Shown here: in pieces, positions 1-27,381 of the stretch
How positions within the stretch are numbered: position 1 is the first letter of the stretch
Layout: the number at the start of each line of letters is the position of its first letter
Source of the DNA: Candidatus Portnoybacteria bacterium
Lineage (GTDB): Bacteria; Patescibacteriota; Minisyncoccia; RBG-13-40-8-A; JAUWHN01
DNA length: 27,381 nucleotides
Direction: 5' to 3'
Assembly (NCBI GenBank): GCA_030605865.1
Contig: JAUWHN010000011.1
Span: 1 to 27,381, forward strand
Position numbers and translations under genes: made by a program
Notes under the pieces: model-generated
What the model was told of the DNA's origin: nothing
Database searches by the model: none
What the model saw: only the letters and a program-made list of their open reading frames with translations

Positions 1-843
1 GGCGGTGATACTAATGGCGACGGGGATTGGGCTGAGCATTGTAGGACAAAAGATCCTGATGACAATACTTATCGCGATTGCCCCGAAGCCGGTGAGTGGG
101 GGCAGATTATTTTTACTCCCACTTCAACTAATTCTTCTTTAAAATATGCGATTATCAGATACGGAGGACGAGAGTGGGCCGAGGCGCCGGTTCACTCCAG
201 ACCGGATTACGTTTTAAAAATTGAGGACAGTGATTTGACTTTAGCCGATTCAATAATTGAAGATAATACTGGCGGATTTGAGCTCACAAATTCTAATTCT
301 CTTATAGCCAGAACAACTTTTAGGGATCATCGGTATTCTATGCCTTTTAGTTCTTGGGTTAGCACCGGTCTTCGCTTGGTTTCTTCCAGGCCGACAATTG
401 ATTTTGCTACTTTTTTAAACAACAGTTTAGGCCTCTATATTGATCCCTTTTCTTGGCCAACTTTACTTAATTTAGTTTTTGACTGGAACAATAGAGATGC
501 TCAAGATTTGCGGCCCGAACCAGAACCCGAGCCGGAAGCCAATGTAGAAATAATTTATATTTTTTATGATGGGGTAGAGGAAGGCGAGGCAGATGAGTAT
601 GTGGAGATTGAAAACACTGGGGACGCGGCAGCGGATTTGGAAAACTGGACTTTAAGCGACGAAGCCGAGCATACCTATACTTTTCCATCTTATAATTTAG
701 AACCCGGCCAGAGTATAAAAGTTTATACCAATATGGGAGAATTCAGTTTTGGAAGAGGCGTAGCCGTATGGAACAACACCGGCGGCGACACGGCTTATTT
801 GAAGGATGGGGAAGGGGAGTTGGTTGATAGTTATAGTTATTGA
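1..843 (+). CDS. 5'-truncated large surface/secreted protein with C-terminal lamin-tail (LTD)-like domain
   Basis: Frame 1 is open from base 1 (GGDTNGDGDWAEHC...GEWGQIIF...SLKYAIIRYGG), so the ORF-track start at 235 is not the true start. A PEPEPEP linker precedes EYVEIENTG...DLENWTLSD...YTFP...LEPGQSIKVYT...VWNNTGGDTAYLKD, typical of LTD. Confidence 0.8.
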   Translation, partial: GGDTNGDGDWAEHCRTKDPDDNTYRDCPEAGEWGQIIFTPTSTNSSLKYAIIRYGGREWAEAPVHSRPDYVLKIEDSDLTLADSIIEDNTGGFELTNSNSLIARTTFRDHRYSMPFSSWVSTGLRLVSSRPTIDFATFLNNSLGLYIDPFSWPTLLNLVFDWNNRDAQDLRPEPEPEPEANVEIIYIFYDGVEEGEADEYVEIENTGDAAADLENWTLSDEAEHTYTFPSYNLEPGQSIKVYTNMGEFSFGRGVAVWNNTGGDTAYLKDGEGELVDSYSY

Positions 844-880
844 AATAAGGGCATTTCTGTTGGGGTTTAAGGATTTACTT

Positions 881-909
881 TTGACATTATTTTAGGATTA
901 TGATAGGAT
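881..909 (+). promoter_or_regulatory. sigma70-type promoter, cassette 1
   Basis: TTGACA(881-886)-17 nt-TAGGAT(904-909) with extended -10 TG; SD AAGGAGG at 933-939. Confidence 0.75.
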
Positions 910-944
910 AGAACGTTGAGCTATCTTTAACAAAGGAGGGACAA

Positions 945-1280
945 TTGTCCAAGAAAAAAGAAATAGAATGGGAAAGCTGGGGTGTTCAACCTCGCGAAGA
1001 TGGCGTTAAACGAATCACAGATCCTTTTCATTGTCTTTATTGTAACTGTACCTCATCCGAGTTAACATTTCATCAGTTTATGATTGGATATTCAGCAGAT
1101 ACAAACTTTATAGTAATGGAATGTCCAGGATGTTTTGGAAAATTTTATCATCACATTGATCAAGGTAATATTAATGCAGTTACGCTTATAGTAGAAGATG
1201 GAAACAAGGACTTTTTTAAAGTTCCTGGCACATATGAAAAACTTTCAAAAATGATTGAGAGACAAAAAAAGAAGAAATGA
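945..1280 (+). CDS. small hypothetical protein, probable Zn-binding (CxxC...CxxC); cassette 1
   Basis: TTG start 5 nt after AAGGAGG; CLYC and CPGC motifs; own promoter and terminator. Confidence 0.75.
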   Translation: MSKKKEIEWESWGVQPREDGVKRITDPFHCLYCNCTSSELTFHQFMIGYSADTNFIVMECPGCFGKFYHHIDQGNINAVTLIVEDGNKDFFKVPGTYEKLSKMIERQKKKK

Positions 1281-1319
1281 GGGGTTTTTTAATTAAGCCA
1301 AAAAGACCTCTCTTTTTTT
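1279..1319 (+). terminator. rho-independent terminator, cassette 1
   Basis: GAGGGGTTTTTT pairs with AAAAAGACCTCTC (with G-U pairs), followed by T7. Confidence 0.7.
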
Positions 1320-1345
1320 ATCCCCAAAACTTTCGGAGGCGTATA

Positions 1346-1376
1346 TTATTTATTCCTCCAACTCAATAAATGGCGT
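1346..1376 (+). repeat. junction repeat copy 1 (truncated after half of the palindrome)
   Basis: TTATTTATTCCTCCAACTCAATAA (1346-1369) is identical to 1576-1599, followed by ATGGCGT. Confidence 0.85.
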
Positions 1377-1378
1377 AG

Positions 1379-1406
1379 TTGACAACTTATTCCAACTCGT
1401 TATACT
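1379..1406 (+). promoter_or_regulatory. sigma70-type promoter driving a non-coding unit
   Basis: TTGACA(1379-1384)-16 nt-TATACT(1401-1406). Confidence 0.7.
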
Positions 1407-1411
1407 AGAAG

Positions 1412-1580
1412 TAGTTAGTACCTTTTGGGAAACGCCTAAGAATTATCTGCCTCTCAATCTCATTCTAAGCTTAAGCATCTATATCTCCACTTTTAGCTTA
1501 TTGTTTAAGCGAAGGCTATGGCGTTTCCCACCTGTTCTTTTATCGAAATATTGCGCCCTTGTTTCGGCAAGGGCCTTATT
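1412..1580 (+). ncRNA. putative structured small RNA of unknown family (RNA cassette)
   Basis: Own promoter; perfect 11-bp closing stem TGGGAAACGCC(1426-1436)/GGCGTTTCCCA(1520-1530); inner stem GCTTAAGCA(1469-1477)/TGTTTAAGC(1502-1510); terminator at 1555-1574; no sizeable ORF on + strand. Confidence 0.55.
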
Positions 1581-1584
1581 TATT
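1555..1584 (+). terminator. terminator of the RNA cassette
   Basis: GCCCTTG-TTTCGG-CAAGGGC followed by a T-rich tract (CTTATTTATT). Confidence 0.65.
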
Positions 1585-1689
1585 CCTCCAACTCAATAAT
1601 AATATGGCGTCATTCAATGACGCCATATTACGTAAAAGGTGGTCAATTACTTGACAAAACATTGGGATGGGAGTATAATGAAAAGTAAG
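1576..1689 (+). repeat. junction repeat copy 2 (about 110 bp: TTATTCCTCCAAC box + 31-bp palindrome + promoter)
   Basis: Aligns to 2691-2796 at roughly 80% identity by manual alignment, with one 4-nt indel; perfect palindrome 1600-1630; promoter TTGACA(1651-1656)-17-TATAAT(1674-1679). Confidence 0.9.
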
Positions 1690-1719
1690 TCAAAAATCAA
1701 AACAAGGAGGTATTAACAA

Positions 1720-2190
1720 ATGAAAAAAACAAAATTCTGGTTGGAACTTCTGTTTGGCTTGTTGCTTCTTTTTCTCGCAATCTTTTTGGTACACGTTGGT
1801 GTAAGTGAAAAAGTAGATATCGACGACTTGGTACTCTTTTATGTTTTTGCGGCCCTCTTTTTCTTTATAGGTGTGCTTTTTCTTATGGCGGCAGGTGGTT
1901 GCATGGCGAGAGGATTTCGGAGAGATTATTTATTAGATAGGATGGAATACAGAAAAGACATTGAATCTCGTGGCAAAGGCAATGACTATGTCAGATTGTT
2001 ATTATCCGAAGCTGATAAAGAGAATAGCTTTCATCCTTCTATAAGTTTCCATTCAATCCACGGCGGTCAGCTTTTAGACAAAAACGGCCATATGTTAACG
2101 AAGCTTCCAGAAACCTTTCTTGTAAGGAAGACGGAAAAAGAAGGAAAAACCGTATATCATATTTTGCCAACCAGAACAAATGAAGCGTAG
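1720..2190 (+). CDS. hypothetical membrane protein (two N-terminal TM helices plus soluble domain); cassette 2
   Basis: SD AAGGAGGT at 1704-1711; two hydrophobic segments; own promoter and terminator. Confidence 0.75.
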   Translation: MKKTKFWLELLFGLLLLFLAIFLVHVGVSEKVDIDDLVLFYVFAALFFFIGVLFLMAAGGCMARGFRRDYLLDRMEYRKDIESRGKGNDYVRLLLSEADKENSFHPSISFHSIHGGQLLDKNGHMLTKLPETFLVRKTEKEGKTVYHILPTRTNEA

Positions 2191-2203
2191 CTTCTGAATT
2201 CTC

Positions 2204-2241
2204 GGGGGTCAGGATTTCGGTCTTGCCCCCCCCTTTTTTTT
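2204..2241 (+). terminator. rho-independent terminator, cassette 2
   Basis: GGGGG-T-CAGGAT-TTCG-GTCTTG-CCCCC followed by T8; UUCG loop. Confidence 0.8.
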
Positions 2242-2270
2242 ATCCTCAAAACTTTCAAGGGGTAAAAGTA

Positions 2271-2298
2271 TTGACAAATTATTGGATTGTGATAGAAT
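2271..2298 (+). promoter_or_regulatory. sigma70-type promoter, cassette 3
   Basis: TTGACA-16-TAGAAT with TG extension; the 26-nt segment starting GGATT matches the cassette 1 promoter at 23/26. Confidence 0.75.
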
Positions 2299-2339
2299 AG
2301 AATGTTGAGTTCTTAAATAATTTATTTTCAGGAGGAATT

Positions 2340-2621
2340 ATGACAGTAAAAGAAAAAGATAAAAAAAGTGTAGTGGTTCTTATTAACTCAGACCCTAGTG
2401 TTAAGGATAAGATTAATAACACAATCCGTGAATTTCTTAAAGAAAAAGGATTAACGACTGGGAAAGAACCCATAGATAAGCCTATTTCAAGCCCATTTAT
2501 TGTTTTTGTCCTTAAAAGAGAGCAGATTGTCTCTCTTAATTTATCTCTTTTTAAAAAAGAATTTTCTGAGAAAACAGGTTTTGTTGCTGAAGAGAATTTT
2601 ATAGTCGTAATCAGGCATTAA
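2340..2621 (+). CDS. small hypothetical protein; cassette 3
   Basis: AGGAGG at 2330-2335; promoter upstream and terminator downstream. Confidence 0.7.
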   Translation: MTVKEKDKKSVVVLINSDPSVKDKINNTIREFLKEKGLTTGKEPIDKPISSPFIVFVLKREQIVSLNLSLFKKEFSEKTGFVAEENFIVVIRH

Positions 2622-2651
2622 TAAAAATCTTAGAGATAAACCAAGTCTTTT

Positions 2652-2692
2652 TAAGCCCCTGGTTCAGGTCAACTGTACTGGGGTGCTTTTTT
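2652..2692 (+). terminator. terminator, cassette 3
   Basis: AAGCCCCTGGT...ACTGGGG-T-GCTT followed by a T-run. Confidence 0.7.
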
Positions 2693-2796
2693 ATTCCTCC
2701 AACTTAATAAATGGCGTCATTGAATGACGCTATTTTACGCAAAGAGCAGTTAATTGCTTGATAAATTATTGGTATGGGTGTAAAATGGAAAGTAAG
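2691..2796 (+). repeat. junction repeat copy 3 (box + palindrome + promoter of cassette 4)
   Basis: Homologous to 1580-1689; palindrome AAATGGCGTCATT-G-AATGACGCTATTT (2709-2735); TTGATA(2758-2763)-17-TAAAAT(2781-2786). Confidence 0.9.
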
Positions 2797-2833
2797 CGTG
2801 GTGCTTATGATTCTTTAACAAAAGGAGTAAACA

Positions 2834-3121
2834 ATGAATGAAACAGAATTTAAAGCAGGAGAACTTTACAAGATTATTGATGTAGGAGAAGGATCTATTG
2901 CTTATCATCCAAACAAAGATGATTATATTAACAAGATAGTTAAACTTATTTATTTCTTTGGCAAGTGGAAAAGCGGCTGGGTAGGATGCAATATTACTTT
3001 CCAGCAGGACTTCACATTGACAGATAAGAGAACTGGAAAAAAAATTCATCGTAAAAAAGGATGGTGGGCTTCTTTTCACGAGGTCAAATTAGAAAAAGTC
3101 CAAATCTTTCTTCTCTACTAA
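2834..3121 (+). CDS. small hypothetical protein, possibly SH3-like beta-barrel; cassette 4
   Basis: SD AAGGAG at 2822-2827; pattern FKAGELYKII...KIVKLI...W..F..VKLEKV. The fold assignment is inference only. Confidence 0.7.
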   Translation: MNETEFKAGELYKIIDVGEGSIAYHPNKDDYINKIVKLIYFFGKWKSGWVGCNITFQQDFTLTDKRTGKKIHRKKGWWASFHEVKLEKVQIFLLY

Positions 3122-3183
3122 GCCCCTAACTCATCAACCTTTATAATGGGTTGTCCAAAACAAATGAGTTAGGGTGCTTTTTT
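3119..3183 (+). terminator. terminator / structured element, cassette 4
   Basis: CCCTAACTCAT(3124-3134)/ATGAGTTAGGG(3164-3174) 11-bp stem, inner CAACC/GGTTG, then T6. Confidence 0.75.
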
Positions 3184-3195
3184 ATTTCAAAACCC

Positions 3196-3224
3196 TTGAC
3201 AAAATATTGATATGGGTGTATAAT
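3196..3224 (+). promoter_or_regulatory. sigma70 consensus promoter, cassette 5
   Basis: TTGACA-17-TATAAT; 26/30 identical to the cassette 2 promoter (1651-1680). Confidence 0.85.
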
Positions 3225-3290
3225 GTAGATATTGAAGAGTGTGGAAGTTCCACAAATCTTTTCTTTGACAATTTTTATTGGAGGAAAAAG

Positions 3291-3566
3291 ATGAAAACTT
3301 CTAAGAAAGTTTTGATTATTGTCTTAGTGTTTACAGTCTTTTTAATATTCATATTGATATTAGCGGCTTATGGGAGTTGGATTGTAAATGCGGTTGTTCA
3401 TGTAGCTACTGCTCTTTTTCAGGGGATTGTTTCTCTGTTTGAGTTTATTTTCTACCCGGATGGATTTTTCCAGCTTTTCGGACCCGTTGGTTCCGGCTTG
3501 GTTATTGGCTTGATAATGGTCTTGATGGTTTTGATTGTTAGGAAACTTTTAGTAATAAAAGTGTAG
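3291..3566 (+). CDS. small membrane protein (two hydrophobic segments); cassette 5
   Basis: GGAGG at 3280-3284 puts the start at ATG 3291 (MKTSKK..., 91 aa), not the GTG at 3174 in the ORF track, which lies upstream of the promoter. Confidence 0.75.
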   Translation: MKTSKKVLIIVLVFTVFLIFILILAAYGSWIVNAVVHVATALFQGIVSLFEFIFYPDGFFQLFGPVGSGLVIGLIMVLMVLIVRKLLVIKV

Positions 3567-3597
3567 TAGGAAATAAGTCATTATTTGAAACAAGAAT

Positions 3598-3630
3598 GGG
3601 GGCTACTTAATAAAGTAGTCCTTTCGTTTT
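3598..3630 (+). terminator. terminator, cassette 5
   Basis: GGGGCTACT-TAATAA-AGTAGTCCT followed by TTCGTTTT. Confidence 0.65.
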
Positions 3631-3657
3631 AATGTTATTTCAAAGAGGGGAATTTTA

Positions 3658-3685
3658 TTGACACCTTTATTTCATTTGTTATACT
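3658..3685 (+). promoter_or_regulatory. sigma70-type promoter driving a hairpin RNA
   Basis: TTGACA(3658-3663)-16-TATACT(3680-3685) with extended -10 TG. Confidence 0.7.
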
Positions 3686-3691
3686 AAATTT

Positions 3692-3765
3692 GCCGGCGGA
3701 CTAGCACCCACAAAAGACGTAGATTTGGGGTTTGTACTTCCGCCGGCTTTCGGTTTTAAAAAGCC
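3692..3765 (+). ncRNA. putative small hairpin RNA or regulatory leader, unknown family
   Basis: Perfect 9-bp GC stem GCCGGCGGA(3692-3700)/TCCGCCGGC(3739-3747) starting at the predicted +1; alternative pairing GGCTTT/AAAGCC (3745-3765). Confidence 0.45.
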
Positions 3766-3813
3766 ACCTCGCAAAATTGGTGATGAGATGGATAATATGA
3801 TAAAATATAAAAG

Positions 3814-5775
3814 ATGAGGAAGATAGCGAAAATTTCAACTGTTATTGTTGTTTTGTTTTTTGTTTTTCATATTCCGGTTTCTTTTGCTGATATTCTGGGC
3901 GAGAGCAAGACTTTTAACGTTGATTCAACTTATGATTCCGAGGGAAGAACTCAAGTTGTTGCCACTGTTAAGCGTGTTAGCGAACGGGCTTATTTTTATA
4001 TAGAAAATAAATGGTGGAATTCATTAAATTCTTATGAAAGGAGCCAGGCCGAGGAAAGCTTAAGGAGTTTGGCCACTGAATTCGATGAAGTTATTTATCC
4101 GGAATTAACTGAGTTTTTCGGCGATATCTGGGATCCTGGAATTGATAATGATTCCCGGATTACTATTTTAATGACCGAGCTTGAAGAAAACGCTGGCGGC
4201 TATTTTAATTCCTGCCATGAGTATACTCGTTCTCGCTGCAGCCGCTCCAATGAACGGGAAATGATTCATGTTAATGTTGACTTTATTTTTGATCGCAAGC
4301 TCAAAGGATTTATTGCTCATGAATTGCAGCATTTGATTAGCTGGAATCAGAAAGAAAAGATAGCTGTGCTTAAAGAGGATATATGGTTGAACGAGATGAG
4401 GAGCGAATATGTTTCCAGTTTACTCGATTATGACGACCCCTATTCGGAAAGCATGTTGGAAATGAGAGTAAAGAACTTTTTGGACGATCATCGTAATCCC
4501 TTGGGAGAATGGAAGGGAGAGTCAGGCGATTACGGAGTAATTGCTCTTTTGGGGAATTATATAGCTAATCAGTTTGGCGAGAATTTATTTTCTTTAATGT
4601 CTAAAAATAATTTAGTTGGTATAACCAGTATTAATAAGGCCTTTCAGGAAGCTGGCTATACTGAGGATTTTGGTGAAGTTTTTACTAACTGGAGCCTGGC
4701 TAATTATTATAATAGTTTGGCAATAGGTCGGGGTGGAAAATATGGTTATACCAATCCGTATCTTAAAAGAATTCATATTTCACCAACCTTAAATAGATTT
4801 TATTCTTACAGCGTTGTTAATTTTTCAGAGGAAGTCAAAGATTGGTCTCCTCGTTGGTATCTGTTTCAAAATAAATTATCTTCTCAAGACGAATCCATTG
4901 CTTTAAAAATAGAATTCGAGAGTTCTAATCAAAAAACTAATTTTAGAGTGCCTTATGTGATTCATTATAAAGATGGTAGCTATGAAATAGGGCATTTTAT
5001 AAATCTCGAGAATCAGGCTGGGGCTGTTTATATCTTTAATTTTGCCAAAGATGTCGGGTCCGTGTTAGTGGTGCCAGCAAATCATTCAAAAACAGCTAAT
5101 TTTACTAATAGTGATTCTTCAACCCGATTTACCCTGAAAGCTTCAACAGTTGTTGTTAATCAACCAGTGATTAGCAGTATTTCTCCTTCTGAAGGCCCGC
5201 TCTCTGGTAATAATACAGTTGTGATTAAAGGAGGTAATTTTCAAAGAGGAATTGAAGTTTATTTTGGCGGGGTGAAATCTCCAAATATTGTTTTTATAAA
5301 TGAAACGACATTGAATGTCGTTATTCCTCCCCATGAAGCTGGTTTTGTTAATGTTTGGTTAAGAAATCCTGATGAAAAAAGCAGTGTTTTTGCTCAAGGA
5401 TATGAGTATAGCAGGGGCATTATTACTGACGGTTCATTAATCAGGGCTAGAGGCGATTACAAAGTTTATATTGTCCAGGGCGGATACAAGCGTCATATTT
5501 TGGACGGCAGTATTTTTGATTTTTATGGGCATTTGAACTGGGCAAATATTATAGAAGTAACTCCGGAAGAACGGGATTTTTACAGAGACAGTGCCTGGTT
5601 CAGGGCAGCTGGCGATGCCAAAGTTTACGAAGTCAATAATGACAAGACCAAGCACTGGCTCAATATGACTGCTGAAGAGTTTTATGTTTCGGGCAGGAGA
5701 TGGGAAGGGGTTTTTGTAATAAATAATCAAGAGAGAGATTTTTATAGGACAGGAGCGAGCGTGCTTTATAGATAG
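3814..5775 (+). CDS. secreted zinc metalloprotease-like protein with IPT/TIG domain and C-terminal repeated surface domain
   Basis: Signal peptide (..VSFA/D); HELQH (HExxH) plus downstream WLNEMRSE; ISSISPSEGPLSGNNTVVIKGGNF (IPT/TIG); duplicated C-terminal GDYKVY/GDAKVY repeats. Confidence 0.75.
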   Translation: MRKIAKISTVIVVLFFVFHIPVSFADILGESKTFNVDSTYDSEGRTQVVATVKRVSERAYFYIENKWWNSLNSYERSQAEESLRSLATEFDEVIYPELTEFFGDIWDPGIDNDSRITILMTELEENAGGYFNSCHEYTRSRCSRSNEREMIHVNVDFIFDRKLKGFIAHELQHLISWNQKEKIAVLKEDIWLNEMRSEYVSSLLDYDDPYSESMLEMRVKNFLDDHRNPLGEWKGESGDYGVIALLGNYIANQFGENLFSLMSKNNLVGITSINKAFQEAGYTEDFGEVFTNWSLANYYNSLAIGRGGKYGYTNPYLKRIHISPTLNRFYSYSVVNFSEEVKDWSPRWYLFQNKLSSQDESIALKIEFESSNQKTNFRVPYVIHYKDGSYEIGHFINLENQAGAVYIFNFAKDVGSVLVVPANHSKTANFTNSDSSTRFTLKASTVVVNQPVISSISPSEGPLSGNNTVVIKGGNFQRGIEVYFGGVKSPNIVFINETTLNVVIPPHEAGFVNVWLRNPDEKSSVFAQGYEYSRGIITDGSLIRARGDYKVYIVQGGYKRHILDGSIFDFYGHLNWANIIEVTPEERDFYRDSAWFRAAGDAKVYEVNNDKTKHWLNMTAEEFYVSGRRWEGVFVINNQERDFYRTGASVLYR

Positions 5776-5788
5776 TTTACGAGGCTAT

Positions 5789-6676
5789 ATGAAAGATATT
5801 TTAAAAGAATTGTCAGGCGTTCAAAAAAATGTTTCTTTAGCGCCTTATACTACTTTCAAAATTGGCGGAAAGGCCAAGTATTTTTATGAAGCAAAGAGCA
5901 AAGAAGATTTGGTTAAAGCAATTAAGGCAGCAAAAGAAACGGGTTTGCCCTTTTTTATTTTAGGCGGCGGAAGCAATATTTTAGTTTCAGATAAAGGCTT
6001 TAATGGTCTTGTAATAAAAATACAAAATACCAAATACGAAATACAAGACATGAGGGTTGTGGCAGATGCAGGAGTTTTATTAAATAAATTAGTTGACGAG
6101 TCAGTAAGAGTTGGATTGACCGGTTTAGAATGGGCAACGGGAATTCCGGGAACTGTGGGCGGTGCAGTCAGGGGAAATGCCGGTGCGTTTGGTGTTTCAA
6201 TGGCAGATACAGTAAAGAGTGTTGAAGTTTTTAATATAAATAGCGGATCAATGAATCAGTGGAGCAATGGATCAGTGGAATTTGGCTATAGAGACAGCAT
6301 ATTTAAACGTGATAAAGATTTGATAATTTTTTCTGTAGTTTTGGAGCTTAAAAAGGGAAATAAAGAAATAAGTAAAAGAGTAATAAAAAGACATTTAGCA
6401 TACAGAAAGAAACGTCAGTCCTTGCTTTCATCGGCCGGTAGTGTATTTGAGAACCCTTTTGATAAATCAGCTGGTTATCTGATTGAGCAGTGCGGACTGA
6501 ATGGCAAAAAAATCAACAAAGCAATGATTTATAAAGAGCATGGGAATTTTATTGTGAACTTAGGAAACGCCAAGGCAAAAGATGTAATTAAACTAATTAA
6601 TCTTTGCAAAAAAAAAGTAAGAGAGAAATTTAGGATAGAGTTAAAAGAGGAGATTGAGTATTTGGGCGAGTTTTAA
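5789..6676 (+). CDS. murB: UDP-N-acetylmuramate dehydrogenase
   Basis: YTTFKIGGKA, LGGGSNIL, GIPGTVGGAVRGNAGA, FGYRDSIFK, SAGSVFENP, HGNFIVN. Confidence 0.96.
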   Translation: MKDILKELSGVQKNVSLAPYTTFKIGGKAKYFYEAKSKEDLVKAIKAAKETGLPFFILGGGSNILVSDKGFNGLVIKIQNTKYEIQDMRVVADAGVLLNKLVDESVRVGLTGLEWATGIPGTVGGAVRGNAGAFGVSMADTVKSVEVFNINSGSMNQWSNGSVEFGYRDSIFKRDKDLIIFSVVLELKKGNKEISKRVIKRHLAYRKKRQSLLSSAGSVFENPFDKSAGYLIEQCGLNGKKINKAMIYKEHGNFIVNLGNAKAKDVIKLINLCKKKVREKFRIELKEEIEYLGEF

Positions 6677-6693
6677 TTTATACTAAAAATACA

Positions 6694-7095
6694 ATGAAAA
6701 TAACCATTAAAACAACCAACCTGAAATTAACCCCGGAGATTGAGAAGCGCATTGAGGAAAAAATCAACAGTGTTGATAAACTATTGGACGATATGGACAG
6801 GAATGTAATAGAAGCGCGGGTGGAAATCGGCAGAACAACAAAACATCATCAAAAAGGTGATATTTTTCGGGCCGAAGTGAACTTAACTTTACCGGGCCGG
6901 CTTTTGAGGTCTGTGGCTGAAGAATGGGATTTAAGAACTGCTCTTGATCAAGTAAAAAATGAACTCCAGCAAGAGATAAAAAAATACCGTGGCAAAAAAG
7001 AAGCCCAATATAAAAGAGGAGCCAGGAAAGCTAAAAGAATGCTGCGGATTTCACCGCTGGCTTGGTTTAGGAAAGAGAAAAACCAGCATAAATAA
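6694..7095 (+). CDS. hpf: ribosome hibernation promoting factor (HPF/RaiA family)
   Basis: MKITIKTTNLKLTPEI..., FRAEVNL, EEWDLRTALD. Confidence 0.88.
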   Translation: MKITIKTTNLKLTPEIEKRIEEKINSVDKLLDDMDRNVIEARVEIGRTTKHHQKGDIFRAEVNLTLPGRLLRSVAEEWDLRTALDQVKNELQQEIKKYRGKKEAQYKRGARKAKRMLRISPLAWFRKEKNQHK

Positions 7096-7100
7096 AAAAT

Positions 7101-9557
7101 ATGTCAATATTTGGTAAAATAGTTGGTGATCCGAATGAGAAATTTTTGAAGAAATTGCAGCCGATTGTTGATGAGATTAACAAGCTCGAAAAGAAATTCG
7201 AGTCTTTTTCTAATGAAGAATTGAAGAAAAAAACAGAGGAATTTAAAAAGCAGATTAATCCGTCAGCTGGCGAAGGAAAGTCGCTGGATGATATTTTGCC
7301 CGAAGCTTTTGCAGCTGTTCGGGAAGCCGCCAAACGAACCCTTAATCAGCGCCATTATGATGTTCAGCTGATGGGCGGCATAGTTCTCCATCAGGGAAAG
7401 ATTGCTGAAATGAAAACCGGAGAAGGAAAAACCTTAGCTGCTACTTTGCCGTTATATTTAAACGCTTTAACTGGCAAAAGAGCTCATTTAATTACGGTTA
7501 ATGATTATTTAGCCAGAAGAGATACTGTCTGGATGGGGCAGATTTATCATCTGCTTGGGTTATCTGTAGGGTGTATTAATCATGAGCAGTCGTTTTTGTA
7601 TGATCCAGAATACGAAGGAGACAAGAAACCTGAGATAAGAGACAATGAAAGGGATGAAACAAGGGATGAGTTGGGAAGTTTTAAGGTTGTTCAAACTTAT
7701 TTACAACCGGTTTCGCGAAAGGAAGCTTATTCCGCTGATATTACTTATGGAACCAACAATGAGTTTGGCTTTGATTATCTAAGAGATAATATGGCGCATA
7801 GTTTAGGTCAAATGGTTCAACGAGAACATAATTACGCGATTATTGACGAAGTGGACAGTATTTTGGTTGACGAGGCCAGAACGCCTTTGATTATTTCAGC
7901 GCCTGACGCTGAATCACCAAAATTGTATGAACAGTTTGCCAGAATTGTACCCCAGCTTAAAAAAGACACTGACTATAATATTGATGAAAAGATAAAAGCA
8001 ACCACTTTAACCAATGAAGGAATTGATAAAATAGAAAAAATCTTAGGAATAGAGAATATTTATGATGAAGCCGGAGTTCGCTACGTTCATTATTTAGAAC
8101 AATCTTTGCGGGCTAATGTTTTATTCCAAAGAGATAAAGAGTATGTGGTAAAAGACGGTGAAGTAATTATTGTTGATGAATTTACTGGCCGTTTGATGCC
8201 CGGCCGGCGCTGGAGCGATGGTTTGCATCAGGCAGTAGAAGCCAAAGAAAAAGTCAGGGTCAGGGAAGAGTCAAGAACTTTGGCGACCATTACCTTTCAG
8301 AATTATTTTAGAATGTATGAAAAATTAGCCGGTATGACCGGCACTGCCCTGACTTCGGCTGAAGAATTTGATAGTGTTTATAAATTAGATGTGATTGTTG
8401 TTCCTACTAACAAGCCATTGATTCGCAAGGGCTTGCCAGACAGGGTTTATAAAAGCGAACAGGGAAAATTTAAAGCAATTATCCAAGAAATTAAACAGCG
8501 GTATGAAAAAGGTCAGCCAGTATTGCTTGGTACAACCTCAATTGAGAAAAACGAACTTTTAGGAGCAATGCTAAGAAAAGAGGGGATTCACTGTGAAATC
8601 TTGAATGCCAAACAACACGAACGGGAAGGAACAATCATAGCCCAAGCAGGAAAGTTGGGAGTAATAACCGTGGCTACTAATATGGCTGGTCGGGGAGTGG
8701 ATATAGTTTTGGGAGGCAACCCGCCAGACAAAGAAGAAGCAGAGAAGATTAAACAATTGGGCGGAGTTCATGTTATTGGCACTGGAAGACACGAAGCCAG
8801 GAGAATTGATAATCAGTTAAGGGGTCGTTCGGGCAGGCAAGGCGATCCCGGCTCCAGCCAGTTTTTTGTGTCTTTGGAAGACGATTTAATGAGGAGATTT
8901 GGTTCGGATAAGATAAAGAGGCTTATGGAAACTTTGAAAGTGCCCGAAGACCAGCCAATTGAGAATAAACTTATTTCCAATGCCATTGAAAAAGCCCAGT
9001 CCCAAATTGAAGGAATTAACTTTGATATGAGAAAGCATGTTTTAGAGTATGATGATGTGATGAATAAGCACAGGGGGAGGATTTATAAAACGAGAAAGGA
9101 AATTTTAGGGGCGTCTGACGCAGAAATAAAAGAGAAGGTTAAGGAGTTGTTGAATGATGAAGAGCTAAAGAAATACAAAGAGAAGGAAGAAAAAATAGGT
9201 GAAGAGATAAGAAAGATTGAGAAGTTTATAATTTTAAATACCATTGATATGTTCTGGATGGCGCATTTGGATACCATGGATCATTTAAGAGAAAGCGTTG
9301 GTTTAAGGGCTTACGGACATCGGGATCCTTTGGTGGAATACAAAAACGAAGGCCATAGTTTATTCAAAAAACTTTTACAAGATATTGATTTTGCGATTGG
9401 GGAAACTTTATTGAAAGCAGAATTCAAAAAAGGCCCCCGCCTTCGTCAAGACTCCGGCGGGCAAGCGGCTCCAAAGAAGAAAGTGGGTCGCAATGAGCCA
9501 TGCCCTTGCGGTAGCGGGAAGAAATATAAAAAATGCTGTCTTTTGAAAAATGGCTAA
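7101..9557 (+). CDS. secA: preprotein translocase ATPase SecA with C-terminal SEC-C motif
   Basis: EMKTGEGKT, IDEVDSILVDEARTPLIIS, ATNMAGRGVDI, RRIDNQLRGRSGRQGDPG, GRNEPCPCGSGKKYKKCC. Confidence 0.98.
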   Translation: MSIFGKIVGDPNEKFLKKLQPIVDEINKLEKKFESFSNEELKKKTEEFKKQINPSAGEGKSLDDILPEAFAAVREAAKRTLNQRHYDVQLMGGIVLHQGKIAEMKTGEGKTLAATLPLYLNALTGKRAHLITVNDYLARRDTVWMGQIYHLLGLSVGCINHEQSFLYDPEYEGDKKPEIRDNERDETRDELGSFKVVQTYLQPVSRKEAYSADITYGTNNEFGFDYLRDNMAHSLGQMVQREHNYAIIDEVDSILVDEARTPLIISAPDAESPKLYEQFARIVPQLKKDTDYNIDEKIKATTLTNEGIDKIEKILGIENIYDEAGVRYVHYLEQSLRANVLFQRDKEYVVKDGEVIIVDEFTGRLMPGRRWSDGLHQAVEAKEKVRVREESRTLATITFQNYFRMYEKLAGMTGTALTSAEEFDSVYKLDVIVVPTNKPLIRKGLPDRVYKSEQGKFKAIIQEIKQRYEKGQPVLLGTTSIEKNELLGAMLRKEGIHCEILNAKQHEREGTIIAQAGKLGVITVATNMAGRGVDIVLGGNPPDKEEAEKIKQLGGVHVIGTGRHEARRIDNQLRGRSGRQGDPGSSQFFVSLEDDLMRRFGSDKIKRLMETLKVPEDQPIENKLISNAIEKAQSQIEGINFDMRKHVLEYDDVMNKHRGRIYKTRKEILGASDAEIKEKVKELLNDEELKKYKEKEEKIGEEIRKIEKFIILNTIDMFWMAHLDTMDHLRESVGLRAYGHRDPLVEYKNEGHSLFKKLLQDIDFAIGETLLKAEFKKGPRLRQDSGGQAAPKKKVGRNEPCPCGSGKKYKKCCLLKNG

Positions 9558-10317
9558 ATATTTGAAAAAAATTTTTTATTTTACAACCCTTCTAATTTTA
9601 GTAGCGGGGTTTTTAATATGGGGATTTTGGCAGATTAATTCTATGGAAAAAGAACTTGAGAGTATAGTTTTTAGGAGCTACTTGAAATTAAAGAAAGCAA
9701 CCCCTAAGGTTCTTCCCAGGGCTATTGATGTTGAGTTTGTAAACCTTAATATTCCTTTTATTTCCCAAGCGCCTTTTGCAATTTGGGACGAGCTTCATGA
9801 CCATGCCTGCGAAGAAGCAGCTATTATAATGGTTTATTATTATTTATTTGGAAAAGAGTTGACTCAAAATGCAGGGGAAAAGGAGATTTTAAGTATGGTT
9901 GATTGGCAAATTGAAAATTGGGGCGGACACTTTGATTTAAGTGCGAAACAGATAGTTGAACTTTTTAGAATTTATTATGATTATCAAAATATAGAGCTGG
10001 TTTATGATTATGGGGTTGAAGACATAAAGAAAGAATTAGCTATTGGTAATCCGACAGTTGTTCCGGCTGCTGGTCGAGCCCTGGGAAATCCTTATTTTAC
10101 GTTGCCCGGGCCCGAGTACCACGTTTTAGTTATTAAGGGTTATGACGATAAAAAATCTGAATTTATTGTAAACGACCCCGGCACCAAACGAGGCGCTGAT
10201 TTTAGATATAATTATCAAGTTTTACAAAACGCCATTCATGATTTTAATCAAGGGGATGTTTTAAATGGTAGAAAAGTGATAATTATCGTTGAAAAAGACT
10301 CAATGGATGAGCCTTAA
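9550..10317 (+). CDS. membrane-anchored C39-like cysteine peptidase
   Basis: N-terminal TM; ISQAP...ACEEAA (Q/C), HVLVIKGYD, FIVNDPG. Confidence 0.8.
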   Translation: MAKYLKKIFYFTTLLILVAGFLIWGFWQINSMEKELESIVFRSYLKLKKATPKVLPRAIDVEFVNLNIPFISQAPFAIWDELHDHACEEAAIIMVYYYLFGKELTQNAGEKEILSMVDWQIENWGGHFDLSAKQIVELFRIYYDYQNIELVYDYGVEDIKKELAIGNPTVVPAAGRALGNPYFTLPGPEYHVLVIKGYDDKKSEFIVNDPGTKRGADFRYNYQVLQNAIHDFNQGDVLNGRKVIIIVEKDSMDEP

Positions 10318-10354
10318 GGTATTGGAAAATTAAGGCAAAATTGAGGCAGGAGGA

Positions 10355-10417
10355 TTGACAAGATAATTTTCTTTTTGCTATAATTGTAATATAAAGTATT
10401 ATAAAATATTACAATTA
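10355..10417 (+). promoter_or_regulatory. toxin-antitoxin promoter with overlapping palindromic operator
   Basis: TTGACA(10355-10360)-18-TATAAT(10379-10384); perfect 12-bp inverted repeat TAATTGTAATAT(10381-10392)/ATATTACAATTA(10406-10417). Confidence 0.7.
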
Positions 10418-10475
10418 ACTGATTTACTTTTCAACTTGAAGGTTGGGAAGTAATAAGTAAATTGTAGAATCTATT

Positions 10476-10691
10476 ATGCGCAAGGTTGTTAATATTTCTC
10501 TGCCCTTAGAATTAAGTAAAATAGTAGAGAAAACTATGAAAACCGGCCAATATGCTACTAAGAGTGAATTCTTTCGCCACTTGCTTAGAATGTGGATAGA
10601 GGGTAAACTCTTAAAAGAATTAGATGAAAGCCGGAAAGAAATTACTGCTGGCAGGGGCAAGGTTTTAAAATCTCTAAAAGATTTAAGATAA
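10476..10691 (+). CDS. ribbon-helix-helix (CopG/ParD-like) antitoxin
   Basis: VVNISLP...GQYATKSEFFRHLLR RHH pattern; directly upstream of a RelE-family toxin. Confidence 0.85.
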   Translation: MRKVVNISLPLELSKIVEKTMKTGQYATKSEFFRHLLRMWIEGKLLKELDESRKEITAGRGKVLKSLKDLR

Positions 10692-10698
10692 TCTCTTT

Positions 10699-10956
10699 AT
10701 GAAAATCTATTACTCAAGCAAATTTGCTCGGGAGTATAAAGCTCTGCCCCTTAAAGTAAAACAAAGGGCCGAAGAAAAAGAAAAAATCTTTCGGAAGAAT
10801 CCCTTTGATAAACGACTAAAGACTCATAAACTTTCTGGTCGACTTAAAGATTTTTGGTCGTTTTCTATTGATCACAAATATAGAATTGTTTTTGAATTCG
10901 TGGATGAAAAGACTACTTGGTTTCATTTGGTAGGCGATCATTCTATTTATAGATAA
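10699..10956 (+). CDS. RelE/YafQ/YoeB-family mRNA interferase toxin
   Basis: KIYYSSKFAREYK...KNPFDKRLKTHKLSGRLKDFWSFSIDHKYRIVF. Confidence 0.88.
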   Translation: MKIYYSSKFAREYKALPLKVKQRAEEKEKIFRKNPFDKRLKTHKLSGRLKDFWSFSIDHKYRIVFEFVDEKTTWFHLVGDHSIYR

Positions 10957-10957
10957 G

Positions 10958-11000
10958 AAAAAACCTCACCCTTGTCAAAAGAGGTTTTTTATTTTAGAAT
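10958..11000 (+). terminator. TA terminator hairpin overlapping the secD promoter
   Basis: AAAAAACCTC/GAGGTTTTTT 10-bp stem; TTGTCA(10972-10977)-17-TAGAAT(10995-11000). Confidence 0.65.
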
Positions 11001-11009
11001 AGGATTATT

Positions 11010-12440
11010 ATGGGTATTCTTTATTCCAGAGAAAAACCAGAGAAAAGTCAACAGGCCAGTAAGGTCAGGTGGCTGGTCTTGGGGATTTTTGTGCTGGCGA
11101 TTTTGGCCGGCAGCTTGGATTATCCTGTTTTGTGGGACAAGGCAGCTGATTATTTGAATTATCAATCTGAACAATTAAAACTGGGAATTAAAATTCCCCA
11201 TTTTTATAAATTACCTTTTCGCTTAGGGCTTGATCTTCAGGGAGGAACCCATTTAATCTACGAAGCCAATCTTTCAGAAATCGAAGAAAAAGAACGCCAG
11301 GATTCTATGGAAGGCATCAGGGACGTTATTGAACGAAGAGTTAATTTATTTGGAGTGGCTGAGCCTCTGATTCAAATTAACAGAGTCAAAGAATCATATC
11401 GCCTTATTGTTGAATTGCCGGGAGTAAAAAATATCCACGAGGCAATTGATATGATTGGCGAGACTCCTTATTTAGAGTTTAAAGAAGAAAAAAGCGAAGA
11501 AGAAATGGAGGAAATAATAAAGCGCCTAGAGGAGAGGCAGGAAGGAGTTATTAAAGAAGAAGTTGAAGACATTGACCCTTATAGAAGCACTCTTCTTACT
11601 GGCCGGCATCTTAAAAAAGCTCAATTAGAATTTGACCAAACAACTTATCAGCCCCAAATCTCTTTAGAGTTTAATGATGAAGGAGCAGAGCTTTTTGGCG
11701 AAATTACAGAAAGGAATGTTGGTAAAAGAGTAGCTATTTATTTAGACGGCTACCCAATCAGCATTCCAATGGTTCAGGGACCAATTACCGGCGGTCGGGC
11801 CCAGATAACCGGCGATTTTACTCTTGAGGAGGCAAAGAAATTAGTTCAGCGCTTGAATGCCGGAGCCCTGCCAGTACCAATTATTTTAATTAGTCAACAG
11901 AGCGTTGGTGCCTCTCTGGGCGAAATCTCTTTAGCCAAAAGTTTAAAGGCAATCTTGTTTGGTTTGATAGCCGTGGCATTGTTTATGATATTTTATTACC
12001 GGTTGCCAGGAATTTTAGCTGTCATTGCCTTGGCTATATATACTATTATAGTTTTAGCAATATTTAAGTTAATTCCGGTTACCCTGACTTTAGCAGGAAT
12101 AGCCGGCTTTATTTTATCAGTAGGAATGGCGGTTGATGCCAATGTTTTGATATTTGAGAGGATGAGAGAAGAGTTGAAATCAGGAAAAAGTTTAGGAGGA
12201 AGCATTGGTGACGGATTTAAACGGGCCTGGCCCTCTATCAGAGATGGAAATATTTCTACCCTTATAACTGCTATAATTTTGTTCTGGTTTGGCACCAGTA
12301 TGATTAAGGGATTTGCCCTGACTTTATTCTTTGGTGTTCTGACCAGCATGTTTACGGCGATTGTGATAACTAAGACGTTTTTAAAATTGCTTATTGGGAG
12401 AAAGTTGGAAAAATTAAAATGGCTATATGGTGGTAATTAA
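11010..12440 (+). CDS. secD: protein translocase subunit SecD
   Basis: LGLDLQGG, RRVNLFGVAEP, LNAGALPVP, GMAVDANVLIFER, DGNISTLI. Confidence 0.97.
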   Translation: MGILYSREKPEKSQQASKVRWLVLGIFVLAILAGSLDYPVLWDKAADYLNYQSEQLKLGIKIPHFYKLPFRLGLDLQGGTHLIYEANLSEIEEKERQDSMEGIRDVIERRVNLFGVAEPLIQINRVKESYRLIVELPGVKNIHEAIDMIGETPYLEFKEEKSEEEMEEIIKRLEERQEGVIKEEVEDIDPYRSTLLTGRHLKKAQLEFDQTTYQPQISLEFNDEGAELFGEITERNVGKRVAIYLDGYPISIPMVQGPITGGRAQITGDFTLEEAKKLVQRLNAGALPVPIILISQQSVGASLGEISLAKSLKAILFGLIAVALFMIFYYRLPGILAVIALAIYTIIVLAIFKLIPVTLTLAGIAGFILSVGMAVDANVLIFERMREELKSGKSLGGSIGDGFKRAWPSIRDGNISTLITAIILFWFGTSMIKGFALTLFFGVLTSMFTAIVITKTFLKLLIGRKLEKLKWLYGGN

Positions 12441-13320
12441 ACATCGTAAAATCTTTTTTATCCTATCAGGACTGCTTGTTTTCGCGAGCATTGTCTGTTT
12501 GGCTTTATGGCAGCTTAATTTTGGCATTGATTTTAAAGGCGGAAGCTTGGCAGAGATAGAGTGGGTTGATTCAAGGCCAAACAATCAAGAGATTCAGGAC
12601 GTGCTTGTTCCACTTGATTTGGGAAATATTAATATTCAAGCCACTGGAGAGAAAGGCACGATTTTGAGGTTAAAAGACATTGATGAAGATACTCATCAGG
12701 AAATACTCAATACTTTAAAAGATAAATTTGGTGATTTAGAAGAAAGGCGCTTTGAATCAATTGGCCCGGCTATTGGAGTTGAATTAAAAAAGAAAGCTTT
12801 ATGGAGCATTTCTTTAGCTTTGGTTGCCATCCTTATTTTTGTTGCCTGGGCGTTTAGAAAAGTTTCTTTTCCAATTAAATCCTATCGTTATGGTATTATT
12901 GCGGTGATTGCTCTTTTTCACGATGTTTTGATTGTTATGGGCGTGTTTTCTTTTTTGGGGCGATTCGGGGGAGTTGAAGTTGGTGTTCCTTTTGTTGCTG
13001 CCTTGTTAACGGTTTTGGGTTATTCGGTAAATGACAGTATCGTTGTCTTTGATAGAATCCGGGAGAACCTTTTATCTTATAAAGCCAAAGATGAGGAATT
13101 TTCAAAAACAGTTGGTCGAAGTTTAAAACAAACAATTACCCGTTCAATCAATACTTCTGTAACTACCCTTTTTGTTTTGTTTGCCATCTTCCTTTTTGGC
13201 GGGGTCACTATTAAATTTTTTGCTTTGGCGTTGATTATTGGTATTGCTTTAGGAACCTATTCCTCAATTTTCCTCGCCAGTCCGTTATTGGTAGCCTGGG
13301 AGAGAAGGAGGAGGACTTGA
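12427..13320 (+). CDS. secF: protein translocase subunit SecF
   Basis: GIDFKGG, ALFHDVLI, GYSVNDSIVVFDRIREN, GTYSSIFLASP. Confidence 0.97.
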   Translation: MVVIKHRKIFFILSGLLVFASIVCLALWQLNFGIDFKGGSLAEIEWVDSRPNNQEIQDVLVPLDLGNINIQATGEKGTILRLKDIDEDTHQEILNTLKDKFGDLEERRFESIGPAIGVELKKKALWSISLALVAILIFVAWAFRKVSFPIKSYRYGIIAVIALFHDVLIVMGVFSFLGRFGGVEVGVPFVAALLTVLGYSVNDSIVVFDRIRENLLSYKAKDEEFSKTVGRSLKQTITRSINTSVTTLFVLFAIFLFGGVTIKFFALALIIGIALGTYSSIFLASPLLVAWERRRRT

Positions 13321-13400
13321 CAGCATTTTTATAGTATGCTATATTGGAAAGTGATATACTGAATATAACCTAACACTCTCGATTGGGAGAGAGAAAAAAT

Positions 13401-14441
13401 ATGACATTTAAAAGACTTCAGTCAGAAGTTTTAAAGAGGGTGGAGGAACTTCTAAATAATTTACCCAAGGAGCGCTTAAAGGATGTTATTGAGCGCAGAT
13501 TTGGTTTAAAAGACGGCAATCAAGAAACCCTTGAGGCCGTAGGGAAAGATTACGGCATAACCAGGGAACGGGTTCGCCAGATTGAATCCGATGCTTTAAG
13601 AATTTTAACCGAGCGTCAGAACTTGGCTGTTCTTAAGCCGATTTTTGAATATCTTGATAAGCTTTTCGAGGAACACAATCATTTAGTAGGAGAAGAGCGT
13701 CTTCTTAATTTAGTTACCGGCATTTCCGAATCTCATCCGGCTCGAGCAGCCGTGGTTATGATTTTGACTCTGGGAAAACCTTATCAAAGATTTGTGGAAT
13801 GTGATAAATTTTATCCTCATTGGATAACTAAAAGGCAAGCCAGAAAGCAAGCTGAAAGAGTTATTGATTATTTAGCAGGACATTTTAACCAGCAAAGCCA
13901 GGCCGTTCCTTCTGCCGAGGTATTAACTATTATTTCTTCAAAGCATTCGGATTTTTCCGAGAAATTTATTAAGAATGCCTTAGATATTTCTAAAAAAATT
14001 AGTAAAAATATTTTTGAAGAAGTAGGCTTAAGCCACTGGCCGGAGATTAATCCTAAAGGAGTTCGGGACAAGGCATATTTGGTTATGAAGAGAGAAGGCG
14101 AGCCTCGTCATTTTGTTGATATTACAGAGTTAATTAATAGAGCTAATTTTTCCGACCGCCAGGCTTTTCCCCAAACCGTTCATAATGAATTAATAAAGGA
14201 CGGACGATTTATTCTTGTTGGTCGGGGCACTTATGCTCTTAAAGAATGGGGTTATGAACCAGGAATAGTTAAGGAAGTAATTGCCAAAATTTTATCCGAA
14301 GCTGGTAAGCCTCTTAATCGAGATGAGATTGTTTCAACTGTTTTAGAGCAACGTCGAGTTAGGCCAAATACAGTCGTTATTAATCTCCAAAATAATCCGG
14401 AGTTTGAAAGACTCGAAGATGGAAGATACGTGTTAAAATAA
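13401..14441 (+). CDS. sigma70 region-4-like HTH protein with C-terminal winged-HTH (HARE-HTH/RNAP-delta-like) domains
   Basis: RRFGL...[21 protein letters not shown] (region 4.2); [23 protein letters not shown]; promoter TTGACA(13317)-17-TATATT; ATG 13401 preferred over TTG 13383. Confidence 0.75.
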
Positions 14442-14485
14442 AAGACCAAAAATAAAAAATAAAAAACACAAATGTAAAAACGTAA

Positions 14486-15763
14486 ATGGTTAGTGCTTTT
14501 AAAACAGCTTTAAATATAATTTTAGAGTACTGGTGGATTATTGCACCTGTTGCTCTTTTTTTTATTTTTAAAGAACTCTGGTTAGATTATGTGAGAACTA
14601 AATACATTGATTCTCTGAAGTGGACTATTCTGGAAATAAAGATTCCAAAGGAAGTCCAGAAAACTCCAAAAGCAATGGAACAAATATTTGCCGGATTTCT
14701 TGGGATTGATAAGACGCCTAATTTTGTGGAAAAATGGTTTAAGGGCCAACTTAACGGCTGGTTTAGTTTAGAGATTATTGGCAAAGGGGGAAAAATCCAT
14801 TTTTTAATCCGGACTTTGGAAAAATTTAGAAATTTAGTTGAGGCTCAAATTTATGCCCAATATCCTGATGCTGAAATTGCCGAAGTTGAAGATTATACAG
14901 CTGATCTTCCTTCAAAGATTCCCAGTAAGGATTATGATGCCTGGGGTACTGAAATTATCTTAGCCAAAGAAGATGCTTATCCAATTAGAACTTATCCTTA
15001 TTTTTTCGAAGAAGCTAAAGAAGAGGAAAGGGTTGATCCTTTGGCCTCTCTTTTTGAGATATTAAGCAATATAACCCCTGATGAACATATTTGGGTTCAG
15101 GTTTTGATTTCGCCAGCTGATGAAAAATGGAAAGAAAAAGGAGAAAAATTAGTAGAGAAACTTATTGGTAGAAAAGTATCGCGTACCAAGCAAGGAATAA
15201 TTCTTGAGGAAGTCCATGGCTGGCTTGATGCTGTAAGGGAAACTTTACACGATCTTTTCTTTGGTCCGGCCAAAGACGAGAAAGGCCGAATACAGGAAAA
15301 CAAGTTATTGGAAAGTTTGATGCTGTATTTGAGCCCGGGCCAGAGAGAGGTGGTTTCGGCAATTGAAAAAAATATTGCCAAATTAGGGTTTAACACTTTA
15401 ATAAGATTTGTTTATTGGAGCAGAGCAGATGTGTTTACCAAGACTAACAGCTCAGCGGTTATTGGCGCTTTTAAGCAGTTTAATACCTTGAATTTAAATG
15501 GTTTTAAACCCAATAATAAAACTAAAACCTATATTGATTATTTTTTCAAAAAAAGAAGGGAATTTTATCGGAAAGTGAAAATTCTTAATAATTATAAAAA
15601 GAGATATTTTCCTCACCGGCGTTTTTTCAGCAGAGGATTTGTTTTGAATATAGAAGAATTAGCCAGTATTTATCATGTTCCCGGAAAGATTGTTGAGGCT
15701 CCGACAATGCCGAGAATAGAGGCCAAGAAAGGCGGTCCGCCTCCCGGTCTACCGACCGAATAA
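14486..15763 (+). CDS. conserved hypothetical protein with N-terminal TM, partner of the downstream ATPase
   Basis: WWIIAPVALFFIF TM; LEIKIPKEVQKTPKAMEQIF...FSLEI...QIYAQYPDAEI; 2 nt upstream of the ATPase. Confidence 0.7.
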   Translation: MVSAFKTALNIILEYWWIIAPVALFFIFKELWLDYVRTKYIDSLKWTILEIKIPKEVQKTPKAMEQIFAGFLGIDKTPNFVEKWFKGQLNGWFSLEIIGKGGKIHFLIRTLEKFRNLVEAQIYAQYPDAEIAEVEDYTADLPSKIPSKDYDAWGTEIILAKEDAYPIRTYPYFFEEAKEEERVDPLASLFEILSNITPDEHIWVQVLISPADEKWKEKGEKLVEKLIGRKVSRTKQGIILEEVHGWLDAVRETLHDLFFGPAKDEKGRIQENKLLESLMLYLSPGQREVVSAIEKNIAKLGFNTLIRFVYWSRADVFTKTNSSAVIGAFKQFNTLNLNGFKPNNKTKTYIDYFFKKRREFYRKVKILNNYKKRYFPHRRFFSRGFVLNIEELASIYHVPGKIVEAPTMPRIEAKKGGPPPGLPTE

Positions 15764-15765
15764 AT

Positions 15766-17352
15766 ATGAATGAAGAAATAACAACTTTTGCCGAAACCAA
15801 CTTCCGCAATAAGCGGACTAAGTTTGGCATTAAAATCGACGATCGTCGGCGTCATTGTTACATAGTTGGAAAAACCGGTATGGGTAAGACCGTAATGTTG
15901 GAGAATATGGCCATTCAGGATATTCAGTGTGGAAACGGAGTGGCCGTAGTTGACCCTCATGGAGAGTTTGCCGAGCGGATGCTGGACTTTGTTCCCAAGG
16001 ACCGGATTAATGATGTTATTTATTTTAATCCGGCAGACCAAAAAAATCCCATTGCCTTTAATGCTATTGAGCAAGTTGCTCCCGAGCACAGGCATTTAAT
16101 TGCCTCTGGTTTAATGGGGGTTTTTAAGAAAATCTGGCCAGATGTTTGGAGCGCCCGGATGGAATATATTTTACATAATTCAATTTTAGCTCTACTGGAA
16201 TATCCCGGCTCGACCCTTTTGGGTATTAACAGGATTTTAGCTGATAAGGATTATCGAAATAAAGTTATTGAAAAAATAACCGATCCTACCATAAAGTCTT
16301 TTTGGACTAATGAATTTGCCAAATATCCGGATAGATTTCGCGAGGAGGCCGTAGCTCCTATTCAAAATAAAGTTGGCCAGTTTATTTCTGCTCCTTTAAT
16401 TAGAAATATTATCGGCCAGACTACTACTGCCTTTAATATTAGAGAGATTATGGATGAGAGAAAGATTTTAATTGTTAATCTTTCCAAAGGAAAAATAGGC
16501 GAAGATGCTAGTCATCTTTTAGGTGCCTTAATTGTTACCAAGCTTCAATTAGCTGCTATGAGCCGGGTTGATATACCCAAAGAAGAAAGAAATGATTTTT
16601 ATCTTTATGTTGATGAGTTTCAAAATTTTGCTACTGAAGCTTTTGCCAACATTTTATCCGAGGCAAGAAAATACCATCTTTGTTTAATTTTGGCTCATCA
16701 ATACATTGCTCAGCTGGTATCACTGGAAAATACCAAAGTTAGAGATGCTATTTTTGGAAATGTCGGAACTATTCTGACTTTCCGAATAGGGGCAGCTGAT
16801 GCCGAGTTTTTAGAGAAAGAATTTTTACCGGAATTTAATGCTGATGATCTGGTTAATTTAAAAAAGTACAGTATTTATTTGAAGCTAATGATTGACGGTG
16901 TTGCTTCGCGGGCTTTTAGCGCTTCTACCTTAGCTCCTTTTCTCAAGCCAACCAAGACTCACAAAGAGAAAATTATAAAGCTTTCCCGAGAACGCTATGG
17001 AACCGAAAGAAAGAAGATTGAGGAAAAAATTGCTAAATGGAGCGAAGCAGTGATAACAGCAGCCACAGCAAAAGATAAGCCCTATGAAGCAGTTTGTTCT
17101 ACTTGCAACAAAAAAATCAGGGTTTCTTTCAAGCCCGATGGAGTAAGACCGGTTTATTGTCCGACTTGTTTAGAAAAAGCGAGAGCAGAGGGGGCCAGGG
17201 AAAAACCTCCTGCCCCTGAAAGCCCGCCTGCTCCTGAAAGAAAACCAGCCCAAGGCCGGTCGGCCCCGGGCCGAAAGAGAAAGGAAGTAGACATCAAGGG
17301 TTTGCGAAGCGTTTTAGCAGAATCATTAGAAGATACAAAAAAAGAAAAATAG
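15766..17352 (+). CDS. VirD4/TraD/HerA-like P-loop ATPase with C-terminal CxxC-x17-CxxC zinc finger
   Basis: Walker A GKTGMGKT, VVDPHGE, Walker B LYVDEFQNF, SEARKY, AIFGNVGT; CSTC-x17-CPTC. Confidence 0.85.
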   Translation: MNEEITTFAETNFRNKRTKFGIKIDDRRRHCYIVGKTGMGKTVMLENMAIQDIQCGNGVAVVDPHGEFAERMLDFVPKDRINDVIYFNPADQKNPIAFNAIEQVAPEHRHLIASGLMGVFKKIWPDVWSARMEYILHNSILALLEYPGSTLLGINRILADKDYRNKVIEKITDPTIKSFWTNEFAKYPDRFREEAVAPIQNKVGQFISAPLIRNIIGQTTTAFNIREIMDERKILIVNLSKGKIGEDASHLLGALIVTKLQLAAMSRVDIPKEERNDFYLYVDEFQNFATEAFANILSEARKYHLCLILAHQYIAQLVSLENTKVRDAIFGNVGTILTFRIGAADAEFLEKEFLPEFNADDLVNLKKYSIYLKLMIDGVASRAFSASTLAPFLKPTKTHKEKIIKLSRERYGTERKKIEEKIAKWSEAVITAATAKDKPYEAVCSTCNKKIRVSFKPDGVRPVYCPTCLEKARAEGAREKPPAPESPPAPERKPAQGRSAPGRKRKEVDIKGLRSVLAESLEDTKKEK

Positions 17353-17370
17353 AATTAAGATAAAAACATC

Positions 17371-18690
17371 ATGGGTAATATCGAAAAACTTAAAAAAATT
17401 CGGCTTCAGAAATTGAAAAACTTGCAAAAAGCCGGGATTAATCCGTATCCGGCTCAGGTTTTGCGTAGTCATACGAATAAAGAGGCGCTGGATAATTTTA
17501 GTAAATTAAGCCGAACTAAGAAAAAGATTGTTTTAGTCGGTCGGATTCGGTCATTAAGGGAGCATGGTGGTTCTACTTTTTGTCATATCCAGGACGCTGC
17601 TGCCCAAATCCAGATTTATTTAAAAAAAGACAAAGTTGGTAAAAAAGAATATCAGTTATTTTTAGATAACATTGATATTGGTGACTTTATTGAAATTACT
17701 GGAGTTTTGTTTAAAACAAAAAAAGGCGAGAAAACCCTTGAGGTTGCAAAATGGCGAATCTTGGTCAAAACTCTTTTGCCTCTGCCCGAGGAATGGTTTG
17801 GTTTAAAGGATGTTGAAGAAAGATTTAGAAAAAGATATTTGGATTTAATTTTAAATAAAGAAATTAAAGAAAAATTTGTTAAACGCTCGGAAATTATTAA
17901 GAAAATCAGAAATTTTTTAGATGATAATGGCTTTCTGGAAGTAGAAACGCCGGAATTGCAAAGCCTGGCTGGCGGCGCTAAAGCCCGGCCGTTTAAAACC
18001 CACCTTAATGCCTTGAATATGGATTTGTATCTACGGATTGCGCAGGAGCTTTATTTGAAACGTCTTCTAATTGGCGGTTTTGAAAAAGTTTATGAAATGG
18101 GCCGCAGCTTTAGAAACGAAGGAATGGACAGGGAACACAATCCTGAATTTACAATGCTGGAATTCTATGCTGCTTATTGGGATTATGAGGACATGATGAA
18201 GTTTACAGAGAAATTACTGGCTTCACTTGATAAAAAAATATTCAAGCCGTCATTTAAGCGAATAGAATACAGTAAAATTGTTAAAAAAGACGAAAAAGAG
18301 GCGTTTGCTAAAATTAAAGAACCAACTTTTGTTATTAATCATCCAATTGAAATTTCGCCTTTATCGAAAAAACTTGACCCCGCTGAGAAGGGGAAGCATC
18401 AGCGAGTGGCGCGTTTTCAATTAATTGTTAATGGATTTGAGATTGCCAATGGATTTTCAGAAATAAATGACCCGATTGATCAGATGGAAAGGTTTAAAGC
18501 CCAAGAAAAACAGCGCAAAAAAGGTGACAAAGAAGCCCATCAATTTGATAAAGACTTTATTGAGGCGCTGGAATACGGCATGCCGCTGGCAGCCGGAATT
18601 GGGATTGGGATTGATAGGTTGGTGGTGTTATTAACCGGCTCTAAAACTTTGCGGGAGGTTATTTTGTTTCCAACGATGCGTCCTAAGTAA
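17371..18690 (+). CDS. lysS: lysine--tRNA ligase (class II)
   Basis: OB-fold, RFRKRYLDLI, LYLRIAQELYLKRL, FRNEGMDREHNPEFTMLEFY, GIGIDRLV. Confidence 0.97.
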   Translation: MGNIEKLKKIRLQKLKNLQKAGINPYPAQVLRSHTNKEALDNFSKLSRTKKKIVLVGRIRSLREHGGSTFCHIQDAAAQIQIYLKKDKVGKKEYQLFLDNIDIGDFIEITGVLFKTKKGEKTLEVAKWRILVKTLLPLPEEWFGLKDVEERFRKRYLDLILNKEIKEKFVKRSEIIKKIRNFLDDNGFLEVETPELQSLAGGAKARPFKTHLNALNMDLYLRIAQELYLKRLLIGGFEKVYEMGRSFRNEGMDREHNPEFTMLEFYAAYWDYEDMMKFTEKLLASLDKKIFKPSFKRIEYSKIVKKDEKEAFAKIKEPTFVINHPIEISPLSKKLDPAEKGKHQRVARFQLIVNGFEIANGFSEINDPIDQMERFKAQEKQRKKGDKEAHQFDKDFIEALEYGMPLAAGIGIGIDRLVVLLTGSKTLREVILFPTMRPK

Positions 18691-18691
18691 T

Positions 18692-19273
18692 ATGAGCAGA
18701 GAAAAGGCCTTACAATTAGTCCAAGAGAAAATTAAGAATGAGAATTTAGTAAAGCATTGTTTGGCCGTCGAGGCTTGTATGCGGGCTTTGGCTAAGCATT
18801 TTGGAGAATCTGAAGAGCAATGGGCTTTGACTGGGTTGCTACATGATATTGATTATGAAGAGACAAAAGATAATCCAGAAAAACATTCTTTGGTTGGAGC
18901 AGAAATGTTGGAAGAAATGAGATTAGATAAAGAAATTGTTGAAGCAGTGAAGAGCCATAATGAAATGCATGGCATTGCTCCGGAAACCAAAATGGCAAAA
19001 GCCCTTTTTTCTGTTGATCCTTTAACTGGATTGATTGTTGCTGCAACTTTGGTTTTACCAAGCAAAAAAATAGCCGAATTAACTATTGATAATGTTCTAA
19101 ACCGTTTTAAAGAAAAAGGATTTGCCCGTGGCGCGAATCGGGAGATTATTAGTAAATGTTCGGATATTGGTTTTCCGCCTACGGCTGATCAGTCGCAGGC
19201 TGAAACTTTAGAGGAATTTGTTGGCATTTGTTTGAAGGCAATGCAGAGGATAAGTGGGGAATTAGGGTTATGA
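18692..19273 (+). CDS. HD-domain (HDIG-like) phosphohydrolase
   Basis: KHCLAVE...GLLHDIDYE...AVKSHN...VDPLTGLI. Confidence 0.88.
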   Translation: MSREKALQLVQEKIKNENLVKHCLAVEACMRALAKHFGESEEQWALTGLLHDIDYEETKDNPEKHSLVGAEMLEEMRLDKEIVEAVKSHNEMHGIAPETKMAKALFSVDPLTGLIVAATLVLPSKKIAELTIDNVLNRFKEKGFARGANREIISKCSDIGFPPTADQSQAETLEEFVGICLKAMQRISGELGL

Positions 19274-19857
19274 AAAAAATTTTAATTGCCACTCATAGTA
19301 AAGGGAAGTTTCCAGAAATTAAGAAAATTTTGAAGGGACTTCCTTTTAAAATTGTAAATCTCGATAATGTAGGGATTAATTTTGAGGTGGAGGAAACTGG
19401 TAAAACTTTTAAAGCCAACGCTGTCTTAAAAGCCCGGACTTATGGCAAGCTAACCGGGTTTTTAACTTTGGCTGAGGATGCTGGACTAGAGGTTGATGCT
19501 TTAAATGGTGCACCAGGAGTTTATTCGGCTAGGTATTGTCCAGGAAGTGACGAGGATAGATACAGATTGCTACTAAGAAATTTAAAAGGCATTCCAGCTA
19601 AGGAACGAATAGCCAGGTTTAAAGCGGTGGTAGCAATTTTTGATCCCAAGAGCAAGAAAGTCAGAACCTGTCAAGGAGTTTTAGAAGGAAGGATTACTTT
19701 TGAACCAAAAGGTGAACATGGTTTTGGTTACGATCCAGTGTTTTATGTCCCCCAATTAAGAAAAAGAACTGCCGGACTAACCATTGAAGAGAAAAACAAA
19801 ATCAGCCATCGCGGTAAAGCGTGGCGAAAAACGAGGAAAATTTTGGAATTATTTTAA
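19270..19857 (+). CDS. rdgB: non-canonical purine NTP pyrophosphatase (RdgB/HAM1)
   Basis: ATHSKGK, ETGKTFKANAVLKA, GAPGVYSARY, GFGYDPVF, KNKISHRGKA; the ATG at 19270 overlaps the upstream stop (ATGA). Confidence 0.93.
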   Translation: MKKILIATHSKGKFPEIKKILKGLPFKIVNLDNVGINFEVEETGKTFKANAVLKARTYGKLTGFLTLAEDAGLEVDALNGAPGVYSARYCPGSDEDRYRLLLRNLKGIPAKERIARFKAVVAIFDPKSKKVRTCQGVLEGRITFEPKGEHGFGYDPVFYVPQLRKRTAGLTIEEKNKISHRGKAWRKTRKILELF

Positions 19858-19879
19858 TAAAATGATAAAATAATAGTAT

Positions 19880-21091
19880 ATGTTAGACATTAAATTTATT
19901 CGTGAAAATTTGGATGAGGTTAAAAAAGGCGTTAAAAATAAAGGCGTTAATGTTGATGTTAATAAAATTGTGAAATTGGATAAGGATAGGCGGAAGTTGA
20001 TCCAGGAAGTTGAGGGATTGAAAGCAAAAAAGAATAAGTTGGGAGTTAAAGATAAAAAAATAGGGAAAGAGATCAAGGATAAAATTAAGAAGATAGAACC
20101 AAAACTACAAAAGACAGAAAAGGAATTTAATGAGTTGATGTTTCAGGTTCCCAATCTGCCCCTGGATGATGTATGGGTTGGTAAGGATGAGAAGGATAAT
20201 AAGGTTATAAAGAAGGTTGGTCAGCCGAAAAAAGGAGGAAAAGATTATTTAAAAATAGCAGAAAAACTGGATATTATTGATACAAGACGAGCAGCTAAAG
20301 TTTCCGGCACCCGCTTTGGTTATTTAAAAGGCGGAGCTGTTCTTTTGGAGCTTGGATTAATTCAATTAGCGTTTAATGTTTTGACAAAAGAAGGGTTTAT
20401 TCCAGTGATACCGCCGGTAATGATAAAATCCGAGATGGCAAAAGGAATGGGTTATTTGGAGCAATTAGGAAAAGAAGAGGCCTATTACCTTCCCAAAGAT
20501 GATTTATACTTAGTCGGAACTTCAGAGCAATCCATAGGCACAATGCATGCTAATGAAATTTTTAATGAAAAAGACTTACCTAAGAGATATCTAAGCTTTT
20601 CAACTTGTTTTAGGCGGGAAGCAGGTTCCTACGGAAAAGACACTAAGGGAATTCTAAGGGTTCATCAGTTTGATAAAATTGAGATGTTTAGTTTTTGTAA
20701 GCCCGAGGATTCAATTAAAGAACATAAATTTTTCTTGTTTTTGGAAGAAAAACTAATGAAACTTCTTGAAATTCCTTATCGAATTATTCAAGTATGTACA
20801 GGCGACTTATCTGTTCCTTCGGCTAGCACTTACGACCTTGAAGCCTGGATGCCGGGGCAGAATCAATATCGCGAAACTCATTCAACATCAAATTGCACGG
20901 ATTTTCAAGCCCGGCGATTGAATATTCGTTATCGTTCTAAGGGTGGATTAAAGTTTGTCCATATGATCAATGGAACCGCTTTTTCTCAGCGGCCAATTAT
21001 TGCCATTATTGAAAATTATCAACAGAAAGACGGAAGCGTAGAAGTGCCCGAAGTTTTGCAGAAATATATAGGAATTAAAGTGATAAAATAA
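19880..21091 (+). CDS. serS: serine--tRNA ligase
   Basis: MLDIKFIREN, LVGTSEQ, FRREAGSYGKDTKGILRVHQFDKIE, SNCTDFQARRL. Confidence 0.97.
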   Translation: MLDIKFIRENLDEVKKGVKNKGVNVDVNKIVKLDKDRRKLIQEVEGLKAKKNKLGVKDKKIGKEIKDKIKKIEPKLQKTEKEFNELMFQVPNLPLDDVWVGKDEKDNKVIKKVGQPKKGGKDYLKIAEKLDIIDTRRAAKVSGTRFGYLKGGAVLLELGLIQLAFNVLTKEGFIPVIPPVMIKSEMAKGMGYLEQLGKEEAYYLPKDDLYLVGTSEQSIGTMHANEIFNEKDLPKRYLSFSTCFRREAGSYGKDTKGILRVHQFDKIEMFSFCKPEDSIKEHKFFLFLEEKLMKLLEIPYRIIQVCTGDLSVPSASTYDLEAWMPGQNQYRETHSTSNCTDFQARRLNIRYRSKGGLKFVHMINGTAFSQRPIIAIIENYQQKDGSVEVPEVLQKYIGIKVIK

Positions 21092-21158
21092 ACTAAAATT
21101 TTTAATAGATATTAAGTATTGCTTTTTCGCAATACTGAATATTTGGTTATAGAAATCA

Positions 21159-22292
21159 ATGTATAAAACCTGGGTTGAGATAAATAAAAAAGCTCTTCAA
21201 AACAACATTCAGCAGTTTCAGAAATTGATTGGTAACAAGGTTAAGTTGATGGCGGTGGTTAAGGCAAATGCCTATGGGCATGGGTTGGTTGAAGTGGTTA
21301 AAATCGTCATAGAATCGGGTGTGCCGTGGTTGGGCGTAGATTCAGTTGACGAGGCAATAGAGTTGAGAAAAGCGGGGATAGATACCCCGATTTTAATATT
21401 GGGCTATACCTTGCTTTTGAGATTGGAGGACGTGGTTAAATATGATTTGAGGCAAGTGGTTTATAACAGGGAAACAATTGAGGAACTTGCGGAACAAGCA
21501 ACAAGCGACAAGCAACAAGTAAAAGTCCATCTGAAGGTGGAAACCGGGACTTCAAGGCAGGGACTGGAAAAAGAAGAGCTTTTGGAATTAGCAAAGTTCA
21601 TAAAAAAACATCCCCAGATTGAAATTGAAGGCGTTTATACTCATTATGCTAATATTGAAGACACTACCGACCATAACTATGCCCAGCAGCAGCTTCAAAG
21701 ATTTAAACAAGCAGTTGAACTTTTAGAAAAAAATGACATTAAAATTCCCATAAAACACACTGCCTGTAGTGCAGCAGTTATTCTATTTCCAAAAACTTAT
21801 TTTTCTCTGGTGCGAGTGGGAATAAGTATGTATGGACTTTGGCCGTCTAAAGAAACTTTTGTTTCTGCTCAGGAAAAGAAAAGGGAAATAAAGTTAGAAC
21901 CGGTTTTGACCTGGAAAACAAAAGTAGCTCAAATAAAAAAAATTAAAGCAGGAACTCCCATAAGTTATGGACTTACTGAAAAAACTTCCCACGATTCAAA
22001 AATTGCTGTTTTGCCAGTTGGTTATTGGGATGGTTATGATAGGAAACTTTCTGGAGTTGCGAATGTTTTAATAAAAGGTAAAAGATGTAAAATGTTGGGC
22101 AGGGTTTGTATGAATATGATTATGGTTGATATTAGTCATATTGAGGATATAAAATTAGAAGACGAGGTTGTTCTTTTGGGAATCCAGGGTTCTGAAAAAA
22201 TAACAGCTGACGAATTTGCCCAAAAAATCGGAACCATAAATTATGAAGTAGTAACGCGGATTAATCCATTAATCCCAAGAATTGTTGTATGA
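21159..22292 (+). CDS. alr: alanine racemase
   Basis: AVVKANAYGHG (PLP Lys), VHLKVETG, SYG, PVGYWDGY, GRVCMNMIMVD, GTINYEV. Confidence 0.96.
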   Translation: MYKTWVEINKKALQNNIQQFQKLIGNKVKLMAVVKANAYGHGLVEVVKIVIESGVPWLGVDSVDEAIELRKAGIDTPILILGYTLLLRLEDVVKYDLRQVVYNRETIEELAEQATSDKQQVKVHLKVETGTSRQGLEKEELLELAKFIKKHPQIEIEGVYTHYANIEDTTDHNYAQQQLQRFKQAVELLEKNDIKIPIKHTACSAAVILFPKTYFSLVRVGISMYGLWPSKETFVSAQEKKREIKLEPVLTWKTKVAQIKKIKAGTPISYGLTEKTSHDSKIAVLPVGYWDGYDRKLSGVANVLIKGKRCKMLGRVCMNMIMVDISHIEDIKLEDEVVLLGIQGSEKITADEFAQKIGTINYEVVTRINPLIPRIVV

Positions 22293-23083
22293 GAAAGGAT
22301 CAAATACGTTACAGTCGAGGATATTTGCCTCAACATAGGAAGAAAGAAATTTCCTGGAAACGCAGGATGCTTTTTTTCTGGATTTTATTTTTGGTTTTGG
22401 GTTTGGCCTATGTTATGTTTTTCTCCCCGCTTTTTGAGATTAAAGAAATAAAAATTTCCAACAACCGGGTGATTAGTAGTGAAGAAATTCAAAATTCTTT
22501 AGATAATCAAAACAACCTTTTTTTGGCAGCAGGAAATAAGTTAACAGAAATTCTAACCAATGATTTTCCCAGAATATTATCAGTTGAAATGAGCAAAGAT
22601 ATTTTCAAGAAGACCATTGAGTTAAATATTATTGAAAGAAAAGAAGCTGGAATATACTGTAAAGAAGATCTTGCTTCGCCGAATCGAGGAGAGTGTTATT
22701 ATATTGATAAAGAAGGGGTGATTTTTGAGGAAGCGCCTCAAACCAGCGGAACTTTGATTTTAGCAATAAAGGATTTTTCTGAAAGAGAAATAGAAATAGG
22801 TAAGAATGTTATTGAAAAAGAATTTATGGCAGAGCTTATTGATTTAAAAAACTACTTACCCGGTCAATTGGGCTTCAAAGTTCTTGATTTTACAATCGAA
22901 TCAGATGTTCTAAAAGATTTAAAAGTAAATACTAATGAGGGTTGGTATATTCTTTTTGATGGTTTAAGGGATTTGAAATCCCAGCTTGAAGCATTAAGGT
23001 TGGTTTTGGAGGAGAAGATTGAGGAAAGAAAGGATTTAGAGTATATTGATGTGAGGATAGAGAATAGAGTTTATTACAAATGA
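22289..23083 (+). CDS. ftsQ: cell division protein FtsQ/DivIB-like
   Basis: Basic N-terminus, single TM ending FSPLFEIKEIKI, POTRA-like region, C-terminal LEYIDVRIENRVYYK. Confidence 0.75.
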   Translation: MRKDQIRYSRGYLPQHRKKEISWKRRMLFFWILFLVLGLAYVMFFSPLFEIKEIKISNNRVISSEEIQNSLDNQNNLFLAAGNKLTEILTNDFPRILSVEMSKDIFKKTIELNIIERKEAGIYCKEDLASPNRGECYYIDKEGVIFEEAPQTSGTLILAIKDFSEREIEIGKNVIEKEFMAELIDLKNYLPGQLGFKVLDFTIESDVLKDLKVNTNEGWYILFDGLRDLKSQLEALRLVLEEKIEERKDLEYIDVRIENRVYYK

Positions 23084-23084
23084 T

Positions 23085-24134
23085 ATGTCTTTTTCCATCG
23101 GTATAATTGGCTTGCCCAATGTTGGCAAGTCCACACTTTTTAAAGCCCTTACTCAGCAAGAGGTGGATATTTCTAATTATCCTTTTTGTACTATTGACCC
23201 AAATGTGGGCGTTGTTCGGGTGCCTGATGAAAGACTCCAAAAAATTATTGAGATAATTAAGCCCCAAAAGGTTACGCCTACAATAATTGAATTCGTTGAT
23301 ATTGCTGGTTTGGTTAAGGGGGCCCACAAAGGAGAAGGGCTGGGCAATCAATTTTTAGCCCATATTCGAGAGGTGGATGCGATTTTACACATTATCCGGA
23401 CTTTTTCAGACAAAGATATAAAACATGTAGAAGAGGGCGTTGATCCACAAAGAGATATTGGAATTGTTAATACTGAATTAATAATGAAGGATTTAGAAAC
23501 CATTGATAAACATATAAAGAAAATTGAAAAAGATGTTGAATCCAAAGACAAAGACAGGATTAAAGAGTTTGAAATTCTTCAAAAAATTAGAAAGGCAATA
23601 AACGAAGGAAATGCGGTTTCTGCTGTTAATCCGAGCGAGAAAGAAAGAGAAGTGATTAAACATTTAAATTTTTTAACTATTAAACCAGTAATTTATATAT
23701 TAAATACTAAAGAAGATGATGATTCTTTTGGGGTGCGAAAATCTTTGCCAGAAAATACTTTGCCTATTGATTTAAAAATAGAATTAGAGTGTACTGAGTT
23801 ATCCAAAAAGGAGCTAAAAGAACTGAATTTAAAGTCCCGGCTTGATGTTTTAATTAAAACCTGCTACAAAATTCTTAATTTAGTAACCTTCTACACTATT
23901 AAAGGCGGCGAGGAAACCCGAGCCTGGACAGTTGAGCAAGGCGTCAAAGCGCCGGAGGCCGGCAGGATTGTTCACAGTGATTTTCAAGAAAAATTTATTC
24001 GGGCCGAAGTTGTGAATTACAAAGACTTATTAGGGGTTGGTTCTTGGGCCGAAGCCCGCGCCGAAGGACTAATAAGAACCGAAGGGAAAGATTACTCGGT
24101 AAAGGACGGAGATATTATTGAGTTTAAAATTTGA
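23085..24134 (+). CDS. ychF: Obg-family ATPase YchF
   Basis: [42 protein letters not shown] domain ending [10 protein letters not shown]. Confidence 0.97.
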
Positions 24135-24168
24135 CCGACCAAGATTGTTTTGTTAATATGTAAATAGT

Positions 24169-24771
24169 ATGCCAGAAGAAAATCAGAGACAATATGAACT
24201 CACATTTATTCTTTCTCCGGAGCTTGATGAGAAAGGGGTTGATTCTTTTGAACAAGAAATTGAAAAAAGCATAAAAAATCTTGGTGGGGATTTAAAGAAA
24301 AAAAGCAAAGCAGAAAGGCGCAATTTGTCATACCCCATTAAAAAATTTCAAACTGGTTATTATTCAGTAATAAACTTCTTGTTTAATCCCGAAAAAATAG
24401 AAGAATTATCAGCGATTTTTAAGCACAGAAAGGAGATTCTTCGCTACATTTTTACTATTGCAGAAGAGCCCGCTGTTATTAAAAAACCCTTTGGTCGCCA
24501 AGAGCGATTCATAGAATCTCGCATTGCTAAAACTAAAGATAAAGAGAGAATTGAAAAATTTGAAAAACTAACAGAAGAAGTAACAGAAAAAGAAATAGAG
24601 GCTCTTAAGAGAACTGGTAAGAAAGAACCCGCCGCAAGCCCGAAGGGCAAGCAGGCGGGCCCGTCCGCTTCGACTAAGCGAGGCGAGCCACAATCTGAAA
24701 GTTTGGGCGAGAAGAAAAAGGTTAAATTAGAAGAAATTGACAAGAAATTAGATGAGATATTAGGGATATAA
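24169..24771 (+). CDS. rpsF: 30S ribosomal protein S6 with long C-terminal extension
   Basis: YELTFILSP...LSYPIKK..TGYY...EILRY; conserved rpsF-ssb-rpsR order. Confidence 0.9.
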   Translation: MPEENQRQYELTFILSPELDEKGVDSFEQEIEKSIKNLGGDLKKKSKAERRNLSYPIKKFQTGYYSVINFLFNPEKIEELSAIFKHRKEILRYIFTIAEEPAVIKKPFGRQERFIESRIAKTKDKERIEKFEKLTEEVTEKEIEALKRTGKKEPAASPKGKQAGPSASTKRGEPQSESLGEKKKVKLEEIDKKLDEILGI

Positions 24772-24777
24772 ATATAA

Positions 24778-24840
24778 AATGAGCAATGAACAACGAACAA
24801 TGAACAAAACTGTTCACTGTTCACTGTTTGCTGTTCGTTG
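24778..24840. repeat. inverted pair of heptamer tandem arrays
   Basis: AATGAGC AATGAAC AACGAAC AATGAAC, then TGTTCAC TGTTCAC TGTTTGC TGTTCGT. Confidence 0.8.
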
Positions 24841-24845
24841 ATATC

Positions 24846-25346
24846 ATGAATTTAAATAAAATTTTTATCCTGGGTCGATTAACCCGTGACCCCGAACAGA
24901 GAACTATGCCCAACGGAAGAGCAATATCAAATTTCGGCATGGCTACTAATAGAATCTGGACAAACCAGGAGAGCGGAGAAAAACAGGAACAGGTTGAATT
25001 TCATAATGTGGTTGCTTTTGGCAAGCTGGCAGAAATCTGTAACCAATATCTAACCAAAGGACAGTTAACTCTTATTGAGGGACGAATCCAAACTCGTTCA
25101 TGGGAGGATCAAAGCGGAAATAAGCGATATCGAACTGAAATTGTTGCTGAGAATATGCAAATGGGGCCTAGACCGGGTGGGGTGAGAAGCGAAGAAGTCT
25201 CCGAAGTACCAGAAACTGTTGAAGAAGTACAGATTGAAGAGAGTAATGAAGAGGCAGAAGAGAAAACAAAGGGTAAAAAAGCGAAAAAGCCCGCCAAAGG
25301 CGGGTCCGCCTCAGGGGAAATTGATGTGAAAGACATCCCTTTTTAA
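24846..25346 (+). CDS. ssb: single-stranded DNA-binding protein
   Basis: MNLNKIFILGRLTRDPE, EFHNVVAFGKLAE, EGRIQTRSWED, C-terminal DIPF; ATG at 24846. Confidence 0.97.
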   Translation: MNLNKIFILGRLTRDPEQRTMPNGRAISNFGMATNRIWTNQESGEKQEQVEFHNVVAFGKLAEICNQYLTKGQLTLIEGRIQTRSWEDQSGNKRYRTEIVAENMQMGPRPGGVRSEEVSEVPETVEEVQIEESNEEAEEKTKGKKAKKPAKGGSASGEIDVKDIPF

Positions 25347-25347
25347 T

Positions 25348-25542
25348 ATGGACTGTTACTTTTGCCGTCACAATATAAGAGTAATAGATTGGAGAAACGC
25401 AGAATTACTGGGTCGTTTTATTAGTGTCCAGGCAAAAATAAAACCTCCAAGAAGAACCGGCACCTGCGCTAAGCACCAAAGAAAATTAGCCAGAGCAATT
25501 AAAAGAGCAAGAATTGTTGGAATATTGCCGTTTACCCGGTAA
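25348..25542 (+). CDS. rpsR: 30S ribosomal protein S18
   Basis: CYFC...IDW...KIKPPRRTGTCAKHQRKLARAIKRARIVGILPF. Confidence 0.95.
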   Translation: MDCYFCRHNIRVIDWRNAELLGRFISVQAKIKPPRRTGTCAKHQRKLARAIKRARIVGILPFTR

Positions 25543-25562
25543 AAAAAAGAAAGATGTTATTC

Positions 25563-25588
25563 AAAATTGCCCATCTGGGCAATTTTTT
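25563..25588 (+). terminator. terminator after rpsR
   Basis: AAAATTGCCCA-TC-TGGGCAATTTT followed by further Ts. Confidence 0.7.
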
Positions 25589-25610
25589 GATATTTTGATA
25601 TAATAAAAGT

Positions 25611-27044
25611 ATGGCCGATATCAATCAATCAATGTTCCGGGAATACGACATACGGGGACGGGTGAATAATCAAGAATTGAATAAAAAAACCATGGAACTC
25701 ATTGGTAAGGGTTTTGGCACTTATTTAGGCCGGCAAGGAGTTAGAGATATGGTTGTTGGTTATGACTTCCGTTCTTATTCCGAAGAATTAAAGGATGCCT
25801 TGGTTGATGGTCTTGTTTCAACCGGCGTTCACATTATTGATTTGGGCATGGTTTTAACGCCAATGCTTTATTATGCCCAGTACCATTTTGGAGTTAAAGG
25901 CGGGGCAATGGTTACAGCCAGCCATAATCCCAATGGTTGGAGCGGGGTTAAGTTGGCCTCTGATTTTTCCAAAACTTTAGTAGGAGATGAAGTAAAAGAA
26001 ATTTATCGGATTATTAAAAGCAAATATTTTAGAATAGGCCAGGGTTTGGTTAAGAAGGACCATTTTAGAAGCCATATCAAAGAAGTTTATACAGAGGCAG
26101 TAATAAGAAGAGTCAAGCTCGAAAAACCGCTTAAAGTAGTGGTGGAATGCGGCAATGGAACAGCTTGTTTTTTTGCTCCGGAGATTCTAAAAAAAGCCAT
26201 GTCCGCTGGCGGGCGGACTGGCTATGAAATAATAGAACTTTTCTGCGAGCCGGACTGGACATTTCCTCACCATACTCCGGATCCCGAATCAAAAAAAGCA
26301 AAAGAAGCACTTGCGGCTAAGGTTAAAGAAGTAAAAGCTGATTTGGGAATTTCTTATGACGGAGACGGGGATAGATTAGGAGTTGTTGATGAAAAAGGAA
26401 ATAATGTTTGGAGCGATAGGTTGTTAATACTATTAGCCAGGCAGGTTTTGGAAAGACATCCCAAGGCAAAAATCATTTTTGACGTTAAATGCACTCAAGC
26501 CCTGCCCGAAGATATAAAAAAACACAATGGAGTTCCCATAATGTGGAAAACCGGTCATTCTCATGCCAAAAGGAAGCTTGAGCAGGAAAGAGCCACTTTA
26601 GCAGGAGAACGAAGCGGGCATTTCTTTTTCAAGGATAATTGGTACGGATTTGATGATGCCATCTTTGCTTCTTTAAGATTAATTGAATATTTATCAGAAC
26701 AGGGCAAATCTCTTTCAAGACTCTTAAAAACCACTCCTTTTTATGATTATGTAATTTCTTCAACTATTTATATTTCTTGTCCTGACAATAAAAAGTTCCA
26801 GATTGTTGAAAAATTAGTTGAAGAATTTAAAAAAGAATATGGTAAGAAAAATGTAATAGATATTGACGGCGCTCGGGTTAAATTTAAGGATGGCTGGGGA
26901 TTGGTTAGGGCTTCTTCCACTGAACCTGCTTTGACAGTGCTTTTTGAAGCAAAAAATCAGGAGAAATTAGAGGAGATCAAGGGTATTTTTAGAGAAAAAC
27001 TTGCCAAGTATCCTGAAGTTAGTAAAAAATGGAAGAATGAGTAA
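25611..27044 (+). CDS. phosphomannomutase/phosphoglucomutase
   Basis: FREYDIRG, VTASHNP (catalytic Ser), YDGDGDRLG, GERSGH, LVRASSTEP. Confidence 0.93.
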   Translation: MADINQSMFREYDIRGRVNNQELNKKTMELIGKGFGTYLGRQGVRDMVVGYDFRSYSEELKDALVDGLVSTGVHIIDLGMVLTPMLYYAQYHFGVKGGAMVTASHNPNGWSGVKLASDFSKTLVGDEVKEIYRIIKSKYFRIGQGLVKKDHFRSHIKEVYTEAVIRRVKLEKPLKVVVECGNGTACFFAPEILKKAMSAGGRTGYEIIELFCEPDWTFPHHTPDPESKKAKEALAAKVKEVKADLGISYDGDGDRLGVVDEKGNNVWSDRLLILLARQVLERHPKAKIIFDVKCTQALPEDIKKHNGVPIMWKTGHSHAKRKLEQERATLAGERSGHFFFKDNWYGFDDAIFASLRLIEYLSEQGKSLSRLLKTTPFYDYVISSTIYISCPDNKKFQIVEKLVEEFKKEYGKKNVIDIDGARVKFKDGWGLVRASSTEPALTVLFEAKNQEKLEEIKGIFREKLAKYPEVSKKWKNE

Positions 27045-27056
27045 ATTTCGGAAAAT

Positions 27057-27380
27057 CTACAATAAACCCATTTTTTGTTTTACTTCTTTGATTGTTTCTC
27101 CGGCAATTTTTTCTGCTTTTTTTTCGCCCTCAGCTAAGATTTTTTTCACCAGCTGGGGGTTTTTTTCGTACTTCTTTCTTTTTTCTTGGAATTGTTTTAA
27201 TCCTTTAATAATCACTTCAGCTAAATCCTTTTTAAACTCTGCATAACCCTTATTTTTGTATTTCTTTTCTAAGTCTGCAATCGATTTATTGGAAAACAGG
27301 TGATAGATAGTTAAGAGATTGGAAATTGCTGGTTTTTTCTTTTCATCGTATTTTATTTCTTTACCCGAGTCGGTTACTGC
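27057..27380 (-). CDS. trpS: tryptophan--tRNA ligase, C-terminal part (gene starts beyond the window)
   Basis: Manual translation of the minus strand: AVTDSGKEIKYDEKKKPAISNLLTIY...GYAEFKKDLAEVI...LAEGEKKAEKIAGETIKEVKQKMGLL*; absent from the ORF track because it has no start codon here. Confidence 0.9.
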   Translation of the reverse strand, partial: AVTDSGKEIKYDEKKKPAISNLLTIYHLFSNKSIADLEKKYKNKGYAEFKKDLAEVIIKGLKQFQEKRKKYEKNPQLVKKILAEGEKKAEKIAGETIKEVKQKMGLL

Positions 27381-27381
27381 A

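What the first reader, a model, noticed from the sequence alone, without database searches (positions are those of the whole stretch)
881..3765. Array of autonomous promoter-RBS-ORFan-terminator cassettes joined by mosaic homologous repeats
Seen: seven consecutive co-oriented units in about 2.9 kb, comprising five unrelated short ORFs (945, 1720, 2340, 2834, 3291) and two RNA-like units (1412, 3692). Each has its own sigma70 promoter, the first six end in a terminator, and all five ORFs have a strong GGAG(G) site. The intergenic DNA is built from shared blocks: a ~110-bp repeat (1580-1689 ~ 2691-2796), TTTTTTTATCC[C/T]CAAAACTTTC (1313-1334 ~ 2235-2256), GGGTGCTTTTTTATT (2681-2695 = 3172-3186) and homologous promoters. 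Inference: this looks like a gene-capture or shuffling platform for independently expressed modules. It differs from integron arrays (usually promoterless cassettes with attC) and is closest in concept to the promoter/stem-loop (PeSL) cassettes that shuffle ORFans in T4-type phages, but here it sits in a cellular chromosome. No recombinase is encoded in the window.
Basis: partly seen in the sequence, partly recalled or inferred. Interest (0 to 1): 0.88.

Follow-up and report, generated by a model that had tools for sequence, protein, structure and literature searches.

The report
Shuffled small-gene cassettes in a CPR chromosome
Between two conserved chromosomal genes of a tiny uncultured (CPR, Portnoybacteria-related) bacterium lies a hotspot of small unknown genes, each with its own promoter and terminator. 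Near-identical strains carry different sets and orders of these genes, and the breakpoints fall inside the shared promoter/terminator joints, as in the 'PeSL' gene-shuffling cassettes of T4-type phages.

Summary
Window 847-3770 holds five small ORFs and two small-RNA units. All are co-oriented, each has a near-consensus sigma70 promoter, six end in hairpin/T-run terminators, and the spacers are built from a small kit of repeated blocks.

- A near-conspecific contig (L043; flanks 95-97% identical) and four further metagenome contigs carry the same joints around different cargo and in different orders.
- Two contigs that are 99.94% identical over 5.1 kb differ by one 623-nt cassette flanked by a 36-nt direct repeat of the promoter.
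- Contigs from four cold-seep runs show at least nine alternative joints at the same blocks. Some coexist in one sample.

No integron integrase, attC site or phage gene is involved. The genome has RecA, and its only tyrosine recombinase is Xer-like. Cassette ORFs are real genes that evolve fast: dN/dS is 0.6-1.3, against 0.13-0.23 in the flanks.

The seventh unit (sRNA2, 3692-3765) is not a cassette. It is a hairpin RNA conserved across genera and marks the right border.

The closest known system is the PeSL cassette of T4-type phages, here in a cellular chromosome. This scan has already noted similar arrays in other CPR genomes. I found no paper describing them.

The parts
1..843 (+). Left flank: 3' end of a large LTD-domain (beta-helix) surface protein gene. 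It is conserved at 94.9% nt in L043.
   Evidence: Pfam LTD 2.9e-23. L043 3655-4494 matches at 94.9%. The full gene in L043 has SNase, Beta_helix and LTD domains.
847..1334 (+). Cassette 1: promoter 881-909, RBS AAAGGAGGG, ORF1 945-1280 (111 aa, CxxC...CxxC zinc-ribbon-like), terminator 1280-1320, and the T-run + ATCCCCAAAAC end block.
   Evidence: The whole cassette recurs as L032 3414-3914 (77% nt, 58% aa, dN/dS 0.28) between different neighbours. The four Cys are invariant.
1346..1599 (+). RNA-only cassette: TTATTCCTCCAACTCAATAA block (1346-1369), promoter 1379-1406, structured RNA1 of about 165 nt (about 1412-1575) with terminator 1555-1574, then a second copy of the block (1576-1599).
   Evidence: MFE -45 kcal/mol, z -3.9. 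Homologues in L043, L036 and L055 are 85-90% identical and show 2 compensatory pairs. No Rfam match.
1600..1630 (.). 31-bp perfect palindrome (TAATATGGCGTCATT-C-AATGACGCCATATTA) 20 nt upstream of the ORF2 -35 box. A second copy lies at 2709-2735 upstream of ORF4.
   Evidence: z -6.3. It is conserved in L043, L055 and L032. Its function is unknown; an operator or a second hairpin are possibilities.
1651..2256 (+). Cassette 2: promoter 1651-1679 (12/12), ORF2 1720-2190 (156 aa, two N-terminal TM helices), terminator about 2204-2244, end block TTTTTTTATCCTCAAAACTTTC at 2235-2256.
   Evidence: Six homologues at 49-88% aa. In L036/L044 it sits after ORF4 behind a chimeric promoter. In L055 it sits before ORF4. 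In L046 it is in another genome context.
2271..2695 (+). Cassette 3: promoter 2271-2298 (its 5' half is family-A-like, its 3' half ORF1-promoter-like), ORF3 2340-2621 (93 aa, a singleton ORFan), terminator 2653-2695.
   Evidence: No homologue among 1.84 billion cluster representatives. Absent from L043, L036, L045 and L055. Present in runs X1 and X4.
2687..3186 (+). Cassette 4: TTATTCCTCCAACTTAATAA block + palindrome, promoter 2758-2786, ORF4 2834-3121 (95 aa, predicted all-beta), terminator 3120-3186.
   Evidence: ORF4 is 89% aa identical in L043, L044 and L045 and 79-80% in L056. In L056 the cassette stands alone behind a comM-like gene.
3187..3640 (+). Cassette 5: promoter 3196-3224 (12/12, family A), ORF5 3291-3566 (91 aa, membrane protein), terminator 3598-3632.
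   Evidence: The L043 variant is 148 aa and 63-67% aa identical. After this promoter's -10 box, at least four other downstream sequences occur in runs X1, X2 and X4.
3658..3765 (+). Right border: promoter 3658-3685 plus hairpin RNA 'sRNA2' (3692 to about 3765). It is conserved across five genera and is not part of the variable array.
   Evidence: 81-98% nt identical in G001-G004 and L043, where the neighbouring protein is only 59-72% identical. Two compensatory pairs in the outer stem. Inverted relative to the downstream gene in G001.
3814..5775 (+). Right flank: 653-aa secreted TIG-domain protein gene. It is followed by murB, hpf, secA, secDF and aminoacyl-tRNA synthetase genes, which is a housekeeping chromosomal context.
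   Evidence: L043 is 96.7% nt identical.

Best explanation
The region is a hyperplastic accessory-gene slot in the chromosome of a CPR bacterium of the same GTDB order as Candidatus Portnoybacteria RBG_13_40_8. It lies between a large LTD-domain surface-protein gene and a conserved hairpin-RNA/TIG-protein gene pair.

It is filled with self-contained cassettes of this form: core promoter, 5'UTR with a strong SD, a small ORF or a structured RNA, a hairpin terminator, a T-run and an end block.

The regulatory joints come from a small kit of paralogous modules:
- family-A promoter CTTGACAAAWWATTGRTATGGGTGTATAAT
- the ORF1-type promoter
- T-run + ATCCYCAAAAC
- TTATTCCTCCAACTYAATAA, with or without a 31-bp palindrome
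- the UTR block TCTTTAACAAAGGAGG
- in relatives, the last 30-130 nt of the LTD gene

Because these modules are shared, RecA-type homologous recombination between joints deletes, inserts, reorders and exchanges cassettes. This can happen within a genome or with incoming related DNA. Each gene always keeps a working promoter and terminator.

Shown:
- the anatomy of the array
- five or more different arrangements in the same slot
- breakpoints inside the joints
- one cassette indel flanked by a 36-nt promoter repeat in 99.94%-identical backgrounds
- coexisting variants in single samples
- the same cassettes in other genomic contexts

Inferred:
- that recombination is RecA-mediated, possibly through excised circles
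- that each unit is one transcript
- that the cargo serves fast-evolving host, phage or surface interactions. The cargo is small membrane, zinc-ribbon and beta-rich proteins with dN/dS of 0.6-1.3.
For: (1) The same slot has different content.
- Window: ORF1 | RNA1 | ORF2 | ORF3 | ORF4 | ORF5.
- L043 (flanks 94.9% and 96.7% nt identical): 4.7-kb insert | LTD remnant | 73-aa ORF | RNA1 | ORF4 | ORF5 variant | 137-aa ORF.
- L036/L044 and L045: 73-aa ORF | RNA1 | ORF4 | ORF2 | ORF5.
- L055: X | RNA1 | ORF2 | ORF4.
- L032: LTD remnant | two other ORFs | ORF1 homologue | 184-aa ORF | palindrome block.

(2) There is a clean event. L043 and L044 are 99.94% identical over 5101 nt. L044 has an extra 623-nt ORF2 cassette flanked by a 36-nt promoter repeat, and both copies align to L043 10364-10399.

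(3) Promoters are chimeric. For a given ORF the sequence downstream of the -10 box is constant. The sequence upstream of the -35 box switches between the 'palindrome', 'terminator-AAAACCC' and 'ATCCCCAAAAC...GTA' types.

(4) Public runs show alternative joints at 844->3196, 843->2271, 1324->2247, 2231->1312, 2239->2711, 2789->1704 (three runs), 3221->1704, 2252->1603 and 3231->1310. No contig spans the array.

(5) Cassettes move between contexts. The ORF4 cassette sits behind a comM-like gene (L056), and an ORF2 homologue is in GCA_964620195.1.

(6) The ORFs are real genes that evolve fast. dN/dS is 0.28-0.47 for distant pairs and 0.64-1.3 for close pairs, against 0.13-0.23 in the flanks.

(7) Machinery: RecA is present and the only tyrosine recombinase is Xer-like. 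No serine recombinase was found.

(8) The published PeSL definition and model match this anatomy (PMC2839356).
Against: - There is no direct evidence of transcription, promoter strength or termination.
- The only hints of circular intermediates are 'goes back' joints in contigs. These could equally be other cassette orders or tandem duplications.
- Some joints show only a few shared bases. The 137-aa cassette in L043 enters at the TTGA of the -35 box, so microhomology or older, decayed homology is involved there.
- The evidence from public runs rests on short Logan contigs laid at >=85% identity in metagenomes. Other organisms carrying the same promoter family may contribute.
- Selection would remove breakpoints inside ORFs, so their location in spacers is partly expected.
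- The function of every cargo gene is unknown.
Confidence: 0.75

Rival explanations
1. A site-specific recombination system moves the cassettes. It would be integron-like, Xer-like or HUH/REP-like and would act on the 31-bp palindrome or the TTATTCCTCCAACTYAATAA block.
For: - A perfect 31-bp palindrome sits at a fixed distance upstream of two promoters and is conserved in four related contigs.
- The RNA1 cassette is bracketed by an exact 24-bp direct repeat, and its left copy ends inside the palindrome's first arm.
- Two weak Y1_Tnp-like ORFs exist elsewhere in the genome.
Against: - The palindrome is present at only 2 of 7 joints.
- The mapped breakpoints lie in the core promoter, the T-run/ATCCCCAAAAC block or the LTD tail, not at the palindrome centre.
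- The only tyrosine recombinase scores as XerC/D (218 bits) and far below the integron-integrase cut-off (93 against 265 bits).
- No serine recombinase was found.
- Neither block occurs elsewhere in the genome.
- The cassettes carry their own promoters, unlike integron cassettes.
Confidence: 0.07
2. The array is a degraded prophage or phage-derived early-gene ('moron') region, so the PeSL-like features are inherited from a phage.
For: - The strong-promoter/ORFan/terminator units are exactly the architecture of phage early regions and morons (PMC2839356).
- In one relative an OLD-family defence nuclease sits next to the array.
- GC content is slightly lower (32-36%) than in the left flank (42%).
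Against: - There were no significant PHROG hits beyond a 20-residue TM match.
- No phage structural, replication or integrase genes lie in the window or in L043, L036 or L032.
- The junction patterns have no match in 2.9 million viral contigs.
- The flanks are housekeeping genes, and the slot is occupied in every related contig.
Confidence: 0.06
3. The region is an ordinary variable island. The promoters look alike only because strong promoters converge on one consensus, and the differences between strains arise from unrelated indels and horizontal transfer, with no special role for the joints.
For: - The family-A promoter occurs singly in 10 of the 300 other genomes sampled from the class, and even in Bacilli/Tenericutes MAGs. 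This suggests functional constraint on the spacer.
- Selection against disrupted ORFs biases visible breakpoints towards spacers.
Against: - The other 49 strong promoters in the genome do not share the spacer, except one on C30.
- The homology extends well beyond the hexamers: 80% over 110 bp, plus terminator tails and UTR blocks.
- The L043/L044 indel is flanked by a 36-nt repeat, and the crossovers are in register within the promoter.
- Whole cassettes recur with identical boundaries in other contexts.
Confidence: 0.1

Closest known systems
PeSL (promoter-early stem-loop) regulatory cassettes in the hyperplastic regions of T4-type phages (Arbiol et al. 2010, PMC2839356; Comeau et al. 2014, PMC4122927)
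   Same: - Composite joints of a stem-loop terminator, a near-consensus sigma70 promoter and an SD site.
- The joints lie mostly upstream of ORFans.
- About 100 bp of conservation between copies.
- Insertions, deletions and replacements between close relatives are bounded by the joints.
- Chimeric joints are left after recombination.
- Each gene carries its own expression signals.
   Different: - It sits in a housekeeping chromosomal context of a cellular (CPR) genome, not in a phage.
- There is no sequence similarity to phage PeSLs.
- The kit includes extra modules: a 31-bp palindrome, the TTATTCCTCC block and tail fragments of the upstream gene.
- Two cassettes encode RNAs only.
- Mini-circles are not demonstrated here.
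Chromosomal integrons (intI, attI, attC cassettes)
   Same: A co-oriented array of small, mostly ORFan cassettes at one locus, with content that varies between strains.
   Different: - There is no IntI; the only tyrosine recombinase is Xer-like.
- There are no attC-type sites.
- Every cassette has its own promoter and terminator instead of sharing a single Pc promoter.
Phage 'morons' and Neisseria minimal mobile elements / additive flexible genomic islands (from my own knowledge; cf. PMC4033161 for flexible islands)
   Same: - Morons are promoter-gene-terminator units.
- MMEs and additive islands have conserved flanking genes with alternative cargo exchanged by homologous recombination.
   Different: - Morons lie within prophages.
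- MMEs exchange through homology in the flanking genes, not through internal regulatory joints.
- Here the internal joints themselves are the crossover sites, and several cassettes are stacked.
Orphan-module arrays downstream of polymorphic toxin genes (CDI/Rhs/TpsA; e.g. PMC3848433)
   Same: Displaced 3'-end fragments of the upstream large surface-protein gene are interspersed with downstream cassettes in relatives. L043, L036 and L032 carry a 129-nt remnant and L034 carries two remnants of about 30 nt.
   Different: - The displaced fragment is the conserved LTD tail, not a variable toxin domain.
- No toxin/immunity pairs are recognisable.
- The window itself has no remnant.

Membership tests
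PeSL-type regulatory cassettes | Intergenic composite of a stem-loop terminator and a strong sigma70-like promoter, ending in an SD site and start codon | tested here: met
   Six terminator hairpins and seven promoters with 10-12 of 12 matches, each ORF with GGAG(G)
PeSL-type regulatory cassettes | Copies share sequence over tens to about 100 bp and cluster in a hyperplastic region upstream of ORFans | tested here: met
   80% over 86-110 bp, three or four copies of shorter blocks, and the only promoter cluster in the genome. The ORFs have no Pfam, PHROG, NCBIfam or PADLOC family.
PeSL-type regulatory cassettes | Indels and replacements between close relatives are bounded by the motifs and leave chimeric motifs | tested here: met
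   L043 against L044: 99.94% identical, with a 623-nt cassette flanked by a 36-nt promoter repeat. Chimeric promoters.
PeSL-type regulatory cassettes | Excised mini-circles carrying one cassette and one hybrid motif | tested here: inconclusive
   The 'goes back' joints 2231->1312 (X4) and 3231->1310 (X6), and the reciprocal deletion joint 1324->2247 (X2), are compatible with circles. They are equally compatible with other cassette orders or tandem duplications.
PeSL-type regulatory cassettes | Resident in a T4-type phage genome and used as early promoters | tested here: not met
   The context is housekeeping chromosome (murB, hpf, secA, secDF, aaRS). No match in viral contigs.
PeSL-type regulatory cassettes | Promoter and terminator activity shown experimentally | not testable with these tools
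Integron | Integron integrase (IntI) next to the array | tested here: not met
   There is one Phage_integrase hit in the 91%-complete genome, on contig C1. Its best matches are XerC/D (218 bits) and it scores 93 bits against the integron-integrase cut-off of 265.
Integron | attC sites after promoterless cassettes driven by one Pc promoter | tested here: not met
   Each cassette has its own promoter and an intrinsic terminator. A palindrome is present at only two joints.
Prophage moron | Promoter-gene-terminator unit embedded in a prophage | tested here: not met
   The unit architecture is met, but no phage genes lie in the window or in related contigs.
Polymorphic-toxin orphan array | Displaced 3' fragments of the upstream gene encoding alternative toxin domains with cognate immunity genes | tested here: not met
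   LTD-tail remnants exist in relatives. They are copies of the conserved tail, and no toxin or immunity family was detected.

The most novel reading that the evidence does not exclude
CPR/Patescibacteria possess a general, phage-like mode of gene turnover. In it, portable promoter-terminator joints act as recombination handles that let single self-expressed genes and small RNAs be excised, possibly as circles, exchanged between lineages through natural DNA uptake, and re-inserted at chromosomal hotspots. This would be a main route by which these minimal genomes acquire and test fast-evolving ORFans for host or phage interaction.
Probability: 0.3. Interest if true: 0.85.

Novelty: new variant of a known kind. 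Interest (0 to 1): 0.62.

Why it matters
CPR bacteria have tiny, streamlined genomes, and how they generate and trade accessory genes is poorly understood. This locus shows recombination at reusable regulatory joints shuffling single, self-expressed genes. Until now that mechanism has been described only for T4-type phages.

The evidence reaches strain-level resolution: 99.94%-identical backgrounds differ by one cassette, and several variants coexist in one sample.

The finding has three practical consequences.
- It explains why metagenome assemblies break here. In three of four related genomes the contig ends within 1.5 kb upstream of the orthologous gene.
- It offers a rule for finding such hotspots.
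- It marks a set of fast-evolving small proteins (dN/dS 0.6-1.3) as candidates for host-, phage- or surface-interaction functions.

It also yields natural, compact CPR promoter/terminator parts.

Tried and rejected
**Function of the cargo**
- Pfam, PHROGs, PADLOC and NCBIfam gave nothing for the five ORFs or for five cassette ORFs from relatives.
- ESM Atlas feature searches of ORF2 and ORF3 scored below 0.82, which is uninformative.
- AlphaFold models were poor: ORF4 pLDDT 45, ORF1 pLDDT 60.
- Foldseek on the ORF1 model gave only weak zinc-ribbon-like hits, with TM < 0.45.

**ORF3**
- An exhaustive HMMER search found no relative.

**Exact-protein look-ups**
- ORF1 and ORF4 were not on record.

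**Known RNA families**
- Rfam found nothing for either RNA unit at gathering or E-value thresholds.
- ARAGORN found no tRNA or tmRNA.
- The idea that sRNA2 is a divergent SRP RNA came up because no Rfam SRP hit exists in the genome. No SRP motifs are visible, so I dropped it.

**sRNA2 as a 5' leader or riboswitch of the TIG gene**
- Rejected, because the unit is inverted in G001.

**Phage origin**
- Both junction patterns were absent from viral contigs.

**Metagenome scan with the 20-mer TTATTCCTCCAACTYAATAA**
- 7 of the 10 loci were chance or unrelated matches. Only L034, L036 and L040 were relevant.

**sRNA2:sRNA3 duplex energy**
- It was no better than shuffled controls.

Full report
**1. 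What is there**

The window is a whole 27.4-kb contig (C29) of a 505-kb, 49-contig genome that is 91% complete. A genome of the same order, G005, is identical to Candidatus Portnoybacteria RBG_13_40_8. The organism is therefore a CPR/Patescibacteria bacterium, and the runs that hold its DNA are cold-seep metagenomes. The genes downstream of the region are housekeeping: murB, hpf, secA, secDF and aminoacyl-tRNA synthetases.

Between the stop codon of an LTD-domain surface-protein gene (843) and a 653-aa TIG-domain protein gene (3814), the consensus scan finds seven + strand promoters with 10-12 of 12 hexamer matches. They start at 881, 1379, 1651, 2271, 2758, 3196 and 3658. Genome-wide there are only 54 sites with >=11/12 matches. 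Five of them lie here, and this is the only cluster of four or more within 3 kb.

Five ORFs (945, 1720, 2340, 2834, 3291) follow GGAG(G) sites. Six units end in a hairpin plus T-run.

The long blocks do not occur elsewhere in the genome. One further single cassette with the same promoter family, a membrane ORF, a terminator followed by TTTTTTTATTTCCTCCAAT and an RNA-like unit lies on contig C30.

**2. Comparative evidence**

In four genomes of the same family but different genera, the only conserved DNA from the whole 2.97-kb region is 3658-3812. In three of the four, the contig ends within 270-1440 nt upstream of the orthologous TIG gene.

Protein searches found rare homologues for ORF1, ORF2 and ORF4. 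Their contigs, together with a scan for the 20-mer TTATTCCTCCAACTYAATAA, gave a series of related loci.

| Locus | Relation to the window | Order of units |
|---|---|---|
| Window | - | ORF1, RNA1, ORF2, ORF3, ORF4, ORF5, sRNA2 |
| L043 (18.7 kb) | near-conspecific: LTD gene 94.9%, sRNA2 + TIG gene 96.7% nt, murB follows | 4.7-kb insert (two genes on the other strand), 129-nt LTD-tail remnant, new 73-aa ORF, RNA1, ORF4, ORF5 variant, new 137-aa ORF, sRNA2 |
| L036 = L044, and L045 | 99.8-99.9% identical to L043 | 73-aa ORF, RNA1, ORF4, ORF2, ORF5 |
| L055 | 90% nt over shared cassettes | X, RNA1, ORF2, ORF4 |
| L032 | more distant; ORF1 protein 58% identical | OLD-family nuclease gene, LTD remnant, family-A promoter with two unrelated ORFs, ORF1 cassette, ORF3-type promoter with an unrelated 184-aa ORF, TTATTCCTCC block + palindrome |
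| L056 | other genomic context | ORF4 cassette alone (promoter, UTR, ORF, terminator) behind a comM-like gene |
| L046 | NCBI MAG GCA_964620195.1 | ORF2 homologue (52% aa) among other small ORFs |
| L034 | LTD gene 67% nt | three other cassettes after the LTD gene, the second and third each preceded by a ~30-nt copy of the LTD tail |

In L032 the ORF1 cassette's regulatory ends are conserved even though the protein is only 58% identical.

**3. Where the breakpoints are**

L043 and L044 are 99.94% identical over 5101 nt. Directly after the -10 box of the ORF5-type promoter, L044 carries an extra 623-nt ORF2 cassette. The insert is flanked by a 36-nt direct repeat of the promoter, and both copies align to L043 10364-10399. 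This is the footprint expected from recombination between two promoter copies.

I lined up 20 promoter regions. For a given ORF the sequence from the -10 box to the start codon stays constant. The sequence upstream of the -35 box switches between three types:
- the palindrome type
- the terminator-TTTTTTATTTCAAAACCC type
- the ATCCCCAAAAC...GTA type

ORF2 and ORF5 in L044 therefore have chimeric promoters. The 137-aa cassette in L043 enters exactly at the TTGA of the sRNA2 -35 box. The 4.7-kb insert in L043 is flanked by a 132-nt repeat of the LTD 3' end (94.7% identical).

Logan contigs from four runs in three studies were laid on the window at >=85% identity.
- None spans the array.
- The alternative joints all sit at the junction blocks: 844->3196, 843->2271, 1324->2247, 2231->1312, 2239->2711, 2789->1704 (three runs), 3221->1704, 2252->1603 and 3231->1310.
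- At least four different sequences follow the -10 box of the 3196 promoter.
- In run X1 the window's arrangement and two alternative joints have similar depths, so variants coexist in one sample.

Caveats: these are short contigs, the threshold was 85%, and other organisms with the same promoter family may contribute.

**4. Are the genes real, and what are they?**

Between distant pairs, dN/dS is 0.28 (ORF1) and 0.47 (ORF2). These are therefore coding sequences under selection. Between close pairs it is 0.64-1.3 (ORF2, ORF4, ORF5), against 0.13-0.23 for the two flanking genes at similar dS. The cassette proteins thus evolve under relaxed or diversifying selection.

- ORF1 has four invariant Cys in a zinc-ribbon-like pattern.
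- ORF2 and ORF5 are membrane proteins.
- ORF4 is predicted to be all-beta, at low confidence.
- ORF3 has no relative among 1.84 billion cluster representatives.

No family, defence or phage annotation was obtained.

**5. The RNA units**

RNA1 (about 1412-1575) folds well (z -3.9). It is conserved in three arrays with two compensatory pairs. It behaves as a cassette: it is flanked by a 24-bp exact repeat, and its neighbours differ between relatives.

sRNA2 (3692-3765) is different.
- Its hairpin is 81-98% identical in five genera, where the neighbouring protein is only 59-72% identical.
- Its outer stem has two compensatory pairs.
- In G001 the whole unit is inverted relative to the TIG gene.

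It is therefore an independent, conserved small-RNA gene that marks the right border. It is neither a leader nor a mobile cassette.

**6. Mechanism and rivals**

The genome encodes RecA. It has a single tyrosine recombinase that scores as XerC/D and far below the integron-integrase cut-off. No serine recombinase was found, and there are two weak Y1_Tnp-like ORFs elsewhere. The palindrome is present at only two joints, and none of the mapped breakpoints lies at its centre. The junction motifs are absent from 2.9 million viral contigs.

The family-A promoter occurs at most once per genome in 10 of the 300 other sampled genomes of the class, but four times in this genome. It is not the organism's general promoter consensus.

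The best explanation is homologous, occasionally microhomology-level, recombination between paralogous regulatory joints. This is the mechanism proposed for PeSLs in T4-type phages (PMC2839356; PMC4122927). A site-specific system, a prophage remnant and a static island are each much less likely.

**7. Novelty**

My literature searches found PeSLs described only in phages and nothing on such arrays in CPR.

The scan's own earlier notes report similar promoter/terminator-joint cassette arrays in Saccharibacteria, Uhrbacteria, Nealsonbacteria and another Patescibacteria genome. This is therefore a further, independent instance on other DNA, and those notes were not re-tested here. This case adds unusually clean strain-level evidence, namely the 99.94%-identical pair and the variants coexisting in one sample.

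I class it as a new variant of a known kind.

Noticed in passing
window 3692-3765; G000:C46:3486-3586; L010 114-240; L030 3226-3350 (minus); L007 250-309; L031 7868-7926 (minus): sRNA2 has a conserved partner. In all four same-family genomes a second unit ('sRNA3', about 85 nt) with its own promoter, hairpin and terminator lies directly upstream of sRNA2. In this genome it is on another contig. Its blocks GUGGGUG and UCUAYGUC are complementary to CACCCAC and GACRUAGA in the sRNA2 loop, but in swapped order. The R/Y position co-varies in 5 of 5 genomes. Whole-length duplex energy is no better than shuffled controls. Neither RNA is in Rfam.
   Followed up: partly
L032 192-1976: In one relative the array's left neighbour is an OLD-family ATPase-TOPRIM nuclease (PADLOC Old 6e-28, GajA 6e-24). 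This variable slot can therefore also hold a defence-type gene.
   Followed up: partly
L043 4494-9326: A 4.7-kb insert carries a PsbP_2-like gene and a 1157-aa NosD/beta-helix/NLPC_P60 gene, both on the opposite strand. It is flanked by a 132-nt direct repeat of the LTD gene's 3' end (94.7% identical). L032 and L036 have the same 45-aa LTD remnant preceded by the same hairpin block. L034 has two LTD-tail remnants of about 30 nt between its cassettes.
   Followed up: partly
G000:C30:9500-10230 (minus strand): A second, isolated cassette in the same genome. It has a family-A promoter, a multi-TM ORF of about 155 aa, a terminator followed by TTTTTTTATTTCCTCCAAT, then a promoter-driven RNA-like unit with its own terminator. 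It lies next to ribosomal protein genes.
   Followed up: partly
L048 2147, L053 5352, L049-L054; The extended promoter TTGACAAANNNTTGNTATGGGTGTA is rare but widely scattered. It was found in 7 stretches among the genome contigs of 185,579 species. These include two Bacilli/Tenericutes MAGs and several MAGs labelled Saccharibacteria. It also occurs at most once per genome in 10 of the 300 other sampled genomes of the class. The spacer conservation across such distances is unexplained.
   Followed up: partly
window 1346-1369, 1576-1599, 2687-2710; L043 9420-9641: The block TTATTCCTCCAACTCAATAA reads ...FIPPTQ* in one frame. In L043/L036 the 73-aa ORF ends in it, and short frames in the window (1277-1369, 1501-1599) end the same way. 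It also contains CCUCC, the anti-Shine-Dalgarno core. Whether either point matters is unknown.
   Followed up: no
L010 1173-1272 (G003:C47): In G003 the sRNA2 hairpin appears twice about 150 nt apart, with a run of N (withheld or masked bases) between the copies. In G002, G003 and G004 the contig ends within 1.5 kb upstream of the TIG gene, which suggests the same assembly-breaking variability in other genera.
   Followed up: no
whole genome G000: The Rfam bacterial small SRP RNA model (RF00169) has no match at E<=1 in this 91%-complete genome.
   Followed up: no
window 13383-14441 and 15766-17352: A protein combining Sigma70_r4 and a HARE-HTH domain, and a TrwB/TraG-like coupling-protein ATPase with a treble-clef zinc finger, sit among the housekeeping genes.
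   Followed up: no

What the first reader, a model, noticed from the sequence alone, without database searches (positions are those of the whole stretch)
1346..1599. RNA-only cassette flanked by an exact 24-bp direct repeat, suggesting a recent insertion
Seen: TTATTTATTCCTCCAACTCAATAA occurs identically at 1346-1369 and 1576-1599. It brackets a 230-bp repeat-to-repeat unit containing a promoter, a structured RNA and a terminator. The left copy carries only the first half of the palindrome (ATGGCGT), while the right copy continues into the full palindrome. Inference: this is the pattern expected from single-crossover integration of a small circle at the repeat. Excision would restore a single intact junction.
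Basis: partly seen in the sequence, partly recalled or inferred. Interest (0 to 1): 0.75.

Follow-up and report, generated by a model that had tools for sequence, protein, structure and literature searches.

The report
Small-RNA cassette between conserved junction boxes
The exact 24-bp repeat is real, but it is a conserved junction box of a strain-variable array of self-contained mini-genes in a tiny-genome (Patescibacteria) bacterium; the small-RNA unit it brackets is an old, reshuffled member of that array, not a demonstrably recent 230-bp insertion.

Summary
Observation confirmed. TTATTTATTCCTCCAACTCAATAA is identical at 1346-1369 and 1576-1599. It brackets a promoter, a roughly 165-nt structured RNA and a terminator. 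A third copy (22/24) lies at 2687-2710.

Interpretation partly supported. The box is not an insertion scar. The same 24-mer sits in arrays of distant relatives, usually directly after a terminator hairpin, with no RNA unit beside it. The RNA unit and its left box/half-palindrome junction are shared with lineages that differ by 9-15% in the neighbouring gene, so the junction is old. One relative has the RNA unit without a left box.

Four cold-seep metagenomes and about ten related contigs gave no 230-bp empty site and no circle junction. They did show heavy cassette reshuffling at other repeated junction parts. RNA and cassette 2 are lost together between 22-bp repeats. Cassette 2 forms a clean occupied/empty pair between 36-bp promoter repeats. 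In some strains the whole array is missing.

Best reading: recombination between repeated promoter/terminator junction modules, as in the PeSL cassettes of T4-type phages, here in a bacterial chromosome with an sRNA gene as cargo. No integron integrase is present. This scan has noted similar arrays in other CPR genomes.

The parts
1279..1319 (+). Terminator hairpin and T run of cassette 1 (111-aa zinc-ribbon-like ORFan, 945-1280)
   Evidence: Read from the sequence. The ORF is and has no Pfam, PADLOC or PHROG family.
1313..1334 (+). 22-bp post-terminator repeat TTTTTTTATCCCCAAAACTTTC ('D8'), copy 1. Copy 2 is at 2235-2256.
   Evidence: family D8, 95% identity. There are only two copies in the genome. 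Run X2 joins 1324 to 2247, skipping 922 bp.
1346..1369 (+). Junction box copy 1 (TTATTTATTCCTCCAACTCAATAA). Here it is not preceded by a terminator hairpin.
   Evidence: and the junction table.
1370..1382 (+). Left half plus centre of a degenerate palindrome (ATGGCGTAGTTGA). It breaks at the palindrome centre, where the -35 of the RNA promoter begins.
   Evidence: It matches the L038 palindrome ATGGCGTAATTCA at 11 of 13 positions and J3 ATGGCGTCATTGA (family D2).
1379..1406 (+). Promoter of the RNA unit, TTGACA-16-TATACT
   Evidence: 11 of 12. It is conserved in L019 and L032. Homology with L032 starts exactly at 1379.
1411..1582 (+). Roughly 165-170-nt structured small RNA. It has a 10-bp closing stem (1427-1436 with 1520-1529), an internal stem with two hairpins (one at 1496-1510), a single-stranded linker at 1530-1553 and a terminator.
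   Evidence: Folds. Pair 1499-1507 is U-A here, C-G in L019, and U.G in L032 and in runs X5 and X7. No Rfam family matches. The ends are predicted, not measured.
1555..1584 (+). Intrinsic terminator of the RNA unit (8-bp GC-rich stem plus T-rich tail). The tail is the 5' part of box copy 2.
1576..1599 (+). Junction box copy 2, identical to copy 1
1600..1630 (+). 31-bp perfect palindrome (operator-like), centred 36 bp upstream of the -35 of the cassette 2 promoter
   Evidence: (I10). The only other copy in the genome is at 2711-2733.
1651..1679 (+). Promoter of cassette 2 (TTGACA-17-TATAAT)
   Evidence: 12 of 12.
1720..2190 (+). Cassette 2, a 156-aa membrane ORFan. It is the right-hand neighbour of the RNA unit here and in L032.
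   Evidence: homologues at 49-88% identity in metagenomes only.
2235..2256 (+). D8 repeat copy 2, after the cassette 2 terminator
2687..2733 (+). Box copy 3 (22/24) directly followed by the second palindrome, upstream of the cassette 4 promoter

Best explanation
The window's first 3.8 kb holds a strain-variable array of self-contained units, each a sigma70-type promoter, a small ORFan or RNA, and an intrinsic terminator. It lies between a surface-protein (LTD) gene and a TIG-domain gene in a roughly 0.5-Mb Patescibacteria genome from cold-seep sediment. The units are joined by a small kit of array-specific spacer modules: the 24-bp box that follows terminator hairpins, the 22-bp D8 motif, a 23-31-bp palindrome and paralogous promoters. 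The two identical 24-mers are two instances of the box module. One is the tail of the RNA unit's own terminator. The other belongs to an old junction in which a box-palindrome spacer was broken at the palindrome centre and joined to the RNA promoter. Units are gained, lost and reordered by recombination between whichever repeated modules flank them. The route is most likely homologous recombination, by unequal crossover, by deletion and possible mini-circle re-insertion, or by exchange after DNA uptake. This is the mechanism described for PeSL cassettes of T4-type phages. The RNA unit is one such cargo: an independently transcribed small RNA of about 165 nt with a strongly conserved 3' domain. 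Shown here: the repeats, the modules, the RNA's conservation and covariation, the variable neighbours, and occupied/empty pairs for other units. Inferred: the recombination route, that the box itself serves as a crossover point, transcription of the RNA, and its function (probably regulatory).
For: The box is a conserved module. The exact 24-mer occurs in L017, L023 and L038, and variants occur in L019, L032 and L033. It follows a terminator hairpin in 8 of 11 distinct junctions. L017's homologous LTD-gene DNA is only about 66% identical. The box, D8 and the palindrome occur only in this array within the genome. The RNA unit has three different left neighbours: cassette 1 here, a 73-aa ORF in L019, L119, L121 and L122, and another ORF in L032. 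It has two right neighbours: cassette 2 or cassette 4. Occupied/empty pairs exist at other repeats: cassette 2 between promoter copies in L019 versus a single promoter in L119, and joint 1324->2247 between D8 copies in X2, with L038 showing a cassette 1 homologue followed directly by a P3-type unit. Strains exist in which the LTD stop codon is joined to promoter 5 or promoter 3, exactly at the first base of the -35 (joints 844->3196 and 843->2271). L032 joins the D8+GGAGG filler directly to a palindrome, so the left flank of J1 and the right flank of J2 are natural partners. No integron integrase is present. The only tyrosine recombinase is Xer-like and lies on another contig, and there is no serine recombinase. 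The PeSL mechanism is described in PMC2839356. For the RNA, the 3' 65 nt are 100% and 98.5% identical to L019 and L032, against 85-91% for the cassette 2 coding sequence, and two pairs show compensatory change.
Against: No crossover product that uses the 24-mer itself was seen, so its role as a recombination substrate is inferred by analogy with D8 and the promoters. 24 bp is short for efficient RecA-type recombination. Exact conservation of the box across diverged relatives could reflect a sequence-specific function, such as protein binding or a recombinase site, that this model does not explain. Many metagenomic joints carry 12-32 unrelated letters between the two sides (table 5c). Some differences are therefore replacements rather than simple crossovers. 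Only contigs were available, and no RNA data.
Confidence: 0.6

Rival explanations
1. One reading: a 230-bp circle carrying box + ATGGCGT + promoter + RNA + terminator integrated recently by a single crossover at a resident box, and can excise to restore one junction.
For: The geometry fits: identical 24-mers, a half palindrome on the left and a full one on the right. L032 shows that the D8-filler flank and a palindrome-promoter flank can be contiguous without an RNA unit. In L019-type genomes the unit is again bracketed by boxes but has other neighbours. PeSL mini-circles are a precedent.
Against: No 1369->1600 joint and no 230-bp back-joint appeared in four runs. The left junction is shared with lineages 9-15% diverged, so it is not recent. 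L032 has the unit without a left box. Identity of the 24-mers carries no dating information, because the same 24-mer is exact in distant arrays. The blocks actually seen to come and go are 922 bp (RNA + cassette 2) and the cassette 2 unit, at other repeats.
Confidence: 0.1
2. Site-specific system: the box and/or the palindrome (12-bp arms around a 7-bp centre) are recognition sites of a recombinase. Candidates are the genome's Xer-type enzyme or one of two RAYT-like Y1 proteins. The array would then be an integrase-less, integron-like cassette platform.
For: The box is exactly conserved where the surrounding DNA has diverged. J1 breaks at the palindrome centre. The L038 palindrome carries a symmetric double change, so the dyad is kept. 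A 15-nt box core is a clean indel between otherwise homologous junctions in L032 and the window. Two weak Y1_Tnp hits exist on C37 and C49.
Against: Breakpoints are scattered over at least five kinds of module: the LTD stop, D8, the palindrome edge, the -35 start and the 5' UTR. No recombinase gene lies in or beside the array in the window, L119 or L038. The Xer-like protein scores far below the integron-integrase cut-off (93 against 265 bits). The Y1 hits are at or below family cut-offs. The modules are not dispersed in the genome like REPs. Every unit has its own promoter, unlike integron cassettes.
Confidence: 0.12
3. Pure expression signal: the box is only part of a particular terminator/spacer design (U-tract plus downstream element, or a regulator site acting with the palindrome). 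It is conserved by selection, and its duplication around the RNA unit has no bearing on mobility.
For: Its T-rich 5' part is the terminator tail in 8 of 11 junctions. It sits at a fixed distance before the palindrome and promoter in J2, J3, L033 and L038.
Against: It is absent from equivalent terminator-palindrome junctions in L034, L032 and X7, so it is dispensable for them. It is restricted to this array rather than used genome-wide. At the RNA unit's left junction it has no hairpin to serve.
Confidence: 0.15

Closest known systems
PeSL (promoter-early stem-loop) cassettes in the hyperplastic regions of T4-type phages RB49/phi1 (Arbiol et al. 2010, PMC2839356)
   Same: Repeated spacers combine a strong sigma70-type promoter with a terminator stem-loop and flank ORFans. 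Relatives differ by presence, absence or replacement of the flanked gene, with one chimeric spacer at the empty site. Excision as a mini-circle and re-insertion is the proposed route.
   Different: Here the array lies in a bacterial chromosome next to murB, hpf and secA, not in a phage. The box and the palindrome gave no hits in the viral collection. The spacers carry extra array-specific parts (24-bp box, D8, palindrome). One cargo is an RNA-only unit. Circles have not been shown.
Morons of temperate phages (autonomous promoter-gene-terminator units; definition as cited in PMC2920897)
   Same: Each unit has its own promoter and terminator and is variably present between relatives.
   Different: There is no prophage context. 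The units form a tandem array with shared junction modules rather than single insertions between phage genes.
Integrons and integrase-less cassette arrays (CALINs)
   Same: A co-oriented array of small, mostly unknown genes whose number and order differ between strains, with a repeated element at cassette boundaries.
   Different: No IntI is present. The box has no RYYYAAC/GTTRRRY cores and no attC-type bulged hairpin. Every unit carries its own promoter. Breakpoints are not at one fixed position.
Similar arrays noted by this scan in other CPR genomes (e1-2063935 Nealsonbacteria, e1-1081050 Levybacteria-like, e1-1079754 Uhrbacteria, e1-2064350 Komeilibacteria)
   Same: Small ORFan units with their own promoter and terminator, copied junction modules, and a gene set that varies between relatives. 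These are AI notes and I did not re-test them.
   Different: The junction sequences differ. Those notes do not describe an sRNA-only unit bracketed by an exact box.

Membership tests
PeSL-type modular shuffling cassettes | Repeated intergenic module combining a sigma70-like promoter and a terminator stem-loop | tested here: met
   Promoters score 10-12 of 12 and terminators are present at every junction. Promoters and spacers are paralogous.
PeSL-type modular shuffling cassettes | Modules flank ORFans in a hyperplastic region that differs between close relatives | tested here: met
   The cassette proteins have no family. Order and content differ among the window, L019, L119, L032, L033, L034, L038 and four runs.
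PeSL-type modular shuffling cassettes | Occupied/empty pairs with a single chimeric module at the empty site | tested here: met
   Met for cassette 2 (L019 versus L119) and for the 922-bp RNA + cassette 2 block (X2 joint 1324->2247). Not found for the 230-bp RNA unit itself.
PeSL-type modular shuffling cassettes | Mini-circle products of recombination between flanking modules | not testable with these tools
   Only Logan contigs were served. The 'goes back 920' joint in X5 can equally reflect a different cassette order, as in L032.
PeSL-type modular shuffling cassettes | Resides in a T4-type phage genome | tested here: not met
   The context is chromosomal: MurB, ribosome hibernation factor and SecA. 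The box and the palindrome have no viral-contig matches.
Integron | IntI-type tyrosine recombinase next to the array | tested here: not met
   The genome has one tyrosine recombinase, on contig C1. It is Xer-like (about 218 bits to XerC/XerD) and scores 93 bits against a cut-off of 265 for the integron integrase model.
Integron | attC sites with RYYYAAC / GTTRRRY cores at cassette ends, and promoterless cassettes | tested here: not met
   The box sequence contains neither core (read). Each unit has its own promoter.
Transposable element with target-site duplication | The direct repeat is created from the target at insertion, so it is unique to the site; the element has terminal inverted repeats or a transposase | tested here: not met
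   The same 24-mer occurs at unrelated junctions in L017, L023 and L038. The 230-bp unit has no terminal inverted repeats and no transposase.
REP/RAYT or IS200-IS605-type hairpin elements | Hairpin repeats dispersed through the genome, with a cognate Y1 transposase | tested here: not met
   The box, D8 and the palindrome are confined to this array. The Y1_Tnp hits are weak (25 and 20 bits against a cut-off of 23; the NCBIfam RAYT model scores 35 against 80) and lie on other contigs.
Any Rfam RNA family | Covariance-model score at or above the gathering threshold | tested here: not met
   No hit at gathering threshold in the window. Only chance-level hits in 1250-1750.

The most novel reading that the evidence does not exclude
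The box and palindrome are sites of a dedicated, so far unrecognised recombination system in Patescibacteria, using the Xer-type or a RAYT-like enzyme in trans. It would move promoter-to-terminator units, including sRNA genes, as tiny circles. That would be an integron-like gene-capture platform without an integrase gene or attC sites.
Probability: 0.1. Interest if true: 0.8.

Novelty: new variant of a known kind. Interest (0 to 1): 0.45.

Why it matters
Patescibacteria have very small genomes and few recognisable mobile elements. How they gain and vary accessory genes is therefore an open question. This locus shows a compact answer: a chromosomal hot spot where promoter-to-terminator mini-genes are swapped between co-occurring cold-seep strains at reusable junction sequences. 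That is the mechanism described for T4-type phages. It also shows that the cargo can be a small RNA gene. The RNA is lineage-specific: it was not found in the 15 other genomes of the order that were searched. Its strongly conserved 3' domain makes it a candidate regulator in a group where almost no sRNAs are known.

Tried and rejected
- Rfam, at gathering and permissive thresholds, gave no family for the RNA, for the second RNA-like element or for the L030 unit.
- A covariance model of the RNA found only the window, L019 and L032. It found nothing in 15 other genomes of the order.
- A stem pattern scan of genome contigs gave three hits, none of which matched the RNA model. The same scan of viral contigs gave none.
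- No listed run holding this stretch is on record as RNA, so expression is untested.
- Read laying had contigs only. The absence of a 230-bp deletion or circle joint cannot exclude rare forms.
- Exact-protein look-ups of cassettes 1 and 2 found nothing on record. Homologue searches were needed instead.
- Whole-length RNA duplex predictions between the sRNA and the array's mRNAs were no better than shuffles (z from -1.6 to +0.8). They give no target.
- The 56-aa ORF at 1518-1688, which spans the terminator, box and palindrome, is rejected. Indels in L019 and L032 break its frame.
- The idea that the RNA and cassette 2 form an obligate pair is rejected. L119 has the RNA without cassette 2.
- A literature search for Patescibacteria cassette arrays found nothing relevant.
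- Most 20-mer box hits in public collections were Firmicutes-type ribosome-binding regions on the other strand, and so chance matches.

Full report
**Observation.**
The 24-mer TTATTTATTCCTCCAACTCAATAA is present without mismatch at 1346-1369 and 1576-1599. Its 20-nt core, allowing up to 3 mismatches, occurs three times in the window against 0.02 expected. The third copy is at 2687-2710 (22/24). These are the only copies in the 505-kb, 49-contig genome, and the window is the whole of contig C29.

- Copy 1 runs on into ATGGCGT and then AG-TTGACA.
- Copy 2 runs on into TAAT and then the perfect palindrome at 1600-1630.
- Copy 3 runs straight into a second palindrome at 2711-2733.
- Between copies 1 and 2 lie a promoter (TTGACA-16-TATACT, 11/12), a terminator (1555-1574 plus T tail) and a sequence that folds better than shuffles.
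- A Logan contig of run X1 spans 815-1623 with one difference, so the structure is not a local misassembly.

**Context.**
- Upstream is the 3' end of a beta-helix/lamin-tail-domain gene.
- Downstream are a TIG-domain gene, murB, a hibernation factor and secA.
- The closest SecA relatives are Patescibacteria. The runs that hold the stretch are cold-seep and sediment metagenomes.
- Positions 880-3800 are a co-oriented series of units, each with its own promoter and terminator: five small ORFans and two RNA-like units. The ORFans have no Pfam, PADLOC or PHROG family.
- The spacers are built from a few modules that occur nowhere else in the genome: the box, a 22-bp motif TTTTTTTATCCyCAAAACTTTC (1313-1334 and 2235-2256), the palindrome, and paralogous promoters.

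**Relatives.**
A metagenome scan with the box core, and look-ups of cassette homologues, recovered related arrays. Unit order in each:

| Source | Order of units |
|---|---|
| Window | c1, RNA, c2, c3, c4, c5, RNA2 |
| L019/L121 | orphan LTD-gene tail, 73-aa ORF, RNA, c4, c2, c5 |
| L119 | same as L019/L121 but without c2 |
| L032 | another ORF, RNA, c2, c4 |
| L034 | c2, RNA2 |
| L038 | OLD-type ATPase, LTD tail, two other genes, c1 homologue, a P3-type unit, then box + palindrome |
| L017 and L023 (more distant) | other cassettes, but the exact 24-mer after a terminator |

- In 8 of 11 distinct junctions the box directly follows a terminator hairpin, and its T-rich start is the terminator tail. 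The three exceptions are the left junction of the RNA unit.
- Equivalent terminator-to-palindrome junctions exist without the box in L034, L032 and X7.

**What this does to the insertion reading.**
- Identity of the two 24-mers says nothing about age. The same 24-mer is exact in arrays whose homologous coding DNA is about 66% identical.
- The left junction (box, ATGGCGTAG, TTGACA) is shared by the window and the L019-type genomes. Their cassette 2 coding sequence is only 85% identical, and their sequence upstream of the box is unrelated. That junction therefore predates their split.
- In L032 the RNA unit starts at the -35 with no box. The stop codon of the upstream ORF overlaps TTGACA.
- Four runs laid at 85% likeness gave no 1369->1600 joint and no 230-bp back-joint.
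- Other joints were found:
  - 844->3196 and 843->2271: the LTD stop is joined to the first base of the -35 of promoter 5 or promoter 3.
  - 1324->2247: RNA plus c2 are removed between the 22-bp repeats.
  - 2231->1312: c2 is followed by the J1-type filler and box.
  - 2239->2711 and 2789->1704.
- L019 against L119 is a clean occupied/empty pair. In L019, c2 lies between two ~36-bp copies of the promoter; in L119 there is one promoter and no c2.
- L032 joins the D8-GGAGG filler directly to a palindrome. The left flank of J1 and the right flank of J2 are therefore natural partners. An ancestral placement of the RNA unit into such a spacer is plausible, but it is old, and its breakpoint is the palindrome centre.

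**The RNA.**
- Three distinct sequences (window, L019-type, L032) support a 10-bp closing stem, an inner stem and two hairpins.
- Two pairs change on both sides. Pair 1499-1507 is seen as U-A, U.G and C-G when the X5 and X7 variants are included.
- The 3' 65 nt are 100% and 98.5% identical to L019 and L032. The 5' part is 82-85% identical and c2 is 85-91% identical.
- The RNA matches no Rfam family. A covariance model found it in none of 15 other genomes of the order.
- Its ends, expression and function are untested. A trans-acting regulatory role is my inference. In L019-type strains it could also be reached by read-through from the 73-aa gene, which has no terminator and ends inside the box.

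**Mechanism and rivals.**
Breakpoints fall on at least five kinds of repeated module. No recombinase gene lies in or next to any version of the array. The genome has one Xer-like tyrosine recombinase, no serine recombinase and two weak Y1-type hits elsewhere. Recombination between homologous junction modules is therefore the simplest account (confidence 0.6).

The rivals are:
- A site-specific system acting on the box or palindrome (0.12). It is kept alive by the box's exact conservation, the break at the palindrome centre and the symmetric change in the L038 palindrome.
- A pure expression-signal role for the box (0.15).

**Comparison with known systems.**
The closest described system is the PeSL cassettes of T4-type phages. 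There, promoter plus stem-loop repeats flank ORFans and recombine to delete, insert and circularise them (PMC2839356). The lead to that paper came from earlier notes of this scan on other CPR genomes and phages, and I checked it by reading the paper.

This locus shares the architecture and the occupied/empty logic. It differs in four ways:
- It is chromosomal.
- Its spacers carry extra array-specific parts.
- It includes an RNA-only unit.
- No circles have been demonstrated.

It fails the defining tests for an integron, for a transposon with target-site duplication, and for REP/RAYT elements (see the membership table).

**Verdict.**
The finding is a real part of an interesting, strain-variable cassette array. 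The specific claim of a recent insertion by a 230-bp circle at the 24-mer is not borne out by the data that could be reached. I rate it a new variant of a known kind, with interest 0.45.

Noticed in passing
window 3658-3799: A second promoter-driven RNA-like element (TTGACA-16-TATACT, then a 9-bp GC stem hairpin) lies upstream of the TIG-domain gene. It is 81-95% identical in four other genera of the family, far more conserved than anything else in the array. It matches no Rfam family.
   Followed up: partly
L019 (minus strand) about 1757-1880; L038 2190-2340; L119 4200-4326; L017 three copies: Orphan copies of the last 30-130 nt of the LTD-gene coding sequence, including its stop codon, recur as junction pieces. 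In L019, L119 and L038 the full LTD gene is replaced by other genes upstream. In L017 the tail is repeated before successive cassettes.
   Followed up: partly
L019 (minus strand) about 100-720 versus L119 5340-5420: A clean occupied/empty pair. Cassette 2 is flanked by two ~36-bp copies of the same promoter in L019 and L121. L119 has one promoter and no cassette 2.
   Followed up: yes
L030 3690-3930: In a more distant relative (cassette 2 homologue 52% identical), an unrelated promoter + ~200-nt structured non-coding + terminator unit (fold z -3.4) sits just upstream of the cassette 2 homologue. It has no Rfam match. RNA-only units may be regular members of these arrays.
   Followed up: partly
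L038 4650-4672: A palindrome variant, ATGGCGTAATTCAATTACGCCAT, differs from the window's copy by a symmetric pair of changes (C->A and G->T). The dyad is therefore preserved, as expected for a protein-binding or hairpin-forming site.
   Followed up: no
L019 1442-1663 (minus strand); also L119, L121, L122: A 73-aa membrane-type ORF has no terminator and ends inside the box. The box is read as ...F I P P T Q stop, so in these strains the box is coding and the RNA unit could be co-transcribed.
   Followed up: partly
window 1386-1403: The spacer of the RNA promoter (CTTATTCCAACTCGTTA) resembles the box minus TCC. The three positions at which the window differs from L019 and L032 here all match the box, which hints at local gene conversion.
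   Followed up: no
genome contigs C37:13597-14295 and C49:2465-3214: Two 232-249-aa ORFs give weak IS200-like Y1 transposase / RAYT hits, at or below family cut-offs. No dispersed REP-like repeat related to the array was found.
   Followed up: partly
L038 192-1976: An OLD-family (AAA_15 + TOPRIM) ATPase, a defence-type gene, lies directly upstream of the array in one relative. The locus may behave as a variable defence or accessory island.
   Followed up: no

What the first reader, a model, noticed from the sequence alone, without database searches (positions are those of the whole stretch)
1412..1580. Unannotated ~165-nt structured small RNA with a pyrimidine-rich, anti-SD-like apical loop
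Seen: the unit has a dedicated promoter and terminator and no sizeable + strand ORF. It folds into a rod: an 11-bp perfect closing stem (1426-1436/1520-1530), a large asymmetric internal loop (possible GCCT/AGGC helix), a 9-bp inner stem (1469-1477/1502-1510) and an apical loop containing UCUCCAC. It lacks tRNA, SRP (CAGG..GGAA..AGCAG), RNase P and tmRNA hallmarks. Inference: candidates are (a) a trans-acting sRNA pairing with GGAG ribosome-binding sites, such as those of the neighbouring cassette genes, (b) a reduced 6S-like RNA polymerase decoy, or (c) an antitoxin or guide RNA.
Basis: partly seen in the sequence, partly recalled or inferred. Interest (0 to 1): 0.72.

Follow-up and report, generated by a model that had tools for sequence, protein, structure and literature searches.

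The report
Orphan small RNA gene cassette
A roughly 165-base non-coding unit with its own promoter and terminator sits in a strain-variable array of tiny gene cassettes in a 0.5-Mb, uncultured, reduced-genome bacterium. It belongs to no known RNA family, recurs only in very close relatives, and its function remains a guess.

Summary
Window 1379-1584 (+) carries a near-consensus promoter, a ~165-nt stretch with no credible ORF, an 11-bp closing stem and an intrinsic terminator. There is no Rfam, tRNA or tmRNA match.

New evidence:
- The unit recurs as three alleles in at least five metagenome assemblies. The conserved block runs from the -35 box to the terminator, and each upstream neighbour is different.
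- Promoter hexamers, closing stem (one C>U giving G.U), GCCU/AGGC helix, 3' linker and terminator are essentially invariant.
- The interior is 19% diverged, against 6% at third codon positions of a neighbouring core gene.
- Some strains and a related contig lack the unit, so it is accessory, not housekeeping.
- The genome has a proper 6S RNA elsewhere (downstream of ndk), which rejects the 6S-like reading.
- No reverse transcriptase is found in the genome. Target scans do no better than shuffled controls.

Best reading (about 0.4): a lineage-restricted, independently transcribed regulatory sRNA. The main rival (about 0.3) is a transcribed relic of a small-membrane-protein cassette. Three alleles are too few to test covariation, and no expression data exist. 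The scan had already noted this stretch on the same window (e1-5289861).

The parts
1379..1406 (+). Sigma-70-type promoter: TTGACA, 16 nt, TATACT
   Evidence: 11 of 12 matches. Both hexamers are identical in all three alleles and the 3 changes lie in the spacer. In L035 the conserved block starts exactly at the -35 box.
1413..1584 (+). Predicted transcript, about 165-170 nt, from the inferred +1 to the terminator U-tract
   Evidence: +1 is inferred from the -10 position and not measured. CM R2 built from it finds full-length homologs in L028, L038, L040 and L035.
1413..1425 (+). Unpaired 5' leader (GUAGUUAGUACCUUUU)
   Evidence: Unpaired in the MFE. Positions 1414-1426 can pair over 13 nt (3 G.U) with the RBS 1705-1717 of the next gene. 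It is kept in allele B but rewritten in allele C (6 of 18 positions changed).
1426..1436 (+). P1 5' arm (U + GGGAAACGCC)
   Evidence: Pairs with 1520-1530. The 10 G/C/A core pairs are kept in 3 of 3 alleles, with one C>U change giving G.U in L035.
1437..1519 (+). Variable interior. It contains P2 (GCCU 1449-1452 / AGGC 1513-1516), the allele-specific 9-bp stem 1469-1477/1502-1510, and the small hairpin 1496-1500/1506-1510.
   Evidence: 16 differences in 84 columns against allele B, compared with 6% at third codon positions of the TIG gene. P2 is invariant. The 9-bp stem has 4 broken pairs in allele B. The 5-bp hairpin is kept in all alleles, with U-A, U-G and C-G at one pair. MFE topologies differ between alleles.
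1520..1530 (+). P1 3' arm (GGCGUUUCCC + A)
   Evidence: Invariant in the three alleles.
1531..1554 (+). Single-stranded 3' linker (CCUGUUCUUUUAUCGAAAUAUUGC)
   Evidence: Unpaired in all folds. There are 0 changes against allele B and 1 (U1534C) against allele C.
1555..1584 (+). Intrinsic terminator hairpin (1555-1574) plus U-rich tail
   Evidence: Found by the terminator scan. The stem is invariant in the three alleles, and the tail is a cleaner U6 run in L035.
1346..1369 (+). Upstream copy of the 24-bp repeat TTATTTATTCCTCCAACTCAATAA (D2)
   Evidence: Three copies, all in this locus (1346, 1576, 2687). It is absent upstream of the RNA in L035, so it is a flank and not part of the RNA module.
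1576..1630 (+). Downstream D2 copy (1576-1599) and 31-bp palindrome (1600-1630), which follow the terminator in all three alleles
   Evidence: The palindrome carries paired changes between contigs (GGCGTCATT/AATGACGCC against GGCGTAATT/AATTACGCC in L026).

Best explanation
The unit is a genuine non-coding accessory gene. It is a self-contained module of near-consensus promoter, ~165-nt RNA and intrinsic terminator, carried in a recombining array of small cassettes in one narrow lineage of a reduced-genome (0.5 Mb) uncultured bacterium.

The RNA has a constant scaffold and a fast-changing interior:
- Scaffold: 10-11-bp closing stem P1, 4-bp P2, an invariant 24-nt single-stranded linker, and the terminator.
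- Interior: about 80 nt, pyrimidine-rich, fast-changing.

The most likely mode of action is inferred, not shown. It would be a trans-acting base-pairing sRNA whose unpaired segments (5' leader, interior loop, 3' linker) pair with purine-rich translation-initiation regions. One example is the 13-nt match of the leader to the RBS of the adjacent 156-aa membrane-protein gene.

Shown: the anatomy, non-coding character, modular conservation, accessory distribution, and absence from known families. Inferred: transcription, trans action and targets.
For: - Promoter and terminator are present. The fold is stable and P1 is rarer than chance.
- Three alleles exist: window; L028 = L038 = L040; L035. Full-length CM scores are 177-223 bits. 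Near-identical copies occur in Logan contigs of two studies.
- The conserved block begins at the -35 box and ends after the terminator, while the upstream neighbour differs each time: the 111-aa gene, a 73-aa ORF, another ORF whose stop overlaps the -35 box, or the 156-aa gene.
- Promoter hexamers, P1, P2, linker and terminator are invariant or change compatibly (C>U giving G.U), despite 19% interior divergence.
- It is not coding. There is no SD or start in the window, there are 1- and 2-nt indels between alleles, about 10 of 12 codon changes are non-synonymous including L>P and S>R in the only hydrophobic stretch, and no gene caller's product exists in the 15-billion-protein collection.
- The leader (1414-1426) is complementary to the RBS at 1705-1717, and both sides are kept in allele B.
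Against: - There are no expression data.
- Only three alleles exist, so covariation is not significant: one compensatory pair, and 328 of 500 shuffles do as well.
- The interior fold is not conserved: a rod in the window and L035, a three-way junction in allele B.
- The duplex scan gives no target better than shuffles.
- The leader-RBS match is lost in allele C although the RBS is unchanged.
- Invariance of the 3' 55 nt is only marginally below expectation at 6% background divergence (0.94^55 is about 0.03), and it could reflect a recent recombination tract.
- The unit is dispensable in some strains.
Confidence: 0.4

Rival explanations
1. Relic cassette. The promoter and terminator are what remains of a former small-membrane-protein cassette that lost its SD and start codon. 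An RNA may still be made, but it does nothing.
For: - The array is made of promoter-RBS-small ORF-terminator cassettes. A related array has a 49-aa membrane-protein cassette of the same size, L044:2928-3193.
- Frame 1 through the RNA is open and reads a TM-like stretch followed by KRRLWRF.
- The interior diverges three times faster than synonymous sites next door, and its fold is not conserved.
- L036 has a positional analogue with an SD but no start.
- The unit is absent in some strains.
Against: - An 11-bp perfect long-range stem is not expected in a decayed ORF (0.3% of shuffles), and it is kept in three alleles with a wobble-compatible change.
- Promoter hexamers and the terminator are intact in all alleles.
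- The terminator lies inside the putative ORF, before its stop.
- A 0.5-Mb streamlined genome would be expected to delete dead DNA.
- The module is retained through at least four rearrangements.
Confidence: 0.3
2. Protein-binding, antitoxin or guide-type RNA. The constant scaffold (P1, linker, terminator) would bind a protein, and the hypervariable interior would give specificity, for example neutralising or directing a cassette-encoded protein.
For: - The pattern is a constant scaffold with a variable interior.
- It sits among ORFan cassettes, including a CxxC...CxxC 111-aa protein and small membrane proteins.
- It has an accessory, strain-variable distribution, typical of conflict systems.
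Against: - No constant protein neighbour exists: the 111-aa gene occurs without the RNA in L026, and the RNA occurs without it in L028 and L035.
- There are no PADLOC or PHROG hits for the cassette proteins.
- No RT is found in the genome.
- The best complementarity to a neighbouring mRNA is 13 nt with 3 G.U.
- Differences between alleles are mostly transitions with no A-specific bias, by my inspection of the alignment.
Confidence: 0.12
3. Cis-acting module. The unit would serve as the 3' UTR and terminator for the upstream cassette, and as an upstream, attenuated second promoter or leader for the downstream gene.
For: - In alleles B and C the upstream ORF has no terminator of its own and would end at the RNA's terminator.
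- In all alleles the unit is followed by D2, the palindrome, a promoter and a gene.
- The TIG gene leader at 3658-3813 has a paralogous promoter and a similar long-range stem.
Against: - In the window the upstream 111-aa gene has its own strong terminator.
- The downstream genes differ (156/158-aa against 95-aa), and each has a consensus promoter of its own.
- No riboswitch or leader family matches.
Confidence: 0.1
4. Reduced 6S-like RNA polymerase decoy, or another housekeeping RNA (SRP RNA, tmRNA) in disguise.
For: - GGGAAACGCC...GGCGUUUCCC-ACCUG resembles the 6S consensus GGG...CCC-ACCUGG.
- Rfam models find no 6S, SRP RNA or tmRNA in this genome.
Against: - A clear 6S ortholog lies downstream of ndk on contig C10. 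It aligns along its full length with the syntenic 6S hits of relatives G001 and G003.
- The candidate gets no 6S hit at E<=10, and it lacks sequence for a closing stem and the 5' half of the bubble.
- ACCUG reads ACCCG in allele C.
- There is no GNRA or AGCA SRP motif.
- No homolog is found in 40 relatives or in the 16 genomes of the order.
- It is absent from some strains, which is incompatible with an essential RNA.
Confidence: 0.03

Closest known systems
Stand-alone trans-encoded bacterial sRNAs with a Rho-independent terminator (for example the enterobacterial RybB/MicC type with a 5' seed, or the C-rich-loop RsaE/RoxS type of Firmicutes)
   Same: It has its own promoter and an intrinsic terminator with a U-tail. 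It is 100-200 nt with no ORF, carries unpaired pyrimidine-rich segments that could pair with SD regions, and is restricted to one lineage.
   Different: There is no sequence or CM similarity to any Rfam sRNA. No chaperone or target is known. The putative seeds are not the best-conserved parts, and the most conserved single-stranded part is the 3' linker. It is carried as a shuffling cassette and is missing in some strains.
6S RNA (Rfam RF00013)
   Same: The size class is similar, and a GGG...CCC stem is followed by ACCUG.
   Different: It has no closing stem or central bubble and no CM score. The genome's real 6S lies elsewhere, at the conserved ndk-linked position.
Trans-encoded type I antitoxin RNAs (IstR-1/tisB, OhsC/shoB, OrzO/zorO)
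   Same: A small RNA gene lies next to genes for small membrane proteins, in a variable region, with complementarity to the neighbour's RBS.
   Different: Complementarity is only 13 nt with 3 G.U, against about 18-21 nt in the known pairs (from my own knowledge). It is lost in allele C. The neighbouring protein (156 aa) is larger than typical type I toxins, and toxicity is unknown.
3'-UTR-derived sRNAs with an internal promoter (DapZ/MicL type)
   Same: In alleles B and C the RNA promoter abuts or overlaps the end of the upstream ORF, and the RNA terminator would also end that mRNA.
   Different: In the window the upstream gene has its own terminator. The upstream genes are unrelated to one another.

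Membership tests
6S RNA (RF00013) | Score against the family covariance model | tested here: not met
   No 6S hit on 1200-1800 at E<=10 and none in the whole genome at E<=1. Note that the model also misses this genome's true 6S, so this test alone is weak.
6S RNA (RF00013) | Rod with a closing stem, a large central bubble and an internal stem; the 5' half is about 50 nt before the GGG stem | tested here: not met
   Only about 14 nt lie between the inferred +1 (about 1413) and P1 (1426). The 6S RNAs of the relatives and of this genome have about 55 nt there.
6S RNA (RF00013) | It should be the genome's ortholog at the conserved position | tested here: not met
   The ortholog lies downstream of ndk on C10 (L022:2152-2302), syntenic with the G001 and G003 hits.
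Bacterial SRP RNA (RF00169/RF01854) | Helix 8 with a GNRA tetraloop and conserved internal loops; CM score; universal presence | tested here: not met
   No CM hit, and no such motif in the sequence. The unit is absent from strain variants and from relatives.
tRNA / tmRNA | Cloverleaf or tRNA-like domain detectable by ARAGORN or Rfam | tested here: not met
   ARAGORN finds nothing in the window, and the genome-wide tmRNA search gives tRNA-sized partial hits only.
Trans-acting base-pairing sRNA (functional kind, not a homology family) | Own promoter and intrinsic terminator, no ORF | tested here: met
Trans-acting base-pairing sRNA (functional kind, not a homology family) | Conserved accessible seed with target complementarity better than chance | tested here: inconclusive
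   The duplex scan is no better than shuffles. The 13-nt leader-RBS match is kept in allele B and lost in allele C.
Trans-acting base-pairing sRNA (functional kind, not a homology family) | A discrete transcript is expressed | not testable with these tools
   No run listed as holding the stretch is on record as RNA.
Retron msr-msd / DGR template RNA | An associated reverse transcriptase | tested here: not met
   No RVT_1 match in the genome, which is 91% complete. No second copy of the interior exists in the genome.
Type I toxin-antitoxin antitoxin RNA | Extended complementarity (about 18 nt or more) to an adjacent small-toxin mRNA | tested here: not met
   The longest match to a + strand transcript of the array is 13 nt with 3 G.U.

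The most novel reading that the evidence does not exclude
A mobile RNA-only cassette. A constant scaffold (P1, invariant linker, terminator) would carry a hypervariable ~80-nt interior that acts as a swappable specificity element (guide or antitoxin-like). It would be exchanged between strains along with ORFan cassettes at a surface-protein locus of a reduced-genome bacterium.
Probability: 0.08. Interest if true: 0.7.

Novelty: new member of a known kind. Interest (0 to 1): 0.36.

Why it matters
My searches turned up no described regulatory sRNAs for ultra-small, uncultured bacteria of this kind. A promoter-to-terminator RNA module that survives repeated cassette shuffling in a 0.5-Mb genome would be a concrete candidate to look for in metatranscriptomes. 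It would also hint that RNA-only cassettes take part in the strain-level variability of these loci. If it proves to be a relic, it instead illustrates how cassette promoters and terminators outlive their ORFs.

Tried and rejected
- **Rfam.** Gathering score on the window and E<=10 on 1200-1800 gave nothing relevant.
- **BLAST and single-sequence CM R1** against 40 relatives gave chance hits only. **CM R2** on the 16 genomes of the order gave weak hits of 16-19 bits, which I did not inspect and treat as chance.
- **21-nt pattern** in GTDB species representatives and IMG/VR gave no hits. The stem-arm pattern in JGI metagenomes gave one true homolog (L028) and two GC-rich chance matches.
- **RNA-seq evidence.** No RNA holder is listed among the runs.
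- **SRP motif regex** over the genome gave only coding-looking hits, and the C24 candidate does not fold as SRP.
- **Target prediction.** RNAduplex against 1004 start regions did no better than shuffles, and cassette RBSs ranked from 97 to 902 of 1004 across the three query segments. A first attempt timed out.
- **Coding hypothesis.** It is rejected: there is no start or SD, there are frame-breaking indels, and the changes are non-synonymous. The ORFs are also not in the 15-billion-protein collection.
- **Three-way-junction consensus (S3).** It is good for allele B but 11-20 kcal/mol worse than the MFE in the window and L035.
- **A conserved RNA partner of the 156-aa family.** Not supported in distant homologs: L044 has a small-protein cassette instead, and L036 has an unrelated non-coding unit.
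- **A 13-nt perfect match of the linker** near murB in L038 turned out to be part of an ordinary terminator.
- **PHROG and PADLOC scans** of the cassette proteins gave nothing.

Full report
**Setting.** The window is contig C29 of a 505-kb, 49-contig genome that is 91% complete and 36% G+C. Its genes suggest a reduced-genome, uncultured bacterium: a Lamin-tail-domain surface protein, a TIG-domain protein, murB, hpf, secA, secDF, a T4SS coupling-protein-like gene and aminoacyl-tRNA synthetases. Runs that hold the sequence are mainly cold-seep metagenomes. Between the LTD gene (ends 843) and the TIG gene (starts 3814) lies an array of small co-oriented cassettes. Each has its own near-consensus promoter, and they are joined by repeats.

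**Observation.**
- The promoter is TTGACA-16-TATACT at 1379-1406. The terminator is at 1555-1574.
- The MFE fold of 1412-1580 shows the 11-bp stem 1426-1436/1520-1530, GCCU/AGGC, the 9-bp stem 1469-1477/1502-1510 and a 24-nt loop with UCUCCAC. Energy is -44 kcal/mol and z = -3.3.
- A perfect stem of this length occurs in 0.3% of dinucleotide shuffles.
- The reverse strand folds as well (z = -3.4), so the strand is assigned from the promoter and terminator.
- Rfam gives nothing at gathering score, and nothing over the core at E<=10. ARAGORN gives nothing.

**Not a housekeeping RNA.**
- The genome has an RNase P RNA. Rfam models find no 6S, SRP RNA or tmRNA.
- Two same-family relatives have sub-threshold 6S hits downstream of ndk. 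The same position in this genome (C10, L022:2152-2302) holds a sequence that aligns along its full length with them. The Rfam model misses it.
- The 6S role is therefore filled elsewhere. The candidate shares only GGG...CCC-ACCUG with 6S, has about 14 nt instead of about 55 nt 5' of that stem, and reads ACCCG in one allele.
- Its absence from relatives and from strain variants (below) excludes SRP RNA or tmRNA in disguise.

**Homologs.**
- The upstream 111-aa protein has a single distant relative (56% identity) on contig L026. There its terminator and the ATCCCCAAAAC motif are followed directly by the promoter found at window 2271 and by a different gene. The RNA unit is absent.
- A stem-arm pattern scan of JGI metagenomes found L028. 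Neighbour-protein look-ups found L035, L038 and L040.
- This gives three alleles: the window type, which is also near-identical in Logan contigs of two studies; allele B (L028 = L038 = L040); and allele C (L035).
- L038 shows the same macro-synteny as the window: LTD/beta-helix proteins, then the array, then TIG and murB.

**What is conserved.**
- The conserved block starts at the -35 box and runs through the terminator. In L035 an unrelated ORF's stop codon overlaps the -35 box and no upstream D2 repeat is present.
- The upstream neighbours are the 111-aa gene (window), a 73-aa ORF (allele B), another ORF (allele C) and the 156-aa gene (run X2, joint 2231>1312).
- Downstream, every allele has the D2 repeat, the palindrome, a promoter and a gene. 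That gene is 156/158 aa in the window and L035, and 95 aa in allele B.
- Promoter hexamers, P1, P2, the 24-nt linker and the terminator are invariant, apart from a C>U (G.U) change in P1 and U1534C in L035.
- The interior (1437-1519) differs at 16 of 84 columns between the window and allele B. The neighbouring TIG gene differs at 1.8%, 1.7% and 6.1% of codon positions 1, 2 and 3.
- A 5-bp hairpin (1496-1500/1506-1510) is kept in all alleles, with U-A, U-G and C-G at one pair.
- Allele B prefers a three-way junction. That junction is 11-20 kcal/mol worse than the rod in the other two alleles.
- With three sequences, none of the covariation measures exceeds the shuffles.

**Accessory nature.** Logan contigs show three kinds of variant:
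- one skips 1324>2247, removing the RNA and the 156-aa cassette;
- one skips 844>3196, removing the whole array;
- one places the RNA cassette after the 156-aa cassette.
The junctions lie in the repeats D8 (TTTTTTTATCCYCAAAAC) and D2. The D2 repeat occurs only in this locus of the genome.

**Non-coding.**
- Frame 1 is open through the RNA and ends in D2 (FIPPTQ*). It has no start or SD in the window.
- The alleles differ by 1- and 2-nt indels near 1437.
- About 10 of 12 codon changes are non-synonymous, including L>P and S>R in the hydrophobic stretch.
- The terminator precedes the stop codon.
- No such ORF was ever called in the 15-billion-protein collection.
- The TM-like frame does fit the rival view that the unit descends from a small-membrane-protein cassette. 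Such cassettes of the same size occur in related arrays.

**Mechanism.**
- No RT is found in the genome.
- No RNA-guided enzyme gene was seen among the Pfam-scanned ORFs of the window.
- The cassette proteins are ORFans in Pfam, PHROGs and PADLOC.
- A duplex scan of the leader, interior and linker against 1004 start regions gives nothing better than shuffles.
- The most suggestive pairing is leader 1414-1426 with the RBS 1705-1717 of the adjacent 156-aa gene (13 nt, 3 G.U). Both sides are kept in allele B. In allele C the leader is rewritten while the RBS is unchanged.

My estimates:
- stand-alone regulatory sRNA acting by base pairing: about 0.4;
- transcribed relic: about 0.3;
- protein-binding, antitoxin or guide-type RNA: about 0.12;
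- cis-acting module: about 0.1;
- 6S-like or housekeeping RNA: about 0.03.

**Verdict.** The feature is real and non-coding. It belongs to no described family and is restricted to very close relatives. It is a new candidate of a familiar kind, with moderate interest.

Noticed in passing
G000 contig C10 (L022:2152-2302, + strand): A 6S RNA ortholog lies downstream of ndk. It aligns with the sub-threshold 6S hits of relatives G001 and G003 but is missed by Rfam RF00013 even at E<=0.1. DnaA-box-like TTATCCACA motifs precede its promoter here and in the relatives.
   Followed up: partly
Whole genome G000 and 40 relatives of the same class: No SRP RNA is detected with RF00169 in 0 of 41 genomes, including single-contig genomes rated 97-100% complete. 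RF01854 finds none in G000. No tmRNA is found by ARAGORN or Rfam in G000. Either these RNAs are highly divergent in this class, or the first-look filter misses them.
   Followed up: partly
window 844-3196: The cassette array is structurally polymorphic in public metagenome contigs. Forms exist that lack the whole array (844>3196), lack two cassettes (1324>2247), join 2239>2711, or reorder cassettes (2231>1312). Breakpoints fall in the repeats D8, D2 and D1.
   Followed up: partly
window 1720-2190 and 2834-3121, compared with L035 and L038: The 156-aa and 95-aa cassette genes differ from their orthologs at about equal rates at all three codon positions (roughly 5-8% each). The adjacent TIG gene shows 1.8%, 1.7% and 6.1%. 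The cassette proteins are therefore under relaxed or diversifying selection.
   Followed up: partly
window 3658-3813: The TIG gene leader has a promoter paralogous to the RNA's (TTGACA-16-TATACT, 72% identical) and a 9-bp GC stem enclosing 38 nt. It differs at only 2 of about 155 positions from L038, while the sequence just upstream is unalignable.
   Followed up: partly
L036:8530-8760: In a more distant relative (152-aa homolog, 52% identity), a different promoter-to-terminator unit of about 190 nt lies directly upstream of the homologous gene. It has an SD-like GAAGGAGG but no start codon, no Rfam match, and a fold z-score of -2.9. It is unrelated in sequence to the candidate.
   Followed up: partly
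L038:5420-5641 (= L028:1442-1663, - strand): The D2 repeat supplies the last six codons and the stop (FIPPTQ*) of a 73-aa small membrane ORF. That ORF has no terminator of its own and abuts the RNA promoter.
   Followed up: no
window 1600-1630; L026:4646-4675; L028:1187-1214: The palindrome after D2 keeps its symmetry through paired changes between contigs (GGCGTCATT/AATGACGCC, GGCGTAATT/AATTACGCC, AGCGTCATT/AATGACGCT).
   Followed up: partly
G000 C37:13810-14040 and C49:2744-2971: Two weak Y1_Tnp (PF01797) matches (26 and 21 bits) fall in 240-254-aa ORFs. The array palindrome is not found next to them, allowing up to 4 mismatches.
   Followed up: no

What the first reader, a model, noticed from the sequence alone, without database searches (positions are those of the whole stretch)
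1600..1630. 31-bp perfect palindrome at a fixed distance from cassette promoters, with a compensatory change between copies
Seen: TAATATGGCGTCATT-C-AATGACGCCATATTA has 15-bp perfect arms and a 1-nt centre. The second copy (2709-2735) changes the unpaired centre (C to G), has one G-T pair, and swaps T:A for A:T at position +/-12, preserving symmetry. In both copies the centre is exactly 36 bp upstream of the -35 box (about -71 from the predicted TSS). Established: tyrosine-recombinase core sites normally have an asymmetric 6-8 bp spacer, which this lacks. Inference: it is either a dimeric regulator site (a class-I-activator-like position) co-regulating cassettes, or a cruciform/ssDNA hairpin used by an HUH-type nickase.
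Basis: partly seen in the sequence, partly recalled or inferred. Interest (0 to 1): 0.65.

Follow-up and report, generated by a model that had tools for sequence, protein, structure and literature searches.

The report
Orphan REP-like hairpin at cassette promoters
The 31-bp palindrome is real, but it is most likely a stray copy of the DNA hairpin that brackets a hairpin-cutting (Y1/HUH, RAYT-like) transposase gene in related tiny-genome bacteria. Its equal distance from two promoters comes from duplication of a whole promoter block, not from a regulator site.

Summary
Window 1600-1630 is a perfect palindrome with 15-nt arms and a 1-nt centre. A second copy is centred at 2722, and both centres lie 36 nt before a -35 box.

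The two copies are not independent. They sit in a duplicated block of about 115 nt (flank, palindrome, promoter, start of the leader), so the equal spacing is inherited. In homologous loci the spacing is 36, 38, 43 or 57 nt. Homologues of both downstream genes also occur with promoters that lack the palindrome.

A metagenome scan found the same palindrome upstream of, in frame inside, and at the stop codon of a Y1_Tnp (HUH) gene on three contigs. The window's own 505-kb Patescibacteria-like genome has two such genes, each with a different hairpin in that layout. So did nearly all of 30 loci from class relatives.

Related palindromes in this genome and in other contigs keep their symmetry through paired changes (7 of 15 pairs). 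The centre is only ever C or G.

Best reading: an orphan REP-like hairpin whose matching enzyme gene is missing from this 91%-complete assembly. The regulator reading is not supported; the HUH-hairpin reading is. This scan has met the same Y1-hairpin system in many other Patescibacteria genomes. No RNA data were available.

The parts
1600..1630 (.). Palindrome copy 1: 15-nt perfect arms, centre C at 1615 (GGCGTCATT-type hairpin)
   Evidence: (I10)
2709..2735 (.). Palindrome copy 2: 13-nt arms, centre G at 2722, one G-T at +/-9
   Evidence: (I25)
1370..1376 (+). Truncated left arm (ATGGCGT) following a third copy of the flank and running straight into the -35 box of the RNA-only cassette. The same junction is kept in L031, L035, L036 and L037
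   Evidence: (D2)
1346..1369 (+). Flank repeat, copy 1 (a 20-nt core also precedes both palindromes; found nowhere else in the genome)
   Evidence: D2
1576..1599 (+). Flank repeat, copy 2, immediately 5' of palindrome copy 1
   Evidence: D2
2687..2710 (+). Flank repeat, copy 3, immediately 5' of palindrome copy 2
   Evidence: D2
1631..1689 (+). Spacer, promoter (TTGACA 1651, TATAAT 1674) and start of the leader. This is the rest of the duplicated promoter module, upstream of the 156-aa ORF
   Evidence: (D1)
2738..2796 (+). Paralogous spacer, promoter (TTGATA 2758, TAAAAT 2781) and start of the leader, upstream of the 95-aa ORF
   Evidence: (D1)
1555..1574 (+). Canonical terminator hairpin of the preceding RNA cassette, 25 nt before palindrome copy 1
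1720..2190 (+). 156-aa ORFan with a membrane-like N-terminus, downstream of copy 1. No Pfam or NCBIfam match. Homologues are 49-88% identical, some with palindrome-less promoters
2834..3121 (+). 95-aa ORFan downstream of copy 2. Homologues are 80-89% identical; L041 has no palindrome
5298..5328 (.). Related palindrome (CGACATT variant, 9-nt perfect arms) inside the TIG-domain gene 3814-5775. The right-arm 11-mer (with 2 mismatches) stands at the corresponding place of the L035 orthologue (L035 9233-9243)

Best explanation
The palindrome is an orphan member of a REP-like hairpin family that belongs to a Y1 (HUH) transposase-like gene family of Patescibacteria.

Shown:
- The identical GGCGTCATT-type palindrome stands upstream of, in frame inside, and at the stop codon of a Y1_Tnp gene on three metagenome contigs.
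- Every Y1 gene examined, including the two in this genome, carries its own hairpin in that layout.
- The hairpin sequence drifts stepwise as the enzyme diverges.
- The arms co-vary.

Inferred:
- The element works as a folded single strand of DNA that the enzyme binds and nicks, as RAYT/TnpA-REP and IS200/IS605 TnpA do. Copies were seeded away from the gene in that way.
- The matching enzyme gene has been lost from this genome, or lies in the unassembled 9%.
- The two window copies then spread passively, as the 5' edge of a promoter module of roughly 85-90 nt. This module was duplicated and recombined among small ORFan cassettes. That gives the identical 36-nt distance to the -35 box.
- Any present local effect is probably minor, for example a weak extra stop to read-through from the preceding cassette.
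For: - Same palindrome at the three Y1-gene positions in L043 (centres 2072, 1836, 1286), L048 (2055, 2300, 2850) and L090.
- The genes match PF01797 at E 1e-10 to 1e-12.
- The window genome's Y1 genes have other hairpins in the same layout: C37 upstream 13565, inside 13775, at the stop 14308; C49 is flanked at 1572, 1674 and 3232. L049's Y1 gene does likewise.
- Of 30 Y1 loci from class relatives, about 19 have the same or a near-identical hairpin on both sides by script. Five of six more checked by eye do too (L054-L059; L056 and L059 were also in the script count), and in L056-L058 the two copies are clearly in inverted orientation.
- The hairpin changes stepwise with protein identity to L043. 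It is GGCGTCATT at 79-100%, CGACATT at 73-74%, and a larger-loop CGAC form at 72%.
- The HUH histidines and a tyrosine are invariant in five Y1 proteins.
- In 20 family members, 7 of 15 pairs change on both sides, 90% of cells are paired, and 0 of 500 shuffles reach the observed score.
- The centre is C or G in all Patescibacteria-type copies and flips between orthologous sites.
- Spacing to the promoter is 36, 38, 43 or 57 nt, or there is no promoter.
- Palindrome-less promoters serve homologues of both downstream genes.
- The equal spacing in the window lies inside a duplicated block.
Against: - No Y1 gene of the matching clade is in this assembly. The two present are 52% and 39% identical to the L043 enzyme and have other hairpins.
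- Copy number is very low: 2 copies, or 6 counting related variants.
- No binding or cleavage has been tested, and no RNA data could be laid.
- In three lineages (window, L038/L039, L049) the palindrome sits at the 5' edge of the promoter module, with the 36-nt spacing kept in most copies. A promoter-linked role is therefore not excluded.
- By my reading, the copy after the Y1 stop codon in L043/L048 also lies 36-37 nt before a TTGACA, with an unrelated spacer. I cannot explain this.
- Paired changes in a DNA palindrome can also arise by template switching, without selection.
Confidence: 0.72

Rival explanations
1. Operator for a dimeric transcription factor that co-regulates the cassettes from about -71, as a class-I activator or upstream repressor would.
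For: - A perfect inverted repeat at the same distance (36 nt) from two consensus promoters in the window.
- The same distance in three of four modules of L049.
- The palindrome is always at the 5' edge of the conserved promoter module.
Against: - The equal distance is inherited with a duplicated block.
- Orthologues and paralogues have 38, 43 and 57 nt, which breaks helical phase.
- Homologues of both genes run from promoters without the site.
- Related copies lie in ORFs, after tRNA-Trp and after a terminator, with no promoter.
- Arm bases co-vary within a single genome.
- 15-nt perfect arms are far longer than usual half-sites (general knowledge).
- No DNA-binding domain was found in the five small cassette ORFs of the window.
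Confidence: 0.07
2. Its main role is at the RNA level. It acts as an extra, possibly bidirectional, intrinsic terminator or insulator hairpin between cassettes, as many REPs do.
For: - The RNA folds are stable. Copy 1 gives -18.9 kcal/mol on the + strand and -21.5 on the - strand; copy 2 gives -14.8 and -12.5.
- Copy 2 is flagged as terminator-like on the - strand.
- In L043, L044, L047 and L048 the same stem is flanked by A5 and T5 runs, the shape of a two-way terminator.
- The mismatches in two copies are G-T on the + strand.
Against: - Copy 1 has no T-run on the + strand and copy 2 has only four T.
- Each window copy lies within about 30 nt downstream of a canonical terminator with a clear T-run, so it would be redundant.
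- L049:4254 has an A-C mismatch in cassette orientation.
- Variants in the window genome have AT-rich stems.
- Copies inside reading frames cannot be terminators.
- This reading does not explain the link to Y1 genes.
Confidence: 0.11
3. Recombination site of a cassette-shuffling system, either integron-attC-like or a Y1-driven equivalent. The hairpin would mark the points where promoter-ORFan cassettes are cut out and joined.
For: - The palindrome lies at cassette junctions, and cassette order differs among close relatives. Window: RNA1, 156 aa, 93 aa, 95 aa, 91 aa. L031: RNA1, 95 aa, 158 aa. L038: RNA1, 158 aa, 95 aa. L040: 158 aa, RNA2.
- L049 has four palindrome-promoter modules in a row, next to an rve transposase gene and a Y1 gene.
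- A truncated arm at 1370-1376 marks an old breakpoint inside the palindrome.
Against: - The only tyrosine recombinase in the genome is Xer-like, not an integron integrase: 218 bits to the XerC/XerD models against 93 bits (cut-off 265) to the integron integrase model.
- The arms are perfect, with no extrahelical bases or R/L boxes.
- Other breakpoints lie inside promoters that have no palindrome.
- Junctions are blurred across shared terminator-flank-promoter homology, as expected from ordinary homologous recombination.
- The Y1 gene next to the L049 array has a different hairpin.
Confidence: 0.1

Closest known systems
REP / REPIN elements with RAYT (TnpA-REP) genes, 'REPtrons' of Proteobacteria (PMC3116915, PMC3333891, PMC8266576, PMC3733652)
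   Same: - A short hairpin-forming palindrome.
- The same palindrome flanks a single-domain Y1 HUH gene on both sides, in inverted orientation where the orientation can be read.
- Each enzyme lineage has its own hairpin.
- Orphan copies lie downstream of genes and near terminators.
- Some copies lie inside genes.
   Different: - Copy number is tiny: 2 here, against hundreds in Proteobacteria.
- There is no unpaired GTAG or CGTC tag.
- The arms are perfect with a 1-nt centre.
- The enzyme scores 35-42 bits against the NCBIfam REP-transposase model, whose cut-off is 80.
- The enzyme is about 230 aa, with a conserved C-terminal extension.
- A third hairpin copy is read in frame inside the enzyme gene.
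- Here the matching enzyme gene is absent from the genome.
IS200/IS605 insertion sequences (IS608, ISDra2 TnpA; PDB 2XM3)
   Same: A Y1 HUH enzyme gene bracketed by hairpins that are recognised as single-stranded DNA. The only PDB sequence matches are weak, to ISDra2 TnpA (E 0.15), with the HUH motif aligned.
   Different: - The Y1 paralogues within one genome are old and divergent, not fresh identical copies.
- There is no sign that the gene-plus-hairpin unit itself transposes.
- The hairpins are the same sequence at both ends, rather than distinct left and right ends.
Y1-hairpin units of Patescibacteria noted earlier in this scan (e1-788396, e1-685636, e1-4914113 and others)
   Same: The same gene family and the same three-position hairpin layout. 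I re-found it independently in this genome (C37) and in L043, L048, L049, L090 and L091.
   Different: Those notes describe the enzyme gene with its hairpins. This finding is a pair of orphan copies with no enzyme gene, embedded in a duplicated promoter module of an ORFan cassette array.
Rickettsia palindromic elements (RPEs; from my own knowledge, not checked here)
   Same: Palindromic repeats that can sit in frame inside protein-coding genes as well as between genes.
   Different: RPEs are 100-150 bp and have no known dedicated enzyme. The window copies are intergenic.
Integron attC sites
   Same: A hairpin-forming site at the junctions of small, variable gene cassettes.
   Different: attC sites are imperfect, carry extrahelical bases and conserved R/L boxes, need an IntI integrase, and their cassettes usually lack promoters. 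None of this holds here.

Membership tests
REP/RAYT (REPtron) system | Short (20-40 nt) palindrome able to fold as a single-strand hairpin | tested here: met
   31 nt with 15-nt perfect arms. The DNA fold is -14.0 kcal/mol, z -6.95.
REP/RAYT (REPtron) system | The same palindrome flanks a Y1 (RAYT-type) gene on both sides | tested here: met
   Met in relatives: L043, L048 and L090 carry the GGCGTCATT-type palindrome upstream, inside and at the stop of a PF01797 gene. Not met in the window's own genome, whose two Y1 genes carry other hairpins.
REP/RAYT (REPtron) system | High copy number, mostly extragenic | tested here: not met
   There are 2 copies in 505 kb with up to 3 mismatches, or 6 counting co-varying variants. 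Two of those six lie inside ORFs.
REP/RAYT (REPtron) system | Unpaired GTAG or CGTC tag at one end (PMC3733652) | tested here: not met
   The flanks are A/T-rich with no GTAG. CGTC occurs only inside the stem.
REP/RAYT (REPtron) system | Enzyme reaches the curated REP-associated tyrosine transposase model (NF047646) | tested here: not met
   Scores are 34.5-41.6 bits against a cut-off of 80, and C49 has no match. Pfam Y1_Tnp is passed by L043 and L048 (41-47 bits, cut-off 23) and by C37 (26.4 bits); C49 (21.4) and L049 (22.2) fall just below it.
REP/RAYT (REPtron) system | HUH motif and catalytic tyrosine present | tested here: met
   In five aligned proteins H86, H88 and Y146 are invariant (numbering of the first sequence). 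The HUH motif aligns with that of ISDra2 TnpA. Which tyrosine is catalytic is my inference.
REP/RAYT (REPtron) system | Enzyme binds and cleaves the folded single strand | not testable with these tools
   This needs purified protein and oligonucleotides.
IS200/IS605 insertion sequence | Several near-identical copies of the whole gene-plus-ends unit in a genome | tested here: not met
   The two Y1 genes of this genome are far apart (E 3e-73 and 2e-39 against the same query). Multi-copy relatives show equally spread scores.
Transcription-factor operator (class-I-activator-like) | Fixed distance and helical phase to the -35 box across homologous promoters | tested here: not met
   Spacings are 36, 38, 43 and 57 nt. 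Several family members have no promoter within 160 nt.
Transcription-factor operator (class-I-activator-like) | The site accompanies the regulated gene's promoter in relatives | tested here: not met
   The 158-aa homologues in L031/L032, the 152-aa homologue in L033 and the 102-aa homologue in L041 have promoters without it.
Transcription-factor operator (class-I-activator-like) | A cognate DNA-binding regulator exists | not tested
   The five small cassette ORFs of the window have no Pfam hit, and four of them were also searched in NCBIfam without a hit. The rest of the proteome was not screened for regulators.
Intrinsic terminator | G+C-rich stem followed by a U-run on the transcribed strand | tested here: inconclusive
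   The stems are stable. Copy 1 has no T-run on the + strand, copy 2 has four T, and only copy 2 on the - strand passes the scan. Versions in relatives have A5/T5 flanks.
Integron attC site | Imperfect palindrome with extrahelical bases and R/L boxes, plus an IntI integrase in the genome | tested here: not met
   The arms are perfect. The single tyrosine recombinase is Xer-like: 218 bits to XerC/XerD, 93 bits to the integron integrase model (cut-off 265).

The most novel reading that the evidence does not exclude
The hairpin plus promoter is a mobile 'promoter head'. Y1 enzymes, acting in trans on the hairpin at the 5' edge of each module, would cut and rejoin promoter-ORFan cassettes. Arrays like window 881-3765 and L049 1300-4300 would then be an HUH-driven counterpart of an integron, supplying expression signals to newly acquired small genes in ultra-small genomes.
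Probability: 0.08. Interest if true: 0.75.

Novelty: new variant of a known kind. Interest (0 to 1): 0.34.

Why it matters
This explains a striking perfect palindrome without invoking a new regulator, and it shows that the 'fixed distance plus compensatory change' argument was created by a block duplication.

It also adds a detail to the Patescibacteria Y1-hairpin system, which I did not find described in two full-text searches. Orphan hairpins outlive their enzyme gene, drift in step with the enzyme clade, and can ride on duplicated promoter modules in front of unrelated ORFan genes.

If the hairpins turned out to guide cassette exchange, that would bear on how bacteria with 0.5-Mb genomes renew their variable small-protein repertoire.

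Tried and rejected
- Rfam scan of the whole window at E up to 1: only two chance-level hits, none at the palindrome.
- Core pattern in 60 relatives: nothing except one 2-mismatch hit in G059.
- BLASTN of the cassette region against the order: the palindrome region is not conserved at genus level. Only the RNA2 unit and a promoter consensus are.
- Core pattern in 185,579 species genomes: 19 loci. I estimate roughly nine singletons would be expected by chance. The excess is a GTAG-tagged REP family of Anaerolineae sharing the 19-nt core. None of the 19 core-pattern loci (11 of them from that group) encodes a relative of the CPR enzyme. The three Y1 genes of the MAG with most copies are not flanked by that REP. 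I treat the shared core as coincidence.
- A strand argument from G-T mismatches: two copies have G-T on the + strand, but L049:4254 has A-C in the same orientation. Dropped.
- A conserved nick motif: TTAC follows most copies in the window, L031-L040 and L049 (L049:1704 has TTGC; L038:341 and L039:14 have a TA insertion), but not the Y1-flanking copies in L043/L048. Dropped.
- PDB sequence search with one Y1 protein found nothing. A profile search gave only E 0.15 to ISDra2 TnpA.
- No structure prediction was run, because it would not discriminate between the readings.

Full report
OBSERVATION

The sequence at window 1600-1630 is a palindrome with two perfectly complementary 15-nt arms around a single C at 1615 (pair I10). 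A second copy is centred on G at 2722. It has 13-nt arms, one G-T at +/-9, and A:T at +/-12 where copy 1 has T:A (I25).

The -35 hexamers of the two downstream consensus promoters start at 1651 and 2758, each 36 nt from its centre.

Chance is excluded. The 19-nt core with up to 3 mismatches matched in none of 100 shuffles. The DNA folds have z-scores of -5.0 to -7.0 on the + strand.

The two copies are not independent, however. An 86-nt direct repeat at 80% identity runs from the palindrome through the -10 box into the leader. A flank repeat lies directly 5' of it, in three copies with a 20-nt core found nowhere else in the genome (D1 and D2). The third flank copy (1346-1369) is followed by only the first 7 nt of the left arm and then the -35 box of an RNA-only cassette. 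So 'same distance in both copies' is a single duplication.

CONTEXT

The window is contig C29 of a 505-kb, 36% G+C, 91%-complete genome in 49 contigs. Its relatives have genomes of 0.5-1.2 Mb. Public sources name the Y1 proteins discussed below as Patescibacteria, Parcubacteria or Minisyncoccia.

Window 881-3765 is a run of small co-oriented units, each with its own promoter and terminator. The five ORFs have no Pfam match, and four of them were also searched in NCBIfam without a match. The run lies between a lamin-tail-domain protein and a TIG-domain protein, followed by murB, hpf and secA.

The core pattern occurs only twice in the genome. It was not found in 60 relatives, apart from one 2-mismatch hit.

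HOMOLOGOUS LOCI

Homologues of the 156-aa ORF (49-88% identity) and of the 95-aa ORF (80-89%) were found in metagenomes and their contigs fetched. The palindrome is kept at the corresponding places, with informative changes:
- In L031, L035, L036 and L037, +/-9 is A:T. This is a change on both sides relative to copy 1, and window copy 2 is the G-T intermediate.
- L038:1024 has two G-T pairs.
- The centre letter flips between C and G even between orthologous sites.

The distance from the centre to the -35 box varies:
- 36 nt in the window and in three modules of L049;
- 38 nt in L038:341 and L039:14;
- 43 nt in L049:3132;
- 57 nt in L040.

The same genes also occur behind promoters with no palindrome at all: the 158-aa gene in L031/L032, the 152-aa gene in L033, and the 102-aa gene in L041.

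THE LINK TO AN HUH ENZYME

A scan of metagenome contigs for the palindrome, with its variable positions left open, returned eight contigs.

In L043 and L048 the palindrome, there flanked by A5 and T5 runs, stands in three places relative to one gene of 232-235 aa. It lies about 70-90 nt upstream of the start, in frame inside the gene, and just past the stop. That gene matches Pfam Y1_Tnp at E 1e-10 to 1e-12. A third gene, 82% identical (L090), has the same three copies, with 19-nt arms upstream.

The window's own genome has two genes of this family.
- The C37 gene carries a different hairpin upstream (13565), in frame inside (13775) and at the stop (14308). Orphan copies of that hairpin lie in another ORF (C37:11958) and between genes (C9:3728).
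- The C49 gene is flanked by a third hairpin type.
- L049's Y1 gene shows the same layout with a fourth hairpin type.

The gene family is widespread. Of 151 genomes of the class, 82 have at least one homologue, with up to nine listed matches per genome. Of 30 loci fetched, about 19 have the same or a near-identical hairpin on both sides by an automatic scan. Five of six more checked by eye do too (L054-L059; L056 and L059 were also in the scripted count), clearly in inverted orientation in L056-L058.

The hairpin changes stepwise with the enzyme's identity to L043:
- GGCGTCATT-type at 79-100% identity;
- CGACATT-type at 73-74%;
- a larger-loop CGAC form at 72%.

The proteins keep the HUH histidines and a tyrosine invariant. 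They align weakly with ISDra2 TnpA (E 0.15). They match the NCBIfam REP-associated tyrosine transposase model at 35-42 bits, below its cut-off of 80.

THE PALINDROME FAMILY IN THIS GENOME

A search that left +/-1 and +/-5 free to be asymmetric found four more members besides the two window copies:
- C23:527, inside an ORF;
- C28:6285, just after a canonical terminator;
- C44:4603, 6 nt after tRNA-Trp;
- window 5313, inside the TIG gene.

All six are symmetric at the free positions. These four are of the CGACAT(T/C) type that flanks the 73-74% enzymes.

Twenty family members were aligned without gaps. They are 90% paired, and 7 of 15 pairs change on both sides. The covariation score is 0.258, against 0.108 in shuffles, with 0 of 500 shuffles reaching it; slid controls score far lower.

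Two caveats apply. Part of the set was collected with a pattern that fixes much of the stem. Paired changes in DNA palindromes can also arise by template switching. Either way the signal points to a folded strand rather than to a fixed protein-DNA code.

The centre is C or G in all Patescibacteria-type copies and never A or T. That is what flipping of a hairpin loop, or insertion in either orientation, would give.

MECHANISM

The shown facts are the shared identity of the palindrome with the hairpin of one Y1 clade, the conserved three-position layout, the co-variation, and the block duplication. From these I infer the following.
- The element is a REP-like hairpin that the Y1 enzyme recognises on single-stranded DNA. 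This is how RAYT/TnpA-REP and IS200/IS605 TnpA work (PMC3333891, PMC8266576, PMC6006769).
- Copies were once seeded away from the gene by that enzyme.
- The enzyme gene of the matching clade was then lost, or lies in the unassembled 9%.
- The window copies have since been carried along as the 5' edge of a promoter module that recombines among ORFan cassettes.

That module (palindrome, 20-nt spacer, promoter, first bases of the leader) stands in front of at least six unrelated genes in the window and L049.

RIVALS

Operator for a regulator (0.07). Spacing, presence and sequence all vary, as set out above.

RNA terminator or insulator as the main role (0.11). The stems are stable, and versions in relatives look like two-way terminators. 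But the window copies lack a proper T-run on the + strand and sit within about 30 nt downstream of a canonical terminator.

Cassette recombination site (0.10). Cassette order does differ among relatives, and the palindrome lies at several junctions. But other junctions lie inside palindrome-less promoters, the homology is blurred as in ordinary recombination, and the only tyrosine recombinase is Xer-like.

COMPARISON AND NOVELTY

The closest described systems are REP/REPIN-RAYT units of Proteobacteria and IS200/IS605. This element works like the former, but it fails several membership features: copy number, the GTAG/CGTC tag, and the curated enzyme model.

Two literature searches found no paper that treats RAYT or REP elements in Patescibacteria. 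Quentin et al. 2018 (PMC6006769) does not mention these phyla.

Within this scan the Y1-hairpin unit of Patescibacteria has been noted many times. I confirmed its layout independently here.

What this finding adds is the orphan state and the ride on a duplicated promoter module. I rate it a new variant of a known kind, of modest interest.

NOT DONE

Noticed in passing
window 3658-3799: A promoter plus hairpin RNA-like unit just before the TIG-protein gene is 81-95% identical in four other genera of the family, while the rest of the cassette region is not conserved. It has no Rfam match above chance. It is probably a conserved small RNA or leader.
   Followed up: partly
window 1379-1575: An RNA-only cassette (promoter, about 140 nt with long-range pairing, terminator) is kept with the same truncated-palindrome junction in L031, L035, L036 and L037; in L038 only its terminator, on the contig's first bases, could be seen. 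It has no Rfam match.
   Followed up: partly
L003, L006, L007, L009, L014, L015, L018 (one Anaerolineae MAG, handle G161) and L004, L017, L021: A GTAG-tagged REP family of Anaerolineae shares the exact 19-nt core of the window palindrome (L016, from another Anaerolineae MAG, has the core without the tag). There are 8 copies in a 3.3-Mb MAG. Its three Y1 genes are not flanked by the REP. This is probably coincidence, but a cross-phylum link was not excluded.
   Followed up: partly
own genome C37:13565-14346; orphans at C37:11958-11982 and C9:3728-3752: A complete Y1 unit in the window's genome. Its own hairpin lies upstream, in frame inside (coding GGVGGSTSH) and at the stop, plus an extra right arm. 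Two orphan copies exist, one inside another ORF.
   Followed up: yes
own genome C14:1640, C14:21301, C18:8850, C39:4674; C26:1943, C31:8711, C31:10544, C38:3556: Two further families of roughly 31-nt palindromes with a 1-nt centre and A/T-run flanks have no Y1 gene beside them. Copies occur in both orientations. This genome holds five hairpin families but only two Y1 genes.
   Followed up: partly
L049 1300-6300: An array of four palindrome-promoter modules drives small genes, two of them ankyrin-repeat proteins. Next to it lie an rve-type transposase gene and a Y1 gene with its own hairpin. A copy of that hairpin also lies inside a 690-aa ORF of the window's genome (C6:6210-6232).
   Followed up: partly
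window 3187-3238 and 1650-1680, 2757-2787: The extended promoter sequence (-35 box, spacer, G-rich stretch before the -10 box) recurs in other genera of the order at 81-95% identity over about 30-50 nt. The 'paralogous promoters' may therefore partly reflect a long lineage-wide promoter consensus.
   Followed up: no
L031 5045-5135 and L032 150-250 versus window 3181-3230 and 1680-1719: In L031/L032 the 158-aa gene is driven by the promoter that precedes the 91-aa gene in the window, joined to the 158-aa gene's own leader. This is a crossover inside the promoter or leader.
   Followed up: partly
L044 52-125: The A5/T5-flanked palindrome is directly followed by a second hairpin. It has the same outer stem as L043:2072 (CTGGCGT...ACGCCAG) but a different apical part.
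   Followed up: no
L043 1240-1270 (minus strand) and L048 2866-2895: The palindrome copy after the Y1 stop codon lies 36-37 nt before a TTGACA hexamer, with a spacer unrelated to the window's (my count). The -10 box is weak and the site was not flagged. I cannot explain this echo of the 36-nt spacing.
   Followed up: no
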